Assembly (NCBI RefSeq): GCF_035697385.1
Contig: NZ_DASSCY010000201.1
Span: 22,462 to 86,461, forward strand
Source: Mycobacterium sp.
Lineage (GTDB): Bacteria > Actinomycetota > Actinomycetes > Mycobacteriales > Mycobacteriaceae
Direction of reading: 5' to 3'
DNA: 64,000 nt
Position 1 is the stretch's first letter, and every line of letters begins with the position of its first letter. Below are positions 1 to 64,000 of the stretch, piece by piece. Made by a program: the position numbers and the translations under genes. A model generated the notes under the pieces. That model was not told the origin of the DNA and did no database searches. It saw only the letters and a program-made list of their open reading frames with translations.

Positions 1-35
1 TCCGGGAGACCACTCGCCGTTCTACTCACGGCCAT
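1..35 (-). CDS. Possible 5' end of a gene running off the left edge (MAVSRTASGLP...)
   Basis: ATG at 33-35 on the minus strand, 35 bp after the DoxX stop, frame open to the edge; too short to identify. Confidence 0.3.
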   Translation of the reverse strand, partial: MAVSRTASGLP

Positions 36-69
36 CGGTGCTTGCCGATGTTCTGCTCGGCCTGGCGAA

Positions 70-591
70 CTAGGCGTCGGCCTTGGCCGGTGGCCGATAG
101 AAGATGGCCAGCTGGCCGATGCCGCCGGCCAGGCCCAGGCCGGCCGAGATCAGCAGACCCCACCAGCCGTGGAGGAATTCGTAAAGGCCGGTGGTACCGA
201 AGAGCACGTAGTCCAGGCTGAGCTTGCCCGCACCGATGGTCGCCACCGCGACGGCGGACACCGCGAGCACCAAGTTGTACTCCCAGCCCTCCTTGACGAT
301 GAAGAAGCCGTTGGGCCGGTGCACAGTCCAGGCGGCGACGAGCATCAGGGCGACGAAACCGGCGGCGGGGACCGGGGTGAGCAACCCGAGCGCCAGGCCA
401 ATGCCCGCCGACATCTCTGTTGTCGCCGCGATCCTCGCGTGGAACATGCCCGGCTTCATCCCCATGCTGTCGAACCAGCCCGCGGTGCCCTTGAGGCCCC
501 CCGGCCCGAAGAACTTGTTGTAACCGTGGGCGGCCATGGTCAGACCCAGCGCCACCCGCAGGATCAGCACTCCGACGTCGTAGGCAGTCAT
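70..591 (-). CDS. DoxX family membrane protein
   Basis: LRVALGLTMAAHG..K, E..AG, GWEY motifs with several hydrophobic helices; start set to ATG 591, 7 nt after a TAGATT -10 box (599-604). Confidence 0.85.
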   Translation of the reverse strand: MTAYDVGVLILRVALGLTMAAHGYNKFFGPGGLKGTAGWFDSMGMKPGMFHARIAATTEMSAGIGLALGLLTPVPAAGFVALMLVAAWTVHRPNGFFIVKEGWEYNLVLAVSAVAVATIGAGKLSLDYVLFGTTGLYEFLHGWWGLLISAGLGLAGGIGQLAIFYRPPAKADA

Positions 592-613
592 GCAACAGAA
601 TCTAGGCCATGTG

Positions 614-1378
614 TTAAGCCGCCGCCCAGCCCCCGTCCACGCTGAGGATGGCGCCGTGAATGTTCGCGGCGTCGTCACTGGCCAGGAACACCACCGCGGC
701 GGCGACCTCGGCCGGGGTGCTCATCCGCCGCGACGGGATGCGCGCGAGCACGGGCGCGACGTGGTCGGCGAACTGCTCCTGGCGTTCTGTGGCGATCGGC
801 CCCGGGGCGACGGCGTTGACCCGCACTCCGAACGGCCCGTACTCCGCGGCCCACGACTGGGTCAACGAATGAATCGCCGCCTTGTTGGAGCTGTAGACGG
901 CGGACCCGTCGCCGCCGCGCAGCCCGGTGATCGACCCGATGTTCACGATCGCGCCCTCACCCCGCTGCACCATCGCCGGAGCGAGCGCCCCGGTCAGCAG
1001 GAACGGCGCGAACACGTTGACCGCGAACGCATCACGCAGCAGTTGCTCGGAGATGTCAGCGGTCGGCGTCGGCATCAGCAGCATCGCCGCGTTGTTGACC
1101 AGGATGTCGATGTGCCCGCCCGCAGCGGCGGCGGCCTGCTCGGCAAGGCGACGAACCTCTACTCCTCCTGCGCCGATATCGGCGGCGACGAACTCGGCGC
1201 GGCCCCCTTCGGATCGGATGCCCGCGACGACGGCATCGCCCCGTTGCTTATCGCGACCACTGACGACGACGAATGCTCCTTCACCGGCCAACGCGGAAGC
1301 GATGGCCACGCCGAGACCGCCTGTCGAACCGGTGACAAGTGCTGTGCGGCCTGTCAGCCGCGTACTCTTTGGACTCAT
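614..1378 (-). CDS. Short-chain dehydrogenase/reductase
   Basis: TGSTGGLG, NNA, YSSNK, NAVAPG motifs; start trimmed to MSPKSTRLTGR. Confidence 0.9.
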   Translation of the reverse strand: MSPKSTRLTGRTALVTGSTGGLGVAIASALAGEGAFVVVSGRDKQRGDAVVAGIRSEGGRAEFVAADIGAGGVEVRRLAEQAAAAAGGHIDILVNNAAMLLMPTPTADISEQLLRDAFAVNVFAPFLLTGALAPAMVQRGEGAIVNIGSITGLRGGDGSAVYSSNKAAIHSLTQSWAAEYGPFGVRVNAVAPGPIATERQEQFADHVAPVLARIPSRRMSTPAEVAAAVVFLASDDAANIHGAILSVDGGWAAA

Positions 1379-1385
1379 GAGTCCA
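1370..1385. promoter_or_regulatory. Perfect 16-bp palindrome TGGACTCATGAGTCCA, likely TetR operator
   Basis: Centred on the SDR start codon, between the divergent SDR and TetR genes. Confidence 0.7.
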
Positions 1386-1403
1386 TATGCTCCGCTTCTA
1401 AAA

Positions 1404-2009
1404 ATGGACCGGCAAGTCCAGACGTTGACCGCGAAGGGGCAGGCGACGCGGCAGCGGATCATCGAGGGCGCGGCGGCAGAGATCCGCGACCGTGGTATTT
1501 CCGCGACGACGCTGGACGACATTCGAGCACGCACCCACACGTCGAAGAGCCAGCTGTTCCATTACTTCCCTGACGGCAAGGACCAGCTGCTGCTCGCGGT
1601 CGCCGAGCAGGAAGCGCAATCGGTGCTTGACGATCAGCAGCCTCATCTGGGCGCGCTGACGTCATGGGCGGCGTGGCAGCGGTGGCGCGACACAGTGGTA
1701 GACCGCTACCGGCGCCAAGGCCAGCACTGCCCGCTAGCGGTGCTGATGTCGGAGATCGGCCGCACAACGCCCGGCGCCCAGGCGGTCACGTCCGCATTGA
1801 TGCGCAGGTGGCACAACGAGATCGCCGCAGGCGTGCGGCACATGCAATCGCAGGGCAAGGTCGCCGAGCGGCTAGATGCGGAGCGGGTCGCCGCTGCACT
1901 ACTCGCAGGCATCCAGGGCGGAGTTGGCGTGATGCTCGCCACCGGTGACCTCAGCTATCTGGAAGCGGCGCTCGACGTCGGGATCGCGTCGCTGCGCTGG
2001 CGGCACTGA
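1404..2009 (+). CDS. TetR/AcrR family regulator
   Basis: TRQRIIEGAA...TTLDDIRARTHTSKSQLFHYFPDGK helix-turn-helix; alternative in-frame start at 1377. Confidence 0.9.
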   Translation: MDRQVQTLTAKGQATRQRIIEGAAAEIRDRGISATTLDDIRARTHTSKSQLFHYFPDGKDQLLLAVAEQEAQSVLDDQQPHLGALTSWAAWQRWRDTVVDRYRRQGQHCPLAVLMSEIGRTTPGAQAVTSALMRRWHNEIAAGVRHMQSQGKVAERLDAERVAAALLAGIQGGVGVMLATGDLSYLEAALDVGIASLRWRH

Positions 2010-3231
2010 TCGAGTAGGTGATGCCCGCACGACGGAGCCGGTCCAGAAACTCCGACCCAAGCGCAATCGTCGGGGTGACGACACCGGCGCGGCCGCTTCC
2101 CGCCGCAAGCGCCAGGCCGGCTTCGGCGAGGATGTTCGGCGTCGACCGGTAGCCCGCATTCCCGTCGGCATCGAGTCGGGCGGTCAGCGAATGTCCGGCC
2201 TCGGAGACCGCGAGCGCATGCAGTCGGTAGCCGAGCATGTCCAGCGTGGCTTCGTTGGGGCCTCGCCCCGCCGTTGGCCCCATACGCTGCATCGCCGCGA
2301 GACGGAACCGATCGCCACGTCCGCCCCTGCCTTCGGACAGCGCGACAATGCTGCGCATCATCGCGGAGAAACCGTGTGCCATCAGTCGCGCAGCGCCCGG
2401 CATTCCGTCGAGAGTCCGGGTCGCGTTGAACGCCTCCTGATAAACGAACCCCGACGCATAGCCGTCGCCGCCGAGAAGCTCGTTAGTCCGATGAATGACC
2501 GCGGGGTTGACGAAGGGCGCAGGCGCCAGCGGCAGCAGCCAGTCCCCGGTGACCGGATCGCGACGGGCTCGCAGATCGATAGCGTTTGCGGATCCGTCAC
2601 CGCGACTGGCGACAAGCGCGAACGGATCGGTCAGCCCCTTGGCTCTTGCGAACGCGACTGTGGTCGCGATCGTTCCGCCACTCATGCCGAGACCCACCCG
2701 CAGCGGATGACGCCGATACGTGAAAGCCGTTTGGATGTGGACTGATTGAAGCCGGGAGCCCTCGGCGCGCAACCGCTGGTGAAGTGCATTGACGAGCAGG
2801 TCGAACGGCACCGCCTCGTAGCCGCAGGACGGGACCACGGTGACGCCCTTCGCCGTCGCCTCTTCATGATGGCGACCCTGCAACTCGCCCGTGAGTCCGA
2901 TCTCACCAGAGAGGTCCGCGTAGTGCGTGCCGGTGTCGATGCATGCCGCCACCAATGCTTCGGCATGCGGGCGATAAGGCCCTGCCAAGTTGAGCACCAC
3001 CCGGGTTCGCTCTGTCATCGCGCGCAGCGCTGCCGCGTCGTCCAGCGACGCGACGATCACTGGAATGTGCGCCGGCCGTTCGCTCAGGTTGTCCAGTGCT
3101 GCCCATCGGCGACCCGCGACGGCCCAGGTCGGGCGCGCGGGATGGTCGGCGAGATAGCGCAGGAGTTGACGAGCGGTGTAGCCATTGGCGCCGTACACCA
3201 CCACGTCCATGCGTTCGGCCTGACCGTGCAT
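1951..3231 (-). CDS. Saccharopine dehydrogenase-like / trans-acting enoyl reductase family oxidoreductase
   Basis: VVVYGANGYTA, NLAGPY, YADLSGE, PSCGYEAVPFD, GVVTP motifs; start 3231 or 3210; 59-bp convergent overlap with the TetR gene. Confidence 0.8.
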   Translation of the reverse strand: MHGQAERMDVVVYGANGYTARQLLRYLADHPARPTWAVAGRRWAALDNLSERPAHIPVIVASLDDAAALRAMTERTRVVLNLAGPYRPHAEALVAACIDTGTHYADLSGEIGLTGELQGRHHEEATAKGVTVVPSCGYEAVPFDLLVNALHQRLRAEGSRLQSVHIQTAFTYRRHPLRVGLGMSGGTIATTVAFARAKGLTDPFALVASRGDGSANAIDLRARRDPVTGDWLLPLAPAPFVNPAVIHRTNELLGGDGYASGFVYQEAFNATRTLDGMPGAARLMAHGFSAMMRSIVALSEGRGGRGDRFRLAAMQRMGPTAGRGPNEATLDMLGYRLHALAVSEAGHSLTARLDADGNAGYRSTPNILAEAGLALAAGSGRAGVVTPTIALGSEFLDRLRRAGITYSISAASAATRSRRRAPLPDS

Positions 3232-3280
3232 TACACTTAAGCTAGATGTTTCAATCAGTTTACACAATGGATCACATGTA

Positions 3281-3874
3281 ATGCCACGTGAGACGCCGCT
3301 CGCTCGCGCGCTGGCCGGAACCGACCTCCGGCCGACGCCGCTGGATGCGCTGCACGTAGCGCGTCGTCGATTCCTCGCCGGCGAACGGGTCGATATGAGT
3401 TCGGTGGCTGAAGAACTCGGGGTCAGCCGGGTGACGCTGTATCGCTGGGTCGGCAACCGCGGCGCGCTGCTCGGCGAAGTAATGGGGACGCTGGCGATCC
3501 GCTCGCTGGAAGCCGAGGACGCGCGCATCAAGGCGATCGGTCGCGAACGGATCGCCCATCTCGCGACGCATATTGTGCAGTCACTGATGGCGCATCCGGG
3601 CATGCAGGCGTTGCTCGCCGCCGAACCGGAATTCGCCCTGCGGCTACTCACCACTGCGGAGGGCAGCGTTCAGGCCCGCATCATGGATTGGTGGGAACGG
3701 GCCTTGACTGAGGAGATCACCGCGGGACGGATGCGCAGTCCGCTACCCGCGCGCGATATCGCGTATTTGATTGTGCGGCTGTGCGAATCGTTCGTGTACA
3801 AGGAGGTCATCGTCGGCGAGCAGGCCGACCCAGACCAGGCCGCCGTGCTGTTCCGGATGGTCCTTCCTAGCTGA
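3281..3874 (+). CDS. TetR family regulator (QsdR-like)
   Basis: DMSSVAEELGVSRVTLYRWVGNR HTH and QsdR-type C-terminal region (LIVRLCESF.Y). Confidence 0.85.
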   Translation: MPRETPLARALAGTDLRPTPLDALHVARRRFLAGERVDMSSVAEELGVSRVTLYRWVGNRGALLGEVMGTLAIRSLEAEDARIKAIGRERIAHLATHIVQSLMAHPGMQALLAAEPEFALRLLTTAEGSVQARIMDWWERALTEEITAGRMRSPLPARDIAYLIVRLCESFVYKEVIVGEQADPDQAAVLFRMVLPS

Positions 3875-5126
3875 GCGCTGCGTCCAGGCGCGCCACATAC
3901 GCGTCGACATCGCCGATCGCCGACTCCGCCGCATGGACACTGATCGCGATGGTGCCGCCGATGCCGTGCACACCGTGCGTGAGCCCCATCATCGGTGACA
4001 GGCCCGGATACCCGGCCGTCAGCACAACTGGCGCCTCACCGAAGTTCAAGTCCGCTGCACCGCGGTTGACGCTGGAGACCACTGTGTTGCCGATGACCGT
4101 CGGCGATCGCACGTCGGCGTCGAATTGCGCTACGCCCCAACGCAGGAGCGGCGCCGGGACGGCTGCGGACGCCCGGCTCGCCGCGGACATCCCCGGATGG
4201 GCGGCACGACGGCGGCGCTGCGCAAAGTCCTCCGCGATGCGGCTCGTCCGCTCATCGAAGTCGAGATCCGGATACAGGCCGATGCCGACATTGCCGAAGT
4301 GGTTATGTCCTTGTCTAACTCCGCTTTTCGCCATCGGCACCTCGGCGCCAAGCGTGGACGTGTCGTCGCCGAATTCGCGCAGATGTGCCGATAGCGCCGT
4401 CGATACCGCGGCCAGCACCGCAACGGTCACCGTCGGTCCCGACAGCTGATCGCGGTGCCGGAGGATCGTGCGGACGCTACGAACCCCGGTCGGACGCGTG
4501 TTGGTGTGCAGCGCGGGACGCAAATCCGCCTGCGGGGGAACCACTCCGGCCTCGGTGTCGCGGACCAGTTGCCGATGCATGCGGGCGGCTCGAACGCTGC
4601 GCCAAGGCAGCGCCACGCCAAGAAACGGTCGGGGCGAGGCCACCGCGGGCACCCTTCCTTGCCGACCAAACAGCTTGGCGGCCAGCGCCGAAACCCGGAT
4701 GCCGTCGCCCAGCGCATGGATGGCCTGCAACACCACGACCGTTCCGGTGCCTCCGCCAGGCACTCCCTCGACCGGCGTGAAGACGTGTAGCCGCCACGTC
4801 ATCGCCCGCGCGTCGAGTTGGTTCTCCCCCAACCGGGCTACCGCGGCCAGACACCCGCCCCAGGTCCGGTCGGCCAAGTCATGCACCACGAACTGGTCGT
4901 CGGTGATCTCACCGGCCACCCACGCCGGATATGTCAGAGGCCCGCGATCCTTAACCCGCAGTGTGAGCTCCGGAGACACCCGCGCCTGGTCACGAATCTC
5001 CGCCAACGCCGTCTCGAAGTCGGACGGCACGCCGGCGAAGCCGTACAACAGGAACTGGTCGTTGGGAATCTTCGCCGACATCCACAACGTCTGCGCATCG
5101 ACTGCAGAGAGTCCGCGCTCGCGCAT
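3867..5126 (-). CDS. WS/DGAT-like acyltransferase domain protein (Rv1125-like)
   Basis: LSAVDAQ.LWMS start, PWRLHVF, HALGDG, GN, SSV motifs; synteny next to ephC. Confidence 0.8.
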   Translation of the reverse strand: MRERGLSAVDAQTLWMSAKIPNDQFLLYGFAGVPSDFETALAEIRDQARVSPELTLRVKDRGPLTYPAWVAGEITDDQFVVHDLADRTWGGCLAAVARLGENQLDARAMTWRLHVFTPVEGVPGGGTGTVVVLQAIHALGDGIRVSALAAKLFGRQGRVPAVASPRPFLGVALPWRSVRAARMHRQLVRDTEAGVVPPQADLRPALHTNTRPTGVRSVRTILRHRDQLSGPTVTVAVLAAVSTALSAHLREFGDDTSTLGAEVPMAKSGVRQGHNHFGNVGIGLYPDLDFDERTSRIAEDFAQRRRRAAHPGMSAASRASAAVPAPLLRWGVAQFDADVRSPTVIGNTVVSSVNRGAADLNFGEAPVVLTAGYPGLSPMMGLTHGVHGIGGTIAISVHAAESAIGDVDAYVARLDAALS

Positions 5127-5132
5127 GCCATC

Positions 5133-5142
5133 AGGCTAGGCT
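5133..5142. promoter_or_regulatory. Overlapping divergent -10 boxes (TAGCCT minus, TAGGCT plus) for two leaderless genes
   Basis: TANNNT hexamers share the TA at 5137-5138 and lie 6 and 8 nt from the ATGs at 5126 and 5151. Confidence 0.65.
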
Positions 5143-5150
5143 CTGAGACC

Positions 5151-5954
5151 ATGCTCCCGCCTGTGAACAAAGACGGGGCGGCGGTCATCACCGGTGCCTC
5201 TTCCGGGATCGGCGAGCAGATCGCACGCGAATTCGCCCGCCGCGGTTACCCATTGGTGTTGATCGCCCGAAGGGCCGAGCGGCTGCGCGAGTTGGCTGCA
5301 TCCCTGGATGGCGTGGCGCATGTCGTACCTGCCGACCTGTCGCGGGCTGCCGATCGGGCCGCCCTCCCGGCGCAGGTGGCCGCCCTTGGCGTCACCACGG
5401 ACATCCTGGTCAACAACGCCGGCGTGTCGAATCTGGGCCCGGTGGCCAGCTCGGATGCCGAGGCCGAACTCAGGCTGATCGAGGTCGACGTCAGCGCCGT
5501 CGTCGACCTGTGCAGCCGGTTCGTGCCCGGCATGGTCGCGCGCGGCAGCGGCGTCGTGCTCAACGTCGCATCGGTCGGCGCGTTCGGTCCTGTGCCTGGG
5601 CAGGCCACCTACGGCGCCGCCAAGGCGTTCGTACTGTCCTACACCGAGGCGATGCGACAAGAGCTTCGTGGCACCGGCGTCACGGCGGCCACGCTGTGCC
5701 CAGGGCCGGTGCGCACCGGGTTCGGCGAAGCCGCGGGCATATCCACCGAAGAAGCCGAGAAGTCGCTGCCGCAGTTCCTATGGGCCGACGCCGACGACGT
5801 GGCCCGGACAGGGGTCGACGGCCTGGCTGCCGGCAAGGGCGTGATCGTGCCCGGAGTGCCCAATCGGATCGCGGCGGCGATCTACCGGCACGCGCCGCGG
5901 CGGCTGCTGCTGCCGCTGATCGCCCGCAACCACCCAGGGCTCAAGCAGTCCTAG
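5151..5954 (+). CDS. Short-chain dehydrogenase/reductase, probably NADP(H)
   Basis: TGASSGIG, ARR, NNAG, YGAAK, LCPGPV; start trimmed to MLPPVNK. Confidence 0.9.
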   Translation: MLPPVNKDGAAVITGASSGIGEQIAREFARRGYPLVLIARRAERLRELAASLDGVAHVVPADLSRAADRAALPAQVAALGVTTDILVNNAGVSNLGPVASSDAEAELRLIEVDVSAVVDLCSRFVPGMVARGSGVVLNVASVGAFGPVPGQATYGAAKAFVLSYTEAMRQELRGTGVTAATLCPGPVRTGFGEAAGISTEEAEKSLPQFLWADADDVARTGVDGLAAGKGVIVPGVPNRIAAAIYRHAPRRLLLPLIARNHPGLKQS

Positions 5955-5969
5955 GCCGGCGCGAGCACG

Positions 5970-6872
5970 CTAGGCCGCGCGGCCGACGAAGTCGACGATG
6001 TGGCGCGCAACGACGTCGGGTTGTTCAAGCTGCAGGAAGTGCCCTGCGCTCTCGACGATTGCGAGTTCGCTTCCTTCGGGCAGCACCCTCTGTATCCACG
6101 GCGTGTAGTCGCCTGAACACCCATCGTCTGCCCCGTGCAGATACAGCGTCGGCAATCTGGGCGCCGACAGCCAGTGCTCGTGCAATTCTGCGTACTGGCT
6201 GGGCGGCCGGCTGTTCCGGATCGTGGCGCGGTAGTAGCCGAGCGCGGCGCGCCACCGCTCGGGTGCGCCGATAGCCGCATCGACGTGACGCAGATCCTCC
6301 TCGGCGCGGTACCCAGGCGACCATTGCCGCCACAGTCGCGGCACCACCCACGACGCGGAACGATCTGGCAGCCAAGGCAATTGGAAGTACATGATGTACC
6401 AGCTGCGGAGCAGCTGACGGGGCAACCGCGCGGCAAGCCTGCCCGGCTGCGGTACCTTGCCCAGCGGCCGAAACGCCGCACTCAACGGGACGGACATCAC
6501 CACCGCCTTCTCAAACGGGCTGTCGGGCATCGCCGCGAGGCCGGGAGCGGTGATCGCACCCCAGTCATGGCCGATGATCACATCACGACCTGTCGGACCG
6601 ACTGCGTCGAGAACTCGCAGCGCGTCGTCCATCAGGGCGCCGACGTGATAGCTGCCGTCCGACGGCAGCGACGACGGCACGTAGCCACGCATGAACGGCG
6701 CCACCACCCGCCACCCGGCATCGACCAGCCGCGGGGCGACCTTTCGCCATGAATAGGCGGTGTCGGGAAAACCGTGGAGGCACAACGCGATCGGTGAATC
6801 GGCAGCACCCCACGTTAGTGCCCGAAGCTGCCCGGACGGGGTCTCGACGTCAATCCACTGTGGTTCGGCCAC
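5970..6872 (-). CDS. ephC: Alpha/beta hydrolase, epoxide hydrolase EphC-like (Rv1124)
   Basis: HGFPD, GHDWG nucleophile elbow, GHFLQLE; adjacent to the Rv1125 homolog. Confidence 0.75.
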   Translation of the reverse strand: MAEPQWIDVETPSGQLRALTWGAADSPIALCLHGFPDTAYSWRKVAPRLVDAGWRVVAPFMRGYVPSSLPSDGSYHVGALMDDALRVLDAVGPTGRDVIIGHDWGAITAPGLAAMPDSPFEKAVVMSVPLSAAFRPLGKVPQPGRLAARLPRQLLRSWYIMYFQLPWLPDRSASWVVPRLWRQWSPGYRAEEDLRHVDAAIGAPERWRAALGYYRATIRNSRPPSQYAELHEHWLSAPRLPTLYLHGADDGCSGDYTPWIQRVLPEGSELAIVESAGHFLQLEQPDVVARHIVDFVGRAA

Positions 6873-6877
6873 GACTC

Positions 6878-7558
6878 CTACACCGGGTCGAACTTCGAAA
6901 TCAGCCAGCGGTCGTCAACCTTGTCGAGCGTCACGCGCACACTCGACGCGGTGTCGGTGGGTGCATCCTGGCCTACCACCACGGTCTGGTTCACGAACAG
7001 GAGAACCACGGCGTGATTCGGGTCAGCGGACACCGAGGCGGCGCCCTGTTCGGGCACGCTGGCCACCGCGGTGATCTGCTTCTCCTTCGCGCCGGGGATC
7101 ACCACATCGTTGATGAGCGACGTGTACTGGTCGCGGAAATCACCAGTCAACAGATTCCGGGCGTCGTTGAGTTGCTGCTCGACGCTGTCGGGCTTGTAGG
7201 ACAGCATCTTTATCGTGGTGTCCTTGGCGGCCTGAACCGCCTCGATGCGGGCGGCCTGGCTGTCGCGCACCGAGTTGTCTTGCCACTTGAGGAATCCCGC
7301 GGCCATTGCCAGCACCAGTGCCAGGCCCGGCAACACGCCGAAGGCAAACACCCGCGGCCAGTTCACCCGCGACTTGGGCTTCTCCGGCTCAGTGGTCTCC
7401 GACGACGCTTCGGTGATTTCCGTTGGCTCGTCGGCCTTCTCGGTCGACTCGCCGACAGTCGACTCGTCGGCCGCCGAGTCCGTGGCCTGCTCGACTTCGG
7501 CGTCGACAGGCGTGCTCGTCTCGTCCTCGACCATGCTGTCTTTATCGTGTTTACTCAC
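6878..7558 (-). CDS. Mce-associated membrane (Mam) protein
   Basis: Acidic N-terminus, one TM helix, C-terminal SSVRVTLDKVDDRWLISKFDPV; end of the mce operon. Confidence 0.9.
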   Translation of the reverse strand: MSKHDKDSMVEDETSTPVDAEVEQATDSAADESTVGESTEKADEPTEITEASSETTEPEKPKSRVNWPRVFAFGVLPGLALVLAMAAGFLKWQDNSVRDSQAARIEAVQAAKDTTIKMLSYKPDSVEQQLNDARNLLTGDFRDQYTSLINDVVIPGAKEKQITAVASVPEQGAASVSADPNHAVVLLFVNQTVVVGQDAPTDTASSVRVTLDKVDDRWLISKFDPV

Positions 7559-8295
7559 GGAACGAACTCCACATTCGACACCTTCGCCTGGTCATCGACC
7601 TTCTCCACCGTGAGCCGCATTCGCCAGGCGCGTGGCTGTTGTTCGGGCGCACCCGCATTCGATGACTTGACCGTCACCGCCACCAACACCTCGGCGCCGT
7701 TTTCGGATGCGGATTCAAGCCCCGCCTCGGCGATGGTGCCTTCGGACTTCGACTGGGCTTGCTTGACGACCTCGATGAACGGCTGTGCGCGCTGCTGGAA
7801 GTCGTCGTAGAACGTACCGGTCGCCGAGTCCAGGATGCGCTGCACGTCGGCCTCGGCGTGCTCGAAGTTGATCGAGGTGAGGTTCAGCGCACCCTGCCTG
7901 CCGACCTGAAGGAAGAGGTTGCGTTGTTCATCGGCCTTACGCGACTCGTAGGCGCGGAATCCGAGCCAGCCCGTCAAGCCGCCCAGCGCCAGCACCAGCA
8001 CCAGGCCCGCGATCGTCGCCATCTGCACGTGCGACAGCCGCGGCTTGGCCGGCGCTTCATCGCCTAGGTCGTCGTCCAGATCCTCGGCACCCTCGTCCTC
8101 TGCACCCTCGTCCTCTGCGGCCTCGTCCTCTGCGGCCTCGTCATCGGACGTCTCGGGCGTGGTCGTACCGTCGTCGGCTGGCTTGTCGGCGGGCTTATCG
8201 GCGACGGCCCCCGTCTCCTCGACGGCGGTGGACTCAGGCTCGGCTGCTGTGGTCTTGCTCAGTTCCCCTTCGGGGGCAGCAGCATCGTCTGCCAT
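7555..8295 (-). CDS. Mce-associated membrane (Mam) protein
   Basis: Acidic N-terminus, TM helix, RAWRMRLTV...KVSNVEFVP; start trimmed to MADDAAAP. Confidence 0.9.
   Translation of the reverse strand: MADDAAAPEGELSKTTAAEPESTAVEETGAVADKPADKPADDGTTTPETSDDEAAEDEAAEDEGAEDEGAEDLDDDLGDEAPAKPRLSHVQMATIAGLVLVLALGGLTGWLGFRAYESRKADEQRNLFLQVGRQGALNLTSINFEHAEADVQRILDSATGTFYDDFQQRAQPFIEVVKQAQSKSEGTIAEAGLESASENGAEVLVAVTVKSSNAGAPEQQPRAWRMRLTVEKVDDQAKVSNVEFVP
8082..8141. repeat. In-frame 15-bp tandem repeat, about 4 units, encoding E(A/G)AED
   Basis: cctcgtcctctgcac, cctcgtcctctgcgg twice, plus partial units. Confidence 0.9.
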
Positions 8296-9767
8296 GTTTG
8301 CTCCTCTGCGGCGCTCTGGGCCAAGTTGGACTGTGTATAGACACGTCCGTCCGGTCCAACGTACGTGCCGGTGGCTGGGTCGTATTCGGCGGCCGCTATC
8401 GGCGGCGGAGCAGGACTCGGCGGCTGAGGCGCTTCCGCAGGTGACGGCTCCGGGGGCACATGTGGGATCGCCTGCCCGGACAGCGTCGCGTTCGGATCGC
8501 CCTTCCAGTTGTAGCCGTCGTTGAGCGGCACGTAGTACTCGTTGCTCTCGCACTGCTTCCATGTCGGGGCCCGTTTGCCCGGAACGGTGATGCACGGCAG
8601 GTTGCGGGCGCCGCGGACGTTGAATGGCGCGTCCTGCGGCACCCTGCAGTAGAGATCGCCTTCAGGTCGGTCAGGGTAGTCCTCGAATGTGGGCACCCGC
8701 TGCTGCTGGGCTGGCAGGAAGCCGGTGGTGCACGGCGGCGGTAGCTGCTGCGGCGGCAGAGGGATGGGCTGCGGCAGCGCGGGGATCATCAGGTTCAGGT
8801 TGAAGACCAACGCATCGCCTTCGTAGTCCTGTTTGGTGTTGCGCTTGTGCACGCCGACGGCCTGCGTGACGGCGGTGCCCTGGGGCAACAGCACCAGCAG
8901 CTGCTCGAGGCTGGGTTGGTAGGTGACGGCCACCTCGCCGATGCTGACCAGGTTGGCCAGCACAATGGGCAGCGTTGGCTGCAGCCGATCGAACAGGGAT
9001 CGCACCTCATCGGCGGCGCCGGGGCCGTTCTGAAGGATGCCGGCCACGGCTGGATCCTGGCTCTGCAGCTGGCCGGTGACGCTCGCCAGGTTCGCCGCCC
9101 ATTCCTGGATCGAGCCTGCGGTCTCGGTCTGGGTGTCCAGGACCGGCTTGGATTGATCGATCAGTGTTGTCAGGGGGTCCAGGTTCTTGCGAGCGTCGAT
9201 GGCCAGCGCGGTGCTGCCGTTGACCAGCCGGCGAAGCTCCGGCCCGAGGCCGCCGACCGCCACATAGGCCTCGTCGATGACCGTCTTGAGGTTGTCACGC
9301 GGGATCGCCTCCAGACCGCGCGTCGTGTCGTTCAAGACCGTGTTGATATCGGTCGGAATCGTGGTGCGGTCCACAGGGATGACGTCGCCGTCTTGGAGTG
9401 CCGGCCCCTGCCCACTTCGCGGGATCAGCTGCACGTACTGCTCCCCAACGGACGAGACGCTGTGCACTTCGGCCTCGACGTCGGCGGGGATCTTGATGTC
9501 CGAGGTCAGCTTCATCACCGCCTCGACACCGGCACCGGAATCGGTCAGCTCGACGCTGTCGACTGTTCCCACCTGTGCACCGCGGTAAGTGACGTTGGCC
9601 CGCGGATACAACCCCCCGGTCTCTGGCAATTCGACTGTGACGCGGTACTGCCCGATGCCGAACATCTCGGGCACCCGCGCATACCCGAACAACATGATCG
9701 CGAGTGCCGTGGTCGCCACCACGGCGAAGATCGCCATCTGAATGAGGATCCGCCGAGTCAAAATCAT
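8259..9767 (-). CDS. mceF: MceF family MlaD-domain protein
   Basis: GGLYPRANVTYRGAQVG, HSVSSVGEQYV, YCRVPQD; sixth mce gene. Confidence 0.92.
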   Translation of the reverse strand: MILTRRILIQMAIFAVVATTALAIMLFGYARVPEMFGIGQYRVTVELPETGGLYPRANVTYRGAQVGTVDSVELTDSGAGVEAVMKLTSDIKIPADVEAEVHSVSSVGEQYVQLIPRSGQGPALQDGDVIPVDRTTIPTDINTVLNDTTRGLEAIPRDNLKTVIDEAYVAVGGLGPELRRLVNGSTALAIDARKNLDPLTTLIDQSKPVLDTQTETAGSIQEWAANLASVTGQLQSQDPAVAGILQNGPGAADEVRSLFDRLQPTLPIVLANLVSIGEVAVTYQPSLEQLLVLLPQGTAVTQAVGVHKRNTKQDYEGDALVFNLNLMIPALPQPIPLPPQQLPPPCTTGFLPAQQQRVPTFEDYPDRPEGDLYCRVPQDAPFNVRGARNLPCITVPGKRAPTWKQCESNEYYVPLNDGYNWKGDPNATLSGQAIPHVPPEPSPAEAPQPPSPAPPPIAAAEYDPATGTYVGPDGRVYTQSNLAQSAAEEQTWQTMLLPPKGN

Positions 9768-9768
9768 G

Positions 9769-10926
9769 TCAGGGTCCCTGATCGAATCGGTACGGAGCGA
9801 TCAGCGGGTTGCCGGCGCCGTTCGGCGGGGCGCTCCCAGTACACGGGCTGGGGAATTGGCCGATGGTGCGGCCCCACTGAATCTCCAGCCAGGTCAGATC
9901 GCACTCCCACCGCGACCCGGTGAAGATTCCGGAGTCGATCCGACTCAACGTCAGGTCGAGGATCAACGTCAGGTTGGCATAGTCGCCACGCATCCAGTTG
10001 GTCAGCGTCTCCTTGGGGAACGGGAACGTGGGCAGGAAGCTCAGCGCACGGGTCAGCGCGGGGCCGGCGTCGGCCAGTGACTGCAGCACCGGCCCAATGT
10101 CTTTGAGCTCTTGGACGAGTGCTTCCTTGGTCTGGTTGACAGAGTCGGCGGCCAGGGCGCTGAACTTACCCAGCTGCGCGAGCGCTTCGGACAGGTTGTC
10201 GCGCTGATCCCGCAGCACGGCCAGCGCATCGGGGATGGTCCGTAATGCCTTGTCCACCACCGGTTTCTGCTCGGCGATCTGACCGAACAAGTTGTTCAGG
10301 CTCTCCGACGCCGCGATAATGTCGCCCTTTTGATCGTCGAGGTAGCCGATCGCCTTGTCGAGCTGCTCGATCAGGCTGCGCAAGTCGTTCTCGCGGCCGG
10401 CGAACGCGGTGCTCAACGCCTCGGTGATGTCATAAATGTTTCCGAACCCACCGCCATTGAGCAGCAAGGCAATCGCGGCCAGCGCCTGCTCGGTAGTCGG
10501 GTATGCACCAGCCGAGGCCAGCGGAATCACCGAACCTTCACCCAATTTGCCTTCGGGCGCAACGTCGGCCGGTGGCGCCAATTCGATGTGTTGTGACCCG
10601 AGCAGGCTGGTCTGCCCGACCTTGGCCGTCACATTGGCCGGCAACTGCACGTCGCGGTTGAGTGTCATCGTCACCAGCGCATGCCAGCCCTGACGCTCGA
10701 TCTTGCTCACCGTGCCGACATTCACATCGCCGACCCGCACGCGGGAATTCTGTTCGACGTTGTCGACGTCGGGCATCTGCGCCTGGACGGTGAACGAGCC
10801 GGGGCCGACGCCCTGAACCCCCGGCAGCGGAACTGAATTCAGCCCTTGCCAGCCGCACCCGGACACCGCGAGACCAAGCACCAGCATTCCCGCCGCGACA
10901 CGTTGCCACGTAGCCCGCATCATCAT
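9769..10926 (-). CDS. mceE: MceE (LprK-type) lipoprotein
   Basis: Lipobox LAVSGC, NSRVRVGDVNVG, QTSLLGSQH. Confidence 0.92.
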   Translation of the reverse strand: MMMRATWQRVAAGMLVLGLAVSGCGWQGLNSVPLPGVQGVGPGSFTVQAQMPDVDNVEQNSRVRVGDVNVGTVSKIERQGWHALVTMTLNRDVQLPANVTAKVGQTSLLGSQHIELAPPADVAPEGKLGEGSVIPLASAGAYPTTEQALAAIALLLNGGGFGNIYDITEALSTAFAGRENDLRSLIEQLDKAIGYLDDQKGDIIAASESLNNLFGQIAEQKPVVDKALRTIPDALAVLRDQRDNLSEALAQLGKFSALAADSVNQTKEALVQELKDIGPVLQSLADAGPALTRALSFLPTFPFPKETLTNWMRGDYANLTLILDLTLSRIDSGIFTGSRWECDLTWLEIQWGRTIGQFPSPCTGSAPPNGAGNPLIAPYRFDQGP

Positions 10927-12260
10927 GGTCCGACTCTCCCCGGCTCGCGCGTGGGCCCAGGCGGCGCCATCATCCCGTGCAGGCCGTCTGCCGGATTGGT
11001 GGCCATCGCCTCTGCAGGCAGCGGCGGGCCCGGCGGTGCAGGCGGCGCAGGCGAGCCGTCCGGTAGCGGCGGGGCCTGGGGCGCAACCCCCTGCGGCGGA
11101 ATGTAATCCGGCCGCATCCAGTCCTCGCTGAAGGTGAGCTCATTCGGTCGCGTCGTGGCACCGACGAAGACGTTCTGCGAGACGGGCAGGAAGTTGTACT
11201 GGCGATTCTTCATGATCGGCGCCAGGTATTGCACGCACAGCTTCGCCGACTCCTCGGCGCCCAGCCGTGATGCTGCTTGAACAGCGCCGCACAGAAAGGA
11301 AATCGGGTTGGCGAAGTTGTTGATCATCGGCACGCTGCTGACCGCGCCCTGCGCTGGTTGCCAGATGTTCACATAGTTCTGCAACGTGTTGGGCGCCACG
11401 TGCAGGAACTGTTTGACGTCGTCGAGGCTGTCGGTCAGCGCCTGGGTCACTCCTGCCAACTTGTCCGACGTGGTGCCCAGCGCTTCGCGGTTCTCGGCCA
11501 CGAACGACTGCACTTGGGGCACAACGGCGTTGAGGTCGCGCACGGCGCTGGCCACTTCATCCGGGTTGTCCGCGAGCAGCCCGGTCACCGACGCCAGGTT
11601 CTGGTTGAGCTGTCGCATCAAGTCGGTGCTGTCCTGAAGCGCCGACACCAGAATCGCCAAATTCTTGACGGTCGAGAAGATGTCGGTGCTGTGATCACCG
11701 AGAGCCGAAAACGCCTGCGACAGTTTGATGACAGTGTCGCGGATGTTGGCGCCCTCGCCGCGCAGGTTGTCCGCAGTGGTGTTGATGAGCGAACCCAGCG
11801 GGCTCACCCCGCCGGGCTCGGTCGGCTGCAACGTGTCGGCAAGCTTCTCCAGCTGCTGACGCACCTCGTCCCACTCGACCGGCACAGCAGTTCGTTCCCG
11901 CGGGATGACCGTGTCGGCCTTCATCACCGGCCCACTGGTGTAGACGGGGGTGAGCTGAATGGCGCGTGCAGTCACCAATGTCGGCGACAGGATCGCCGCT
12001 TTCGCGTCGGCAGGCACCTTGTACTTGCTGTCATACCAGAACGAGATCTTCACCTGCTCTGGCTGCGGCTCGATTTCGGTGATCTTGCCGACATTCACAC
12101 CGAGGATGCGAACGTCGTCGCCAACGTAGATGCCCGTGCTGTCCTCGAAGTACGCGACAACCTTTGTGCGGTTGATGGTTTCAGTGGTCCGAAACAGGAC
12201 GACCACGCCGGCCACCAACAGCACTACAAGGCCGACTCCTACCCAGGCTCTGCGGTTCAT
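10923..12260 (-). CDS. mceD: MceD family protein
   Basis: GIYVGDDVRILGVNVG, VPVEWD; Pro-rich tail. Confidence 0.92.
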   Translation of the reverse strand: MNRRAWVGVGLVVLLVAGVVVLFRTTETINRTKVVAYFEDSTGIYVGDDVRILGVNVGKITEIEPQPEQVKISFWYDSKYKVPADAKAAILSPTLVTARAIQLTPVYTSGPVMKADTVIPRERTAVPVEWDEVRQQLEKLADTLQPTEPGGVSPLGSLINTTADNLRGEGANIRDTVIKLSQAFSALGDHSTDIFSTVKNLAILVSALQDSTDLMRQLNQNLASVTGLLADNPDEVASAVRDLNAVVPQVQSFVAENREALGTTSDKLAGVTQALTDSLDDVKQFLHVAPNTLQNYVNIWQPAQGAVSSVPMINNFANPISFLCGAVQAASRLGAEESAKLCVQYLAPIMKNRQYNFLPVSQNVFVGATTRPNELTFSEDWMRPDYIPPQGVAPQAPPLPDGSPAPPAPPGPPLPAEAMATNPADGLHGMMAPPGPTREPGRVGP

Positions 12261-13615
12261 TGCCCACCCTCCTGAGCTGGAAGGTGCGGCGCCTCACCCG
12301 GTGCGGGCACCAGGACAGGACTCGGTGTCGGCTGCGGCGTGGAATCCAAACCAGCCGGTGCTTCGGCGGGCGGTCCAGGAGGCGGACCACCGGGCGGGGG
12401 TGCGGGCAGCGGTTCGCGGTACGGGTAGCAGCCTGTCGGCCCGGGCAACGGCAGGCCGGGCGGACCGCAACCCTGATCGCCCGGATTGCCGGTAATGGCG
12501 TCGGGCAGCGTCAGACGCGGGTCGCCGCCTTGGCCGGTGCGCGGGTAGGGCACCGGCAACGCCGGTGTCCCCGGCTGGCCGACCTGTGGGTCGCTACGTT
12601 CCGAAGGCAGCAGCACGTTGGGATCCAGACCGAGGTCGGAGAACGCCGCGTCGATGAACGGCTGCACGAACTGCCCCGGCAGCAGGTTTGCGACATAGGT
12701 CTTGAAGAAGGGCCCGGATGCCACCGATTCGCCAAGCGACATCGAGTATTTGGTGAGCAGTTCGAGCGACTTCTGCAGGCGTTCCTTGCGGTTGTCGAGG
12801 ATCGTGAGCACCCCGTTGAGCTTGTCGAGTGCGGGTTTCATCGTCGCGCGGTTCTCACCGATGAAGCCCTGCAACTGCTGGCTGAGCGCGGAGACGTTGC
12901 CGGAGATCTGATCCAGTGCGGCGCTTTGGTTTTGGAGCTCGATCAGCAGCGCGTTGGTATTGGAGACGAGGCCGACGATCTGGTTGCTGCGCTCAGCCAA
13001 AACCGCGGTCGTCTTGTCGGCGTTGGTCAGCAGACCACGCAGTTGCGAATCGCGCTCGTTGAGCGTCTCCGAGAAGCGCGCGACACCTTCTACCGCGATC
13101 TTCAGTTCGGGAGGAGTGTCGGCGAACGTTTCCGACAACACCCTCAAGGAATCCGACAACTGGTTGGTGTTCAGACCGCTGATGGTCGTCGCGAGCTCCC
13201 CTAACGCGTCGGGCAGCTGATACGGCGACGTGGTGCGATCCAATGGGATAGTGCCCTCCTGTTGGCCATCGCCACGGGAATACACCTCGAGGATCTTCGT
13301 TCCCAGCAGGCCTTTGGTCTTGATCGCCGCCTCGGTACGATCCCCAAGCCGGATGTTCTTTTGGACGGTGAACTTGATGAGCACCCGCGGACCATCCAGC
13401 TCGATCGAGGTCACCTTGCCCACCTGGAAACCCGAAACCTGTACGCCCGCATCACCTGTGATACCGCCGGCCTCGGCGAAGTAAGCCGAGTACTCCTTGG
13501 TCTGGCTGAGGAAGGGCAGCTTGTCGTATTGCAGTGCGCCGACCACGATGCCGATGGTGATCGCCAGCCCGATGGCCCCGATGACCAATAGATTCCGCTC
13601 ACTGAAAGGCTTCAC
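12257..13615 (-). CDS. mceC: MceC family protein
   Basis: GTG start (VKPFSERN) overlapping the mceB stop; VQVSGFQVG, TKGLLG. Confidence 0.92.
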   Translation of the reverse strand: MKPFSERNLLVIGAIGLAITIGIVVGALQYDKLPFLSQTKEYSAYFAEAGGITGDAGVQVSGFQVGKVTSIELDGPRVLIKFTVQKNIRLGDRTEAAIKTKGLLGTKILEVYSRGDGQQEGTIPLDRTTSPYQLPDALGELATTISGLNTNQLSDSLRVLSETFADTPPELKIAVEGVARFSETLNERDSQLRGLLTNADKTTAVLAERSNQIVGLVSNTNALLIELQNQSAALDQISGNVSALSQQLQGFIGENRATMKPALDKLNGVLTILDNRKERLQKSLELLTKYSMSLGESVASGPFFKTYVANLLPGQFVQPFIDAAFSDLGLDPNVLLPSERSDPQVGQPGTPALPVPYPRTGQGGDPRLTLPDAITGNPGDQGCGPPGLPLPGPTGCYPYREPLPAPPPGGPPPGPPAEAPAGLDSTPQPTPSPVLVPAPGEAPHLPAQEGGQ

Positions 13616-14643
13616 TTCGGCGCGCACCTCCCCGTGCTCTGGCCCGCGACCTTGACGTACACCGGCTGGCCGCCCTTGCCGTTGAGCTTGAGCACGATGT
13701 CGCACAGGTAGAAGCTGAAGAAGTCGCCGTAAATGCCTTGCCGCGCAAGTGCTTGATAGGCATCCGGCAATGTGTTGATCAGGTTGTCGAAGTATTCGTG
13801 ATCTGCCACCACGATTCCCGCGGCCCGGTCCGTCTCCTGGATCGTCTTCGCAAACGGCGGACGGGCCTGTGCCAGCAGGTCGGTGATGCTTCCTGCGGCT
13901 GCGTTGGTGTACGCCAGGCCGTTGCTGATGTCCTCTTTACGCTCCGCCAGGCCCTGCACCAGTTCGGCAAGCGCGTCGACAGCCTTTGAGAATTGGTCGT
14001 TCTGGTCCCCCAACGATCCGAGTACCACGTTGAGGTTGATGATGACCTCACCGATCAGCTGATCCCGGTCGGCCAGTGTGGTCGTCAGCGCGGCGGTCTG
14101 GGCGAGGAACGAGTTGATGGTTCCGCCCTGGCCCTGCAGGGCAGCAATCAACTGGCCCGACAACGCGTTTACCTGTTCCGGATCCAGTGCCCGAAACAGC
14201 GGCCGGAACCCACCGATCAATGCGTCCAGGTCCAACGCCGGCGACGTGCGCGCCATCGGGATCGTGTCACCCATGTTGAGCTTCTTGGTGGCGCCCGTGC
14301 CTTCTTCCAGTGCCAGGTACCGCCCGCCGATCAAGTCGTCGTAGCGGATGACGGCTCGGCTGCCCTCCGTCAGCACCACCGAATCGTCGGCGGTGAATTC
14401 AACCAACGCCGTGGTGTCGGGCTGAATCTCGACCTTCTTCACCTGGCCGACCTCGACGCCCGCGATGCGGACGAAGTCGCCGTTCTCCAACCCAGTCACG
14501 TTGGCGAACTCGGCGTTGTAGCTCCTGGCTTTCTCGCCGAACCGCAGCTGCCCGAAGACCGCGTAGAGGCCGAACACGCCCAGCAGGCACACAGCCAGAA
14601 AGACGGCAAGGCGTAATCCGACGCCTCCCAGGCTTTCTCTCAT
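13612..14643 (-). CDS. mceB: MceB family protein
   Basis: GLENGDFVRIAGVEVG, IRYDDLIGGRYL, LDLDALIGGFRPLF. Confidence 0.92.
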   Translation of the reverse strand: MRESLGGVGLRLAVFLAVCLLGVFGLYAVFGQLRFGEKARSYNAEFANVTGLENGDFVRIAGVEVGQVKKVEIQPDTTALVEFTADDSVVLTEGSRAVIRYDDLIGGRYLALEEGTGATKKLNMGDTIPMARTSPALDLDALIGGFRPLFRALDPEQVNALSGQLIAALQGQGGTINSFLAQTAALTTTLADRDQLIGEVIINLNVVLGSLGDQNDQFSKAVDALAELVQGLAERKEDISNGLAYTNAAAGSITDLLAQARPPFAKTIQETDRAAGIVVADHEYFDNLINTLPDAYQALARQGIYGDFFSFYLCDIVLKLNGKGGQPVYVKVAGQSTGRCAPK

Positions 14644-14680
14644 GGCCGGTTACCTTTCCTTGTTGCCGGTCTGCGGACGG

Positions 14681-16132
14681 TCATGGTGACGGGACCACCG
14701 CCGTCGGCAGTGGAATAGGCGGTAGCGGGGTCGGCTGCATTTGTGCGGGGGCGTGGACGATGAACGGCTCCGTGCCCGGCGTCGGACCCGGCTCCCGTGG
14801 CGCCATCGGCGGAGGCGCCGGCGGCAGACCCGGCCACAATGGCGTGCCGTCCGGCGCGTAGAGGTCCGCTCCGTACGCAGGGGCGCCTGGATACGGAATC
14901 GGTCCCGGCGCAGGCCCGCCGAACAGATTACGAATGCTCGGAGGCTCTGGCACCGCACGGGTGACGGGTAGGTAGTTGGCCCAGGCCGGGAAGCCGATGC
15001 CGGGATTCGGTCGCCAATCCACGCCGGTGCCGAATCCGGTGTTGGTGACGAGATTGCGCACCGGCCAGTTCTGCGCGACATCCGGCAGAGAGCCGCAGCT
15101 TGGCTTGCCGCCGGGTCCGCCCTTGGCGCCGATCACCGGCAGGTTGGTCGGGTAGTGGTACGGGTCGTCCCCGAGCGCCAGCGAAGTGTCGAGCACGAGA
15201 GTTCGGCCATTGCCGCCGGGCGCTTCGTAACCTCCGGTATCCAGCAAGGTTTTCGCGCCCACCAGCAGACAGGTGTACTCGGGATTGTACTTGTACAACA
15301 GGTTGGTCGTCGGCTCCAGCACGTTGATGGCCCTGATGAGATTGGCCTGATTCGGAGCCAGCAGGCTGATGCCACTGTTCGAAAGCCCAATCGTGGCCAG
15401 CAGCAACGCATCCAACTGTTTTGCGTGGCTGGTGATTGTGGTACTGGTCGTGCTCGCCGCGTTCAGAACGGACAAAATGTCTTGCGCCGCAACACTAAAG
15501 GTGTCGTTGAAATCCTTGAGCGCACGCCAGTCGGCTCGTAGCGTCTCATCGCGCGAGTTCAGTTCGAGCAGAACCTGATTGGCATCGGTGGTGGCCTGAC
15601 CGATCCGTTCGCCCTGTCCACGGACGCCTTCGGCGAGTGCGGACAGTGTGCTGTTGAGCTTGGCCGGGTCGATCGTGTCCAGCACAACAACGACGTTCTC
15701 GAACACCGTATTGACCTCGGTGCTGACGTTCGTCGACTTCAGCACCTGACCGGACGCCAGCCGCTGCGAGCTGGGATCGCTGGGGTAAACCAGGTCGACG
15801 AACTTCGCACCGAAGACCGTGGTGGCCCGGATCCGCGGTTCAACGTTCGCTGGAATGTTCTTGAGCTGCGTCGAATCGATCTCCAGCTTCAGCACCACGG
15901 GCTCCTTGCCGCCACTGATCTCGGCGACGCGCCCCACCTGGACGCCACGCAGCTTCACCTTGGCGTTGGTCTCCATCACCAAGCCCGCCCGGTCGGAGGT
16001 CAACGTCACCGGCACGGACCTCCGGAACGTCCCGGTGAACAAGGCATACGTCAGCCAGATAGCGGCGGCGAGCACCACCACCAGGATGAGCGTCGCCCAT
16101 CCGGGATGCATGCCTTCTTCTCTGTCGTCCAT
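14681..16132 (-). CDS. mceA: MceA family protein (Mce3A-like)
   Basis: SDRAGLVM..AKVKLRGVQVG, ATTVFGAKFVDL; resembles Mce3A as recalled. Confidence 0.92.
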   Translation of the reverse strand: MDDREEGMHPGWATLILVVVLAAAIWLTYALFTGTFRRSVPVTLTSDRAGLVMETNAKVKLRGVQVGRVAEISGGKEPVVLKLEIDSTQLKNIPANVEPRIRATTVFGAKFVDLVYPSDPSSQRLASGQVLKSTNVSTEVNTVFENVVVVLDTIDPAKLNSTLSALAEGVRGQGERIGQATTDANQVLLELNSRDETLRADWRALKDFNDTFSVAAQDILSVLNAASTTSTTITSHAKQLDALLLATIGLSNSGISLLAPNQANLIRAINVLEPTTNLLYKYNPEYTCLLVGAKTLLDTGGYEAPGGNGRTLVLDTSLALGDDPYHYPTNLPVIGAKGGPGGKPSCGSLPDVAQNWPVRNLVTNTGFGTGVDWRPNPGIGFPAWANYLPVTRAVPEPPSIRNLFGGPAPGPIPYPGAPAYGADLYAPDGTPLWPGLPPAPPPMAPREPGPTPGTEPFIVHAPAQMQPTPLPPIPLPTAVVPSP

Positions 16133-16136
16133 TGCA

Positions 16137-16991
16137 CTAACCAGCCAGGTTGAAGTTGCCGGATTGGCCGTAGATGGCGAGCGACATCATCACGAGAACG
16201 AACGCGGCAATGATCAATGACATGCGCACCGCACGCCCGACCGCCTCACCAACGCCGGCGGGACCGCCGCGTGCGGTGAAGCCGTAATAGGTGTGCACGA
16301 GCATGATTACCACGGCGAGCGCCACGCACTGGATGAATGACCAGAACAAATCGGTGGGGTTCAGAAATGTTCTGAAGTAATGGTCGTAAACGCCCGTCGA
16401 TTGGCCGTAGAGGACGGTAGTGCCGAATCGCGCCGCCCAGAACGCCGCAAGCACACCCACGCAATAGAGCGGAATCACGACGAGTAGGCCGGCCACCACC
16501 CGAGTGGACGCGAGGTAGGCGACGCTGCGGATGCCCATCACCTCCAGCGCATCGATCTCCTCGTTGATCCGCATGGCGCCGAGTTGTGCTGTGGCGCCAG
16601 CGCCGATCGTCGCCGACAGTGCAACCGCGGTCGTGGCGGGCGCGATCAGCCGCACATTGAAGAAGGCCGACGCGAATCCCGTCAAGGCCTCGACACCGAT
16701 CTCCGAGAAGTCGGTGTACCCCTGCACGGCCACGAGCGCGCCGGTGGTCACCGTCAGGAACCCGACGATCGCGACCGTTCCCCCGATGATGATCAAGGCA
16801 CCTGCGCCCAATCCCATCTGGGCGATGAGCCGGATCAACTCGACCCGGTACTGGGTGACGGCGATGAGGATCGACCGAAGGGTGCGGCCGTAGAACTTCG
16901 TCTGCCGCCCAACGCTATTCCAGCCGTCAACCCAGGGACGCGCCCGGCCTTTCAGCCACGGGAACTGGGAATGGGGCTTCGAGACTGTCAC
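16137..16991 (-). CDS. yrbEB: YrbEB / MlaE-type permease
   Basis: GAGATAQLGAMRINEEIDALEVMG, GGPAGVGEAVG. Confidence 0.93.
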   Translation of the reverse strand: MTVSKPHSQFPWLKGRARPWVDGWNSVGRQTKFYGRTLRSILIAVTQYRVELIRLIAQMGLGAGALIIIGGTVAIVGFLTVTTGALVAVQGYTDFSEIGVEALTGFASAFFNVRLIAPATTAVALSATIGAGATAQLGAMRINEEIDALEVMGIRSVAYLASTRVVAGLLVVIPLYCVGVLAAFWAARFGTTVLYGQSTGVYDHYFRTFLNPTDLFWSFIQCVALAVVIMLVHTYYGFTARGGPAGVGEAVGRAVRMSLIIAAFVLVMMSLAIYGQSGNFNLAG

Positions 16992-17755
16992 ATTGTCACC
17001 TTTACGGCGACGGCGGTGGCGACGACATTGATGGCGAACAACGCCATGAAAGTGAACACCACCGTTTCGTTAACGGCATTTCCGACGCCGGCCGGGCCGC
17101 CGCGCACGGAAATGCCTTTGTAGCAAGCGATCAGGCCGGCCGACAGCCCGAACAACGCGGCCTTCAGCAGCGCGATCGTGACATCGGCAGCGCCAATGAT
17201 GAGTGTCAGGCCGGACGCGAACGCACCCGGCGAGACGTTCTGAATGTAGATGCAGAAGAAATAGGCGCCGGCCAGACCGACGAGGATCACCGAAGCGGAA
17301 AGGGCAAGCGACACCAGCGTTGCGGCCAGCACGCGGGGAACCACAAGGGCCTGAATGGGGTTGACACCCATCACCCGCAACGCGTCGAGCTCCTCTCGAA
17401 TCGTGCGCGCACCGAGATCGGCACACATGGCGGTCGCACCGGCGCCTGCGACCACCAGCACGGTGACGATCGGCCCGATCTGACGCACCGTGCCGAGCGC
17501 GGCACCGGTTCCAGAGAAATCGGCGGCACCGAACTCCCGCAGCAGGATGTTGAAGGTGAACGTGAGCAACACCGTGTAGGGGATCGTCAACATCAGCGTC
17601 GGCACGATCGACACTCGCGCGACAAACCAACTCTGTGTGACGAACTCGCGCCATGCGAATGGGGGCTGGAACATCGCGACGAACGTGTCAAGAGCCATCG
17701 CGTAGAAGCCACCGAAGGCGCGCACCGGCTTGGCGACGACGTCGGAAGCGACCAT
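16988..17755 (-). CDS. yrbEA: YrbEA / MlaE-type permease
   Basis: CADLGARTIREELDALRVMG, GGPAGVGNAVNETVV; start MVASDVV preceded by GGAAGGA Shine-Dalgarno. Confidence 0.93.
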   Translation of the reverse strand: MVASDVVAKPVRAFGGFYAMALDTFVAMFQPPFAWREFVTQSWFVARVSIVPTLMLTIPYTVLLTFTFNILLREFGAADFSGTGAALGTVRQIGPIVTVLVVAGAGATAMCADLGARTIREELDALRVMGVNPIQALVVPRVLAATLVSLALSASVILVGLAGAYFFCIYIQNVSPGAFASGLTLIIGAADVTIALLKAALFGLSAGLIACYKGISVRGGPAGVGNAVNETVVFTFMALFAINVVATAVAVKVTM

Positions 17756-17859
17756 TAACCAGTCCTTCCTCGTACGTTCGACGTTGCCATGGGCCACTGC
17801 GCCCACGATCGCATCGACCTGTACCACTGTGACACGCGACACACGACGTTGACCGAAGA

Positions 17860-17889
17860 ACGGTACATCAAATTTTTCGCAGCTAGCAA
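17860..17889 (-). promoter_or_regulatory. Candidate SigA promoter of the mce operon (TTGCTA-N18-TACCGT)
   Basis: Minus-strand hexamers at 17884-17889 and 17860-17865, about 100 nt upstream of yrbEA. Confidence 0.45.
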
Positions 17890-18004
17890 CACGTAACAGG
17901 GGCAACGTGACCATCGCCACGTGTGCCGCCTGGTATGCGACGACCAATGCCGGAATCCCTTCTGGGACAACGTCAACCAGGCGCGAATTGCCACACCATG
18001 ACGC

Positions 18005-18030
18005 GTTTTGGGCGGATCGCGGCCCAAAAC
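18005..18030. promoter_or_regulatory. Inverted repeat GTTTTGGGC-N8-GCCCAAAAC (operator or terminator)
   Basis: Perfect 9-bp arms in the intergenic region between the VOC gene and the mce operon. Confidence 0.45.
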
Positions 18031-18177
18031 TGTTGGCAGCGGCCACTGCACGCCATGCATTAGGGCCAGGGCTCGGCGGCGACCTTCAGCAAACTTCCGC
18101 ATCCTCGGCGAGTTGGGCCACCGCGCAGCGCTGGGGAACAAAAATCCTCTTCAACCGGCGTCAGCCGTTGCTGAGCC

Positions 18178-18651
18178 TCAGACGCCTGCGACGGCGTCCT
18201 CCAGTTCGGCGACGATGATCTTGCGCATCCCCAGCATGGCCTTGGTCGCGGCCACTGCACGAGCCGGGTTGGGGTCTTCGGTCAGCTCGAAGAGCCGGTC
18301 AGGCACGATCTGCCAGCTGAGTCCGAACCGGTCCTTGAGCCAGCCGCATTGGGACTCCTCGCCGCCGTCGAGCAGGCGTTCCCAGTAGTAATCGACCTCG
18401 GCCTGGTCCTTGCAGTTCACCATGAACGACACCGCTTCGGAAAACTGGAAGGCCGGGCCGCCGTTGATGCCGAGGAACCGGTTGCCGTCCAGCACGAACG
18501 TGCCGTACACCACCTCACCTGGCGTACCCGGGCCAGCCTCGGTGTAGCGGCTGAACTTCTCGATCGACGAGTTCGGGAAGATCGACGTGTAGAACTGCGC
18601 GGCCTCCTCGAGGTCGTTGTCGAACCATAGGCACGGCGTGATCGACGGCAT
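18178..18651 (-). CDS. VOC family protein (PhnB / 3-demethylubiquinone methyltransferase-like)
   Basis: ITPCLWF, GINGGP.F.FSEAVSF, CGWLKDRFGLSWQIVP. Confidence 0.92.
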   Translation of the reverse strand: MPSITPCLWFDNDLEEAAQFYTSIFPNSSIEKFSRYTEAGPGTPGEVVYGTFVLDGNRFLGINGGPAFQFSEAVSFMVNCKDQAEVDYYWERLLDGGEESQCGWLKDRFGLSWQIVPDRLFELTEDPNPARAVAATKAMLGMRKIIVAELEDAVAGV

Positions 18652-18711
18652 TGCGGGTCCTCCTTCTTTGTGACGACTTCTCTAGGGGCAGACCGCCGGG
18701 CCGTCACGAAT

Positions 18712-19332
18712 TCATCGCCGGTCGGCCGCTTCCCGTTCGGCGCCCAGCGCCCGCAACGCGAAGTCCACCACGCGCGCCAGCGAACGTTGCAGTTGCCGTT
18801 CGTCATCGGGCGACTGGCTGGTCATCTCGCGGCTCACGACGGCGCTGATTGCTATCGCGTCGCGCTCAGGGTCCGCGAGCGGAAAGGACCCGTCTTCTTT
18901 GCCCCGCCGCAGGATCTCCACCAGCGAGCGTTCGCGGTCGGCGTGGGCGCGTTCACGCGTTTCGCGGTACCCCTTCGCGGCGCGAACCTCGTCCGAGTCG
19001 ATCACGATGAGGTGCATCCGCAGTTGCGCGTCTTGCACCCAGCCGAACATCTGGCTGATCCAAGCCTTGAGCTGTTCAACAGGTGGGCCGGGCGTCGCCT
19101 CGACGATCTGGTCCAGCCGGTGGGCCAGGGCTTCGCTTTCCTGCCTCAGCATCGCCAGGAACAACTCGTCCTTGGATTCGAAGTGGCGATAGAACGCCCG
19201 CGTCGACACCCCGGCGCGCTGCAGGATGGCGGCAACCGGAATCGGCCCGCTGTGCGGCGCCGACAGGCAACCGTAGGCGGCCTCGATGATGCAGCCACGA
19301 TCGTCGTCATCGGGCCTGTCGGGCTGCACCAT
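18712..19332 (-). CDS. TetR/AcrR family regulator
   Basis: VAAILQRAGVSTRAFYRHFESKDEL HTH; start trimmed to MVQPD. Confidence 0.88.
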   Translation of the reverse strand: MVQPDRPDDDDRGCIIEAAYGCLSAPHSGPIPVAAILQRAGVSTRAFYRHFESKDELFLAMLRQESEALAHRLDQIVEATPGPPVEQLKAWISQMFGWVQDAQLRMHLIVIDSDEVRAAKGYRETRERAHADRERSLVEILRRGKEDGSFPLADPERDAIAISAVVSREMTSQSPDDERQLQRSLARVVDFALRALGAEREAADRR

Positions 19333-19428
19333 CGGAATTCTAGGGACGCCGCCCACCCGCCGGGTTGCGGATTGGCGCAAATTGTCCCCTGGGTAACGTG
19401 AGGCCCTGGGGCCACCGGAAGGACGTCT

Positions 19429-20286
19429 GTGAGCAGCACACGCAGCGAACCGCAGATCACGAAGTTTCATGGTGTCGAGGGCATAACTCTGGTGGCCGAC
19501 GAGTGGAATCGTGGGGTGTCATCTAGTCAACCGACAGTTCTGCTCCTGCACGGCGGCGGGCAGAACCGGCACTCGTGGAAGAACACCGGGCAGATCCTGG
19601 CTGACCAGGGCTTGCACGTCGTCGCGCTGGACAGCCGTGGCCACGGCGACAGCGATCGGGCGCCCAACGCCAACTACACGGTGGACGCGCTGTGTGCCGA
19701 CACCCTGGCGGTGCTGGACCAGATCGGCCGGCCGGTGATGCTGATCGGCGCCAGCATGGGCGGAATGACCGGGATCCTCGTCGCGGATGCAGCGGGGCCG
19801 GAGAAGGTGACGAAGCTGGTGCTCGTCGACGTGGTGCCGCGCTACGAGAAGGACGGCAGCGCCCGAATCCGCGACTTCATGTTCAGCCATGTGCACGGCT
19901 TCGACTCGCTGGAGGAGGCCGCCGACGCGGTCGCGGAATACCTGCCCCACCGGACCAAGCCGCGCAGCCCAGAAGGCCTGAAGAAGAACTTGCGCCGACG
20001 TGATGGCCGCTGGTACTGGCACTGGGATCCGAAGTTCTTGACTGTGCCCACGGACGACCCCTTCGTCCGGGTCGAGAAGCTGGAACAGGCCGCGATCAAT
20101 CTCACCATCCCGATCCTGCTGATCCGCGGCAAACTGTCCGACGTGGTGAGCATGGAGGGCGTCAGGGATTTCCTGGCCAAGGTGCCGGACGCAGAGTTCG
20201 TCGAGTTGTCCGAGGCGGGGCATACCGCCGCCGGCGACGACAACGACGCGTTCTCCGACGTCGTGGTGCAATTCGTCAGCCGGTGA
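19429..20286 (+). CDS. Alpha/beta hydrolase (BpoB / Rv1123c-like non-haem peroxidase family)
   Basis: HGGGQ, DSRGHGDS, GASMGG nucleophile, AGH; syntenic position. Confidence 0.8.
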   Translation: MSSTRSEPQITKFHGVEGITLVADEWNRGVSSSQPTVLLLHGGGQNRHSWKNTGQILADQGLHVVALDSRGHGDSDRAPNANYTVDALCADTLAVLDQIGRPVMLIGASMGGMTGILVADAAGPEKVTKLVLVDVVPRYEKDGSARIRDFMFSHVHGFDSLEEAADAVAEYLPHRTKPRSPEGLKKNLRRRDGRWYWHWDPKFLTVPTDDPFVRVEKLEQAAINLTIPILLIRGKLSDVVSMEGVRDFLAKVPDAEFVELSEAGHTAAGDDNDAFSDVVVQFVSR

Positions 20287-23225
20287 CGATCAACCGCCGC
20301 ACCGTCGGCTTCAATTTCCTCGAATCGCCGGAGCTGCCTGCGCCCCAGGTGAGCGAGGCGCAAGCCGAAGAGATCCTGGCCACCCATTACGGCGTGCACG
20401 CGCGTGCCACGTCATTGGGCAGCCAGCAGGACAAGAACTTCGTCGTCACCGACTCCAGCGACGTGATCATCGGGGTGCTGAAGATCGCGAACCCCGCGTT
20501 CAGCGCTACGGAACTGGAAGCTCAGGATCTGGCGGCAGAACAGATCGCCGAGGCGGAGCCGTCGCTGCGCATTGCGGTGCCGCTGCCCAACCTGGCCGGT
20601 GAGAAGTATACGGCGATAACGGGTTTGGTTGACGGCGCGGCCTATGTCCGGCTTCTTCGCTATCTGCCCGGCGGGACGCTGCTGGCGTCCGGCTACTTGT
20701 CCCCGACGTCGGTCGCGGGGTTGGGCGATGTGGCTGGGCGGGTGAGCCGAGCGTTAGCGGACTTCCACCATCCTGGCCTTGACCGGATTCTGCAGTGGGA
20801 CCTGCGCTTTGGTGCCGATGTTGTGGCGGAATTGATTTCGCACGTCGACGACGCCAGGCATCGCGTCCGCCTCGAGGCCGCGGCGCGCGATGCGTGGTCG
20901 CGGATCGTCCCGCTCGCCGATGAGCTGCCAACGCAGGCTGTGCATCTGGATCTCACCGACGCCAACGTGGTTGTGTCGCGCGCTGCTGAGACAGCCCATT
21001 GCGACGGCGTGATCGACTTCGGTGATCTGTCGGACACCTGGGCGGTATCCGAGTTGGCGATAACGATCTCATCGGTGCTGGGACATCGGGGTGCCGATCC
21101 AACCTCGGTGCTGCCCGCGGTGCGGGCCTTCCACCGTGTGCGGCCTCTCACCGCTGCGGAAGTGAATGTGCTGTGGCCGCTGATAGTTCTGCGCACCGCG
21201 GTGCTGATAGTCAGTGGTGCCCAACAGGCGACGCTGGATCCGGACAACGAGTACATCACCGAGCAATCCGACGCCGAGTGGCGCATGTTCGAACTTGCCA
21301 CCTCGGTACCGATGGATGTGATGACCGCGGTGATCCGGGCCGATCTCGGGCTGGCCGAGCACCTGGGTGCCCTCGTCGCCGAAACACCGCTTGTGGCGGT
21401 TGATCCCGCGGCGGTGGTGACGCTCGACCTGTCGACCACCTCCGATGTCTACGACCGCGCGTTCGACGCCGACGGTTCATTGAAGTCTGGCGTCGAGGAC
21501 GAATTGGCCAGGGCCGCAGTAGGAAACGGTGCAGCGCTCGTTGTCACTGAGTGGGGGCAAGCGCGGCTGGGCCGGACCGAGAAGCTCAGTCAGCAGAGTC
21601 CCGCCGTGGTGCCGACCGGCATCAGCGTGTGGGCGCCGCAGCCAATGGGCGTCGTGGCGCCGTGGGACGGCGAAGTCATCGATTCCGCGGCCGACCGCAT
21701 GACATTCCGCGGGGCCGGCGTTGAACTGACGCTCGCCGGGGTCAAGCAGGTGGCGTCGGGGGCCGTTTCTGCCGGGCAGCCACTGGCGGAGATCCTCGGT
21801 GATCGATGGGTTGAACTCGGTGTACGACCCGACGGCGCGCCGGCTGCGCCGTTGTTCACCTCGGCGGAACTGGCCCCTGGGTGGCTGGCGCTGACCCGGG
21901 ACCCACGACCGCTTCTTGGGCTGCCCGCGCTCGACGCACGGGAGACGGGTGATCTGCTGTCACGGCGCGACGCGAGTTTTGCGCCGGTGCAGGAGTTTTA
22001 CTACCGGCGGCCGCCGCAGATCGAACGGGGCAAGCGGCATTTCTTGATGTCCACCGCCGGACGCTGCTACCTCGACATGGTGAACAACGTCACGGTTCTC
22101 GGCCATGCACATCCGCGGGTCGCCGAGACGGCCGCCCGCCAGCTGCGCAAGCTCAACACGAATTCGCGGTTCAACTACGAGGCGGTCGTCGCGTTTAGTG
22201 AACGCCTCGCGTCGACGTTGCCCGAGCCGCTGGACACCGTGTTCCTGGTCAACTCCGGTTCGGAGGCAAGCGATCTGGCGATCCGGCTCGCAACGGCCGC
22301 GACGGGCAGGCGTGACGTCGTGGCGGTTCGCGAGGCCTACCACGGCTGGACGTACGGTACCGATGCGGTGTCGACGTCGTTGGCAGACAATCCCAATGCG
22401 CTTGCCACCCGTCCTGATTGGGTGCACACAGTCGAGTCGCCCAACAGCTTCCGCGGAAAGTATCGGGGCGGCGAGGCGGTGCGGTACGCGGGCGAGGTAG
22501 CAGCGCAGATAGAGCGGATGATCGCCGACGGGCGGCCACCGGCGGCGTTCATCTGCGAAAGCGTGTACGGCAACGCGGGTGGCATGGCGCTACCCGACGG
22601 GTACCTACAGCAGGTGTACGCGGCGGTCCGGGCGGCAGGCGGGCTCGCGATCTCCGACGAGGTTCAGGTCGGCTACGGCCGTCTCGGTGAATGGTTTTGG
22701 GGTTTCGGTCAGCAGAACGTGTTGCCCGACATCGTGTCGATCGCGAAGTCAATGGGCAACGGCTATCCGCTGGGCGCGGTGATCACCAGCCGCGCTGTCG
22801 CCGAGGGCTTCGCGTCGCAGGGCTACTTCTTCTCCTCGACCGGCGGCAGTCCGTTGTCGTGCGCGATCGGCATGGCAGTCCTGGACGTGCTCCGTGACGA
22901 AGGGTTGCAGGAGAACGCCGCGCGAGTCGGCGCCCACCTCAAGTCGAGACTGCAGGCACTACAAGCCAAGCACCCGATCATCGGCACCGTGCACGGCATC
23001 GGGCTGTACCTCGGAGTTGAATTGATCCGCGACCCAGGCACTCTGGAACCCGCGGCGCAGGAAACGTCGGCGATCTGCGAGCGCATGCTCGAACTCGGTG
23101 TGATCATCCAGCCGACCGGTGATCAGATGAACATTCTGAAAACCAAGCCGCCGCTGTGCATCGACATCGAGTCCGCGGACTTCTACGTCGACACGCTGGA
23201 CCGGGTGCTGACCGAGGGCTGGTAG
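20283..23225 (+). CDS. Fusion: APH/choline-kinase-like domain + degenerate M23-like linker + class III PLP aminotransferase/phospho-lyase
   Basis: HLDLTDAN and IDFGD kinase motifs; YLDMVNN, AYHGWT, DEVQVGYGR, AKSMGNG (PLP Lys), SSTGG; GTG overlaps the upstream TGA. Confidence 0.85.
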   Translation: MTINRRTVGFNFLESPELPAPQVSEAQAEEILATHYGVHARATSLGSQQDKNFVVTDSSDVIIGVLKIANPAFSATELEAQDLAAEQIAEAEPSLRIAVPLPNLAGEKYTAITGLVDGAAYVRLLRYLPGGTLLASGYLSPTSVAGLGDVAGRVSRALADFHHPGLDRILQWDLRFGADVVAELISHVDDARHRVRLEAAARDAWSRIVPLADELPTQAVHLDLTDANVVVSRAAETAHCDGVIDFGDLSDTWAVSELAITISSVLGHRGADPTSVLPAVRAFHRVRPLTAAEVNVLWPLIVLRTAVLIVSGAQQATLDPDNEYITEQSDAEWRMFELATSVPMDVMTAVIRADLGLAEHLGALVAETPLVAVDPAAVVTLDLSTTSDVYDRAFDADGSLKSGVEDELARAAVGNGAALVVTEWGQARLGRTEKLSQQSPAVVPTGISVWAPQPMGVVAPWDGEVIDSAADRMTFRGAGVELTLAGVKQVASGAVSAGQPLAEILGDRWVELGVRPDGAPAAPLFTSAELAPGWLALTRDPRPLLGLPALDARETGDLLSRRDASFAPVQEFYYRRPPQIERGKRHFLMSTAGRCYLDMVNNVTVLGHAHPRVAETAARQLRKLNTNSRFNYEAVVAFSERLASTLPEPLDTVFLVNSGSEASDLAIRLATAATGRRDVVAVREAYHGWTYGTDAVSTSLADNPNALATRPDWVHTVESPNSFRGKYRGGEAVRYAGEVAAQIERMIADGRPPAAFICESVYGNAGGMALPDGYLQQVYAAVRAAGGLAISDEVQVGYGRLGEWFWGFGQQNVLPDIVSIAKSMGNGYPLGAVITSRAVAEGFASQGYFFSSTGGSPLSCAIGMAVLDVLRDEGLQENAARVGAHLKSRLQALQAKHPIIGTVHGIGLYLGVELIRDPGTLEPAAQETSAICERMLELGVIIQPTGDQMNILKTKPPLCIDIESADFYVDTLDRVLTEGW

Positions 23226-23305
23226 CCGTCGCTGGCCAGATTCTTGCGGAACCTGTCCAGAAGCGAGAGGTTCGGATCTCACTTTCTGCTCTAGCGTATG
23301 GATCG

Positions 23306-23722
23306 ATGTCCGCGATTCTGCTCAGCGCCCATGTGATCGTCGCGATCCTGGCCGTAGGACCAATCGCCGTCGCGGCCAGCATGTTTCCCCGCTACGCACG
23401 GGCAAACCAGTCGCTTCCGGTGGCTCACGTCCTCTATCGGATCTGCCAGACCTACGCCGTGGTGGGCGTGGCGGTACCGCTGCTGGGCATCGCGACGGCG
23501 GTGTCAATGGGCGTACTGACACAGGCATGGGTGCTGGTGTCGATTGCGCTTACCGCCGTCGCGGCGGTGGTGCTCGTCGTGAGCATCCTGCCGGACCAGC
23601 GCGCCGCGTTGGACGGCACGACCGTCACCCGGCTGGCCATGACGACCGGCATCTTCAACCTGCTGTGGGTCGTGGTCACGGTGTTGATGATCGTGCGGCC
23701 CGGTTCGTCGACGGGTGTCTAG
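23306..23722 (+). CDS. Small integral membrane protein (DUF2269-like)
   Basis: LSAHVIVAILAVGP start, four hydrophobic segments, LMIVRP end; TAGCGT -10 box upstream. Confidence 0.7.
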   Translation: MSAILLSAHVIVAILAVGPIAVAASMFPRYARANQSLPVAHVLYRICQTYAVVGVAVPLLGIATAVSMGVLTQAWVLVSIALTAVAAVVLVVSILPDQRAALDGTTVTRLAMTTGIFNLLWVVVTVLMIVRPGSSTGV

Positions 23723-23731
23723 CATCGAGGC

Positions 23732-24106
23732 ATGACACGCTCCGCTGACGACCTGGTGACCGAGTTCTGCAAGAAATGGGCGACGCCCGACCCTGATGAG
23801 CTGGCCGGCTACTTCACCGACGACGCCGTCTACCACAACATTCCGATGGAGCCGGTGAAGGGCCGGGAAGCGATCAAAGAGTTCATCGCCGGGTTTCTTG
23901 CCGGGTTCGAAGGCATCGACTTCCAGGTGCACCGGCAGGTCAGCGACGGCACGTTGGTGATGAACGAACGCACCGACGTGATGCGCCGCAAGGATGGCGA
24001 CGAATTCCCTCTGCCCGTGATGGGTGTGTTCGAAGTCGTCGACGGCAAAATCGCGGCGTGGCGCGACTACTTCGACATGGCGACCATCACCAGCGCGTTC
24101 GGTTAG
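23732..24106 (+). CDS. Limonene-1,2-epoxide hydrolase / SnoaL-like protein
   Basis: YHNIPM, MNERTD, VMGVFE, WRDYFD; TAGCAT -10 (reusing the upstream stop codon) 6 nt before ATG. Confidence 0.9.
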   Translation: MTRSADDLVTEFCKKWATPDPDELAGYFTDDAVYHNIPMEPVKGREAIKEFIAGFLAGFEGIDFQVHRQVSDGTLVMNERTDVMRRKDGDEFPLPVMGVFEVVDGKIAAWRDYFDMATITSAFG

Positions 24107-25056
24107 GCCAGCAGCGGCACCGCATCGTGTCGGGTGTCGGTCAGAATCTCGAACATCACGCGTCGGGTGGCAACAAGCTCGGTGCGCTCAAACGCCTTTC
24201 CCGCCAACTGGATTCGACATGTCGCGAGCGCAGAGTTATAGCAGTACTTCGAGCCGCCGTCGGTGTCGGTGTACGTCAGGCCGATGACGTCGTCCGGCTC
24301 GGTGACGATCTCCCCCTCGATCATCCGCTCCCCCACGCGCGCCCCGAATTGCCAGGAGAACGGCCGGTAACGGCCATGGGTGTGCAGGCTGCCCCGGATC
24401 GAGCGGACCGCGAACTCTTCTCCGGCGTGGCGGAACACGAACAGCGTGGCGGCAGGCAGCAAGACCGGGCCGATCGCCGCGCGTGCGGTGACGATCTCCA
24501 GGCTCGAATCGGGTGCGTCGTCGAAGCCGCACACCTGACCGAACGCGTAGGCAGGCGTGTGCCGGGTGCCCCAGTTCTGGTTGACGCTGCCGGTCCAGCC
24601 GTCGATCCCGAGGCGGAGGTCGTCGAGTTCGAGCTGACCGTCGAACTGCGCCAGCGGATGGCGGACCATGGTCTTGGCCGTCGGGAATCGGGCCGCGTAT
24701 CCGCGTTCGGTGAGGAGCTTGACGGGCGCTTCGGCGCCCGGCGTGATGCGCAGATCCCAGCGTGCCGAGCGGCTTCGGCCGGTGATCACGCCCTGCGCTG
24801 ACCGGTCGTCGATCGTGGTCGCACCGATCCGCGCGGTCCACTCGTCGTAGTTGTAGTCGGCGGCGTCGATCGAGTACGGCTCCTTGAGCGCGCGATTGCC
24901 CGCGCCCTCGGGGTCGAACACCATCACCCACACATCGGCGACCGGATCACCGTCCGTCGGCAGCAGCAGCGTTTCGCGCAGCCATATCGCTTGCGGCAGG
25001 TCGGGGTCGTTTGCGCGGAGGTAACGACTCTCGTAATAGGGGGCGGTGGCGGGCAT
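24103..25056 (-). CDS. Uncharacterised protein, tocopherol-cyclase/AttH-like fold suspected
   Basis: YYESRY, NQNWGTRHTPAY, LTY.D.DG...YCYNS patterns; start uncertain (25056-25074). Confidence 0.6.
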   Translation of the reverse strand: MPATAPYYESRYLRANDPDLPQAIWLRETLLLPTDGDPVADVWVMVFDPEGAGNRALKEPYSIDAADYNYDEWTARIGATTIDDRSAQGVITGRSRSARWDLRITPGAEAPVKLLTERGYAARFPTAKTMVRHPLAQFDGQLELDDLRLGIDGWTGSVNQNWGTRHTPAYAFGQVCGFDDAPDSSLEIVTARAAIGPVLLPAATLFVFRHAGEEFAVRSIRGSLHTHGRYRPFSWQFGARVGERMIEGEIVTEPDDVIGLTYTDTDGGSKYCYNSALATCRIQLAGKAFERTELVATRRVMFEILTDTRHDAVPLLA

Positions 25057-25084
25057 CACGGCTTCAGCATCCAATACTTGACCG

Positions 25085-25870
25085 GTGATGGGAGCGCAGA
25101 TCGCGGCCTACGTGCTTGCCGGGGTCGCCGTGGCGGAGGCCGTGGGGCTGGTCGTGCTGTGGGTGTGGCTGCGGCGCAGTCGAGCCGAGGTACAGGAACT
25201 GCGCCGTCGCGTCGACACCAGGAACATGCTGTTCACCGGTGGGAGGGAGGCCGTCAAGCAGGTGTGGCAGACCGCCAACATCTTGCGCAAGGACGGGTTG
25301 GAGGCGGCGGTACGGTCCTCGATCGAGGACCTCGCCGACTGGGCCGAGGTGGAGCGGCCGGATTTGGCGCGGCTCGCCCCCAGCGGCAAGGTGGCGATCC
25401 TGTTCTCCGATATCGAGGAGTCGACGGCGCTCAACGAGCGCATCGGCGATCGGGCGTGGGTCAGGCTCATCGGCAGGCACGACAAGATGGTGCGCCGTCA
25501 TGTCAAGAACCACTCGGGGCATGTGGTCAAGAGCCAGGGCGACGGTTTCATGGTCGCGTTCACGCACCCCGAGGAAGCGGTGCGTTGCAGCCTCGACGTC
25601 CAACGCTCACTTAGCAGGCGGCCCAACGGAATTCGGGTCCGCATCGGCATACACATGGGTAAGTCGGTGCGGCGAGGCGATGATCTGTTCGGGCGGAACG
25701 TCGCGATGGCGGCGCGCGTGGCCAGTGAAGCCGACGGCGGCGAGATCCTGGTAAGCGAGGTGGTGCGCGACGCGCTGCGCGACCTCGACGACGTCACGTT
25801 CGACGACGGACGAAACGCCGAGCTCAAGGGGTTCTCTGGCTCGTATCGGCTCTACGCGGTTGCCGCTTAG
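25085..25870 (+). CDS. Class III adenylyl cyclase (Rv1120c / Ma1120 type) with N-terminal TM helix
   Basis: [38 protein letters not shown]. Confidence 0.9.
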
Positions 25871-26031
25871 TCCTTGGCTTTGCCGGCTTCGGCTACGCGT
25901 TGGTGCAGCCGGGAGCGGATGTCCTCGGCGGAGTACGAATTACGGCGCCGCTGATCACGCGCGACGAGCACTCCGCCCGCCACCACGCCGGCGACGCCAG
26001 CCATGCCGATCCACTTCCATATCCCGCGCAT
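25867..26031 (-). CDS. Small 54-aa membrane protein absent from the ORF track ([54 protein letters not shown])
   Basis: Translated by hand; TAGGCT -10 6 nt before ATG; single TM segment; stop overlaps the cyclase stop. Confidence 0.75.
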
Positions 26032-26037
26032 GACAAG

Positions 26038-26047
26038 AGCCTAAGCT
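26038..26047. promoter_or_regulatory. Overlapping divergent -10 boxes (TAGGCT minus, TAAGCT plus)
   Basis: Share TA at 26042-26043; each is 6 nt from its start codon (26031 and 26054). Confidence 0.7.
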
Positions 26048-26053
26048 TCGGGC

Positions 26054-26746
26054 GTGAAGGAAAGCACCGTGTCCCTCGAGCGGGCATTGGACGAGACCCG
26101 GACCGGAGACATCTGGCTGTTCCGTGGCAGTTCCGGACCGGACCGGGCGATCCAGACGATGAGCAACGCGCCGGTCAACCACGTCGGGATGGCCATCGCG
26201 ATCGAGGACCTGCCGCCGTTGATCTGGCATGCCGAGCTCGGCGACAAGCTGACCGACATGTGGACGGGGGGTAATCATCGTGGTGTGCAGCTCAACGACC
26301 TGCGCCTGGCCGTGGAGCGCTGGATCAACAACTACGGGCAGCGATGCTGGCTTCGTCAGCTCACGCCGTACGCCAACCGCGAGCAGGAAGACCGCGCACT
26401 CAAGGTCGTCGCCCGCATGGACGGCACACCATTTCCCAGCACCGCCCGGCTAACCGGTCGATGGTTCCGCGGCCGATTGCCAGGAGTCGCCGACTTCACC
26501 AGGGGAATCCCGTTCGTGCACAGCAAGGTTCGTGAGAGTACGCAACGCAGGAAGGCCGAGAAGCTGCAAGTCGGCCTGGAAACGGCCTATTGCGCGGAGA
26601 CCGTCGCGATCACCTACGAGGAAATGGGCCTGCTCTCGACAGAGAAGCACTACAACTGGTTCGATCCCGGCAAGTTCTGGAGTGGCGACGCGCTGCCGCT
26701 GGCGCAGGGATACCGGCTCGGCAACGAAATCGCCGTCATCCCATAG
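26054..26746 (+). CDS. Rv1118c-like protein, probable permuted papain-like (NlpC/P60, YiiX-type) hydrolase
   Basis: GDIWLFRG, PVNHVGMA (His) precedes AYCAETVAITY (Cys), then FDPGKF. Confidence 0.7.
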   Translation: MKESTVSLERALDETRTGDIWLFRGSSGPDRAIQTMSNAPVNHVGMAIAIEDLPPLIWHAELGDKLTDMWTGGNHRGVQLNDLRLAVERWINNYGQRCWLRQLTPYANREQEDRALKVVARMDGTPFPSTARLTGRWFRGRLPGVADFTRGIPFVHSKVRESTQRRKAEKLQVGLETAYCAETVAITYEEMGLLSTEKHYNWFDPGKFWSGDALPLAQGYRLGNEIAVIP

Positions 26747-26872
26747 GGTCCCGCGCCCGTCGCAATGGGTCAGTCCGGACCACAATGCGAAGTGCCAACC
26801 TCACAGCGACAATGTCGCTGACCGCTGAAAGGTTTACCGGTCGCTGCGGCCAAGATAACGACTCACGACACT

Positions 26873-27874
26873 CTAGAGCCGCGCGAAACAGGGGTTCGCA
26901 TCCTCTTTCGGGATGGATGCGTTCTGGCTGGAGAACTTCCCGACGACTCCGGTCTCGGTCACTTCGACGCTATCGGCGTGAATACCGAGCGGATAGTTGT
27001 CGTTCAGTTTCTTGGTCAGCTCGTTCAGCGCAGTCTGTATCGCGTCCCTCGGCAGCGGGCCGACGACGTCGAGAACCTCGAGATTGAGGTCACCGTCGGT
27101 GACAACAGGTTTGGCCGTGACGCTGTTGCTGCCCGCTTCCAGGACGATGGCGCCCGCGCCGGGTTCCGTGCTCACACCGGTGATCAAATTGCCGACACCA
27201 GGAAGGTTCTCGGCCACGGTTTCCTTGATGCCCTCGGACTTCCAGGCCAGTGTCGCCGTCAGCGATCCGATGGTGCCCTTGGAGTCCGCGGAATCCTGCA
27301 ACCGCACATCCTCGAGCGTCACGTCGGCCGTCATTCCCTTGGCGTCCTGGACCCGGTCCCCGGCCGTGGAGACCGAGATGTTGGTGTAGTGGCCGGTGAT
27401 GTGCTGCCACAAGAATGGCGGATTCACGCCGAACGAGATGGTGACGCCGTCCTGAACGACGCATTCGGCAACCTCCACCAGAATGCTGTCGGCGCGATGG
27501 CGCGCGTACAGCTCGCCGCCGGCCAGACCGCCCGCCAGCAGCGCGACGATGATGATCGCGATCAGAACGATCGACTGCCGGTTGCGCAGCGAACCGCGCG
27601 GCTTCTTGCCGCCGGGTTGCGCAAGGTTGGGGGCCGCCGGAGGCGGTGGTGGCGGCGCCGGCGGTCGTGGCGGTGGTGGCGTCGGTGGCGGTGGTGGCGG
27701 CACGCGCCGGATCTGTTGGGTCGGTAAGAAATCGGCTGGCGACTGGGGCTTGCGGATGTGGTCGGTCGGTGAGTCCGGCCGTCCAGGGCGCGGGAGCCGT
27801 CGCGTCGCGGGGTCGGGCGGTGTCCCCCTGCCGCGCCATCCAGGCTGATCGGGGCGTTGCGGCGGCGTCGTCAC
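26873..27874 (-). CDS. DUF2993 / LmeA-like membrane-anchored protein with Pro-rich N-terminus
   Basis: TM helix then GGELYAR.RA, V.FG..PFL, TADV.L.DV motifs. Confidence 0.7.
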   Translation of the reverse strand: MTTPPQRPDQPGWRGRGTPPDPATRRLPRPGRPDSPTDHIRKPQSPADFLPTQQIRRVPPPPPPTPPPPRPPAPPPPPPAAPNLAQPGGKKPRGSLRNRQSIVLIAIIIVALLAGGLAGGELYARHRADSILVEVAECVVQDGVTISFGVNPPFLWQHITGHYTNISVSTAGDRVQDAKGMTADVTLEDVRLQDSADSKGTIGSLTATLAWKSEGIKETVAENLPGVGNLITGVSTEPGAGAIVLEAGSNSVTAKPVVTDGDLNLEVLDVVGPLPRDAIQTALNELTKKLNDNYPLGIHADSVEVTETGVVGKFSSQNASIPKEDANPCFARL

Positions 27875-27940
27875 CTGCGCGATTCTGCCTTATCTGCGCG
27901 ACGTAGCGGGCGAATGGCGGCCACAATTGTCTTCAGTCGC

Positions 27941-29245
27941 CTACCTGGTGGTCGTCGGAGTCTGCGGGGGTACCAACGACAAGCCGGCGTAGATCTCGTC
28001 GAGCAGCGGGGCAAGCATGGCCTGCGCCGTCGTGTTGCCGTCCGGCGAGAGCGTCAGATTCGTCCAAATAACGAGCGCCACATCGTTATCGGGGTCGTAC
28101 CCCATAAAGGAGTTGAAGCCGGGGAGCTCGCCGCCGTGGTAGTACATGGCGGCCTGCGGGCCGAAGCGCTGATACGAGATGCCGTACCCGTATTTCTGTC
28201 CGTCTGGCGCGTCGGGGTCCTCGGCCTGCAGGCTCGTCAGCCACTGTTGGTGATAGTCGGAATTCAAGATCTTGCCCGTGACGAGTGCCTTCATCCAGGT
28301 GGCCAAGTCTGCGGCCGTGGAGATCGCTCCCCCGGCCGCGGTGGCGTACGACGGGTTCTGGTTGGTGTAGTCGATGGGTTGCAACGTTCCGGCCCGCGCG
28401 GCGGCCTGCATGTCGGCGGGATACGGATCGTCGGCGAGTGCGTAGAAGCTTCCTCCGTACATGTAGCCGTGCGAATAGGGAGCCGGAATCGATGTGTCGT
28501 CCGTGGCGGGCAGGGACGTCTGCGTGAGGCCGGCCGGGCCGAACAGCCGGTCCTTGAACTGCTGGGCCAGCGGTTGCCCGCCGGCTTTCTCGGCGATGAG
28601 ACCGAGCAATGCGTAGTTGGTGTTGGAGTACTCGTAGGAGGCGTCGGGCGCGAACTGCGGCGGATGCCGGAATGCGATGTCCAATACTTCCTGCGGCGTC
28701 CAGGCCTTGCCGGGGTCGGCATCCATAACGGCCGAGAGTTCGGGGTCGGCGGTGTAGCCGTACAGGCCACTGCGCATCTTCAAAAGCTGCGCGACGGTGA
28801 TGTTTTCACCGTTGGGAACGTCCGGAACGAAGGCCGAGACCGGGTCGCTGAACTTCAGCTTGCCGTCCTGGGCAAGCAACACGATCAGCGCCGCCGTCAT
28901 GGTCTTGGTGTTCGAGGCGATGCGGAAATGAGTGTTGGCATCCGGCGGCGTCTGAGCTCCGAGTTCGGTGGTGCCGAAAGCGGCGTTGAAGTCTCCCTGA
29001 GGGGTGCGCAGCAGCACCGTCGCGCCGGGGACCATCAGCTTCTCAGCGGCGGTGTCGACGACGGCCTGAAATGCCTTGGGATCGATGGTCTTTAGCGCCG
29101 AAGCCTCCGGCGCAGAGCTGGCCGCGGTCGTCGTTGCCGTTGGTTGCGTCGTAGGCTCGGTACTGGACGAACAGCTTGTGATCACCATGGCCATGCACGC
29201 AGCGAGCCCGACGCATCGCATTCGGGAAACGATCATCGTCGCCAC
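27941..29245 (-). CDS. Serine hydrolase, beta-lactamase / D-Ala-D-Ala carboxypeptidase family lipoprotein
   Basis: Lipobox-like VITSC, FRIASNTK (SxxK), YSNTNY (YxN), HGG. Confidence 0.88.
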   Translation of the reverse strand: MATMIVSRMRCVGLAACMAMVITSCSSSTEPTTQPTATTTAASSAPEASALKTIDPKAFQAVVDTAAEKLMVPGATVLLRTPQGDFNAAFGTTELGAQTPPDANTHFRIASNTKTMTAALIVLLAQDGKLKFSDPVSAFVPDVPNGENITVAQLLKMRSGLYGYTADPELSAVMDADPGKAWTPQEVLDIAFRHPPQFAPDASYEYSNTNYALLGLIAEKAGGQPLAQQFKDRLFGPAGLTQTSLPATDDTSIPAPYSHGYMYGGSFYALADDPYPADMQAAARAGTLQPIDYTNQNPSYATAAGGAISTAADLATWMKALVTGKILNSDYHQQWLTSLQAEDPDAPDGQKYGYGISYQRFGPQAAMYYHGGELPGFNSFMGYDPDNDVALVIWTNLTLSPDGNTTAQAMLAPLLDEIYAGLSLVPPQTPTTTR

Positions 29246-29301
29246 ACCGCCTCAGTTGGGTAGCCGGAGCGTAGCCCCGTTCGCACCACCAAGATCGGTG
29301 T

Positions 29302-29688
29302 TCACGCTGCAGCGGCGATGGCCTCGATCTCCAACTTCCACTTCGGGTCGAAGATCTGCGCGACGACGACAGTCAGAGCTGGACAGTGCTCACCGAGTAC
29401 CTCTTGCCTCACGGCAGTGTTGACCGGCGCAAGATCGCGGCTGCTCAGGAACGTCGTCACCTTGACAAGGTCGGTAACGCCCATCCCCGCCGACCGGAGG
29501 CAGGCCACGATGTGCTCCCAGACCAGGCGGCACTGATCCTCAGCGCTCTCGAGCACGACACCCGCCGGTGTCTCTGGAATCTGACCGCTGATGTAGAGCA
29601 ACCGCTGACCGGGCCCGACCTCCATCGCGTTGGTGTAGCCGCCGATCGCTGCCGGCACGCTGGCGGGGTCGTGAGGATGATGAGTCAC
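29302..29688 (-). CDS. RidA/YjgF family protein
   Basis: LYISGQIP, LVKVTTFL, PALTVV, LEIEAIAA; AAGGAG Shine-Dalgarno upstream. Confidence 0.9.
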   Translation of the reverse strand: MTHHPHDPASVPAAIGGYTNAMEVGPGQRLLYISGQIPETPAGVVLESAEDQCRLVWEHIVACLRSAGMGVTDLVKVTTFLSSRDLAPVNTAVRQEVLGEHCPALTVVVAQIFDPKWKLEIEAIAAAA

Positions 29689-29696
29689 GTCACTCC

Positions 29697-29721
29697 TTAA
29701 ACGTTGAAGCGGAACTCGACC
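29697..29721 (-). repeat. Displaced second copy of the ychF 3' end (VEFRFNV*), attR-like
   Basis: 29701-29721 matches 30330-30350 at 19/21 nt; all differences over the 8 codons are synonymous. Confidence 0.85.
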
Positions 29722-29729
29722 GGATCACG

Positions 29730-29993
29730 TCATCGATATGCGTCACGACGATGTGAAATATGGATGACACGGACGACGATTCGTTGGTCGAAAACCTGGT
29801 AGATAACCCGGAATTCGCCTCGCCGCGCCGAGTATCGCCCCTCCAGTTGATCGCGAAGCGGCTTGCCAACGCGATACGGATTCTCCGCGAGCGGGCCTCT
29901 AATGAACTCCCAACATGCGGCGGCGACTGCTTCGGGTAACAGTTCTGTCAGCGCCTTCTTCGCAGATTTTGTCAACTCAATGCGATAGGTCAC
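29730..29993 (-). CDS. relE: RelE/ParE family toxin
   Basis: NPYRVGKPLRDQLEGRYSARRGEFRVIY...HISHRRDAYR; similar to mycobacterial RelE; GTGA overlap with the antitoxin. Confidence 0.92.
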   Translation of the reverse strand: MTYRIELTKSAKKALTELLPEAVAAACWEFIRGPLAENPYRVGKPLRDQLEGRYSARRGEFRVIYQVFDQRIVVRVIHISHRRDAYR

Positions 29994-30274
29994 CGCCTGA
30001 GCCGCCCAGCGGCGCGCATCTCCTCTGTTACCTCATCGAGGGTGTACACCTCGCCGCTCTCTGATTCGGCCTCCGCATCACGCAACTCGCGCATCAACTC
30101 TTGATCACTGAGAATCGCCAGGGTCTCCATGATGGAGTCGAAGTCCTCCGCACTGAGAATCACAGCGGCCCGACGACCTTGTCTGGTGACCTCTATTCGC
30201 TCATGAGTGCGGACCGCCTCATCGACGAGTTTCGAGAGGTTCGCACGGACCTCTGCCAGCGGAAGAGTAGCCAT
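29990..30274 (-). CDS. relB: Phd/YefM family antitoxin (mycobacterial RelB type)
   Basis: LAEVRANLSKLVDEAVRTHERIEVTRQGRRAAVILSAEDF. Confidence 0.92.
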   Translation of the reverse strand: MATLPLAEVRANLSKLVDEAVRTHERIEVTRQGRRAAVILSAEDFDSIMETLAILSDQELMRELRDAEAESESGEVYTLDEVTEEMRAAGRLRR

Positions 30275-30287
30275 GTACAGAATTCTA
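30274..30287 (-). promoter_or_regulatory. Leaderless TA promoter: TAGAAT -10 with a TGTACA hexamer at the start codon
   Basis: ATTCTA at 30282-30287 is 7 nt from ATG; TGTACA at 30274-30279. Confidence 0.7.
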
Positions 30288-30325
30288 GCGCGATCGGCGG
30301 TACGGCCGCCTCTCGACCGTGACGA

Positions 30326-31399
30326 CTACACGTTGAAGCGAAACTCCACCACGTCGCCGTCGGCCATGACGTAATCCTTGCCCTCCATCCGGACCTTGCC
30401 CGCGGCCTTGGCTGCGGCCATCGACCCGGCCTCGACCAGGTCGTCGAACGACACGATCTCGGCCTTGATGAAACCCTTCTCGAAGTCGGTGTGGATGACA
30501 CCAGCGGCCTTCGGCGCCGTGTCGCCCTGGTGAATTGTCCAGGCGCGCGACTCTTTTGGGCCAGCGGTCAGGAACGTCTGCAGACGCAGCGTGTGAAAGC
30601 CCGCCCGCGCCAGCGCATCCAGTCCGCGTTCGGTCTGGCCGATCGACTCGAGCAATTCGGCCGCCGACTCGTCGTCCAGCTCCTGCAGCTCAGCCTCGAT
30701 CTTCGCGTCCAGGAACACTGCATCCGCCGGCGCGACCAGCTCCCGCAGCGCCGCCACCCGAGCGTCGTCGGTCAGCACCGCCTCATCGGCGTTGAACACA
30801 TACAGGAACGGCTTGGTGGTCAGCAGGTTCAACTCACGCAGCGCCGAAACATCAACTCCCGCCGCGAACAGTGTCTTGTCGCCGTTGAGAATCTCCTGCG
30901 CCGCCACCGCAGTCTCATGCACCGGCCGCCTGTCCTTGTTGGTACGGGCTTCCTTCTCCAGCCGCGGCAGCGCCCTCTCGAGTGTCTGCAGATCCGCGAG
31001 GATCAGCTCCGTCTCGATCACCTCGATATCGGACTTGGGATCGATCCTGCCGTCGACGTGTGCGACGTCGTCATCGGTGAAAACCCGCACCACCTGGCAA
31101 ATCGCATCGCTCTCGCGGATGTTGGCCAGGAACTTGTTGCCAAGACCAGCGCCCTCGGACGCGCCCTTGACGATGCCTGCGATGTCCACGAACGTCACCG
31201 GCGCAGGCACGATCTTTTCCGAGTCAAACATCTTCGAGAGCTCGGCCAACCGCGAGTCGGGCAGCGGCACGACACCCTCGTTCGGCTCGATCGTCGCGAA
31301 CGGATAGTTAGCCGCCAGCACGTTGTTGCGCGTCAACGCGTTGAACAGCGTCGACTTTCCGACATTCGGCAATCCGACGATTCCTAGGTTCATGCCCAC
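30326..31399 (-). CDS. ychF: Redox-regulated ATPase YchF (Obg family)
   Basis: GIVGLPNVGKSTLFN, NYPFATIEPN, DIAGIV, EGKDYVMADGDVVEFRFNV. Confidence 0.98.
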   Translation of the reverse strand: MGMNLGIVGLPNVGKSTLFNALTRNNVLAANYPFATIEPNEGVVPLPDSRLAELSKMFDSEKIVPAPVTFVDIAGIVKGASEGAGLGNKFLANIRESDAICQVVRVFTDDDVAHVDGRIDPKSDIEVIETELILADLQTLERALPRLEKEARTNKDRRPVHETAVAAQEILNGDKTLFAAGVDVSALRELNLLTTKPFLYVFNADEAVLTDDARVAALRELVAPADAVFLDAKIEAELQELDDESAAELLESIGQTERGLDALARAGFHTLRLQTFLTAGPKESRAWTIHQGDTAPKAAGVIHTDFEKGFIKAEIVSFDDLVEAGSMAAAKAAGKVRMEGKDYVMADGDVVEFRFNV

Positions 31400-31483
31400 A
31401 GGGTCCAGAGTGTAGGAGACTGTGACGGGCTCGCCAGAATCGCGCTGACGGCTACTTTTACCTAGAGCCGGTACGGTCTACCT

Positions 31484-32521
31484 GTGTCAGCACAGCGTGC
31501 ACGGTCGGCGGTGACGGCCGACCATCGCTCTGCGCACCCCAACTTTCCGGGTGTCCCGTGGTGGGGTGCTGTGCTGGTCGCCGTCACGGCGACCGCCATC
31601 GGCTTTGCTTATGACGCCGGTTCCGGTGCCAAAGAACTCAGCCTGGTTTTCGCGGCGTCGTACATGGTCGGCTGCATCGTCGCAGTTCTCGCGGTGCGGC
31701 AGAGCGGCGTCTTCACCGCGGTCATCCAGCCCCCGCTCATCCTGTTCGTCGCGGTGCCGACCGCGTACTTCCTGTTCCACGGCGCCGCGTTCACCGGTGT
31801 CAAGGACGCGCTGATCAACTTCGGCTATCCGCTCATTGAGCGGTTCCCAGTGATGTTTTTCACCTCGGCCGCCGTGCTGATTATCGGGATGGCGCGATGG
31901 TATTTCGGCATGTCGACGCGACGTGCGACACCGGGTACAACGGCCAAGGAGGCGACGAGCTCCAGCTTGACGTCGAAGGTGTCGTCGCTGCTGTCTCGGG
32001 AGCCTGCCGAAGAAGAAGACGAGGCCGTCGAGTCCCCGACTCGCAAGCACTCCATCGAGCGGTCCAGCCGCCGTGCAACGAAGCCTGCCGCTGACCAATC
32101 CACCCGCGCCGGCCGACCCACCAAGCGCGCCAGGCCTCCGCAGTCACGGCACGCGCGCCCTCCGGAAACGGAACTCATCGAACCGGTCGTCGAACGTCCC
32201 CGCCGGCCTCGCTCAGCCCGGCAGACCGAGCCACCGCCTGTGCCTCCCGCCGAACCGCGGCGCCGGCCACGCACCTCGTCGACCCGAGAGCCCCGGAAAA
32301 GGGTGCCGCCCGCCGACCGCCGCATCCCCAACGAGCGCACCGAACGTCGCCGCCGCTACGACGACTACCAGCCGTCCGAACCCCACGGCACCAACGGCAA
32401 CAGCACCCATCACCCCGTCTCGCGGGTGCGCTACCGCGGCGACGTGGACGACGCTGAGAATCGCACCCCCCGGCGGGCCCGACGCGATCGCGAACCCGAA
32501 CGCTGGGAGTACGACATCTAA
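31484..32521 (+). CDS. Rv1111c-like membrane protein (DUF6542) with Arg/Pro-rich tail
   Basis: GVPWWGAVL, FTAVIQPPLILF, LIERFP; TACGGT -10 6 nt before GTG; synteny. Confidence 0.8.
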   Translation: MSAQRARSAVTADHRSAHPNFPGVPWWGAVLVAVTATAIGFAYDAGSGAKELSLVFAASYMVGCIVAVLAVRQSGVFTAVIQPPLILFVAVPTAYFLFHGAAFTGVKDALINFGYPLIERFPVMFFTSAAVLIIGMARWYFGMSTRRATPGTTAKEATSSSLTSKVSSLLSREPAEEEDEAVESPTRKHSIERSSRRATKPAADQSTRAGRPTKRARPPQSRHARPPETELIEPVVERPRRPRSARQTEPPPVPPAEPRRRPRTSSTREPRKRVPPADRRIPNERTERRRRYDDYQPSEPHGTNGNSTHHPVSRVRYRGDVDDAENRTPRRARRDREPERWEYDI

Positions 32522-34314
32522 CTCGGCGCGCGCAGGAATCGGCCGGCGGCGTCCACCGCAGGCGCAGAACTGCCGGCATCGCTGATGAACACCGCCAGTG
32601 CCAGGTCGCCGCTGATGCCGACGAACCAGCCATGAGCGTGCTGGTCGTCGATGTATTCGGCGGTGCCCGTCTTGCCCAACATGTCGGGAATGTCCTGCAA
32701 CTGGGACGCGGTGCCGCCCGTGACGGTCTCCCGCATCATCGCCTTCACCTGGTCGGCGACGGTCGCGGGCAGCGGATCCAGGGTGCGGTCGGGCTTTCCG
32801 GGTTGTCCCGCAACGATCGTCGGCGACGGCACCGAGCCGTGTGCCAGCGCCGCGGCCACCAGCGCCATACCGAACGGTGACGCGGTCACCTGACCCTGCC
32901 CTATCCCCTCTTCCACCCGAAGCGCTGGCGTGTCGGCGACGGGCACGCTTCCGGTGACGGTCGTCATGCCGGGGGCCGTGTAATCGATCCCCAGGCCCAG
33001 CGCAGCGGCCGCCTTCGTCAGGCCGTCAGGCGGCAGATTGACCGCCAGGCGCCCCATCGTGGTGTTGCACGACCGCGCGAACGCCGTGTGCAGCGGCACC
33101 TCGCCAAGGTCGAAATTGTCGTCGTTGGGGATCTGGCGGCCCTCGATGTTCTCCGTGCCGGGATAGGGCAGCACCCTGTCGGGCGTGACCTGGCCGGCCT
33201 GCAGAGCGGCCGAGACGGTCACCGTCTTGAACGTCGACCCTGGCGGGTACAGGCCCGTCAGCGCAATCGGGCCCTGGGCATCGGCCGCGGCGTTCTGCGC
33301 GACGGCCAGCACGTCGCCCGTCGACGGCTGGATCGCGACGATCGCCGCTGGAGTCGCAATGGACGCCAACGCCTCCTCCCCCGCGCGCAGCATGCCGCTG
33401 TCGAGCGTGCTCGCGATGTCGCCGACGGGTTTTGGGTCCTGCCCGCCGACACGCTTGAGGCCTGCGGCGGTCTGCGCGTTCACTGCCCAGCCGCCGGCAT
33501 CGTCGGTGCGCTGCTGCCAGAGATCCGAGAGCCCGGACAGCGCCGGGGAGGTGAGGGTCTTATCGGTGGCCAGCAGCCTGGTTTGCGGCGCCAGCGTGAC
33601 GTTCGGCAGCTCCGACAGCGGCGCCTCGATGGGCGCCAGGTCGTCGGGGCGCAGGGTGACCGCGGTGATCGGCTGGCCGCCCGCAGCGGCGAGATCCGAC
33701 TGCAATGAGTCCGCGGTGATACCGGAAGCCACCGGGTTCACCAGTGCCGCAACGGCATTCAGGTCAGCGCCTGGTGAAACGTTGACCAGCGTGACCACGT
33801 GCTGGGTCAGCAGTTCCTCGCCGGTGCGGTCCAGCACCCTTGCCGCTGGGTCCGGGGCGAGCGTGCTGTACGACAGCGGGCCGGCGTCCAGACCGGGCGC
33901 GACGGTCGCCGGATTCCACGCGATCTTCCAGTTGTCCCCGTCCGCGGTGGCGTTGCCGGTGGTGGCGTAGGTCCACTGGTTACGGCCGTCCTGGAACTTC
34001 CACGTCGCTTTGAGGCTGAATGTCGCTGCGTTGTCTTGGCGCTCGACCGAGCCGACCTCGAAATGCACGTCTTTGCCGAGACTGTCGAACAGCTTGCCGA
34101 CGGTGTCCGACGCCTTCGCCGCATCGGACGTGACGGCGGCGGCCGCAGATGCGTCACCGCGGCTGAGCGCGTCGGCGAAGCTCTGCACCGCGCTGTTCAG
34201 CCGGTCTTCGGAATCCGAGCAACCGGCTAGCACCAGCATGAGCGTCGCGACCAGCGCGATCAGCGAACGTGAAGCTATTGCGCTGTTTTGCAACGTTTTT
34301 CGCAGTGGGTTCAC
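32518..34314 (-). CDS. Penicillin-binding lipoprotein (NTF2-like N-domain + transpeptidase), PBP-lipo / Rv2864c-like paralog
   Basis: Lipobox LVLAGC, YPPGSTFK (SxxK), SCN (SxN), GKTGTAE (KTG). Confidence 0.9.
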   Translation of the reverse strand: MNPLRKTLQNSAIASRSLIALVATLMLVLAGCSDSEDRLNSAVQSFADALSRGDASAAAAVTSDAAKASDTVGKLFDSLGKDVHFEVGSVERQDNAATFSLKATWKFQDGRNQWTYATTGNATADGDNWKIAWNPATVAPGLDAGPLSYSTLAPDPAARVLDRTGEELLTQHVVTLVNVSPGADLNAVAALVNPVASGITADSLQSDLAAAGGQPITAVTLRPDDLAPIEAPLSELPNVTLAPQTRLLATDKTLTSPALSGLSDLWQQRTDDAGGWAVNAQTAAGLKRVGGQDPKPVGDIASTLDSGMLRAGEEALASIATPAAIVAIQPSTGDVLAVAQNAAADAQGPIALTGLYPPGSTFKTVTVSAALQAGQVTPDRVLPYPGTENIEGRQIPNDDNFDLGEVPLHTAFARSCNTTMGRLAVNLPPDGLTKAAAALGLGIDYTAPGMTTVTGSVPVADTPALRVEEGIGQGQVTASPFGMALVAAALAHGSVPSPTIVAGQPGKPDRTLDPLPATVADQVKAMMRETVTGGTASQLQDIPDMLGKTGTAEYIDDQHAHGWFVGISGDLALAVFISDAGSSAPAVDAAGRFLRAPS

Positions 34315-34325
34315 GCTCGACGAGG

Positions 34326-35327
34326 CTACGCGCGCGCCGGGCGGATCTCCCTTGGCAGTGCGAACACCAGCGTCTCGTTGGCCGTCGTCACCGGCTGCAC
34401 CACGTCATAGCCGTAATCGGCCAGGCGTTCGAGCACACCGCGCACCAGGATCTCGGGCACCGAGGCGCCGGACGTGACGCCGACCGTCCTCACCCCGGAA
34501 AGCCAGGCCGGGTCGATGTCGTCGGCGTAGTCCACCAGATGAGCGGCCTGTGAGCCGGCGCCGAGCGCCACCTCGACCAGCCGCACCGAGTTCGACGAGT
34601 TGCGCGACCCCACGACGATCACCAGCTCGCACTCCGGCGCCATCGCCTTGACCGCGACCTGGCGGTTCTGCGTGGCGTAGCAGATGTCGTCGCTCGGCGG
34701 ATCTTGCAGCGTCGGGAACTTCTCGCGCAGCCGACGCACCGTCTCCATCGTCTCGTCGACGCTCAGCGTGGTCTGCGACAGCCAGATCACCTTGTTCTCG
34801 TCGCGGACGGTGACCTTCTCGACCGCCTCCGGTCCGTCGACCAGCTGCACGTGATCGGGCGCCTCCCCCGCGGTGCCGACGACCTCCTCGTGACCCTCGT
34901 GGCCGATCAGCAGGATGTCGTAGTCGTCGCGGGCGAACCGCTTGGCCTCGTTGTGCACCTTGGTGACCAGCGGGCAGGTGGCGTCGATGACCTTGAGATT
35001 GCGCTCGGCGGCGGTCTGGTGGACGGTCGGGGCGACGCCATGCGCGGAGAACACGACGATCGAGCCCTCGGGCACCTCTTCGTTGTCCTCGACGAAGATC
35101 GCGCCGGCCTTCGCCAGGGTCTCCACGACGTGGCGGTTGTGCACGATCTCGTGACGGACGTAGACAGGCGCACCGTGCTTCTCCAGCGCACGCTCCACCG
35201 TTTCGACGGCCCGATCGACGCCGGCGCAGTACCCCCGCGGCTCGGCGAGCAGCACACGCTTGCCGGTAACGCCACCGGTGACCGAGCTCGTGGCGCCCGG
35301 AATCCCCATGTTGATTGTCGGCGGCAT
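34326..35327 (-). CDS. ispH: 4-hydroxy-3-methylbut-2-enyl diphosphate reductase
   Basis: [30 protein letters not shown]; TACCCT -10 7 nt before ATG. Confidence 0.98.
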
Positions 35328-35381
35328 GGCTTCCAGGGTACGGGCCTACAACGCGCAGCAGCCAGCCGTAGGCTGAACGCC

Positions 35382-35945
35382 ATGGCAACTGCACCGTACG
35401 GGGTCCGTCTGCTGGTGGGTGCCGCAGCGACCGCCATCGAGGAAACCCGCAAGCTTCCGCAGACCATCCTGATGTACCCGATGACCATCGCGAGTCAGGT
35501 TGCGCACCTCGTCATGAAGGTGCAGCAGGACGTGGCGGACCTGGTCATCAAGGGCGACGAGACCCTCGACACTCTGTTCCCGCCGAAGGATGAGCAGCCC
35601 GAGTGGGCCACCTTCGACGAGGACATCGACGACGGACAGGCCCGGCCGGGAACAGACGGCGAACGTCGCACCGAGGGCCGCTTCGCGCTGTTCACCGGCG
35701 GTGAGCCGGACACCTCGAACGACGATCCGGCGGCGAAGGAGGCCAAGCTCGCCGAGGCCGACCCGCCCGACATCGTCGTGGAGCTGGATTACGAATCGTT
35801 GACGCTGGCACAGCTTCGGGCCCGGCTGTCGTCGCTGCGGGTCGCCGATTTGGAGGCCCTGCTGGCCTACGAAGGCGCCACCAAGTCACGCGCGCCGTTC
35901 CAGACCCTGCTGGCCAACAGGATCACCCGCGCGACCGCCAAGTGA
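35382..35945 (+). CDS. Rv1109c-like lipid-droplet-associated protein
   Basis: [15 protein letters not shown] start, [14 protein letters not shown]-terminal motif; TAGGCT -10 7 nt before ATG; synteny. Confidence 0.85.
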
Positions 35946-37177
35946 CCTCGTCCGCTCCGCCGAACTCCGCCGAGAATCCCTGGCCCGTTCGTGCCGTGGC
36001 CATCAGGGTGGCGGGCTGGATCGACAAACTCGGCACCGTCTGGGTCGAGGGCCAGCTGACCGAACTGAAGGTGCGGCCCGATTCCAAGACGGTCTTCATG
36101 GTGCTGCGCGACCCGGCCGCCGACATGTCGCTGTCGCTCACCTGCCCGCGCGACCTCGTGCACAACGCGCCGGTCAAGCTATCGGAGGGCGTGCAGGTGG
36201 TGGTGTGCGGCAAGCCGACGTTCTACACCGGCCGTGGCTCGTTTTCCTTGCGGGTCAGCGAGATTCGCGCGGTCGGCATCGGCGAGCTGCTGGCCCGCAT
36301 CGAGCGGCTGCGCCAACTCCTGCACGCCGAGGGGCTGTTCGACCCGCGGCTCAAGCGGCCGATCCCGTTTCTGCCCGACACCATCGGCCTGATCACCGGA
36401 CGCGCGTCCGCCGCCGAACGTGACGTGATGACGGTGGCCACCGGACGCTGGCCCGCCGTGCGATTCGCGGTGCGCAACACCGTAGTCCAGGGACCCAACG
36501 CCGTCGCGCAGGTCGTCGAGGCGCTGCGGGAGTTGGACCGCGACGCGGGCGTTGACGTGATCGTGATCGCCCGCGGTGGCGGCAGCGTCGAGGACCTGCT
36601 GCCGTTCTCCGACGAGACGCTGTGCCGCGCGATCGCCGCGTGCACCACGCCGGTGGTGAGCGCCGTTGGCCATGAACCCGACAACCCGCTGTGCGACCTC
36701 GTCGCCGACCTGCGCGCGGCCACCCCGACCGACGCCGCCAAGCGCATCGTCCCCGACGCCGCGGCCGAGCAGGCGCTCGTCTCCGATCTGCGCCGCCGCA
36801 GCGCGCGGGCCCTTCGCAACTGGGTGCACCGCGAGCAGCACACCCTGTCGGCGCTGCGCAGCCGGCCCGTGCTGGCCCAGCCGCTGGCCGCCCTGACCGC
36901 CAGGGCCGACGAAATCCACCGGGCCCGCGCCGCCGCCCGTCGCGACATCACCCGGCTTGTGGCCGCCGAGGCCGACCGGATCGGACACTTGTCGGCGCGG
37001 CTGTCCACACTGGGGCCTGCGGCCACGCTGGAGCGCGGTTACGCCGTCGTGCAGGCGGTCCCCGACTCCGGCGAGCCCGTGGTCCTGCGGACGACGGACC
37101 ACGCGCCTGCGGGCACCCGGCTGCGGGTCAGGGTCGCCGACGGAGCCATCACCGCGGTCAGCGAGGGTAGAGAATGA
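35942..37177 (+). CDS. xseA: Exodeoxyribonuclease VII large subunit
   Basis: [37 protein letters not shown]. Confidence 0.97.
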
Positions 37178-37386
37178 AGCCTATTAGTGAACTGGGGTAC
37201 GAAGAGGCCCGCGACGAGCTGATTGAGGTCGTGCAACGGCTCGAGCAGGGCGGACTTGACTTGGACGCGTCGCTCAAACTGTGGGAAAGAGGTGAAGAGC
37301 TGGCTAAATGCTGCGAACAGCATTTAGCTGGCGCCCGCAAGAGAGTCGAGGATGCACTGGCCGCCAAGGAGCCGGAAGAAGGTTGA
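37174..37386 (+). CDS. xseB: Exodeoxyribonuclease VII small subunit
   Basis: [13 protein letters not shown]...[12 protein letters not shown]; ATGA overlap with xseA. Confidence 0.97.
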
Positions 37387-37394
37387 GTTCGAAA

Positions 37395-37416
37395 CGAGTT
37401 TCTGCGAAGAGACTCG
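37395..37416 (+). terminator. 9-bp hairpin with GCGA tetraloop after xseB
   Basis: CGAGTTTCT-GCGA-AGAGACTCG (one G-U pair), 9 nt after the stop. Confidence 0.55.
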
Positions 37417-37417
37417 A

Positions 37418-37437
37418 AATTGAAACACGTTTCAATT
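37418..37437. promoter_or_regulatory. KstR-type operator TGAAACACGTTTCA within the palindrome AATTGAAAC-AC-GTTTCAATT
   Basis: Exact match to TnnAACnnGTTnnA at 37421-37434, directly before the hsd ATG. Confidence 0.85.
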
Positions 37438-38562
37438 ATGCTCGCCGGCATGGGTGACTCAACGCTGACCACCGATCTTGGCCGGGTGCTCGTCACGGGA
37501 GGCTCCGGCTTCGTCGGCGCCAACCTGGTGAGCGAACTGCTCGACCGCGGGCATGAGGTCCGCTCGTTCGACCGTGCCCCCTCCCCGCTGCCTGCTCACC
37601 CGCGGCTGCAGGTGATCGAAGGCGACATCTGCGACGAGGACACCGTGGCCGGCGCCGTCGACGGCATCGACACGATCATCCACACCGCGGCCATCATCGA
37701 TCTGATGGGCGGCGCGTCGGTCACCGAGGAGTACCGGCGGCGAAGCTTCGCGGTCAACGTCGACGGCACGAAGAACCTGGTGCATGCCGCACAGATCGCC
37801 GGGGTGAAGCGGTTCGTGTACACCGCATCCAACAGCGTTGTGATGGGTGGCGAGAAAATCTCCGGCGGCGACGAAACTCTGCCCTACACAAAGCGATTCA
37901 ACGATCTTTACACCGAGACCAAGGTGGTCGCTGAGCGATTCGTGTTGTCACAGAACGGCGTTGACGACCTGCTTACGTGTTCCATCCGGCCCAGCGGCAT
38001 CTGGGGCCGCGGTGATCAGACGATGTTCCGCAAGGTTTTCGAGAACGTGCTGGCGGGCCACATCAAGGTGTTGGTCGGCAGCAAGCGCGTCAAGCTCGAT
38101 AACTCTTACGTACACAACCTGATTCACGGCTTCATCCTTGCCGCGGAGCATCTGGTTCCCGGCGGAACCGCACCCGGGCAGGCGTACTTCATCAACGACG
38201 GCGAGCCGATCAACATGTTCGAGTTCTCGCGGCCGGTGGTCGAGGCGTGCGGACAACCGTGGCCGAAGCTCTGGGTGTCCGGACGGCTGGTGAAGTTCAT
38301 TATGACAGTGTGGCAGTGGTTCCACTTCCGCTTCGGCCTGCCCAAACCGCTGCTGGAACCCCTTGCGGTGGAACGGCTTTACCTCGACAACTACTTCTCG
38401 ATCGCCAAGGCTCAGCGCGACCTCGGATACCAGCCCCTGTTCACCACCGAACAGGCGATGGCCGAATGCCTGCCCTACTACGTCGACCTCTTCCACCAGA
38501 TGAAGGCCGAAGCGACGCCGCACGCGGTCACCCTGGTCACCGAAGAGCCTGCAGTGGGCTGA
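37438..38562 (+). CDS. hsd: 3-beta-hydroxysteroid dehydrogenase/isomerase (Rv1106c ortholog)
   Basis: MLAGMGD.LTT.LGRVLVTGGSGFVG, YTASNSVV, YTETK, RPSGIWG; synteny. Confidence 0.93.
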   Translation: MLAGMGDSTLTTDLGRVLVTGGSGFVGANLVSELLDRGHEVRSFDRAPSPLPAHPRLQVIEGDICDEDTVAGAVDGIDTIIHTAAIIDLMGGASVTEEYRRRSFAVNVDGTKNLVHAAQIAGVKRFVYTASNSVVMGGEKISGGDETLPYTKRFNDLYTETKVVAERFVLSQNGVDDLLTCSIRPSGIWGRGDQTMFRKVFENVLAGHIKVLVGSKRVKLDNSYVHNLIHGFILAAEHLVPGGTAPGQAYFINDGEPINMFEFSRPVVEACGQPWPKLWVSGRLVKFIMTVWQWFHFRFGLPKPLLEPLAVERLYLDNYFSIAKAQRDLGYQPLFTTEQAMAECLPYYVDLFHQMKAEATPHAVTLVTEEPAVG

Positions 38563-38587
38563 GCGCCCCTCCGCTTGGCCGAACGCC

Positions 38588-38872
38588 TCAGCGGTAGAGG
38601 TGCACCGGCCGGTGGGTCGTCTGCTCGATCCGCGACGACGCGCTTTGCAGCAGCTCGGTGCCCAGCGCGATCAGGCCCCTGGCCGCGGCAATCTCCTCGC
38701 CGATCATCGGCTGGCTGCTGTCCTTGGGGTTGCGGTAGGCATCGCCACGGGCGGTCAGTGTGTCGTCGTCGCCCCGCTTGGCGCGCACCGTCGCATGCGT
38801 GTGGGTTTCGTCCTCGTCGAACTCGACCTCGACGTGCCACTTGTGGTCCAGATTCTTGTCGTACATCGCCAT
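38588..38872 (-). CDS. DUF1876 / dsRBD-fold small protein
   Basis: WHVEV.FDEDE..T.A, G.AYRNP.D...P.IGEEIAAARGL. Confidence 0.85.
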   Translation of the reverse strand: MAMYDKNLDHKWHVEVEFDEDETHTHATVRAKRGDDDTLTARGDAYRNPKDSSQPMIGEEIAAARGLIALGTELLQSASSRIEQTTHRPVHLYR

Positions 38873-38925
38873 CACCTTCCCTTTACCAGGGTGCGCCGCA
38901 AGCTAGCGGTCGACAAGAGGCAGGC

Positions 38926-39384
38926 TTATCTGGCCTCGGAGGCCCCGGCAGCGGTCGCCGATTGCCGGATGAGCGTCCGCAGCACGGGCACGCTCATCGG
39001 TTGTGTGCCGTCGCTGACCGCGCGCAGGATGTGCAGCGCGGCGTCACTGCGGGTGGCGGGTGGCACGACGTAGAGCACGGCGTTGCGCGCGTGCGTGCCG
39101 ACGAGGTAGATCGTGTCGCGCGAGACCATTGCGTAGGGGTCGACGGAGATCACGGCGGTACCCCGGATGATCCGCGACGGTGCATGCGGCCACATCGAAG
39201 GGTCGTATACGACGCGATGTACCGGGCCGACCACCAAACCAAGAACGGCGACGAGGTCGGGCAGCTGCGTCCTCAGATCGGAGTTGCTGGGCCACCACGC
39301 GCCGTCGACGGCGCCGGGAAGGGTAGAACGCTCACACAACGCCAACCGGGCCGCACCTGAGGTCTGGGACGCGATTTGCACCAT
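38926..39384 (-). CDS. DUF5994 family protein
   Basis: RL.L......GAVDGAWWP...DL..QLPDL...L......RV.Y....W. Confidence 0.8.
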   Translation of the reverse strand: MVQIASQTSGAARLALCERSTLPGAVDGAWWPSNSDLRTQLPDLVAVLGLVVGPVHRVVYDPSMWPHAPSRIIRGTAVISVDPYAMVSRDTIYLVGTHARNAVLYVVPPATRSDAALHILRAVSDGTQPMSVPVLRTLIRQSATAAGASEAR

Positions 39385-39791
39385 TAGAGGTGCTCCCGTC
39401 AGCTATAAGAGCAATCGCAGACGGTAACCGAAGTTGCGGACACGCGACAAACCTACGATTCATCAAGGATAGCCCACGGCCCTGTATGCACCGGCGCCTC
39501 ACCGCGGCACCAATCGTGCGATACGTCGAATCAAAAGGGCCACAAAGCATTTATCGAACTCGATCAAATGCACGCCGAAATGGGCGCCAACTCGTGGCAT
39601 CGACTAGGAAAAGTAGTCGAAATGGCGGGAAAATCAACCTCTTGCACTAGCTCACCGGAGAGCTCGGACCGCTTTGTCGACCACATTCCTCGAGAGGTTC
39701 GAGAATTTCCGCCGCGACGTCAACCGGCAAGCTCTAGCGTCGAGGAAGCCGACGAGAAGCTGCGCAAGATTCCTAGCAAAGGACTAAGACC

Positions 39792-41336
39792 ATGCCTGAT
39801 TCCAAGCCCAATATCCTGGTCATCTGGGGCGACGACATCGGGATCTCGAACCTGAGTTGTTACAGCAGGGGGATGATGGGTTACTTCACGCCCAACATTG
39901 ACCGGATCGCCGATGAGGGAATGCTTTTCACCGATTCCTACGGTGAGCAGAGCTGCACCGCCGGTCGTTCGTCCTTCATCACCGGCCAGAGCGTCTACCG
40001 CACCGGGATGAGCAAGGTGGGGATGCCCGGCATGGATATCGGACTGCAGAACGAAGATCCGACGATCGCCGAGCTGCTCAAGCCTCTGGGGTACGCGACC
40101 GGCCAATTCGGCAAGAACCACCTCGGTGACCTCAACAAGTACTTGCCCACTGCGCACGGGTTCGACGAGTTCTTCGGCAACCTCTATCACCTCAACGCCG
40201 AGGAGGAACCCGAGAACGCGGATTACCCCACCGAGGCAGAGGCGCCGATATTGCGCAGAGCCCTGCTCCCGCGTGGTGTCATCCACTCTTGGGCCACCGA
40301 TGAAGACTCTGGCGAGGTGGACGATCGCTACGGCCCGGTGGGAAAGCAGCGGATCGAGGACACCGGACCGCTGACCAAGAAGCGGATGGAGACTATCGAC
40401 GACGAGACCACCGGCGCCTGTGTCGATTTCATCCGGCGCCAGCATGAAGCCGAAACGCCGTTCTTTGTGTGGATGAACATGACGCACATGCACTTCCGGA
40501 CCCACACCAAGCCGGAGAGTCTCGGCCAGTCCGGTCGGTGGCAGTCGCCCTACCACGACACGATGATCGACCACGACCGCAATGTTGGTCAGCTGCTTGA
40601 CCTTGTCGACGAACTCGGGATCGCCGAGGACACCATCGTCATCTACAGCACCGACAACGGCCCACACGCGAACAGCTGGCCAGACGGCGCGACCACGCCG
40701 TTCCGCAGCGAGAAGGCCACCAACTGGGAAGGCGCGTTCCGAATCCCCGAGATGATCCGCTGGACCGGCAAGATCAAGCCCCGCTCGGTGTCGAACGAAA
40801 TTGTGCAGCACCATGATTGGCTGCCGACATTCTTGGCCGCCGCCGGCGAACCGGACATCGTCGACAAACTCAAGAAGGGCCACAAGGCCGGAGATATGAC
40901 CTACAAGGTCCACATCGACGGCTACAACCTGCTGCCGTACCTGACCGGTGACGTGGACAAGAGCCCACGGCGCGGAATGATCTACTTCTCCGACGACTGC
41001 GACGTGCTGGGGATCCGCGCGGAGAACTGGAAGGTGGTCTTCCAAGAGCAGCGGTGTCAGGGCACCCTCCAGATCTGGTTCGAACCGTTCACGCCGCTGC
41101 GCGCCCCGAAGTTGTTCAACCTGCGCACAGACCCATTCGAGCGCGCAGACATCACGTCAAACACCTACTGGGACTGGGTGATCGATCGCATCTACCTCGT
41201 GTTGTACGGCTCGGCGATCGCGACGCAGTTCCTTGAGACGTTCAAGGAGTTCCCCCCGCGCCAGGAACCGGCGACGTTCACCATCAACCACGCGGTGGAA
41301 GAACTGAACAAGTTCCTGGCCTCCCGAGGCGGCTGA
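39792..41336 (+). CDS. Arylsulfatase (formylglycine-dependent sulfatase family)
   Basis: WGDDIG, EQSCTAGR (CxAxR), FGKNHLG, STDNG, HHDWLPT. Confidence 0.93.
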   Translation: MPDSKPNILVIWGDDIGISNLSCYSRGMMGYFTPNIDRIADEGMLFTDSYGEQSCTAGRSSFITGQSVYRTGMSKVGMPGMDIGLQNEDPTIAELLKPLGYATGQFGKNHLGDLNKYLPTAHGFDEFFGNLYHLNAEEEPENADYPTEAEAPILRRALLPRGVIHSWATDEDSGEVDDRYGPVGKQRIEDTGPLTKKRMETIDDETTGACVDFIRRQHEAETPFFVWMNMTHMHFRTHTKPESLGQSGRWQSPYHDTMIDHDRNVGQLLDLVDELGIAEDTIVIYSTDNGPHANSWPDGATTPFRSEKATNWEGAFRIPEMIRWTGKIKPRSVSNEIVQHHDWLPTFLAAAGEPDIVDKLKKGHKAGDMTYKVHIDGYNLLPYLTGDVDKSPRRGMIYFSDDCDVLGIRAENWKVVFQEQRCQGTLQIWFEPFTPLRAPKLFNLRTDPFERADITSNTYWDWVIDRIYLVLYGSAIATQFLETFKEFPPRQEPATFTINHAVEELNKFLASRGG

Positions 41337-41338
41337 CC

Positions 41339-42250
41339 GTGGCAGAACTGCAATCATGGGCCACCGGCACCACGACGTCGGCGATCGTCGACTTCGTGGC
41401 ACGCGTGACCACCGAGGGGCCGGACTTCGTCGAGCCCGAAGCACGTGTCGCCGTCTTCGACAACGACGGCACCCTGTGGTGTGAGAAGCCGGCGTACATC
41501 CAGCTGTACTTCATCGTCTACCGGCTGGCGGAGAAGGCGGCGGCCGTCCCGTCGCTGCGCGAAGAGCAGCCATTTCGAGCAGCAGCCGACGGCGATATGA
41601 ACTGGTTCGGCGCCGCCGTCACCAAGCACTACCAGGGCGACGACAGCGACATGAATACCCTCATGTTCGCCGCTCTGTCATTGCACGATTCGGTATCCGT
41701 GGATCAATTCGCCGAGCTGGTGGCAGCGTTCTTCGACCGTGCAAAGCATCCGACGCTGGGCAGGCTCTATCGCGACTGCACCTATGCACCGATGGTGGAA
41801 TTGCTGCGCTATCTGGAGGCCAACGACTTCACGTGCTACATCGTCTCGGGCGGCGGCCGTGACTTCATGCGACCGATCACCAGCGCCATCTACGGCATCC
41901 CGCCGGAGCGTGTGATTGGCAGCGCTCAGGCGCTGCGCTTCGTGGGCCGCGACGGCGACGGCGAGTTGCTCATCACGCCCGCGCTGGACATCTTCGACGA
42001 CGGGCCCGAAAAGCCCGTTCGCATCTGGAGCCGCATGGGGCGACGGCCCATCGTCGCCGTCGGCAACTCCAACGGCGACGACGAGATGTTGCAGTACTGC
42101 CGCGGCTTGCGGCTGTTGGTGCTGCACGACGATGCGGAGCGCGAATTCGATTACACCGCAGGGGCAGAACGTGCGCTTGAGCACGCTGATCAGTACGGCT
42201 GGACGGTCGTCAGCATGAAGAACGACTGGACATGCGTCTTCAGTGACTGA
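41339..42250 (+). CDS. HAD family hydrolase
   Basis: VFDNDGTLW (DxD), VSGG, KP, GNSNGDDEML. Confidence 0.88.
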   Translation: MAELQSWATGTTTSAIVDFVARVTTEGPDFVEPEARVAVFDNDGTLWCEKPAYIQLYFIVYRLAEKAAAVPSLREEQPFRAAADGDMNWFGAAVTKHYQGDDSDMNTLMFAALSLHDSVSVDQFAELVAAFFDRAKHPTLGRLYRDCTYAPMVELLRYLEANDFTCYIVSGGGRDFMRPITSAIYGIPPERVIGSAQALRFVGRDGDGELLITPALDIFDDGPEKPVRIWSRMGRRPIVAVGNSNGDDEMLQYCRGLRLLVLHDDAEREFDYTAGAERALEHADQYGWTVVSMKNDWTCVFSD

Positions 42251-43121
42251 CGACTTCGCCTGGATACCCGCGCAGACCGCGACCCTGGGATCCGATCAGC
42301 ACTACCCCGAGGAGGGGCCCGCTCGTCCCGTGACCGTGGACGGATTCTGGATACAGACCGTGCAGGTGACGAACGTGCAGTTCACCGAATTCGTCGCTGC
42401 GACAGGCTATCTCACCGTGGCCGAGCGGCCACTGAACCCGGTTGACTACCCCGACGCACCGGCTGAGAACCTGCAGCCGGGTTCCATGGTGTTCACCCGC
42501 ACGACGGGCCCGGTCGATCTGCGGCACCTGAACCTGTGGTGGACCTGGACGCCAGGCGCATCGTGGCAACATCCGGTTGGCCCGCACTCGTCGATCGACA
42601 AGCGAGCAGACCACCCGGTGGTGCATGTCGCCTATGAGGACGCCGAGGCGTACGCGGCCTGGGCCGGACTGTCACTGCCGACCGAAGCGGAGTGGGAGAC
42701 CGCCGCCCGGGGCGGACTCGAGCACGCAACGTACACGTGGGGTGACGAACCGGAGCAGCAGGGCGAGCGGCTGGCCAACTACTGGCACGGCGACTTCCCG
42801 TGGCGTCCCGACCGCGGGTACGGCCGCACCAGTCCGGTCGGCAGCTTCCCTCCCAACGGCTATGGGTTGTTCGACATGGCGGGCAACGTGTGGGAGTGGA
42901 CCACCGATTGGTACGTCGACACCCGCGCCGCCTCGTCGTGCTGCGAAGCGGACAGCTACGACCCGCGGCAGCCGCAGTTCCGGGTGCCCCGCAAGGTCGT
43001 CAAGGGCGGCTCGTTCCTGTGCGCCGACAATTACTGCCTGCGCTACCGGCCCGCCGCCCGCCGGCCGCAGCCCGTCGATACCGGTATGAGCCACATCGGC
43101 TTTCGCTGCGTCAAGCGCTGA
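42243..43121 (+). CDS. Formylglycine-generating enzyme (SUMF1 family)
   Basis: HPVVHV.YEDA.AYA.W, LPTEAEWE, DMAGNVWEW, GGSFLCADNYCLRYRPAAR, HIGFRC. Confidence 0.93.
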   Translation: MTDDFAWIPAQTATLGSDQHYPEEGPARPVTVDGFWIQTVQVTNVQFTEFVAATGYLTVAERPLNPVDYPDAPAENLQPGSMVFTRTTGPVDLRHLNLWWTWTPGASWQHPVGPHSSIDKRADHPVVHVAYEDAEAYAAWAGLSLPTEAEWETAARGGLEHATYTWGDEPEQQGERLANYWHGDFPWRPDRGYGRTSPVGSFPPNGYGLFDMAGNVWEWTTDWYVDTRAASSCCEADSYDPRQPQFRVPRKVVKGGSFLCADNYCLRYRPAARRPQPVDTGMSHIGFRCVKR

Positions 43122-43129
43122 ACCCCCAC

Positions 43130-43192
43130 CGCCGAAACGGTATTCCGGCAGAGAAAGTTCGAGAAGAGGCCTGCCGGAATACAGTTTCGGCG
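43130..43192. repeat. REP-like long hairpin / bidirectional terminator between convergent genes
   Basis: 22-bp arms CGCCGAAACggTATTCCGGCAG and CTGCCGGAATAcaGTTTCGGCG around a 19-nt loop. Confidence 0.8.
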
Positions 43193-43194
43193 AA

Positions 43195-43656
43195 TTAGGA
43201 CTCGGCGGCTTCCTTGATCGCCCCCAGCGTCGCAGGGATGCCAGTTCGGGCCGATTCGCGACGATTCTCGATCTGCGCGTCAGCCTCGGCGCCCCACCGC
43301 TCGCGGAACCCGGCGATGCCAGGCGGCAGGAACTCCCACGACTCGGTGAGCCGGGTGCCGCCCTCATCGGGCTCGAACGTGTATCCCCAGCGGACCCAGC
43401 CGTTGTTGACCTCCCACGCAAACTCTCGACCGGGATCGGCGGCCACCACCTGACAACGGGTCTCCCACGTCCTCCCCGGGACCTCGTTGCGGCCGGTGAA
43501 CCACGCGCCCACGCGCGGGCCGTCTCCCTCGTCCCACCAGCAGGCCCGGCAGATCGGGCTCCAGTCGCCCATCCTCGTCACATCCGACACCAGCGCATAC
43601 AGCTCATTGGGTGTCGCGGCCACGGAAATCGATTCGGATATCTTCAAATCGGTCAC
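43195..43656 (-). CDS. SRPBCC family protein
   Basis: LYALVSDVTRMGDWSP, GAWFTGRN, V...PGREFAW, TRLTESW. Confidence 0.9.
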   Translation of the reverse strand: MTDLKISESISVAATPNELYALVSDVTRMGDWSPICRACWWDEGDGPRVGAWFTGRNEVPGRTWETRCQVVAADPGREFAWEVNNGWVRWGYTFEPDEGGTRLTESWEFLPPGIAGFRERWGAEADAQIENRRESARTGIPATLGAIKEAAES

Positions 43657-43701
43657 GAGTCGAGTCTGCTCTATTGCACTTTCGGCCCGCGAGTGTGAAG
43701 T

Positions 43702-43715
43702 TGGAACACGTTCTA
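43702..43715. promoter_or_regulatory. KstR-type operator TGGAACACGTTCTA
   Basis: Exact match to TnnAACnnGTTnnA between the divergent SRPBCC and SDR genes. Confidence 0.85.
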
Positions 43716-43739
43716 CTTCGCCGTCGAAGGGCCCACCGG

Positions 43740-44513
43740 ATGAGCAAAAGTAGTGAGCGCGTCGCCGTCGTCATCGGCGGCGCCTCCGGGATCGGGTGGG
43801 CGACGGCCCGCGCCCTTGCCCACGAAGGGTGCCGTGTCACGGTGGCCGACCGCAACGCCGGCGGCGCACGAAACCGGGCAGCCGAGCTGGGCGACCCGCA
43901 CACCGCCGCGCACGTCGAGGTCACCGACGAGCAGTCGGTGCAACAGCTTTTCGACCAAACCGGGCCGCTCGACGTCGTGGTCAACTGCGCCGGGTTTTCC
44001 AACGTCGGCATGATCACCGACATGCCGGTCGACGAGTTTCGCTCGGTCGTCGACGTCTGCCTCACCGGCGCGTTCATCGTCGCCAAGCACGCCGGCCGCC
44101 ACCTGACCGACGGCGGGGCGCTGGTGTCCATCAGCTCGCTGAACGGCCGCCAGCCCGCCGCAGGGATGAGCGCCTACTGCTCGGCCAAGGCCGGCCTTTC
44201 GATGCTCACCCAGGTCGCGGCATTGGAGTTCGGACCGCGCGGCATCCGGGTCAACGCCGTGGCGCCCGGGTTCGTCCACACCCCGCTCACCGAACCGGCC
44301 GCGTCGGTGCCTGGCGTCGTCGAGGATTATCTGGACAACACCGCGCTCGGCCGCGCAGGCACACCCGAGGACATCGCCGAGGCGGTGCTGTACCTGTGCT
44401 CACCGAAATCCTCCTGGCTGACCGGCGAGGTGCTCGACCTCAACGGCGGCGCGCACCTGAAACGCTATCCGGACCTCATGAGCCACGTCATGAAACTTGT
44501 GAACTCCCAATGA
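43740..44513 (+). CDS. Short-chain dehydrogenase/reductase, probably NAD(H)
   Basis: IGGASGIG, VADR, NCAG, YCSAK, NAVAPG; start trimmed to MSKSSER. Confidence 0.9.
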   Translation: MSKSSERVAVVIGGASGIGWATARALAHEGCRVTVADRNAGGARNRAAELGDPHTAAHVEVTDEQSVQQLFDQTGPLDVVVNCAGFSNVGMITDMPVDEFRSVVDVCLTGAFIVAKHAGRHLTDGGALVSISSLNGRQPAAGMSAYCSAKAGLSMLTQVAALEFGPRGIRVNAVAPGFVHTPLTEPAASVPGVVEDYLDNTALGRAGTPEDIAEAVLYLCSPKSSWLTGEVLDLNGGAHLKRYPDLMSHVMKLVNSQ

Positions 44514-45340
44514 GTTTCGCAGGCAAGCAGGCGATCGTCACCGGGGCCGGTTCTGGCATCGGCGCGGCACTGTGCAGGGCACTTGTCAGCGCGGGCGCCG
44601 AAGTGGTCTGCACCGACATCGACGGTGACGCCGCCGCGCGCACCGCCGCCGCGCTTGGCACCGGCGCGCATGCGGCCCGCCTCGACGTGACCGACGCGGC
44701 CGCCGTGCAGTCGGCCGTCGACGAGGTGGTCAACCGCAGTGGCCGGCTGGACCTGTTGTTCAACAACGCCGGCATCGTATGGGGTGGCGATTCCGAGTTG
44801 CTCACGCTCGAGCAGTGGAACGCAATCATCGACGTCAACATCCGCGGCGTCGTGCACGGCGTAGCCGCGGCCTACCCGCTGATGGTCCGGCAGGGCCACG
44901 GCCACATCGTCAACACCGCGTCGATGGCCGGGCTCACCGCGGCCGGGCAGATCACCAGCTATGTGATGACAAAGCACGCCGTCGTCGGCCTGTCTCTGGC
45001 ATTACGATCCGAGGCCGTCGCGCGCGGAGTCGGCGTGCTGGTCGTCTGCCCTTCCGCCGTCGAGACCCCCATCCTCGACAAGGGCGCCATCAACGGCTTC
45101 GTCGGCCGCGACTATTTCCTGCAGGGCCAGGGCGTCAAGACGGCCTACGACCCCGACCGCCTCGCGCGCGACACCCTTCGCGCCATCGAACGCAACAAGG
45201 CCGTGCTGGTGAAACCGCGACGCGCCCACGCCCAATGGGTGTTGGCCCGGCTCGCGCCAGGCCTGATGCAGCGCATGTCGGTCGGTTTCATCGAACGGCA
45301 GCGAGCCAGCCAGTCGAGGGCGCGCACAGAAATTCACTGA
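44510..45340 (+). CDS. Short-chain dehydrogenase/reductase, probably NAD(H)
   Basis: TGAGSGIG, TDID, NNAG, YVMTK; ATGA overlap with the previous SDR. Confidence 0.9.
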   Translation: MSFAGKQAIVTGAGSGIGAALCRALVSAGAEVVCTDIDGDAAARTAAALGTGAHAARLDVTDAAAVQSAVDEVVNRSGRLDLLFNNAGIVWGGDSELLTLEQWNAIIDVNIRGVVHGVAAAYPLMVRQGHGHIVNTASMAGLTAAGQITSYVMTKHAVVGLSLALRSEAVARGVGVLVVCPSAVETPILDKGAINGFVGRDYFLQGQGVKTAYDPDRLARDTLRAIERNKAVLVKPRRAHAQWVLARLAPGLMQRMSVGFIERQRASQSRARTEIH

Positions 45341-45383
45341 GCAAATCCCCTGTCAGGCCGCCCGACCTGACTACCGTCACATC

Positions 45384-46622
45384 GTGACCGGAATGAATAC
45401 CGAATTCACAGTGACGCAGAAACGCGCCCTGGCCATCTTCACGGTGATCGCCGTGCTCTTCGGAGCGTATTTCCTGCGCGGCTACTTCATTCTGATCGTG
45501 GTCGCCGCCGTCGCTGCCTATCTGTTCAGCCCGCTGTTCGATCGGCTCAACAAGCGGCTCGGCACCGGCGCCTCGGCCACACTGACTCTGTTGGCGGCGA
45601 TCGCCTGTGTCATCGTGCCTGCCAGTCTGGTGGTGATGCTGGCGGTCGTCCAGATCACCGACATGGTCAAGGGCGTCGCCGACTGGATCGCCAGGACCGA
45701 CATGAGCGCGCTCGGCGACCGGGTGTTGAGCATCGCCAACGAGCTGATCGCCAGGGTGCCGTTCCTGGATATCAAGCTCACCCCCGAGTCGATCCAGCGC
45801 GGGGTGACCACTGTCGCCCAAGATGCCGGCCAGTGGGTGCTCGGCTTGTTGCAAGGCGCGGCAGGAGGCGTCGTCGGCGCGATCACCGCGGCAATCCTGT
45901 TCCTCTACGTGTTCATCTCGCTGCTGACCAACAAGGAACAAGTACAGACCCTGATTCGCCGGCTCAACCCGCTAGGCGAAGAGGTGACCGACCTCTATCT
46001 GGCCAAGATGGGCGCGATGGTGGGCGGCACCGTCAAGGGACAGTTCGTGATCGCCGTCTGTCAGGGTGTCGCGGGGGCGGCGTCGATCTACATCGCCGGC
46101 TTCCACGACGGATTCTTCATGTTCGCAATACTTTTGAGCGCGCTGTCCGTCATTCCGCTGGGCGGAGGCATCCTGAGCATTCCGTTCGGCATCGGAATGA
46201 TTCTGTTCGGCAACGTGATCGGCGGCGTTTTCGTCATCGTCTTCCACATCGTCGTCGTGACGAACATCGACAACTTCTTGCGACCGATCCTGGTGCCGCG
46301 CACCGCACGCCTCGACTCGGCGCTGATGTTGCTGGCGGTGTTCGCCGGGATCGCGATGTTCGGCGCGTGGGGAATTGTCATCGGTCCGGTCATCATGATC
46401 GTCATCGTCACCACGATCAGCGTCTACCTGGCGGTTTACAAAGGGGTGCCGATAGACCAGCCCGATGAAGACGACAAGCGACCTCGACAGAGACGGCTGT
46501 TAGGATGGCTCACTCGCAGGGCCAGGCGAGCGGCGAAGCCGGAAGTGAGCAAGCCGGAACCGGACAAGGCGGACGCGGAAGCAGGCAAGCCGGGCCCGGA
46601 GGTTAACCCAAGCGCTCCGTGA
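45384..46622 (+). CDS. AI-2E family transporter (Rv1101c-like)
   Basis: Many TM helices, NIDNFLRPILV, GIVIGP; TACCGT -10 6 nt before GTG. Confidence 0.9.
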   Translation: MTGMNTEFTVTQKRALAIFTVIAVLFGAYFLRGYFILIVVAAVAAYLFSPLFDRLNKRLGTGASATLTLLAAIACVIVPASLVVMLAVVQITDMVKGVADWIARTDMSALGDRVLSIANELIARVPFLDIKLTPESIQRGVTTVAQDAGQWVLGLLQGAAGGVVGAITAAILFLYVFISLLTNKEQVQTLIRRLNPLGEEVTDLYLAKMGAMVGGTVKGQFVIAVCQGVAGAASIYIAGFHDGFFMFAILLSALSVIPLGGGILSIPFGIGMILFGNVIGGVFVIVFHIVVVTNIDNFLRPILVPRTARLDSALMLLAVFAGIAMFGAWGIVIGPVIMIVIVTTISVYLAVYKGVPIDQPDEDDKRPRQRRLLGWLTRRARRAAKPEVSKPEPDKADAEAGKPGPEVNPSAP

Positions 46623-47430
46623 GGAATTGGACGACGCGCTTGCGCGCCTCGTAGGCCGGGTGTAGTTCGACCTCGCGCACCTCCAAGGTCAGCACCGAGT
46701 GAGCCATCTTGCCGAAGCCGTGCTCATTGCCCTTCTTGGAGCTGATCTCGATCACCTCGAACGCGTCGCCGAGTCGCGCCTTGAGAGTCTTGAAGCGTGC
46801 GCCCGGCGCCAGGGGGTCTTCGCTGAACCGCAGGCCCAGCGCGCATAGACCATCGTTCTCGGCTCGCTGTTCGACGATCTTCAATTCGGCTTCGGACAAA
46901 CCGGGATCGCTGCGCTGCTTCGCTGTTAATCCCAGCGGCAGTGACGGTTGGCTCAGTACCGGGGCGAGCACGCTGTCATCGACCGCGGCCGCCAGTGCGA
47001 AGCCGCCGCTCCAGCACTGGCCGATCACACCGACTCCCTTGCCCGGGGTCTTCTCGTTCAGATCGCGGGCCAGCGCACGCAGGTAGTGCGCCACCGGCCG
47101 GTCCGCGTTGGTGGCAAATGCGGCGAATTCCTTTGCCACACAACCACGCAGCATCACCGGCACCGCGCCCGGCCTGACGCCCCGTGCGCCCGGCGTGCCG
47201 TACAGCGAAGGACAAGCCACCGTGAATCCGTTGTCCACCAAGTAATTACCCAGCCCCAGCACGCCGGGGTGGATGCCAGGCATCTCGGGGATCAACACGA
47301 CACCTGGGCCTTCGCCCTTGCGGTACACGTCGTAGGTGAAGCCGGCCGCGGTGAACGGCTCGGCGGTCCATCCGGTCAGGTCGGCTTCCGGAGCCGCCTC
47401 GGCGGCGCCATCAGATTTGCGCGAAGTCAT
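46603..47430 (-). CDS. Dienelactone hydrolase family protein
   Basis: PEMPG, GVGVIGQCWSGGFAL, HSVL. Confidence 0.85.
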   Translation of the reverse strand: MTSRKSDGAAEAAPEADLTGWTAEPFTAAGFTYDVYRKGEGPGVVLIPEMPGIHPGVLGLGNYLVDNGFTVACPSLYGTPGARGVRPGAVPVMLRGCVAKEFAAFATNADRPVAHYLRALARDLNEKTPGKGVGVIGQCWSGGFALAAAVDDSVLAPVLSQPSLPLGLTAKQRSDPGLSEAELKIVEQRAENDGLCALGLRFSEDPLAPGARFKTLKARLGDAFEVIEISSKKGNEHGFGKMAHSVLTLEVREVELHPAYEARKRVVQFLTERLG

Positions 47431-47438
47431 GGTGTCTC

Positions 47439-48074
47439 CTATTTGGCGGACAGCGGCGACTGGCCCTGCGTCGCCGCCGCCAGCGTACGGTACTCGTTGG
47501 TACCGGCACTACCCGTGATGGCGATCTGCGCTGGGCCGCCTGCGCCGTTGAGCCGAGTCGTCCACACCGGCTCCGCGTCCTCGCCACCTTCGTAGACCAC
47601 CCACTTGACGCCATCCACGTCGACGGTGCCGGTCGGAAACACATCGGCGTTGATAGAGCCGATCAACTTGTCTTCGTCGGCATTGCTCTGGGTGAGGCTC
47701 ACGTACATCCCGCTGGGGGCCAGGTATCCGACCGTCGAGCTGACCGCGCGGACCAGCTGGCCCGAGGCCGGATCGGTGCGGCCGCTGTCGATGCCCTTGC
47801 GACTTCCGGAATTGGATTGCCAGCCGGCCGGCAACTTCGGCAGCCGGATGGGAATCTTCAGCGCATCGGCGTCGGCCTGCAGGGCGGCCGGAGCGTCGTA
47901 TTCAGGTACCGGCCCCGGACGCGGCCCGCTGGCCTGAAACGAGCACATGCCCAGCACCCCGGCCAGCACGATGCAGGCAAGCACCAGCGGAGCCATCGAC
48001 CAGAACATGTCCCGGCCGTCCTGCAGCAGCCGCGGCTTTGCCTGCTTCGGCGTGGGTAGCGGCTGTTCCGTCAT
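47439..48074 (-). CDS. DUF4245 protein (Rv1100-like)
   Basis: [24 protein letters not shown]; synteny with glpX. Confidence 0.85.
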
Positions 48075-48128
48075 AGGAGCCAGTATCCCAGCTCACAAAC
48101 GACGATCCGCTTCTGGGACAATCTGCGC

Positions 48129-49157
48129 ATGAGCCCCACGCGTGGTGAAGCCCCCGACCGCAACCTCGCCCTTGAACTGGTGCGCGTCACCGAAGCCGGG
48201 GCGATGGCGGCGGGCCGCTGGGTAGGCCGCGGCGACAAGGAAGGCGGCGACGGCGCGGCGGTCGACGCCATGCGTGAGCTGGTGAACTCGGTGTCGATGC
48301 GCGGCGTCGTGGTGATCGGCGAGGGCGAGAAGGACAACGCGCCAATGCTCTACAACGGCGAACACGTCGGCAACGGCGACGGGCCGGAATGCGACTTCGC
48401 CGTCGACCCGATCGACGGCACCACGCTGATGGCCAAGGGCCTGCCCAACGCGATTTCCGTGCTGGCGGTTGCCGAACGCGGCGCGATGTTCGACCCGTCG
48501 GCGGTGTTCTACATGAACAAGATCGCCGTCGGGCCCGACGCGGTCGATGCCATCGACATCACCGCGCCGATCGGCGAGAACGTCCGCCAGGTCGCCAAGG
48601 CCAAGAAGCTGTCGGTGTCCGACATGACGGTGTGCATTCTCGACCGGCCGCGCCACGAGAAGCTCATCGCCGAAGTCCGCGATGCCGGCGCCCGGATCCG
48701 GCTCATCACCGACGGCGACGTGGCGGGCGCCATCTCGGCCTGCCGGCCCAACTCGGGCACCGATCTGCTGGCCGGCATCGGTGGCACACCCGAAGGCATC
48801 ATCACCGCGGCCGCGATCCGCTGCATGGGCGGTGCGATCCACGGTCAGCTCGCCCCCAAGGACGACGACGAGCGCCAGAAGGCCATCGACGCCGGATATG
48901 ACCTGGACCAGATCCTCACCACCGAGGACCTCGTGTCGGGGGAGAACGTCTTCTTCTGCGCGACCGGCGTCACCGACGGTGACCTGCTCAAAGGCGTGCA
49001 GTACTTCAGTGGTGGCTGCACCACCCAGTCGATCGTGATGCGCTCGAAGTCGGGCACCGTCCGGATGATCGAGGCGTACCACCGGCTTTCGAAGCTCAAC
49101 GAGTATTCCGCGATCGATTTCACCGGCGATAGCAACGCCGGCTATCCGCTGCCGTAA
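48129..49157 (+). CDS. glpX: Class II fructose-1,6-bisphosphatase
   Basis: [44 protein letters not shown]. Confidence 0.98.
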
Positions 49158-49179
49158 CAACAACTAGCGAGGGATATAC

Positions 49180-50604
49180 GTGAGCGTCGACTCAGTCACT
49201 CCACAGGACGTCGAGTACCGCATCGAGCACGACACCATGGGCGAAGTCCGGGTGCCGATCACGGCGCTGTGGCGCGCCCAGACGCAGCGGGCGGTGGAGA
49301 ACTTCCCGATCTCAGGCCGCGGGCTGGAGCGCACCCAGATCCGGGCGCTCGGCCTGCTGAAGGGCGCCTGCGCACAGGTGAACAAGGACCTCGGCCTGCT
49401 GGCGCCGGAGAAGGCCGACGCGATCATCGCCGCGGCAGGCGAGATCGCCGACGGCCTACACGACGACCAGTTCCCCATCGACGTGTTCCAGACCGGCTCG
49501 GGCACCAGCTCCAATATGAACACCAACGAGGTGATTGCCGGCATCGCCGCGCAGAACGGCGTAACCGTGCATCCCAACGACGACGTGAACATGTCGCAGT
49601 CGTCCAACGACACGTTCCCGACCGCGACGCACATCGCGGCCACGGAAGCCGCTGTGCGGCACCTGATTCCGGCACTGGAAGTGTTGCACGAAGCCCTGGA
49701 CTCGAAGGCCCACCAGTGGCGCACCGTCGTCAAATCCGGACGCACGCACCTGATGGACGCCGTGCCGGTGACCCTTGGCCAGGAATTCTCCGGCTATGCC
49801 CGCCAGATCGAGGCCGGCATAGAAAGAGTGCGCGCGTGTCTTCCCAGGCTGGGCGAACTGGCCATCGGCGGCACTGCCGTCGGCACCGGGCTCAATGCCC
49901 CTGACGGGTTCGGCACCAAGGTCGTCGAGGTGCTGGTGGACCAGACCGGGGTGGCCGAATTGCGCACGGCCGCCAACTCTTTCGAGGCACAGGCGGCGCG
50001 CGACGGCCTCGTCGAGGCGTCCGGCGCGCTGCGCACGATCGCGGTGTCGCTGACCAAGATCGCCAACGACATTCGCTGGATGGGCTCAGGTCCGCTGACC
50101 GGCCTTGGTGAGATTTTGTTGCCGGATCTGCAGCCGGGCAGCTCGATCATGCCCGGCAAGGTCAATCCGGTTATCCCCGAGGCGGTTACGCAGGTGGCCG
50201 CGCAGGTTGTCGGTAACGACGCAGCGATCGCATGGGGCGGTGCGGCCGGCGCGTTCGAGCTCAACGTCTACATCCCGATGATGGCCCGCAACCTGCTCGA
50301 GTCGTTCAAGATCTTGACCAACGCCTCCAAGCTGTTCGCCGAGCGGTGCATCGATGGGCTGATCGCCAACGAAGAGCGTCTTCGCCAGCTGGCCGAATCG
50401 TCGCCGTCGATCGTGACCCCGCTGAACTCCGCGATCGGCTACGAGGAGGCTGCGGCGGTGGCCAAGGAGGCGCTCAAGGAGCGCAAGACCATTCGCCAGA
50501 CCGTCATCGACAGGGGCCTGATCGGCGACAAATTGTCGCTCGAGGAGCTCGATAAGCGCCTGGACGTGCTGGCAATGGCCAAGGTCAAGGACGGCGAGCG
50601 GTAA
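49180..50604 (+). CDS. fumC: Class II fumarate hydratase
   Basis: [30 protein letters not shown]. Confidence 0.98.
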
Positions 50605-50635
50605 CAAACGTCTGAAACCAACACAGGCGGGGAGT

Positions 50636-50655
50636 TAGCTGAGATTCTTCAGCTA
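50636..50655. promoter_or_regulatory. Inverted repeat TAGCTGA-N6-TCAGCTA abutting the start of the first LAL gene
   Basis: Perfect 7-bp arms; the last A is the A of ATG 50655. Confidence 0.45.
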
Positions 50656-53438
50656 TGGCCGGGGACCTGTTGACCCGCCCCGCTGAGGCGGCGGTGGTAA
50701 GCGAGTTCCTGGATTCCGCGTCCATCGCGCCGTCGGCGTTGCTGATCGATGGTGAGCCAGGCATCGGAAAGACCACGCTGTGGTCGGCCACTCAGGTGCG
50801 GGCACGCGAACGCGGATTCCGGGTGTTGTCGGCCAGGGCGGCCGCTGGTGAGCCCGTTTCGGCGTACACCTCGCTCGCCGACCTGCTCAGTGGGCTGGAT
50901 CCGCACATGTGGGCCGACTTGCCGCATCCGCAGCGCATCGCGATGGACCGCGTTCTGTCACGAGACCAAGCTGGCGGCGCGGCCACCGACCAGCGCGCCG
51001 TGGCGGCGGCGTTCCTCTCGATCCTCGACCTGCTCACCGATGACGGACCGCTGCTGCTCGGGATCGACGACCTGCAGTGGCTTGATCCGTCGAGCCTGCA
51101 CGTCATGGCATTCGCCGCGCGGCGGCTCGCCGGTCCTGTCGGCGTTCTCGGCGCGTTACGCTCCCAGCTCGAGGACCCCACCGCCGCGGAGTGGCTACAG
51201 CTGCCCAGACCAGACGCGATCAGCCGAATACAGCTGCGCCCGTTGAGTATTGGCGCTCTGCACACGGTTCTTTGCGAAACGCTTGGCCGATCTTTGCCGC
51301 GCCCGGCCATTTCCCGCATCCATGCGACGTCTGGCGGGAATCCGTTCTACGCGATCGAGTTGGCCCGTGCGCTCGACCATCAAGCATCCAGCGTCGAGCC
51401 GACACTACCGGGCAGCCTTGCCGAGCTGGTTCGAGCCAGGATCGGCAGGTTGGGCCCCGACGTTCACGACGCGCTGCTCGCCGCGTCCTGCCTGGCCACC
51501 CCAACGGTCGAGCTTGTCGCGGACGCCACCATGACCGGCGTCGACCGCGTGATCGCCCTGCTCGAAGAGGCCGAGGCCAAGGGGATCATCGCGATAGCGG
51601 GCAACCGCGTGCGCTTCGCGCATCCGCTGCTGGCCAGTGGCGTCTACACCGATGCATCTGAGGAACAGCGCCGCACCATGCATCGTCGTCTCGCGACCAT
51701 CGTCGGCGAGCCGGAGTTACGCGCCCGGCATCTGGCGTTGGCGTCGACCCGTGGTGACGCGGTCACGCTGGCGGCGCTGGACGAGGCCGCGGAGTTGGCG
51801 CACCAACGCGGTGCGCCGGCAGCTGCGGCCGAACTACTCGAATTGGCGATCGGCCTCGGCGGCAACACCACGCAGCGCCGGATCCGTTTGGCGACACACT
51901 ATTTCGATGCCGCGGATCCGGACCGGGCGGGTTCGCTGCTGGAAGAGACCATCGTACGAACGGGCCCTGGCGTGGTTCGCGCACAAGCCCTGAGCACGCT
52001 GGCGCACGTACGTCTGCACGACGACGGCCACCGCGAGGCGGCACGCCTGTTGCAGGAGGCACTCGCAGAGCAGGGCGTCGATCTCGCGTTGCGAATTCGC
52101 ATGCTGACCACATTGGCCTACGCCCATTTCAACACCGGAGAGACCGATGTCGCCATGCAAGCGGCCGAAGAAGCCGTGGTGGACGCCGATCGGCTCGGCA
52201 ATCCCGGCCTGATCAGTCAGGCGCGCGCGGTGCGGGTCATGCTGGGGTTCCTGCGTGGAGACGGAGTCGACGAGGCGAGCTTGCAATTGGCACTCGAGCT
52301 GGATGATCCGACGCTGTCCGCACCGATAGCACTGCGTCCCACCATGATCAACGCGCTGCTCCTCGACTGGACCGGACAACTCGGGCTTGCCTACTCGGAA
52401 ATGCGTGCGATCCAGCGGCGCTGCATCGACGTTGGCGAAGAAGGCGAACTCGTGTTGATCGCTTTCTATGTTGGCCTGAACACGATCTGGCGCGGCGATT
52501 TCGCGGACGCCCACCTGGTGGCCGAGGACGCCATGGAGCGGGCGCGCCAACTCGGCGGCGACTTTCCACTGTTCACAGCGCTGGTATTGCGCGCATGGCT
52601 GGCGACGTTCGCCGGCCGTGAGGACGAGGCCAGGCAAGCCATCGCCGAGGCGCTCGCGGCGAGCGAGCGCAGCGGCTCGCGGCGGCTGGCCGAATGGGTG
52701 ACGACGGGTCTGGGCTTTCTCGAAGTCTCCCTTGGCAATTGGGAGGCGGCACTGGAAGCCCTGCAACCGTTGCTGGCTATGCACCGGACGATGCCGGATT
52801 CCACCGAGATCGTCGCCGCGTCGTTCATACCCGATGCGGTCCAGGCACTGGTCGAGTTGGGCCGGGTGGACGAGGCCGAACAGCTTGCCGATGCCCTTGA
52901 CCGAAACGGACAACGACTCGGGCGGGCCTGGATGCTGGCAGTGGGTGCCCGCTGCCAGGCCATGGTGCTGGCGGCCCGCGGCGACTTGGCGACGGCCGCC
53001 GCCGCCGCACAACGATCCCTCACCGAACACGACCGGCTACCAATGCCGTTCGAGCGGGCGCGAACTCAGCTGCTACTCGGCCAGTTGGCGCGTCGCCAGC
53101 GAAACAAAGATGCCGCAATCGCCGCGCTGCGCGGCGCGCTCACGGTCTTTGACGAACTGGACACTCCGCTGTGGGCCGAGCGTTCACGTGCTGAGCTGGC
53201 GCGCGTCGACGTCGCACTGCAGACGTCGGGCGAGCTGACAGCGGCCGAGCAGCGGGTGGCTGAACTCGCGGCGTCGGGCATGACAAACCGCGATGTGGCA
53301 GGTGCGTTGTTCATCAGCCCGAAGACCGTCGAGGCAACACTTGCGCGCGCCTACCGCAAACTGGGCATCCGGTCCAGGGCTGAACTTGGACGGATCATCC
53401 AGCCAAATGACCAAAAAAGTAGTCAGCTGCGGCGTTAG
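50655..53438 (+). CDS. Large ATP-binding LuxR (LAL / MalT-like) regulator, copy 1
   Basis: GEPGIGKT, IDDLQWLD, GGNPFYA, C-terminal LuxR HTH ISPKTVE..L.R.YRKLG. Confidence 0.93.
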   Translation: MAGDLLTRPAEAAVVSEFLDSASIAPSALLIDGEPGIGKTTLWSATQVRARERGFRVLSARAAAGEPVSAYTSLADLLSGLDPHMWADLPHPQRIAMDRVLSRDQAGGAATDQRAVAAAFLSILDLLTDDGPLLLGIDDLQWLDPSSLHVMAFAARRLAGPVGVLGALRSQLEDPTAAEWLQLPRPDAISRIQLRPLSIGALHTVLCETLGRSLPRPAISRIHATSGGNPFYAIELARALDHQASSVEPTLPGSLAELVRARIGRLGPDVHDALLAASCLATPTVELVADATMTGVDRVIALLEEAEAKGIIAIAGNRVRFAHPLLASGVYTDASEEQRRTMHRRLATIVGEPELRARHLALASTRGDAVTLAALDEAAELAHQRGAPAAAAELLELAIGLGGNTTQRRIRLATHYFDAADPDRAGSLLEETIVRTGPGVVRAQALSTLAHVRLHDDGHREAARLLQEALAEQGVDLALRIRMLTTLAYAHFNTGETDVAMQAAEEAVVDADRLGNPGLISQARAVRVMLGFLRGDGVDEASLQLALELDDPTLSAPIALRPTMINALLLDWTGQLGLAYSEMRAIQRRCIDVGEEGELVLIAFYVGLNTIWRGDFADAHLVAEDAMERARQLGGDFPLFTALVLRAWLATFAGREDEARQAIAEALAASERSGSRRLAEWVTTGLGFLEVSLGNWEAALEALQPLLAMHRTMPDSTEIVAASFIPDAVQALVELGRVDEAEQLADALDRNGQRLGRAWMLAVGARCQAMVLAARGDLATAAAAAQRSLTEHDRLPMPFERARTQLLLGQLARRQRNKDAAIAALRGALTVFDELDTPLWAERSRAELARVDVALQTSGELTAAEQRVAELAASGMTNRDVAGALFISPKTVEATLARAYRKLGIRSRAELGRIIQPNDQKSSQLRR

Positions 53439-53472
53439 CTGGAATTGTGGTGGACATGCCGTGGGGGATGGC

Positions 53473-56223
53473 ATGACGAGCCGTCCGGAAGCGATCCGGA
53501 CGACAAGTCGCTTCTTGGCTTCGGCATCGGCTGAGCCCTCGGCGTTGCTCATCGAGGGCGAACCCGGGATCGGTAAGACCACACTCTGGTTAGCTGCGGT
53601 GGAGCAAGCGCGAGAGCGGGGGTTCCGCGTACTGGCCGCACGGGCCGCAGCCGCCGAATCCGTGCTCGCCTACACGGTGCTCGCCGACCTGTTCGATGAC
53701 GTCGACGCCGCGTTGTGGCCCGACTTGCCCGAGCCCCAGCGTGTCGCGGTAGATCAGGTGTTGCTGCGGGCTGACCACGGCACACCAACGGACCAGCGTG
53801 CGGTGGCGGCGGCGTTCTTGTCGGTCGTCGAGAGCCTGTCGGACAGCGGGCCGGTCATGCTGGCAATCGACGACGTGCAGTGGTTGGACGCGTCGACGAC
53901 GCACGTCGTCGCATTCGCCACACGACGGCTTTGCGGGCCGGTCGGCGTTCTTGGCAGCGTGCGCACGCAAAACGGCGGTGGTTCCAGCGCGACGTGGCTG
54001 CAGATGCCACGGCCGGACGCGCTCAACCGACTTCGATTGCACCCCATGGGTATTCAAGATCTGCACGCCGCGGTGTCGGCCCGGCTGCATAGATCGTTCT
54101 CCCGTCCGACGATCAGCCGCATCCACGAGGTCTCCGGCGGAAACCCGTTCTATGCCATCGAATTGGCACGCACAATCGATGAGCGGGTGCCAGGCTTCGA
54201 GACGACGCTGCCACCCACGCTCGCCGAACTGGTGCGGGCGCGGATCGGCAAGCTCGATCCCGACGTCGGGGAGGCGGTGCTCGCCGCGTCATGTATGTCG
54301 ACGCCGACGGTCGAGCTGGTCTCGAAGGCGACGATCAGCGACGACGATCGGGTGGTCGAACTGCTCGAGCTTGCCGAGAGCAAGGGAATCATTTCGATCG
54401 ACGGCAACCGCATTCGCTTCGCGCATCCGTTACTGGCCAAGGGCGTGTACACCGAGGCAACGCCGGCAGAGCGGCGCGCGATGCACCGGCGACTCGCCGA
54501 TATCGTCGATGAGCCCGAACTGCGCGCCCGGCACCTGGCGCTGGCTGCGACCAGGGGTGATGACCTGACATTGCGCGCACTCGACAAAGCAGCAGAGTCG
54601 GCGCGCCTGCGGGGTGCCCCCGTCGCGGCTGCTGAGCTGGCGGACCTGGCGATCGGGCTCGGCGGCGATACCGCCCGTCGCCGACTGCAGTCGGCGACGC
54701 ATCATTTCGACGCCGGCAACCGGGCGCGCGCGGAGGCCATGCTGGAATCCGCAATCGGGGAACTGCCGCCCGGCGACCTCCGCGCCGAAGCTCTGTCCCG
54801 GTTGGCGGTGGTGCGTCTCTACGACGCGGGCTTCTTCGAAGTGGTCCGCCTGCTCGAACGGGCGCTGGCCGAAGTCGAGGACAACGAACCGCTGCGCGTC
54901 GCCATGCTGATTATGTTGGCGTACGCCCAGATTCACGCCAACCAGGCAACGGCCAGCCTGCAGAACGCGCAGCTCGCGGTCACCGGCGCCGAGTCCCTCG
55001 GCCTGCCGCACCTGCTGAGCGTTGCACTGGGGATGCTGGTCACCGTCCGGTTCATGCGCGGACACGGCATCGATGAGCCAAGCCTTCGGCGGGCGCTCGA
55101 ACTGGAGGATCCGACGGTCGCATTCACACCTCTGGTGTTTCGGCCAACCGTTCAGCATGCGCTGCTACTGGATTGGTCGGGCCAGCTCGCACAAGCGCAT
55201 GTCCAGTTACAGCGCATCCGGCGCCGCTGCGTGGAAAAAGGCGAGGAGGGCGAAAACGTCTTCATCGCGTTCCAGATCGGGGTCAACGCGATGCGCAGGT
55301 GTGATTTCGTCGAGGCCGACCTGGTCGCCGAGGAAGCCATGGAGCAGGCGCGTCAACTCGGCGGCGACACCGCACTGTTTCTGGCCACCAGCCTTCGCGC
55401 GCAGTTGGCGCCGTACGCCGGCCGCGAATCCGACGCCAGGCGTGCCATCGACGAGGCCATGGAGATCAGCAGGCGCACCGGCTCATTTCGGTTGGCGGAG
55501 CGCGTGGTTGGCGCATTGGGCTTCTTGGAACTGTCGCTGGGCCGCTACGAGGCGAGCTTCGCGGCGCTGCAACCGCTGGTGTCGAGGTTCGACCCGGCGT
55601 CGAGTCCCACCGAGCTGCCGAACGCGGGATTCCTGCCCGACGCGATCGAGGCGCTGATTGCCCTTGGCCGGCTCTCCGAGGCGGAGCCGCTCATCGACGC
55701 GCTCGAACGCAACGGTCGCAGGCTTGACCGACCCTGGATGCTGGCGGTCGGCGCACGCGGGCGGGCCATGATGTTGGCCGCGCTCGGTGATCTTGACGCA
55801 GGCAGCAAGGCGGCGAAGCGGGCGATGGCCGAGCACGACCGGCTTGCCATGCCGTTCGAGCGGGCGCGCACCCAGCTGCTGCTGGGTCAGCTTCAGCGTC
55901 GGCTACGCAGGAAGGACCCCGCGTCGGCGAGCCTGCAGGAAGCCTTCGGCGTCTTCAACAAGCTGCGCATCCCGCTGTGGGCCGATCGCGCGCGCGCCGA
56001 ACTCGCCCGCGCGAAAGTCGGCCCGCACCCAAACGGGGAGCTCACCCCGTCAGAACTGCGGGTCGCGGAGCTGGCGGCGTCGGGCATGAAGAACCGAGAT
56101 GTGGCGACGGCCCTGTTCATCAGCCCGAAGACGGTCGAGGCGAACCTCGCCCGCGTCTACCGAAAGCTCGGCATCAAGTCGCGGGCCGAGCTCGGCAGGC
56201 GCATGCGCACACCGAACGAATAG
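53473..56223 (+). CDS. Large ATP-binding LuxR (LAL / MalT-like) regulator, copy 2
   Basis: Same motifs and colinear with copy 1; start 53473 or GTG 53461. Confidence 0.93.
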   Translation: MTSRPEAIRTTSRFLASASAEPSALLIEGEPGIGKTTLWLAAVEQARERGFRVLAARAAAAESVLAYTVLADLFDDVDAALWPDLPEPQRVAVDQVLLRADHGTPTDQRAVAAAFLSVVESLSDSGPVMLAIDDVQWLDASTTHVVAFATRRLCGPVGVLGSVRTQNGGGSSATWLQMPRPDALNRLRLHPMGIQDLHAAVSARLHRSFSRPTISRIHEVSGGNPFYAIELARTIDERVPGFETTLPPTLAELVRARIGKLDPDVGEAVLAASCMSTPTVELVSKATISDDDRVVELLELAESKGIISIDGNRIRFAHPLLAKGVYTEATPAERRAMHRRLADIVDEPELRARHLALAATRGDDLTLRALDKAAESARLRGAPVAAAELADLAIGLGGDTARRRLQSATHHFDAGNRARAEAMLESAIGELPPGDLRAEALSRLAVVRLYDAGFFEVVRLLERALAEVEDNEPLRVAMLIMLAYAQIHANQATASLQNAQLAVTGAESLGLPHLLSVALGMLVTVRFMRGHGIDEPSLRRALELEDPTVAFTPLVFRPTVQHALLLDWSGQLAQAHVQLQRIRRRCVEKGEEGENVFIAFQIGVNAMRRCDFVEADLVAEEAMEQARQLGGDTALFLATSLRAQLAPYAGRESDARRAIDEAMEISRRTGSFRLAERVVGALGFLELSLGRYEASFAALQPLVSRFDPASSPTELPNAGFLPDAIEALIALGRLSEAEPLIDALERNGRRLDRPWMLAVGARGRAMMLAALGDLDAGSKAAKRAMAEHDRLAMPFERARTQLLLGQLQRRLRRKDPASASLQEAFGVFNKLRIPLWADRARAELARAKVGPHPNGELTPSELRVAELAASGMKNRDVATALFISPKTVEANLARVYRKLGIKSRAELGRRMRTPNE

Positions 56224-56237
56224 GGAAACACCCTATT
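56219..56237. promoter_or_regulatory. Inverted repeat AATAGGG-AAACA-CCCTATT, candidate LuxR-type activator box
   Basis: Overlaps the LAL2 stop; centre lies about 43 nt upstream of the start site predicted from TAGCGT (56259-56264). Confidence 0.6.
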
Positions 56238-56277
56238 TCTCAACGCTCTTCTGCGAATTAGCGTGCAATGCGCCCCC

Positions 56278-56526
56278 ATGAACAAGCCATCTGCAGGAGG
56301 ACCGGTGCCCGCAAATCACAACCCCGTGGCCGTCCAGAGCACTGGTGCTCTGGTCACGACGGCGACCAGCCAGCCCGCTCTGCGCACCGGCTTCGCCGCG
56401 CTGGGTCTGGTGTCGCTGCTCGACCTGTCCACGGCCGACCGCGAGCGCGGCGCCGATCGGATGCTGGCGGTGGGTGGCGCGGCGGCCGCGGGCTGGTTCC
56501 TGGTGCGGGGCCACCGTCGCCGTTAG
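56278..56526 (+). CDS. Small hypothetical membrane protein (about 82 aa)
   Basis: Two hydrophobic stretches and a basic tail (GWFLVRGHRRR); -10 box upstream; stop overlaps the convergent Rv1096 stop. Confidence 0.5.
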   Translation: MNKPSAGGPVPANHNPVAVQSTGALVTTATSQPALRTGFAALGLVSLLDLSTADRERGADRMLAVGGAAAAGWFLVRGHRRR

Positions 56527-57404
56527 CTCCCGTTGTTGGGGCCGCCTGAGTTCTGGTCAGGGATATCGGTGATCGGGAAGTTCGGCATCGGCGTCGGCGA
56601 CGGTGTGTCAGGCAATGGCGGGATCTCGCCCGCTGGAACATCCCGAATATCGTTGGCGGGCAACCCGTTATCGCGGCCGCCGTAGCTGCTTCCTGGTGCG
56701 CGGGAGCCGAGAAGTTGGCTGACTGTCACGAGGTGATAGCCGTTGGCCTTCAGCACAGGGATGAACTGGTAGACCACATCGACGGTGCTGGAGTAGGTGT
56801 CGTGGAACAGCACGACAGAGCCCGGCTTGATCTGCGTCTTGAGCATGTAGGTGGTGGCGGCCGTGTTTGAGTCGTTGACCCAGTCGAAAGGAACGACGTC
56901 CCAAAGGATTTCGGCCATACCGAGTTTCTTGGCCGCCGCCAGCACGGCGTCGTTGGACAGACCCCCGGCTGGTCGGTACAGCGTCGGGGTGATACCCGTC
57001 GCGGCGGCGATGGCATCATTGGCCTTCGTCAGCTGGCTGCCGATCAGCTCGGGCGGGATGGTCGTCAGGTTGGGGTGTTCCCAGGTGTGGTTGGCCACCT
57101 CCATGCCGGCGTCGGCAATGCGCTTCGCGCCCGCAGGGTTGGCCGCGACCTTGTTGCCGATCAGGAAGAACGTCGAGCGCGCGTCGTTGTCTTTGAGGAT
57201 CTGCAGCAACCGGTCGGTGAACGGGCTCGGCCCGTCGTCGAACGTCAGTGCCACACACTTGACCTGTGCGCAGTCGACCTCGTCCGCATTGGCGCGGCGG
57301 ATGTGTCCGGTGAGGCCGCCGACGACCAGCACCGTGGCGGCCACCAGCACACCAAGCACGGTGCGCCAGTAGCGCCAGGCCTGGCTGTCGGGTCGTCGCG
57401 GCAC
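56523..57404 (-). CDS. Polysaccharide / peptidoglycan deacetylase (Rv1096-like)
   Basis: ALTFDDGP, NHTWEHP, YRPAGG, WDV, LFHD. Confidence 0.93.
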   Translation of the reverse strand: MPRRPDSQAWRYWRTVLGVLVAATVLVVGGLTGHIRRANADEVDCAQVKCVALTFDDGPSPFTDRLLQILKDNDARSTFFLIGNKVAANPAGAKRIADAGMEVANHTWEHPNLTTIPPELIGSQLTKANDAIAAATGITPTLYRPAGGLSNDAVLAAAKKLGMAEILWDVVPFDWVNDSNTAATTYMLKTQIKPGSVVLFHDTYSSTVDVVYQFIPVLKANGYHLVTVSQLLGSRAPGSSYGGRDNGLPANDIRDVPAGEIPPLPDTPSPTPMPNFPITDIPDQNSGGPNNGS

Positions 57405-57478
57405 GCTGGCAGCCTACCGAGTATGCGATTTGTGGAGCGCGACCGGCGCTCACCGCCGCTGCGGCGCCACAAACCGCG

Positions 57479-58792
57479 TCAGGGCAGCGCGCCGGGGCTG
57501 ATCTCCTCGAGCATCTCGGTGACCAGCGCCGCGATCGGCGACCGCTCGCTGCGCAACAGCGTGATGTGTGCGAACAACGGATGGCCCTTCAGTTTCTCGA
57601 TCACCGCCGCCACGCCGTCGTGCCGGCCCACCCGAAGGTTGTCGCGCTGGGCGACGTCGTGGGTCAGCACCACCCGCGATCCGGCGCCGAGCCTCGACAG
57701 CACGGTCAGCAGGACGTTGCGTTCCAGGGACTGCGCCTCGTCGACGATGACAAACGAGTCGTGCAGCGAGCGTCCGCGGATGTGCGTCAGCGGCAGCACC
57801 TCGAGCATGCCCCGCGCCAGCACCTCTTCGAGCACCGCGGGGCTGGCGAGACCTTCGAGGGTGTCGAAGACGGCCTGCGCCCACGGGCCCATCTTCTCGC
57901 TCTCGCTGCCAGGCAGGTAGCCGAGTTCCTGGCCGCCGACCGCGTACAGGGGCCGGAACACGACGACCTTGCGTTGGGTGCGGCGTTCCAGCACGGCTTC
58001 AAGGCCGGCGCACAGCGCGAGCGCGGACTTGCCGGTGCCCGCCTTGCCGCCGAGCGACACGATGCCCACCGACTCGTCGAGCAACAGATCCAGCGCCACC
58101 CGCTGTTCGGCGGAGCGGCCGCGCAGCCCGAAGACCTCGCGATCACCGCGCACGAGCTGCACCCGCTTCTCGGCGTTCACCCGCCCAAGCGCGTGCGAGC
58201 TGCCGCCCAGCAATCGAATACCGGTGTGGCACGGGAGATTACGGGCCGACTCCAGGTCGATCTCGCCGTCGGAGAATAGTCCGTCGATCTCCTCGGCCGA
58301 GACCTCGATCTCGTCCATCCCGGTCCAGCCCGACGTGATGACGTCCTGGGCGTGATACTCGTCGGCGGACAGGCCGACGGCGCCGGCCTTCACCCGGAGC
58401 GGAATGTCCTTGCTGACCAACGTGACCAGCTTGCCTTCGGCGGCGAGGTTCGCCGCGCAGGTCAAGATCCGCGAATCATTGCTGTCGGTCCGAAAGCCCG
58501 CGGGCAGCACCGACGGATCACTGTGGTTGAGCTCGACGTGCAGCGTACCGCCTTGCGTCCCAACGGGAATCGGCTGATCCAGCCGTCCGTGCTCGAGCCG
58601 CAGGTCGTCGAACAACCGCAGTGCCTGCCGAGCGAACCAGCCAAGCTCATGGTGATGCCGCTTGGCTTCCAGTTCACTGATGACCACCAACGGGACCACA
58701 ACTTCATGTTCGGCAAACCTTGTGCAGGCCCACGGATCGGACAGCAGCACGGAGGTGTCGAGCACGTAGGTCCGGACGAGCGAATCAGTCAC
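57479..58792 (-). CDS. phoH2: PhoH2 (PIN-PhoH RNase/helicase, Rv1095)
   Basis: [12 protein letters not shown] motif, [18 protein letters not shown]; start set to GTG 58792. Confidence 0.95.
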
Positions 58793-58923
58793 GTAGCGCT
58801 CCTCAAGCACGCGCGGCCCCGCACGAACTTCTCGGCGGACACTGCGGTACCAGGACCGGGGCCGGTCCTCTCGTGATCGAAACGATCGGTACCGCCCGGA
58901 CAGCAGAGCATGTCGCTAGCCAT
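58789..58923 (-). CDS. 44-aa leaderless upstream ORF (PhoAT-like) absent from the ORF track: [44 protein letters not shown]
   Basis: Translated by hand; TAGCGT -10 8 nt before ATG; stop TGA overlaps the phoH2 GTG. Confidence 0.75.
58844..58895 (-). other. Predicted three-way-junction RNA structure in the phoH2 leader
   Basis: Outer stem GCGGTACC/GGTACCGC encloses hairpins GATCG-TTT-CGATC and AGGACCGG-CC-CCGGTCCT, all perfectly paired. Confidence 0.6.
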
Positions 58924-58983
58924 CGCGAACGACGCTACTCTCGTCGCGCCATATGCGCCGCGCAGGCGCGCCGTGGCTAACCG

Positions 58984-59805
58984 TCAGACGTAGGCGCGCA
59001 ACGATGGTTCGTCGGTCAGTCCCCACGCGGTGATCCGGTCGGAGATGACCTGGCGCAGCTGCTCCGGCCCGAATATGCCGGCGTCGGCCATGTGCTTGAT
59101 CTTGTCCGCATACGCGTCGATGTCGCCGCCAACCACGTCGAGTTCGGCGGCGCGGGCCGCGATGGCCGCAATGGTCTCGTCGCGGTTGGAGGACAGCAGA
59201 TGCGCGACGAGGTTGGCGAAGAACTCCTCGTGGCGCTCTTCGTCGCGGGCGATGCGGCCGATGAGTCCCTTGAGCACGGGCTCGGTGATCTGTGCCTCCA
59301 AGTTGCGGCAGAACACAGCGTGCTCGCGTTCGAAGAAGGCCATGAACACCAACCGCTCGATCTGGCTGTAGGTGTCGGCGCGGTAGCCCTTCATCACGTG
59401 CTGGACGCGCACGTCCTCGTTGGCGGCCGGGTCGATCTCGCGGGTCACGACGAGGTAGTTGCGCAACGCGATCGCGTGCAGGTGCTCCTCGGCGGTCCAC
59501 CGGCCGATCCAGCGGCCCCACTTCTCTTCCAGAATGAAGCTGAACACGAACTCGCGGTGGTAGGCGGCCAGGTTGTCCTTGGTGATCAGCAGGATCTCCA
59601 GCGCGTCGGTGACGGCCTTGGGCAGCGTCACCTGCGAGGGTTCCCAGTCGTGTCCACCGAGGAAGGCGAAGTTCTCGCCCTGGTCGAACGGCACGTAGTC
59701 GTGCGCGTACCAGAGGTCCTCCGAGTCGACGTGGCGTCGCAGCTCCTGCTGCACGACCGGTTCGAGCTCGAGGATCAGCGCATTAGGTACAGGTTTCTGT
59801 GCCAT
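58984..59805 (-). CDS. desA2: Acyl-ACP desaturase DesA2 (Rv1094)
   Basis: MAQKPVPNAL..ELEP, WTAEEHLH, IARDEERH; TACAGT -10 7 nt before ATG. Confidence 0.93.
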   Translation of the reverse strand: MAQKPVPNALILELEPVVQQELRRHVDSEDLWYAHDYVPFDQGENFAFLGGHDWEPSQVTLPKAVTDALEILLITKDNLAAYHREFVFSFILEEKWGRWIGRWTAEEHLHAIALRNYLVVTREIDPAANEDVRVQHVMKGYRADTYSQIERLVFMAFFEREHAVFCRNLEAQITEPVLKGLIGRIARDEERHEEFFANLVAHLLSSNRDETIAAIAARAAELDVVGGDIDAYADKIKHMADAGIFGPEQLRQVISDRITAWGLTDEPSLRAYV

Positions 59806-59858
59806 AAAAGTAACTGTAACCCGAGTTCACATGTTTTTTCAAAACCGGGCGCCGCGTG

Positions 59859-61181
59859 TCATCGCCTGCCGTGCAGCTCCCAGTCTTCCAGCCCGTCGTA
59901 CAGCGGAAACTCCCTGGCCAAGCGGGTGACGCGGTCGCGCAAGCCGGTGATGTCAGCCGACGGGCCGGCCGTCAGCGCGGTCGCGATGATGTCGGCGACC
60001 TCGGTGAATTCGGCGTCGCCGAAACCGCGGGTGGCCAACGCGGGAGTGCCGATCCGCAGGCCCGAGGTGACCATCGGCGGCCGCGGGTCGTTGGGTACGG
60101 CGTTGCGGTTGACGGTGATGCCGATCGAGTGCAGCAGGTCTTCGGCGGCCTTGCCGTCCAGCGCGGAGTCGCGAAGGTCGACAAGCACCAAGTGCACATC
60201 GGTGCCACCGGTGACCACGCTGACGCCGGCACGGTTGGCGTCGGCGGCAAGTAGACGCTCGGCGATGATCCGCGCGCCCGACAATGTGCGCTGCTGCCGT
60301 TCGGCGAATTCCGGCGTTCGTGCGATCTTGAACGTGACGGCCTTGGCCGCGACGACCTGCATGGCCGGGCCGCCCTGCGTTCCCGGGAACACCGACGAGT
60401 TGACGGTCTTCGCGTAGGCCTGCTTGCCAAGGATCAACCCGGAGCGCGCCCCGCCAAGCGTCTTGTGGACGGTCGTCGACACCAGGTCGGCGTGCGGCAC
60501 CGGGTTCGGGTGCAGACCGGCGGCGACCAGACCGGCGAAGTGCGCCATGTCCACCCACAGGTGCGCGCCGACCTCGTCGGCGATCGAGCGGAACGCCGCG
60601 AAGTCCTGCATGCGCGGGTAGGCCGACCAGCCCGCGATGAGCACCTGGGGCCGCAACTCTTTGGCACGGGCCCGCACGGCGTCCATGTCGATGAGTCCCG
60701 TGCCGGGATCCACTCCGTAGAAGGCGGATTCGTACACCTTGCCCGAGAAGTTCAGCTTCATGCCGTGAGTCAGGTGGCCGCCGTTGGCGAGATCCAGCCC
60801 GAGCAGCCGTTCACCTGGCGACATCAGAGCGGCCAGCACCGCCGCGTTGGCCTGTGCGCCGGAATGTGGTTGCACATTGGCGAATTCGGCGCCGAACAGC
60901 GCCTTGGCCCGTTCGCGGGCGATGTTCTCGATGACGTCGACGTGTTCGCAGCCGCCGTAGTAGCGACGGCCGGGCAGTCCCTCGGCGTACTTGTTCGTCA
61001 GCACACTGCCCTGCAGTTGCAGGACCGAACGCGGTGCGAAGTTCTCCGACGCAATCATTTCCAGCGTGTCGCGCTGGCGGCCGAGCTCTTTGTCCAGCAG
61101 CGCGGCGATATCGGGATCGACGTCGGCGAGCGGAGCCGACATGACGGACGTGGGCATACGAACATCGGGCGTCGCGGTCAC
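59859..61181 (-). CDS. glyA: Serine hydroxymethyltransferase, short GlyA1 (Rv1093) type
   Basis: IASENF, NKYAEG, GGHLTHG, DMAHFAG, TTVHKTL (PLP Lys), GLRIGT. Confidence 0.93.
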
Positions 61182-61196
61182 GGCGGCGAGTCTGGC

Positions 61197-61213
61197 ATAC
61201 CCGGGCCGGGTAT
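61197..61213. promoter_or_regulatory. Inverted repeat ATACCCGG-G-CCGGGTAT between the two glyA genes
   Basis: Perfect 8-bp arms in a 44-bp gap, next to a CAGACT -10-like box 7 nt from the short glyA GTG. Confidence 0.45.
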
Positions 61214-61225
61214 TGGGGGCTACGT

Positions 61226-62701
61226 CTAGAGCGTCAGTCCCGGATAGAGAGGGTTGGCTGCCAGGAGTTCGCTGGCCGCGGCGTGCACGCGGTCGGCGGT
61301 GCCGTCGGCCAGCTTGTATTTGGCCTTAGAAGTGCCAGCCGTGCCTTGCGCCGGCGTGGTGTTGGACAGCACGTCGACGATGAGTTCGGCAACGCGGTCG
61401 AAGTCGTCGGGCCCGAATCCGCGCGTGGTGAGCGCAGGGGTGCCCAGCCGGATGCCGCTGGTGTACCACGCGCCGTTCGGGTCGGCGGGAACCGAGTTTC
61501 GGTTGGTGACGACGCCGGAGTCCAGCAGTGCGGATTCGGCCTGACGACCGGTCAAACCGAACGAGGTCACGTCGAGCAGCACGATGTGGTTGTCGGTGCC
61601 GCCGGTGACCAGCCCGGCGTCGCGCTTGAGGAAGCCGTCGGCCAGCGCCTGAGCGTTATCGGCGACGCGCTGCGCGTAGGCCTGGAACGACGGTTGACGG
61701 GCCTCGGCCAGCGCGACGGCCTTGGCGGCCATGACGTGAGACAACGGCCCGCCGAGCACCATTGGGCACCCCTTGTCGACGGCGTCGGCGTATTCGGGCG
61801 TGGAAAGCACCATGCCGCCGCGAGGTCCGCGCAGCGACTTGTGCGTCGTGGTTGTGGTGACGTGGGCGTGCGGCACCGGGTCCTCATCGCCGGTGAACAC
61901 CTTGCCTGCGACCAGACCGGCGAAGTGAGCCATGTCGACCATCAGGGTGGCGCCGACCTCGTCGGCGATCTCACGCATGGTCGCGAAGTTGATCCGGCGC
62001 GGGTAGGCGGAGTACCCGCCGACGATGACCAGCGGCTTGAATTCGCGGGCGGCGGCGGCGACGGCGCTGTAGTCCAAGAAGCCCGTATCCGGGTCGGTGC
62101 CGTAGCTGCGCTGGTGGAACATCTTGCCGGAGATGTTGGGCCGGAAGCCGTGGGTGAGGTGGCCGCCGGCGTCCAGCGACATCCCGAGCAGCCGCTGATT
62201 GCCGAGCTTGTTGCGCAGCTTCTCCCAGTCGGCCTCGGACAGGTCGTTGACATGCTTGGCGTTGAACTCGGCCAGCCCCGGCGTCTCGACGCGGGTAGCC
62301 AGGATCGCCCAATACGCAACGAGGTTGGCGTCGATGCCGGAGTGCGGCTGGACGTAGGCGTGCGGGGAACCGAACAGCTGCTCGGCATGCTCGGCGGCGA
62401 CGCTCTCGACGGTGTCGACGTTCTGGCAGCCGGCGTAGAACCGGTGCCCGATGGTGCCCTCGGCGTACTTGTCGGACAGCCAGCTGCCCATCGTCAGAAG
62501 CACCGCAGGGGAGGCGTAGTTCTCGCTGGCGATCAGCTTGAGCGAATCCCGTTGGTCGGCAAGCTCTTTGCGTGTCGCCGCGGCGATGCGGGGTTCGACG
62601 GACTCGATGACCTGCAGGGCTGCCTGGTAGGCGACGCTTGCGGTGTCGGCGTATTCGGCGCCGGGCGCGGCGTCGGAGGTCACGGTCGGGTCTGCAGCCA
62701 T
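61226..62701 (-). CDS. glyA: Serine hydroxymethyltransferase, long type with insertion
   Basis: [43 protein letters not shown]; extra segment of about 30 aa (TRVETPGL...LGNQR); TAGGCT -10 7 nt before ATG 62701. Confidence 0.93.
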
Positions 62702-62802
62702 GGGGTTCAGCCTAATCCCCGCCTTTCGGCGCCCACTGTGCGCATTGATACGGCTGAGCGGCGAGTCGCGTATGAAACCGCACCGTCGCGGCGCGCTCCA
62801 AG

Positions 62803-64000
62803 CTATGCCGCGCGCAGCGACGACGGGATCAACGGCTCGTCGAGCAGCCTGCCGAACCGCTCGGTGAGGCCGACGCCGTCGGGCCGGGCCTCCAGCCAGC
62901 CGCGCAGCAACCGGTAACCCTCCACATAGGTGCTGGTGTACGCACGCCATAGCGGCGACGACAGGAACCGCAGGCTTTGCCGGGCACGCTCGTCGTTGAC
63001 CAGCAGCCAGCGCTTGAGGAAGGCGGCGACATTGTCGGCGTCGCGGTGCTCGTCGTGCAGCATCAGCGCGGCGTCCTGTCGGACGTCAGCCAGCGCGGCC
63101 GCGGCTTCCGACACCGCCTCGGCGCGTTCCCCGTCGAAACGAAGCCCCAGGTCGGCGTAGATCTCTTCGGCCCATCGGCCCCAGCCCGGGCCGATCGCGG
63201 CGTGCAGCGCCAGGTCGGCCAGACCCTCCGCCATCAGGCATTGCGGGGTGTTGACCAGGAAGATGGTCTGCTCGGCATGGCCCTTGCCCTCGACGAGCCC
63301 CGCCTCCTTGCGGCAGTGCTCGGTGTGGTGACCCGGATAGGACTCGTGCGCCACCAACCGCGGCAGGTTGGACATCTGCTGCTTGAGATCGGCGTTGACC
63401 GCAACCGTCGAGCGGTAGTCGCCGAGGTAGTAATTGAACCCCGACCAGGGCTTGTCGGTGACGACCTCGTAGGTGATGGTCTCGGTCTCGGGCAGCGGGT
63501 ACTGCGCGCGCACCCGGTCACGCAGTGCGCTCGAGAACGCGTGGATGGCCTCCTCGAGCCGTTCGGGCGGGATCTCCTCCCCCGCCCGGTAGGCAGCCAT
63601 GCGCTCGGCAAGCGGCCCGGTGCCGCCCAGCGCATCGTCGAGCTTGCGGTGCGCCTGCCGGTACTGCTCGGGGTCGCCTTTGGCGATGTGCACGTCGAAA
63701 TACGCCTCGACCTCGTCGACGAACCCGACATCCTGGCCGGCGAACTTGCGGGCAGCGCAGGCCAGGGCGCGCAGGTGAGCGCCGAGGTAGTCCGCCCGGG
63801 ACTGGTCGAAGCCGTTGCCGCGCGGCACGTTCGGCAGTTCGGCCAGCAGCTGCTCGGCTTGACGGGCCAGATGCGCGGGATCCGGTTGCGGCTCGTCTCC
63901 GACGACACGGCGCAGCGCCGGGTCTCCGGTGAAGGAGTCGACGTAACCCTCCTCGACCCGGTCAAAGCGCAGGCCGAGCAGCAGATACTCGCGGATGAGG
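62803..64000 (-). CDS. DUF885-family protein, 5' end beyond the window
   Basis: Frame stays open to the right edge ([14 protein letters not shown]...); AHESYPGHH motif, MAEGLAD, YVEGY. Confidence 0.8.

What the first reader, a model, noticed from the sequence alone, without database searches (positions are those of the whole stretch)
29697..30350. Minimal 629-bp relBE cassette integrated into the 3' end of ychF, flanked by att-like repeats
Nine bp past the relE stop, the minus strand reads GTC GAG TTC CGC TTC AAC GTT TAA (VEFRFNV*). The real ychF end reads GTG GAG TTT CGC TTC AAC GTG TAG. The peptide is identical and all four differences are synonymous, with an identical 11-bp core (ACGTTGAAGCG). 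This is the attL/attR signature of site-specific integration that regenerates the target gene. The cargo is only a leaderless promoter plus relB-relE, tightly packed at both ends, and no recombinase is present in the window. Both copies contain GTT-N7-AAC, resembling tyrosine-recombinase core geometry (the spacers differ at 1 of 7 positions). As I recall, M. tuberculosis carries a different TA pair (vapBC32) directly after ychF, which would make this a reusable TA landing slot. Inference: an exchangeable TA micro-cassette mobilised by a recombinase acting in trans, or the fully reduced remnant of a ychF-targeting element.
Basis: partly seen in the sequence, partly recalled or inferred. Interest (0 to 1): 0.78.

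Follow-up and report, generated by a model that had tools for sequence, protein, structure and literature searches.

The report
Stranded toxin-antitoxin cassette behind ychF
A 629-base toxin-antitoxin gene pair sits in a recombinase docking site at the end of the housekeeping gene ychF; across mycobacteria and relatives this site collects small foreign cassettes, and this one has no recombinase of its own.

Summary
The last 24 bases of ychF (30326-30349, minus strand) recur at 29697-29720, nine bases past the relE stop. Both encode VEFRFNV*, with four synonymous differences. The peptide occurs nowhere else in the 6.16-Mb genome.

It is one case of a genus-wide pattern. About 70 of 301 genomes carry 2-4 same-strand copies of the ychF tail behind ychF, boxing cassettes of 0.03-8 kb. 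Nocardia and other Mycobacteriales show the same.

- One LSR clade sits beside a ychF-tail copy in 8 of its 10 closest members; none of 20 more distant LSRs does.
- Attachment sites rebuilt from integrated elements, and intact sites on viral contigs, are ~52-bp imperfect palindromes centred one base inside GTSGAG.
- Both arms show the 5-bp outward shift that distinguishes LSR attP from attB.
- The 24 bases left of the window's displaced copy match these LSR arms (14/24, null P 0.0025).

This genome has no LSR, so the cassette is probably stranded. Tyrosine-integrase elements also use the site. The vapBC pair after ychF in an M. tuberculosis-sized genome belongs to the same cassette family. No mobility test was possible.

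The parts
30326..31399 (-). ychF (redox-regulated ATPase YchF), the target gene; intact, with the normal ...VEFRFNV* end
   Evidence: Pfam YchF-GTPase_C, MMR_HSR1. (NCBIfam TIGR00092, 421.8 bits against a cut-off of 279.2).
30326..30374 (-). Head site. It comprises the current ychF tail (24 nt, 30326-30349, GTGGAGTTTCGCTTCAACGTGTAG) and the upstream ychF arm GCCGACGGCGACGTG. It is attB-like: both arm motifs are in the inner position. The inferred crossover lies at G^T, 30348/30349.
   Evidence: The motifs ACGGCGACG (-11..-3) and TTCAACGTG (+13..+21) sit in the attB register.
30275..30325 (-). Left end of the cassette. It contains the TCGTCAC motif directly after the ychF stop codon. It also contains the conserved promoter/operator ATCGCGCTAGAATTCTGTAC, with a -10 TAGAAT at 30282-30287, 7 nt before the relB ATG (leaderless layout). 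Palindromes AGAATTCT and TGTACA lie within it.
   Evidence: (C)GCTAGAATTCTGTACATG is nearly invariant in 15 relBE cassettes, while the sequence further upstream is not; a TCGTCAC-type motif recurs in WIN, L034, L067 and L098. The consensus sigma-70 scan found nothing, so promoter function is inferred.
29990..30274 (-). Antitoxin, Phd/YefM family ('relB'), 94 aa
   Evidence: PF02604, E 3.1e-22. (TIGR01552).
29730..29993 (-). Toxin, RelE/ParE superfamily ('relE'), 87 aa. Its GTG start overlaps the relB stop codon by 4 nt.
   Evidence: PF05016, E 1.1e-7. Orthologues at 54-87% identity occur in 35 of 301 genomes, almost always behind ychF.
29721..29744 (-). Right arm of the cassette (P-type half-site), GACGCATATCGATGACGTGATCCG. 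It overlaps the last relE codons and the 9-nt spacer.
   Evidence: 14/24 identical to an LSR-adjacent P arm (null mean 8.0, P(>=14) = 0.0025). Sister cassettes score 15-19/24; the motif CGGYGACG sits 5 bp further out than in ychF; the same arm type occurs in attP of viral contigs.
29697..29720 (-). Displaced ychF tail, GTCGAGTTCCGCTTCAACGTTTAA. On the LSR reading this is the original ychF end of this lineage (B'), and together with the P arm it forms an attR-type site.
   Evidence: 1 mismatch to the degenerate tail consensus; the next best hit in the region has 7.
29302..29688 (-). RidA/L-PSP gene. Its Shine-Dalgarno sequence (AAGGAG) overlaps the stop codon of the displaced tail. It is therefore the probable original downstream neighbour of ychF.
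   Evidence: PF01042, E 2.3e-19. The former adjacency is an inference from the sequence.

Best explanation
The 629-bp relBE unit is a recombinase-less cassette in a site-specific integration hotspot, the last 24 bp of ychF.

How the hotspot works:
- In Mycobacteriales this site is the attB of a dedicated clade of large serine recombinases (LSRs).
- These LSRs are carried by 10-17-kb elements. The one whose genes I scanned (G078) looks like a phage satellite.
- The LSR cuts one base inside GTSGAG. Everything to the right of the cut in the distal copy is the old ychF end. Everything to its left is the incoming element's P arm.

How the window fits:
- The distal site is such an attR: a P arm (29721-29744) followed by the old tail (29697-29720) and then RidA.
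- The tail now terminating ychF came in with the cassette. This explains the four synonymous differences.
- The head site is attB-like rather than attL-like. The most likely route is therefore that the cassette rode in next to an LSR element, which later excised precisely. This is accretion and mobilisation, as for CIMEs and pseudo-SCC elements.
- This genome has no LSR, so the cassette is now stranded. Its addictive toxin-antitoxin pair probably helps it persist.

What is shown: the repeats, the hotspot, the LSR clade at the site, the att-site anatomy, and the arm homology.
What is inferred: that an LSR moved this particular cassette, and the route it took.
For: 1. The repeat is real and unique in the genome.

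2. The ychF tail is a hotspot.
- 250 of 301 genomes of the genus match the tail pattern. About 70 (my count from the table) carry 2-4 copies, in the listed cases clustered on one contig and strand 30 bp to 8 kb apart. The reversed-pattern control gave about 25 hits in total.
- All well-matched displaced copies (up to 3-4 mismatches) in about 120 sequenced loci point the same way as ychF.
- The pattern extends to Nocardia, Mycobacteroides and Mycolicibacter, with weaker single copies in Pseudonocardia and Actinomycetospora.

3. A specific LSR clade sits at the site.
- 8 of the 10 closest homologues (at least 45% identity) have a ychF-tail copy beside the LSR gene, at its 5' side (about 25 nt from the start codon in G083). 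None of 20 more distant LSRs does.
- The two checked, from G078 and G083, have Resolvase plus Recombinase domains.
- In G176, G083, G246, G078 and G097, ychF lies 10-17 kb from the tail copy beside the LSR. In all five, ychF has an altered C-terminus.

4. The att-site anatomy is that of an LSR.
- Reconstructed attP sites are imperfect palindromes (12-16 of 26 positions symmetric; 15-16 in three of the four) centred 1 nt inside GTSGAG.
- Intact attP sites with the same centre (17/26 and 15/26) lie upstream of LSR homologues on viral contigs L229 and L230.
- Arm motifs lie 5 bp further out in P and P' than in B and B'. The scores are 6.0/9 and 5.07/9 at shift +5, against at most 3.55 and 2.9 at other shifts, apart from a secondary right-arm peak of 4.03 at +11.
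- This is the published attP/attB rule for LSRs (PMC3783163).

5. The cassette arms match the LSR arms. Right arms of relBE, vapBC and other cassettes are 14-19/24 identical to LSR-adjacent P arms. The window scores 14/24, null P = 0.0025.

6. relBE behaves as a unit tied to this site.
- It occurs in 35 of 301 genomes, in single copy in 33 of them.
- About 27 of 30 loci are behind ychF or keep a tail relic.
- It sits at different ranks in the arrays.
- The relE-to-tail junction is conserved or visibly decaying.
- relBE relatedness disagrees with ychF relatedness. L066 and L067 share 93% ychF identity but only 64% relBE identity. The Mantel test gives r = 0.19, p = 0.12.

7. G246 shows the predicted intermediate: ychF with an altered tail, an 11-kb LSR element, an attR, relBE, then a decayed tail.

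8. This genome has no LSR.

9. Published work reports ychF as an integration site of LSR-encoding pipolins in Actinomycetota (PMC11551731).
Against: - No experiment or read data shows recombination.
- No strain-level empty site was found. Exact RidA and RelE proteins are not on record elsewhere.
- Canonical attP x attB integration should leave an altered ychF tail (attL). The window has a normal tail, so an extra step has to be assumed.
- The window's P arm is the weakest of the family (14/24), and part of it is constrained as relE coding sequence.
- About 20 displaced copies in other genomes have a ychF-like left arm instead of the P arm. The simple model does not explain these.
- Tyrosine-integrase elements use the same 17-21 bp. 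An LSR is therefore not the only candidate enzyme at this locus.
- Many displaced copies are decaying, which argues against ongoing selection for the sites.
Confidence: 0.72

Rival explanations
1. A tyrosine recombinase acting in trans inserted the cassette by strand exchange inside the shared core (the 11-bp identity, GTT-N7-AAC). Alternatively, the cassette is the deletion remnant of a tyrosine-integrase island.
For: - Intact tyrosine integrases (PF00589) lie 21 nt after the ychF stop codon in G091 and G178. The elements are 7.3 and 8.1 kb, with 21-bp and 17-bp identical repeats.
- A frameshifted copy occurs in G142.
- C-terminal relics lie directly after ychF in G050 and in Pseudonocardia kongjuensis.
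- The window's two copies share an 11-bp identical run.
Against: - These elements carry a different attR arm (AAGCTNTGGCAAACNCCCAGC), and their identity starts at GAGTTCC. The window has neither feature (10/24, P = 0.2).
- The window's boundary (G|GTSGAG) and its arm match the LSR type.
- No homologue of this integrase is present in the genome.
- No integrase relic lies between ychF and relB, which are only 51 nt apart.
Confidence: 0.12
2. No dedicated recombinase was involved. The duplication arose by homologous or illegitimate recombination. Examples are Campbell-type insertion of a circle through the short ychF homology, or insertion with long target duplication. It has since been inherited or exchanged by ordinary homologous recombination of the whole ychF-downstream region.
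For: - Some displaced copies carry 30-45 nt of ychF-like sequence of variable extent.
- Many copies are decaying.
- The region lies between conserved genes (ychF and the LmeA/230-aa anchor), which could serve as recombination arms.
Against: - The boundary is fixed at G|GTSGAG.
- A conserved non-ychF 24-nt arm is shared with LSR attP sites, including those on viral contigs.
- Both arms show the 5-bp register shift.
- LSR genes sit exactly at the site.
- 24 bp is very short for RecA-dependent exchange (own knowledge).
Confidence: 0.1
3. Chance resemblance, or a functional motif unrelated to recombination, such as a regulatory or translational signal for the downstream gene.
For: The displaced stop codon overlaps the RidA Shine-Dalgarno sequence.
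Against: - The peptide and the 21-mer are unique to this locus in 6.16 Mb.
- The same arrangement recurs with unrelated downstream genes in dozens of genomes.
Confidence: 0.01

Closest known systems
SCC / SCCmec composite islands and ccr-less pseudo-SCC elements at the 3' end of rlmH (orfX) in staphylococci (own knowledge)
   Same: - Large serine recombinases target the last codons of a conserved housekeeping gene.
- The element supplies a replacement gene end.
- Direct repeats of the gene end separate tandemly stacked units.
- Many units lack a recombinase and depend on one supplied in trans.
- NCBIfam gives weak hits of the ychF-clade LSR to CcrB, CcrA and CcrC (far below cut-off).
   Different: - The target gene (ychF), host group (Mycobacteriales) and LSR clade all differ.
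- The units are far smaller (0.03-3 kb; here 629 bp) and often hold just one toxin-antitoxin pair or one small enzyme.
- The one LSR carrier whose genes were scanned in detail (G078) looks like a phage satellite (terminase, HK97 capsid).
- Canonical insertions alter the YchF C-terminus through a 5-nt register shift.
Cis-mobilisable elements (CIMEs) and accretion-mobilisation of ICESt1/ICESt3 at the 3' end of fda in Streptococcus thermophilus (own knowledge; reviewed in PMC5704250)
   Same: - These are recombinase-less elements flanked by the att sites of an autonomous element at the same gene end.
- Tandem accretion occurs.
- Mobilisation in trans is proposed, either together with the autonomous element or by it.
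   Different: - CIMEs use a tyrosine integrase and are several kb long.
- Here the matching sites are LSR-type, and the array is headed by an intact attB-like site followed by attR-type junctions.
Pipolins encoding LSRs integrated at ychF in Actinomycetota (PMC11551731); pneumococcal prophage at ychF (PMC6375853)
   Same: ychF is a documented integration target of LSR-bearing elements in Actinobacteria and of prophages in Streptococcus.
   Different: - Those reports concern large autonomous elements.
- In the passages I read, the pipolin paper names ychF only as a site and does not describe recombinase-less micro-cassette arrays or the att-site anatomy.
- I did not find piPolB in the one element I scanned, and I did not search for it specifically.
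Integron gene cassettes (IntI, attI, attC)
   Same: - There are arrays of small cassettes, often of a single gene and often toxin-antitoxin.
- All cassettes point the same way, next to a fixed primary site.
- The recombinase is not inside the cassettes.
   Different: - No integron integrase lies next to the site.
- The sites are copies of a gene end plus an LSR half-site, not folded attC hairpins.
- The cassettes bring their own promoters.
Type II toxin-antitoxin modules of the Phd/YefM-RelE/ParE type (for example the M. tuberculosis RelBE pairs; own knowledge)
   Same: The cargo is an overlapping antitoxin-toxin pair with a palindromic operator at a leaderless promoter.
   Different: Its function was not tested here. 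The point of interest is how it is packaged and positioned, not the toxin-antitoxin pair itself.

Membership tests
Large-serine-recombinase integration system (att sites) | An LSR gene (Resolvase plus Recombinase domains) lies next to the attachment site in autonomous members | tested here: met
   8 of the 10 closest LSR homologues abut a ychF-tail copy, against 0 of 20 distant ones. Domains of the G078 and G083 proteins confirmed. The window's genome itself has no LSR.
Large-serine-recombinase integration system (att sites) | attP is an imperfect palindrome of about 50 bp around a central dinucleotide | tested here: met
   Reconstructed attP sites score 12-16 of 26, centred at offset +1. Intact attP sites on viral contigs L229 and L230 score 17/26 and 15/26 with the same centre.
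Large-serine-recombinase integration system (att sites) | The distal (zinc-ribbon) motifs sit 5 bp closer to the centre in attB than in attP (PMC3783163) | tested here: met
   Both arms peak at a +5 shift: 6.0/9 on the left (29 P arms) and 5.07/9 on the right (29 altered tails).
Large-serine-recombinase integration system (att sites) | The enzyme catalyses attP x attB recombination at this site | not testable with these tools
   Needs an in vivo or in vitro assay.
Recombinase-less cis-mobilisable element (CIME / pseudo-SCC type) | Flanked by same-orientation att-type repeats, with no recombinase gene inside | tested here: met
   Only relB and relE lie between the repeats.
Recombinase-less cis-mobilisable element (CIME / pseudo-SCC type) | Its att sites are homologous to those of an autonomous element using the same target | tested here: met
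   The P arm is 14/24 identical to LSR arms (P = 0.0025); sister cassettes score 15-19/24. The boundary is the same, at G|GTSGAG.
Recombinase-less cis-mobilisable element (CIME / pseudo-SCC type) | Excision or transfer is shown when the recombinase is supplied in trans | not testable with these tools
Comparative evidence is indirect only.
Tyrosine-integrase island of the G091/G178 type | A 17-21-bp identical core starting at GAGTTCC, plus the arm AAGCTNTGGCAAACNCCCAGC at attR, with an integrase or its relic next to ychF | tested here: not met
   The window lacks the arm (10/24, P = 0.2). No integrase relic lies in the 51 nt between ychF and relB. The genome has no homologue of the integrase.
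Integron cassette | An IntI integrase with attI next to the array | tested here: not met
   No PF00589 hit on the window's contig. The genes flanking the array are ychF/DUF6542 on one side and LmeA plus a 230-aa protein on the other.
Integron cassette | A folded attC site at the cassette's 3' end | not tested
   The site is a copy of the ychF end plus an LSR-type arm. I did not fold it.
Type II toxin-antitoxin, Phd/YefM-RelE/ParE | An adjacent or overlapping antitoxin and toxin pair with family domain matches | tested here: met
   PF02604 (E 3.1e-22) and PF05016 (E 1.1e-7). The genes overlap by 4 nt.
Type II toxin-antitoxin, Phd/YefM-RelE/ParE | Toxicity that the antitoxin neutralises | not testable with these tools
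   Needs expression assays.

The most novel reading that the evidence does not exclude
The ychF 3' end of Mycobacteriales may work as an integron-like gene-capture platform driven by a serine recombinase.

On this reading:
- Promoter-bearing micro-cassettes hold toxin-antitoxin pairs, VOC/glyoxalase enzymes, SDR enzymes, SnoaL-like proteins and the like.
- They end in hybrid attR-type sites.
- LSRs carried by phage satellites, with or without a directionality factor, supply the activity in trans to capture, stack, reshuffle and export them.

This would make one physical route for the spread of toxin-antitoxin modules in mycobacteria directly testable. The cassette family includes vapBC32 of M. 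tuberculosis.
Probability: 0.3. Interest if true: 0.8.

Novelty: new variant of a known kind. Interest (0 to 1): 0.62.

Why it matters
Mycobacteria are known for very large toxin-antitoxin repertoires, and how these modules move between genomes is poorly understood.

- Here a toxin-antitoxin pair is packaged as a 629-bp unit with defined ends, and those ends match the attachment half-site of a specific serine recombinase.
- The same docking site holds other toxin-antitoxin pairs and small enzymes in dozens of species.
- These include the vapBC pair next to ychF in a genome of M. tuberculosis size.
- This gives a concrete enzyme-and-site hypothesis that ordinary integration and excision assays in Mycolicibacterium smegmatis can test.
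- It also defines a new serine-integrase/attB pair at a conserved gene, which could serve as a mycobacterial integration tool.
- Canonical insertions replace the last two YchF residues with an 8-12-residue extension in about a quarter of the genomes sampled. YchF evidently tolerates this.

Tried and rejected
- **Chance.** Rejected: the peptide and 21-mer are unique in the genome, and the reversed-pattern control is low.
- **Purely vertical inheritance of relBE.** Weakened: the relBE and ychF identity matrices disagree.
- **Tyrosine integrase as the agent.** This was my first reading after finding integrases abutting ychF. I dropped it for this cassette once the arms and boundary matched the LSR type.
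- **Integron.** No IntI lies nearby.
- **Serine recombinase inside the arrays.** Pfam tallies of 175 cargo ORFs listed none among the 25 most frequent families, and ten long ORFs scanned individually had none. LSRs were found only after cross-referencing a genus-wide PF07508 search with the tail positions.
- **Strain-level empty site.** Exact-protein look-ups for RidA and RelE found nothing. No genome in about 120 loci has RidA next to ychF.
- **Older decayed tail relics** between RidA/beta-lactamase and LmeA in the window. None found; the best has 7 mismatches.
- **Consensus promoter and terminator scan** of the cassette. No hits.
- **Viral-contig search with a single LSR.** Nothing. It succeeded with an alignment.
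- **Xer/dif involvement.** Considered but not tested.
Full report
**The observation**

The window holds, on the minus strand, four genes in a row:
- ychF (30326-31399)
- a Phd/YefM antitoxin (29990-30274)
- a RelE/ParE toxin (29730-29993), overlapping the antitoxin by 4 nt
- a RidA/L-PSP gene (29302-29688)

The ychF end GTGGAGTTTCGCTTCAACGTGTAG (30326-30349) recurs as GTCGAGTTCCGCTTCAACGTTTAA at 29697-29720, nine bases after the relE stop codon. The four differences are synonymous, and an 11-bp run is identical. The stop codon of the displaced copy overlaps the RidA ribosome-binding site.

VEFRFNV occurs only twice in all six frames of the 6.16-Mb assembly. The 21-mer with up to 3 mismatches occurs only at these two places. 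The only correction is the exact coordinates.

**A genus-wide hotspot**

Twenty same-genus relatives were fetched and oriented on ychF.
- Twelve of the 21 loci (the window included) carry one or two extra copies of the ychF tail downstream.
- Every clear extra copy (up to 4 mismatches) is in the ychF orientation; the only minus-strand hits, at 5 mismatches, are noise level.

A degenerate tail pattern was searched in 301 genomes of the genus.
- 250 genomes match it.
- About 70 (my count from the table) have 2-4 copies. In the listed cases they lie on one contig and strand, 30 bp to 8 kb apart.
- A reversed-pattern control gave about 25 hits in total.

Named loci show the same arrays in Nocardia, Mycobacteroides and Mycolicibacter. 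Single displaced copies with 2-3 mismatches occur in Pseudonocardia and Actinomycetospora.

Two further points:
- The region between ychF and a conserved LmeA/230-aa gene pair varies from about 0.75 to more than 8 kb.
- Cargo is mostly small enzymes and regulators: VOC/glyoxalase, SDR, alpha/beta-hydrolase, methyltransferase, TetR, SnoaL. It also includes toxin-antitoxin pairs of the ParE/RelE, PIN/VapB, HigB and Phd types.

**The relBE unit**

- Orthologues of this RelE occur in 35 of 301 genomes, in single copy in 33 of them.
- About 27 of 30 loci are behind ychF or keep a tail relic.
- They sit at different ranks in the arrays. The unit is first after ychF in the window, third in G001, and after an LSR element in G246.
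- The promoter/operator GCTAGAATTCTGTACATG is almost invariant.
- The junction 'relE stop, 9 nt, tail' is conserved or visibly decaying in most loci.
- relBE similarity does not follow ychF similarity. L066 and L067 share 93% ychF identity but 64% relBE identity. L067 and L102 share 80% ychF identity but 86% relBE identity. The Mantel test gives r = 0.19, p = 0.12. This argues for exchange between lineages.

**Which recombinase**

Two kinds of autonomous element occupy the same 24 bp.

(a) Tyrosine-integrase elements.
- In G091 and G178 the elements are 7.3 and 8.1 kb. The integrase ends 21 nt after the ychF stop codon, and the repeats are identical over 21 and 17 bp.
- Decayed copies occur in G142 and G050, in one metagenome-assembled genome (L080), and in Pseudonocardia kongjuensis.
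- Their attR arm is AAGCTNTGGCAAACNCCCAGC.

(b) Large-serine-recombinase (LSR) elements.
- Earlier notes of this scan and a paper reporting LSR-pipolins at ychF in Actinomycetota prompted a direct test.
- I cross-referenced a genus-wide PF07508 search with the tail positions. LSR genes turned up next to tail copies in G246, G097, G176, G078 and G083.
- A search with the G078 LSR showed that 8 of its 10 closest homologues (at least 45% identity) have a tail copy beside the LSR gene at its 5' side. None of 20 more distant LSRs does.
- The G078 and G083 proteins have Resolvase and Recombinase domains. The G078 element also carries a large terminase, an HK97-type capsid protein and Abi_alpha.
- In the five genomes, ychF lies 10-17 kb from the LSR-side tail copy and has an altered C-terminus.

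**Attachment-site anatomy**

- I joined the arms from attL and attR. The resulting attP sites are imperfect palindromes (12-16 of 26 positions symmetric; 15-16 in three of the four) centred one base inside GTSGAG.
- The same structure exists intact on viral contigs upstream of LSR homologues. L229 scores 17/26 and L230 scores 15/26, with the same centre.
- The altered YchF tails (VEFRF-GSTSTSK..., -GTTSGGKAAAK..., VEFRH-GATTKP...) are found in 29 of 118 loci.
- At the DNA level they are the native tail with a 5-nt insertion (CGSTTC|GGAWC|AACGTC). The distal motif is therefore moved 5 bp outward and the reading frame shifts.
- Quantified:

| Arm | Motif | Sequences | Score at +5 | Best at other shifts |
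|---|---|---|---|---|
| Right | TTCAACGTG | 29 altered tails | 5.07/9 | 2.9 (secondary peak 4.03 at +11) |
| Left | ACGGCGACG | 29 P arms | 6.0/9 | 3.55 |

- This 5-bp register difference between attP and attB half-sites is the published hallmark of serine integrases (PMC3783163).

**The window's cassette in this frame**

- Similarity between the two copies starts exactly at G|GTSGAG, the LSR boundary.
- The 24 nt to the left of the displaced copy (29721-29744) belong to a conserved arm family, GACGTTNWTCGGYRACGNNAWYNYG. This family ends relBE, vapBC and other cassettes, and it also flanks the LSR genes.
- Identity to LSR-adjacent arms is 14/24 for the window and 15-19/24 for sister cassettes. 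The null mean is 8.0, with P(>=14) = 0.0025.
- The distal site is therefore an attR: a P arm followed by the old ychF end, then RidA.
- The tail now closing ychF came in with the cassette. That accounts for the four synonymous differences without needing a crossover inside the 11-bp identity.

**The open step**

The head site is attB-like (normal tail), not attL-like. Simple attP x attB insertion of the cassette alone does not explain this.

The most economical route is accretion and mobilisation. The cassette lay distal to an LSR element, moved or persisted with it, and the LSR element then excised precisely. G246 shows the predicted intermediate: ychF with an altered tail, an 11-kb LSR element, an attR, relBE, then a decayed tail. 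This route is inferred, not shown.

About 20 displaced copies elsewhere have ychF-like left arms and remain unexplained.

**Present state**

- The genome has no LSR.
- It has no homologue of the ychF-type tyrosine integrase.
- It has four other tyrosine recombinases and two small resolvase-domain ORFs, all on other contigs.
- The cassette is therefore most likely stranded.
- Many sister copies are decaying, so the distal sites do not look strongly maintained.

**The M. tuberculosis recall**

- An unnamed single-contig genome of 4,411,532 bp, the size I recall for H37Rv, has ychF at 1,238,258-1,239,325. A 65-aa VapB-like gene and a 124-aa PIN/VapC gene follow directly.
- No displaced tail survives within 2.2 kb.
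- The pair is 66% identical at the DNA level to the G001 vapBC cassette, which still ends in a P arm plus tail.

**Comparison with known systems**

- Functionally the closest are SCC/pseudo-SCC composite islands at rlmH and CIME accretion at fda. Integrons resemble the arrays in cassette size only.
- ychF as an LSR target in Actinomycetota has been reported for pipolins, and for a pneumococcal prophage.
- I found no paper describing recombinase-less micro-cassette arrays at ychF or their att anatomy.
- Earlier notes of this scan report the same phenomenon in other genomes.
- I rate it a new variant of a known kind.

**Limits**

- No recombination was observed.
- No same-species genomes were available.
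- The count of about 70 multi-copy genomes is my manual tally.

Noticed in passing
L058 (G121) 0..+163; L057 (G119) +824..+1009; L059 (G221) 0..+109, relative to the ychF stop codon: Very short cassettes (130-190 bp) lie between two tail copies. They contain no ORF, only a near-perfect palindrome of about 70 nt (for example CGCAATGTTCCGCTGACAGC...GCTGTCAGCGGAACATTGCG around a TATATAT centre), followed by the usual P arm. This could be an operator remnant, a small RNA or a structural element.
   Followed up: no
ychF 3' ends in 29 of 118 loci (for example L032, L033, L045, L048-L050, L084, L107, L113, L141): YchF ends in an 8-12-residue extension (VEFRF-GSTSTSK..., -QTTSGGKAAAK..., VEFRH-GATTKP...) instead of NV*. 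It is conserved between Mycobacterium and Nocardia. It corresponds to the LSR P' half-site (the native tail plus a 5-nt insertion). Many of these genomes no longer have any LSR.
   Followed up: partly
window 26054-26746 (+): A 230-aa protein (MKESTVSLERALDETRTGDIWLFRG...) with no Pfam match is conserved at 71-86% identity in most relatives. It marks the far edge of the variable region behind ychF.
   Followed up: no
G017:C1:9154-12225: This genome has two ychF copies about 1 kb apart. The upstream copy is broken into three frames with a TGA stop. It may be a larger duplication at the same hotspot or an assembly artefact.
   Followed up: no
L222 (G083:C1:1849400-1866500): The 17-kb element at ychF carries a tyrosine integrase at its ychF-proximal end and an LSR at its distal end, plus an IS3-type transposase pair and an AAA_25 protein. 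It is probably two elements stacked together.
   Followed up: no
G000 contig C125:874-4132: The window's own genome has two tyrosine-recombinase genes and a resolvase-domain ORF within about 3.3 kb on another contig. This is an unrelated recombinase cluster or mobile element.
   Followed up: no
L060 (G133) +521/+551; L131 and L133 (Nocardia) at 0; L067 at -5: Tail copies lie directly in tandem, 18-30 bp apart, with nothing between them. They may be empty junctions or products of cassette loss.
   Followed up: no
window 31484-32521 (+): A DUF6542 membrane protein lies upstream of ychF. It has a long arginine/proline-rich, low-complexity C-terminal half.
   Followed up: no
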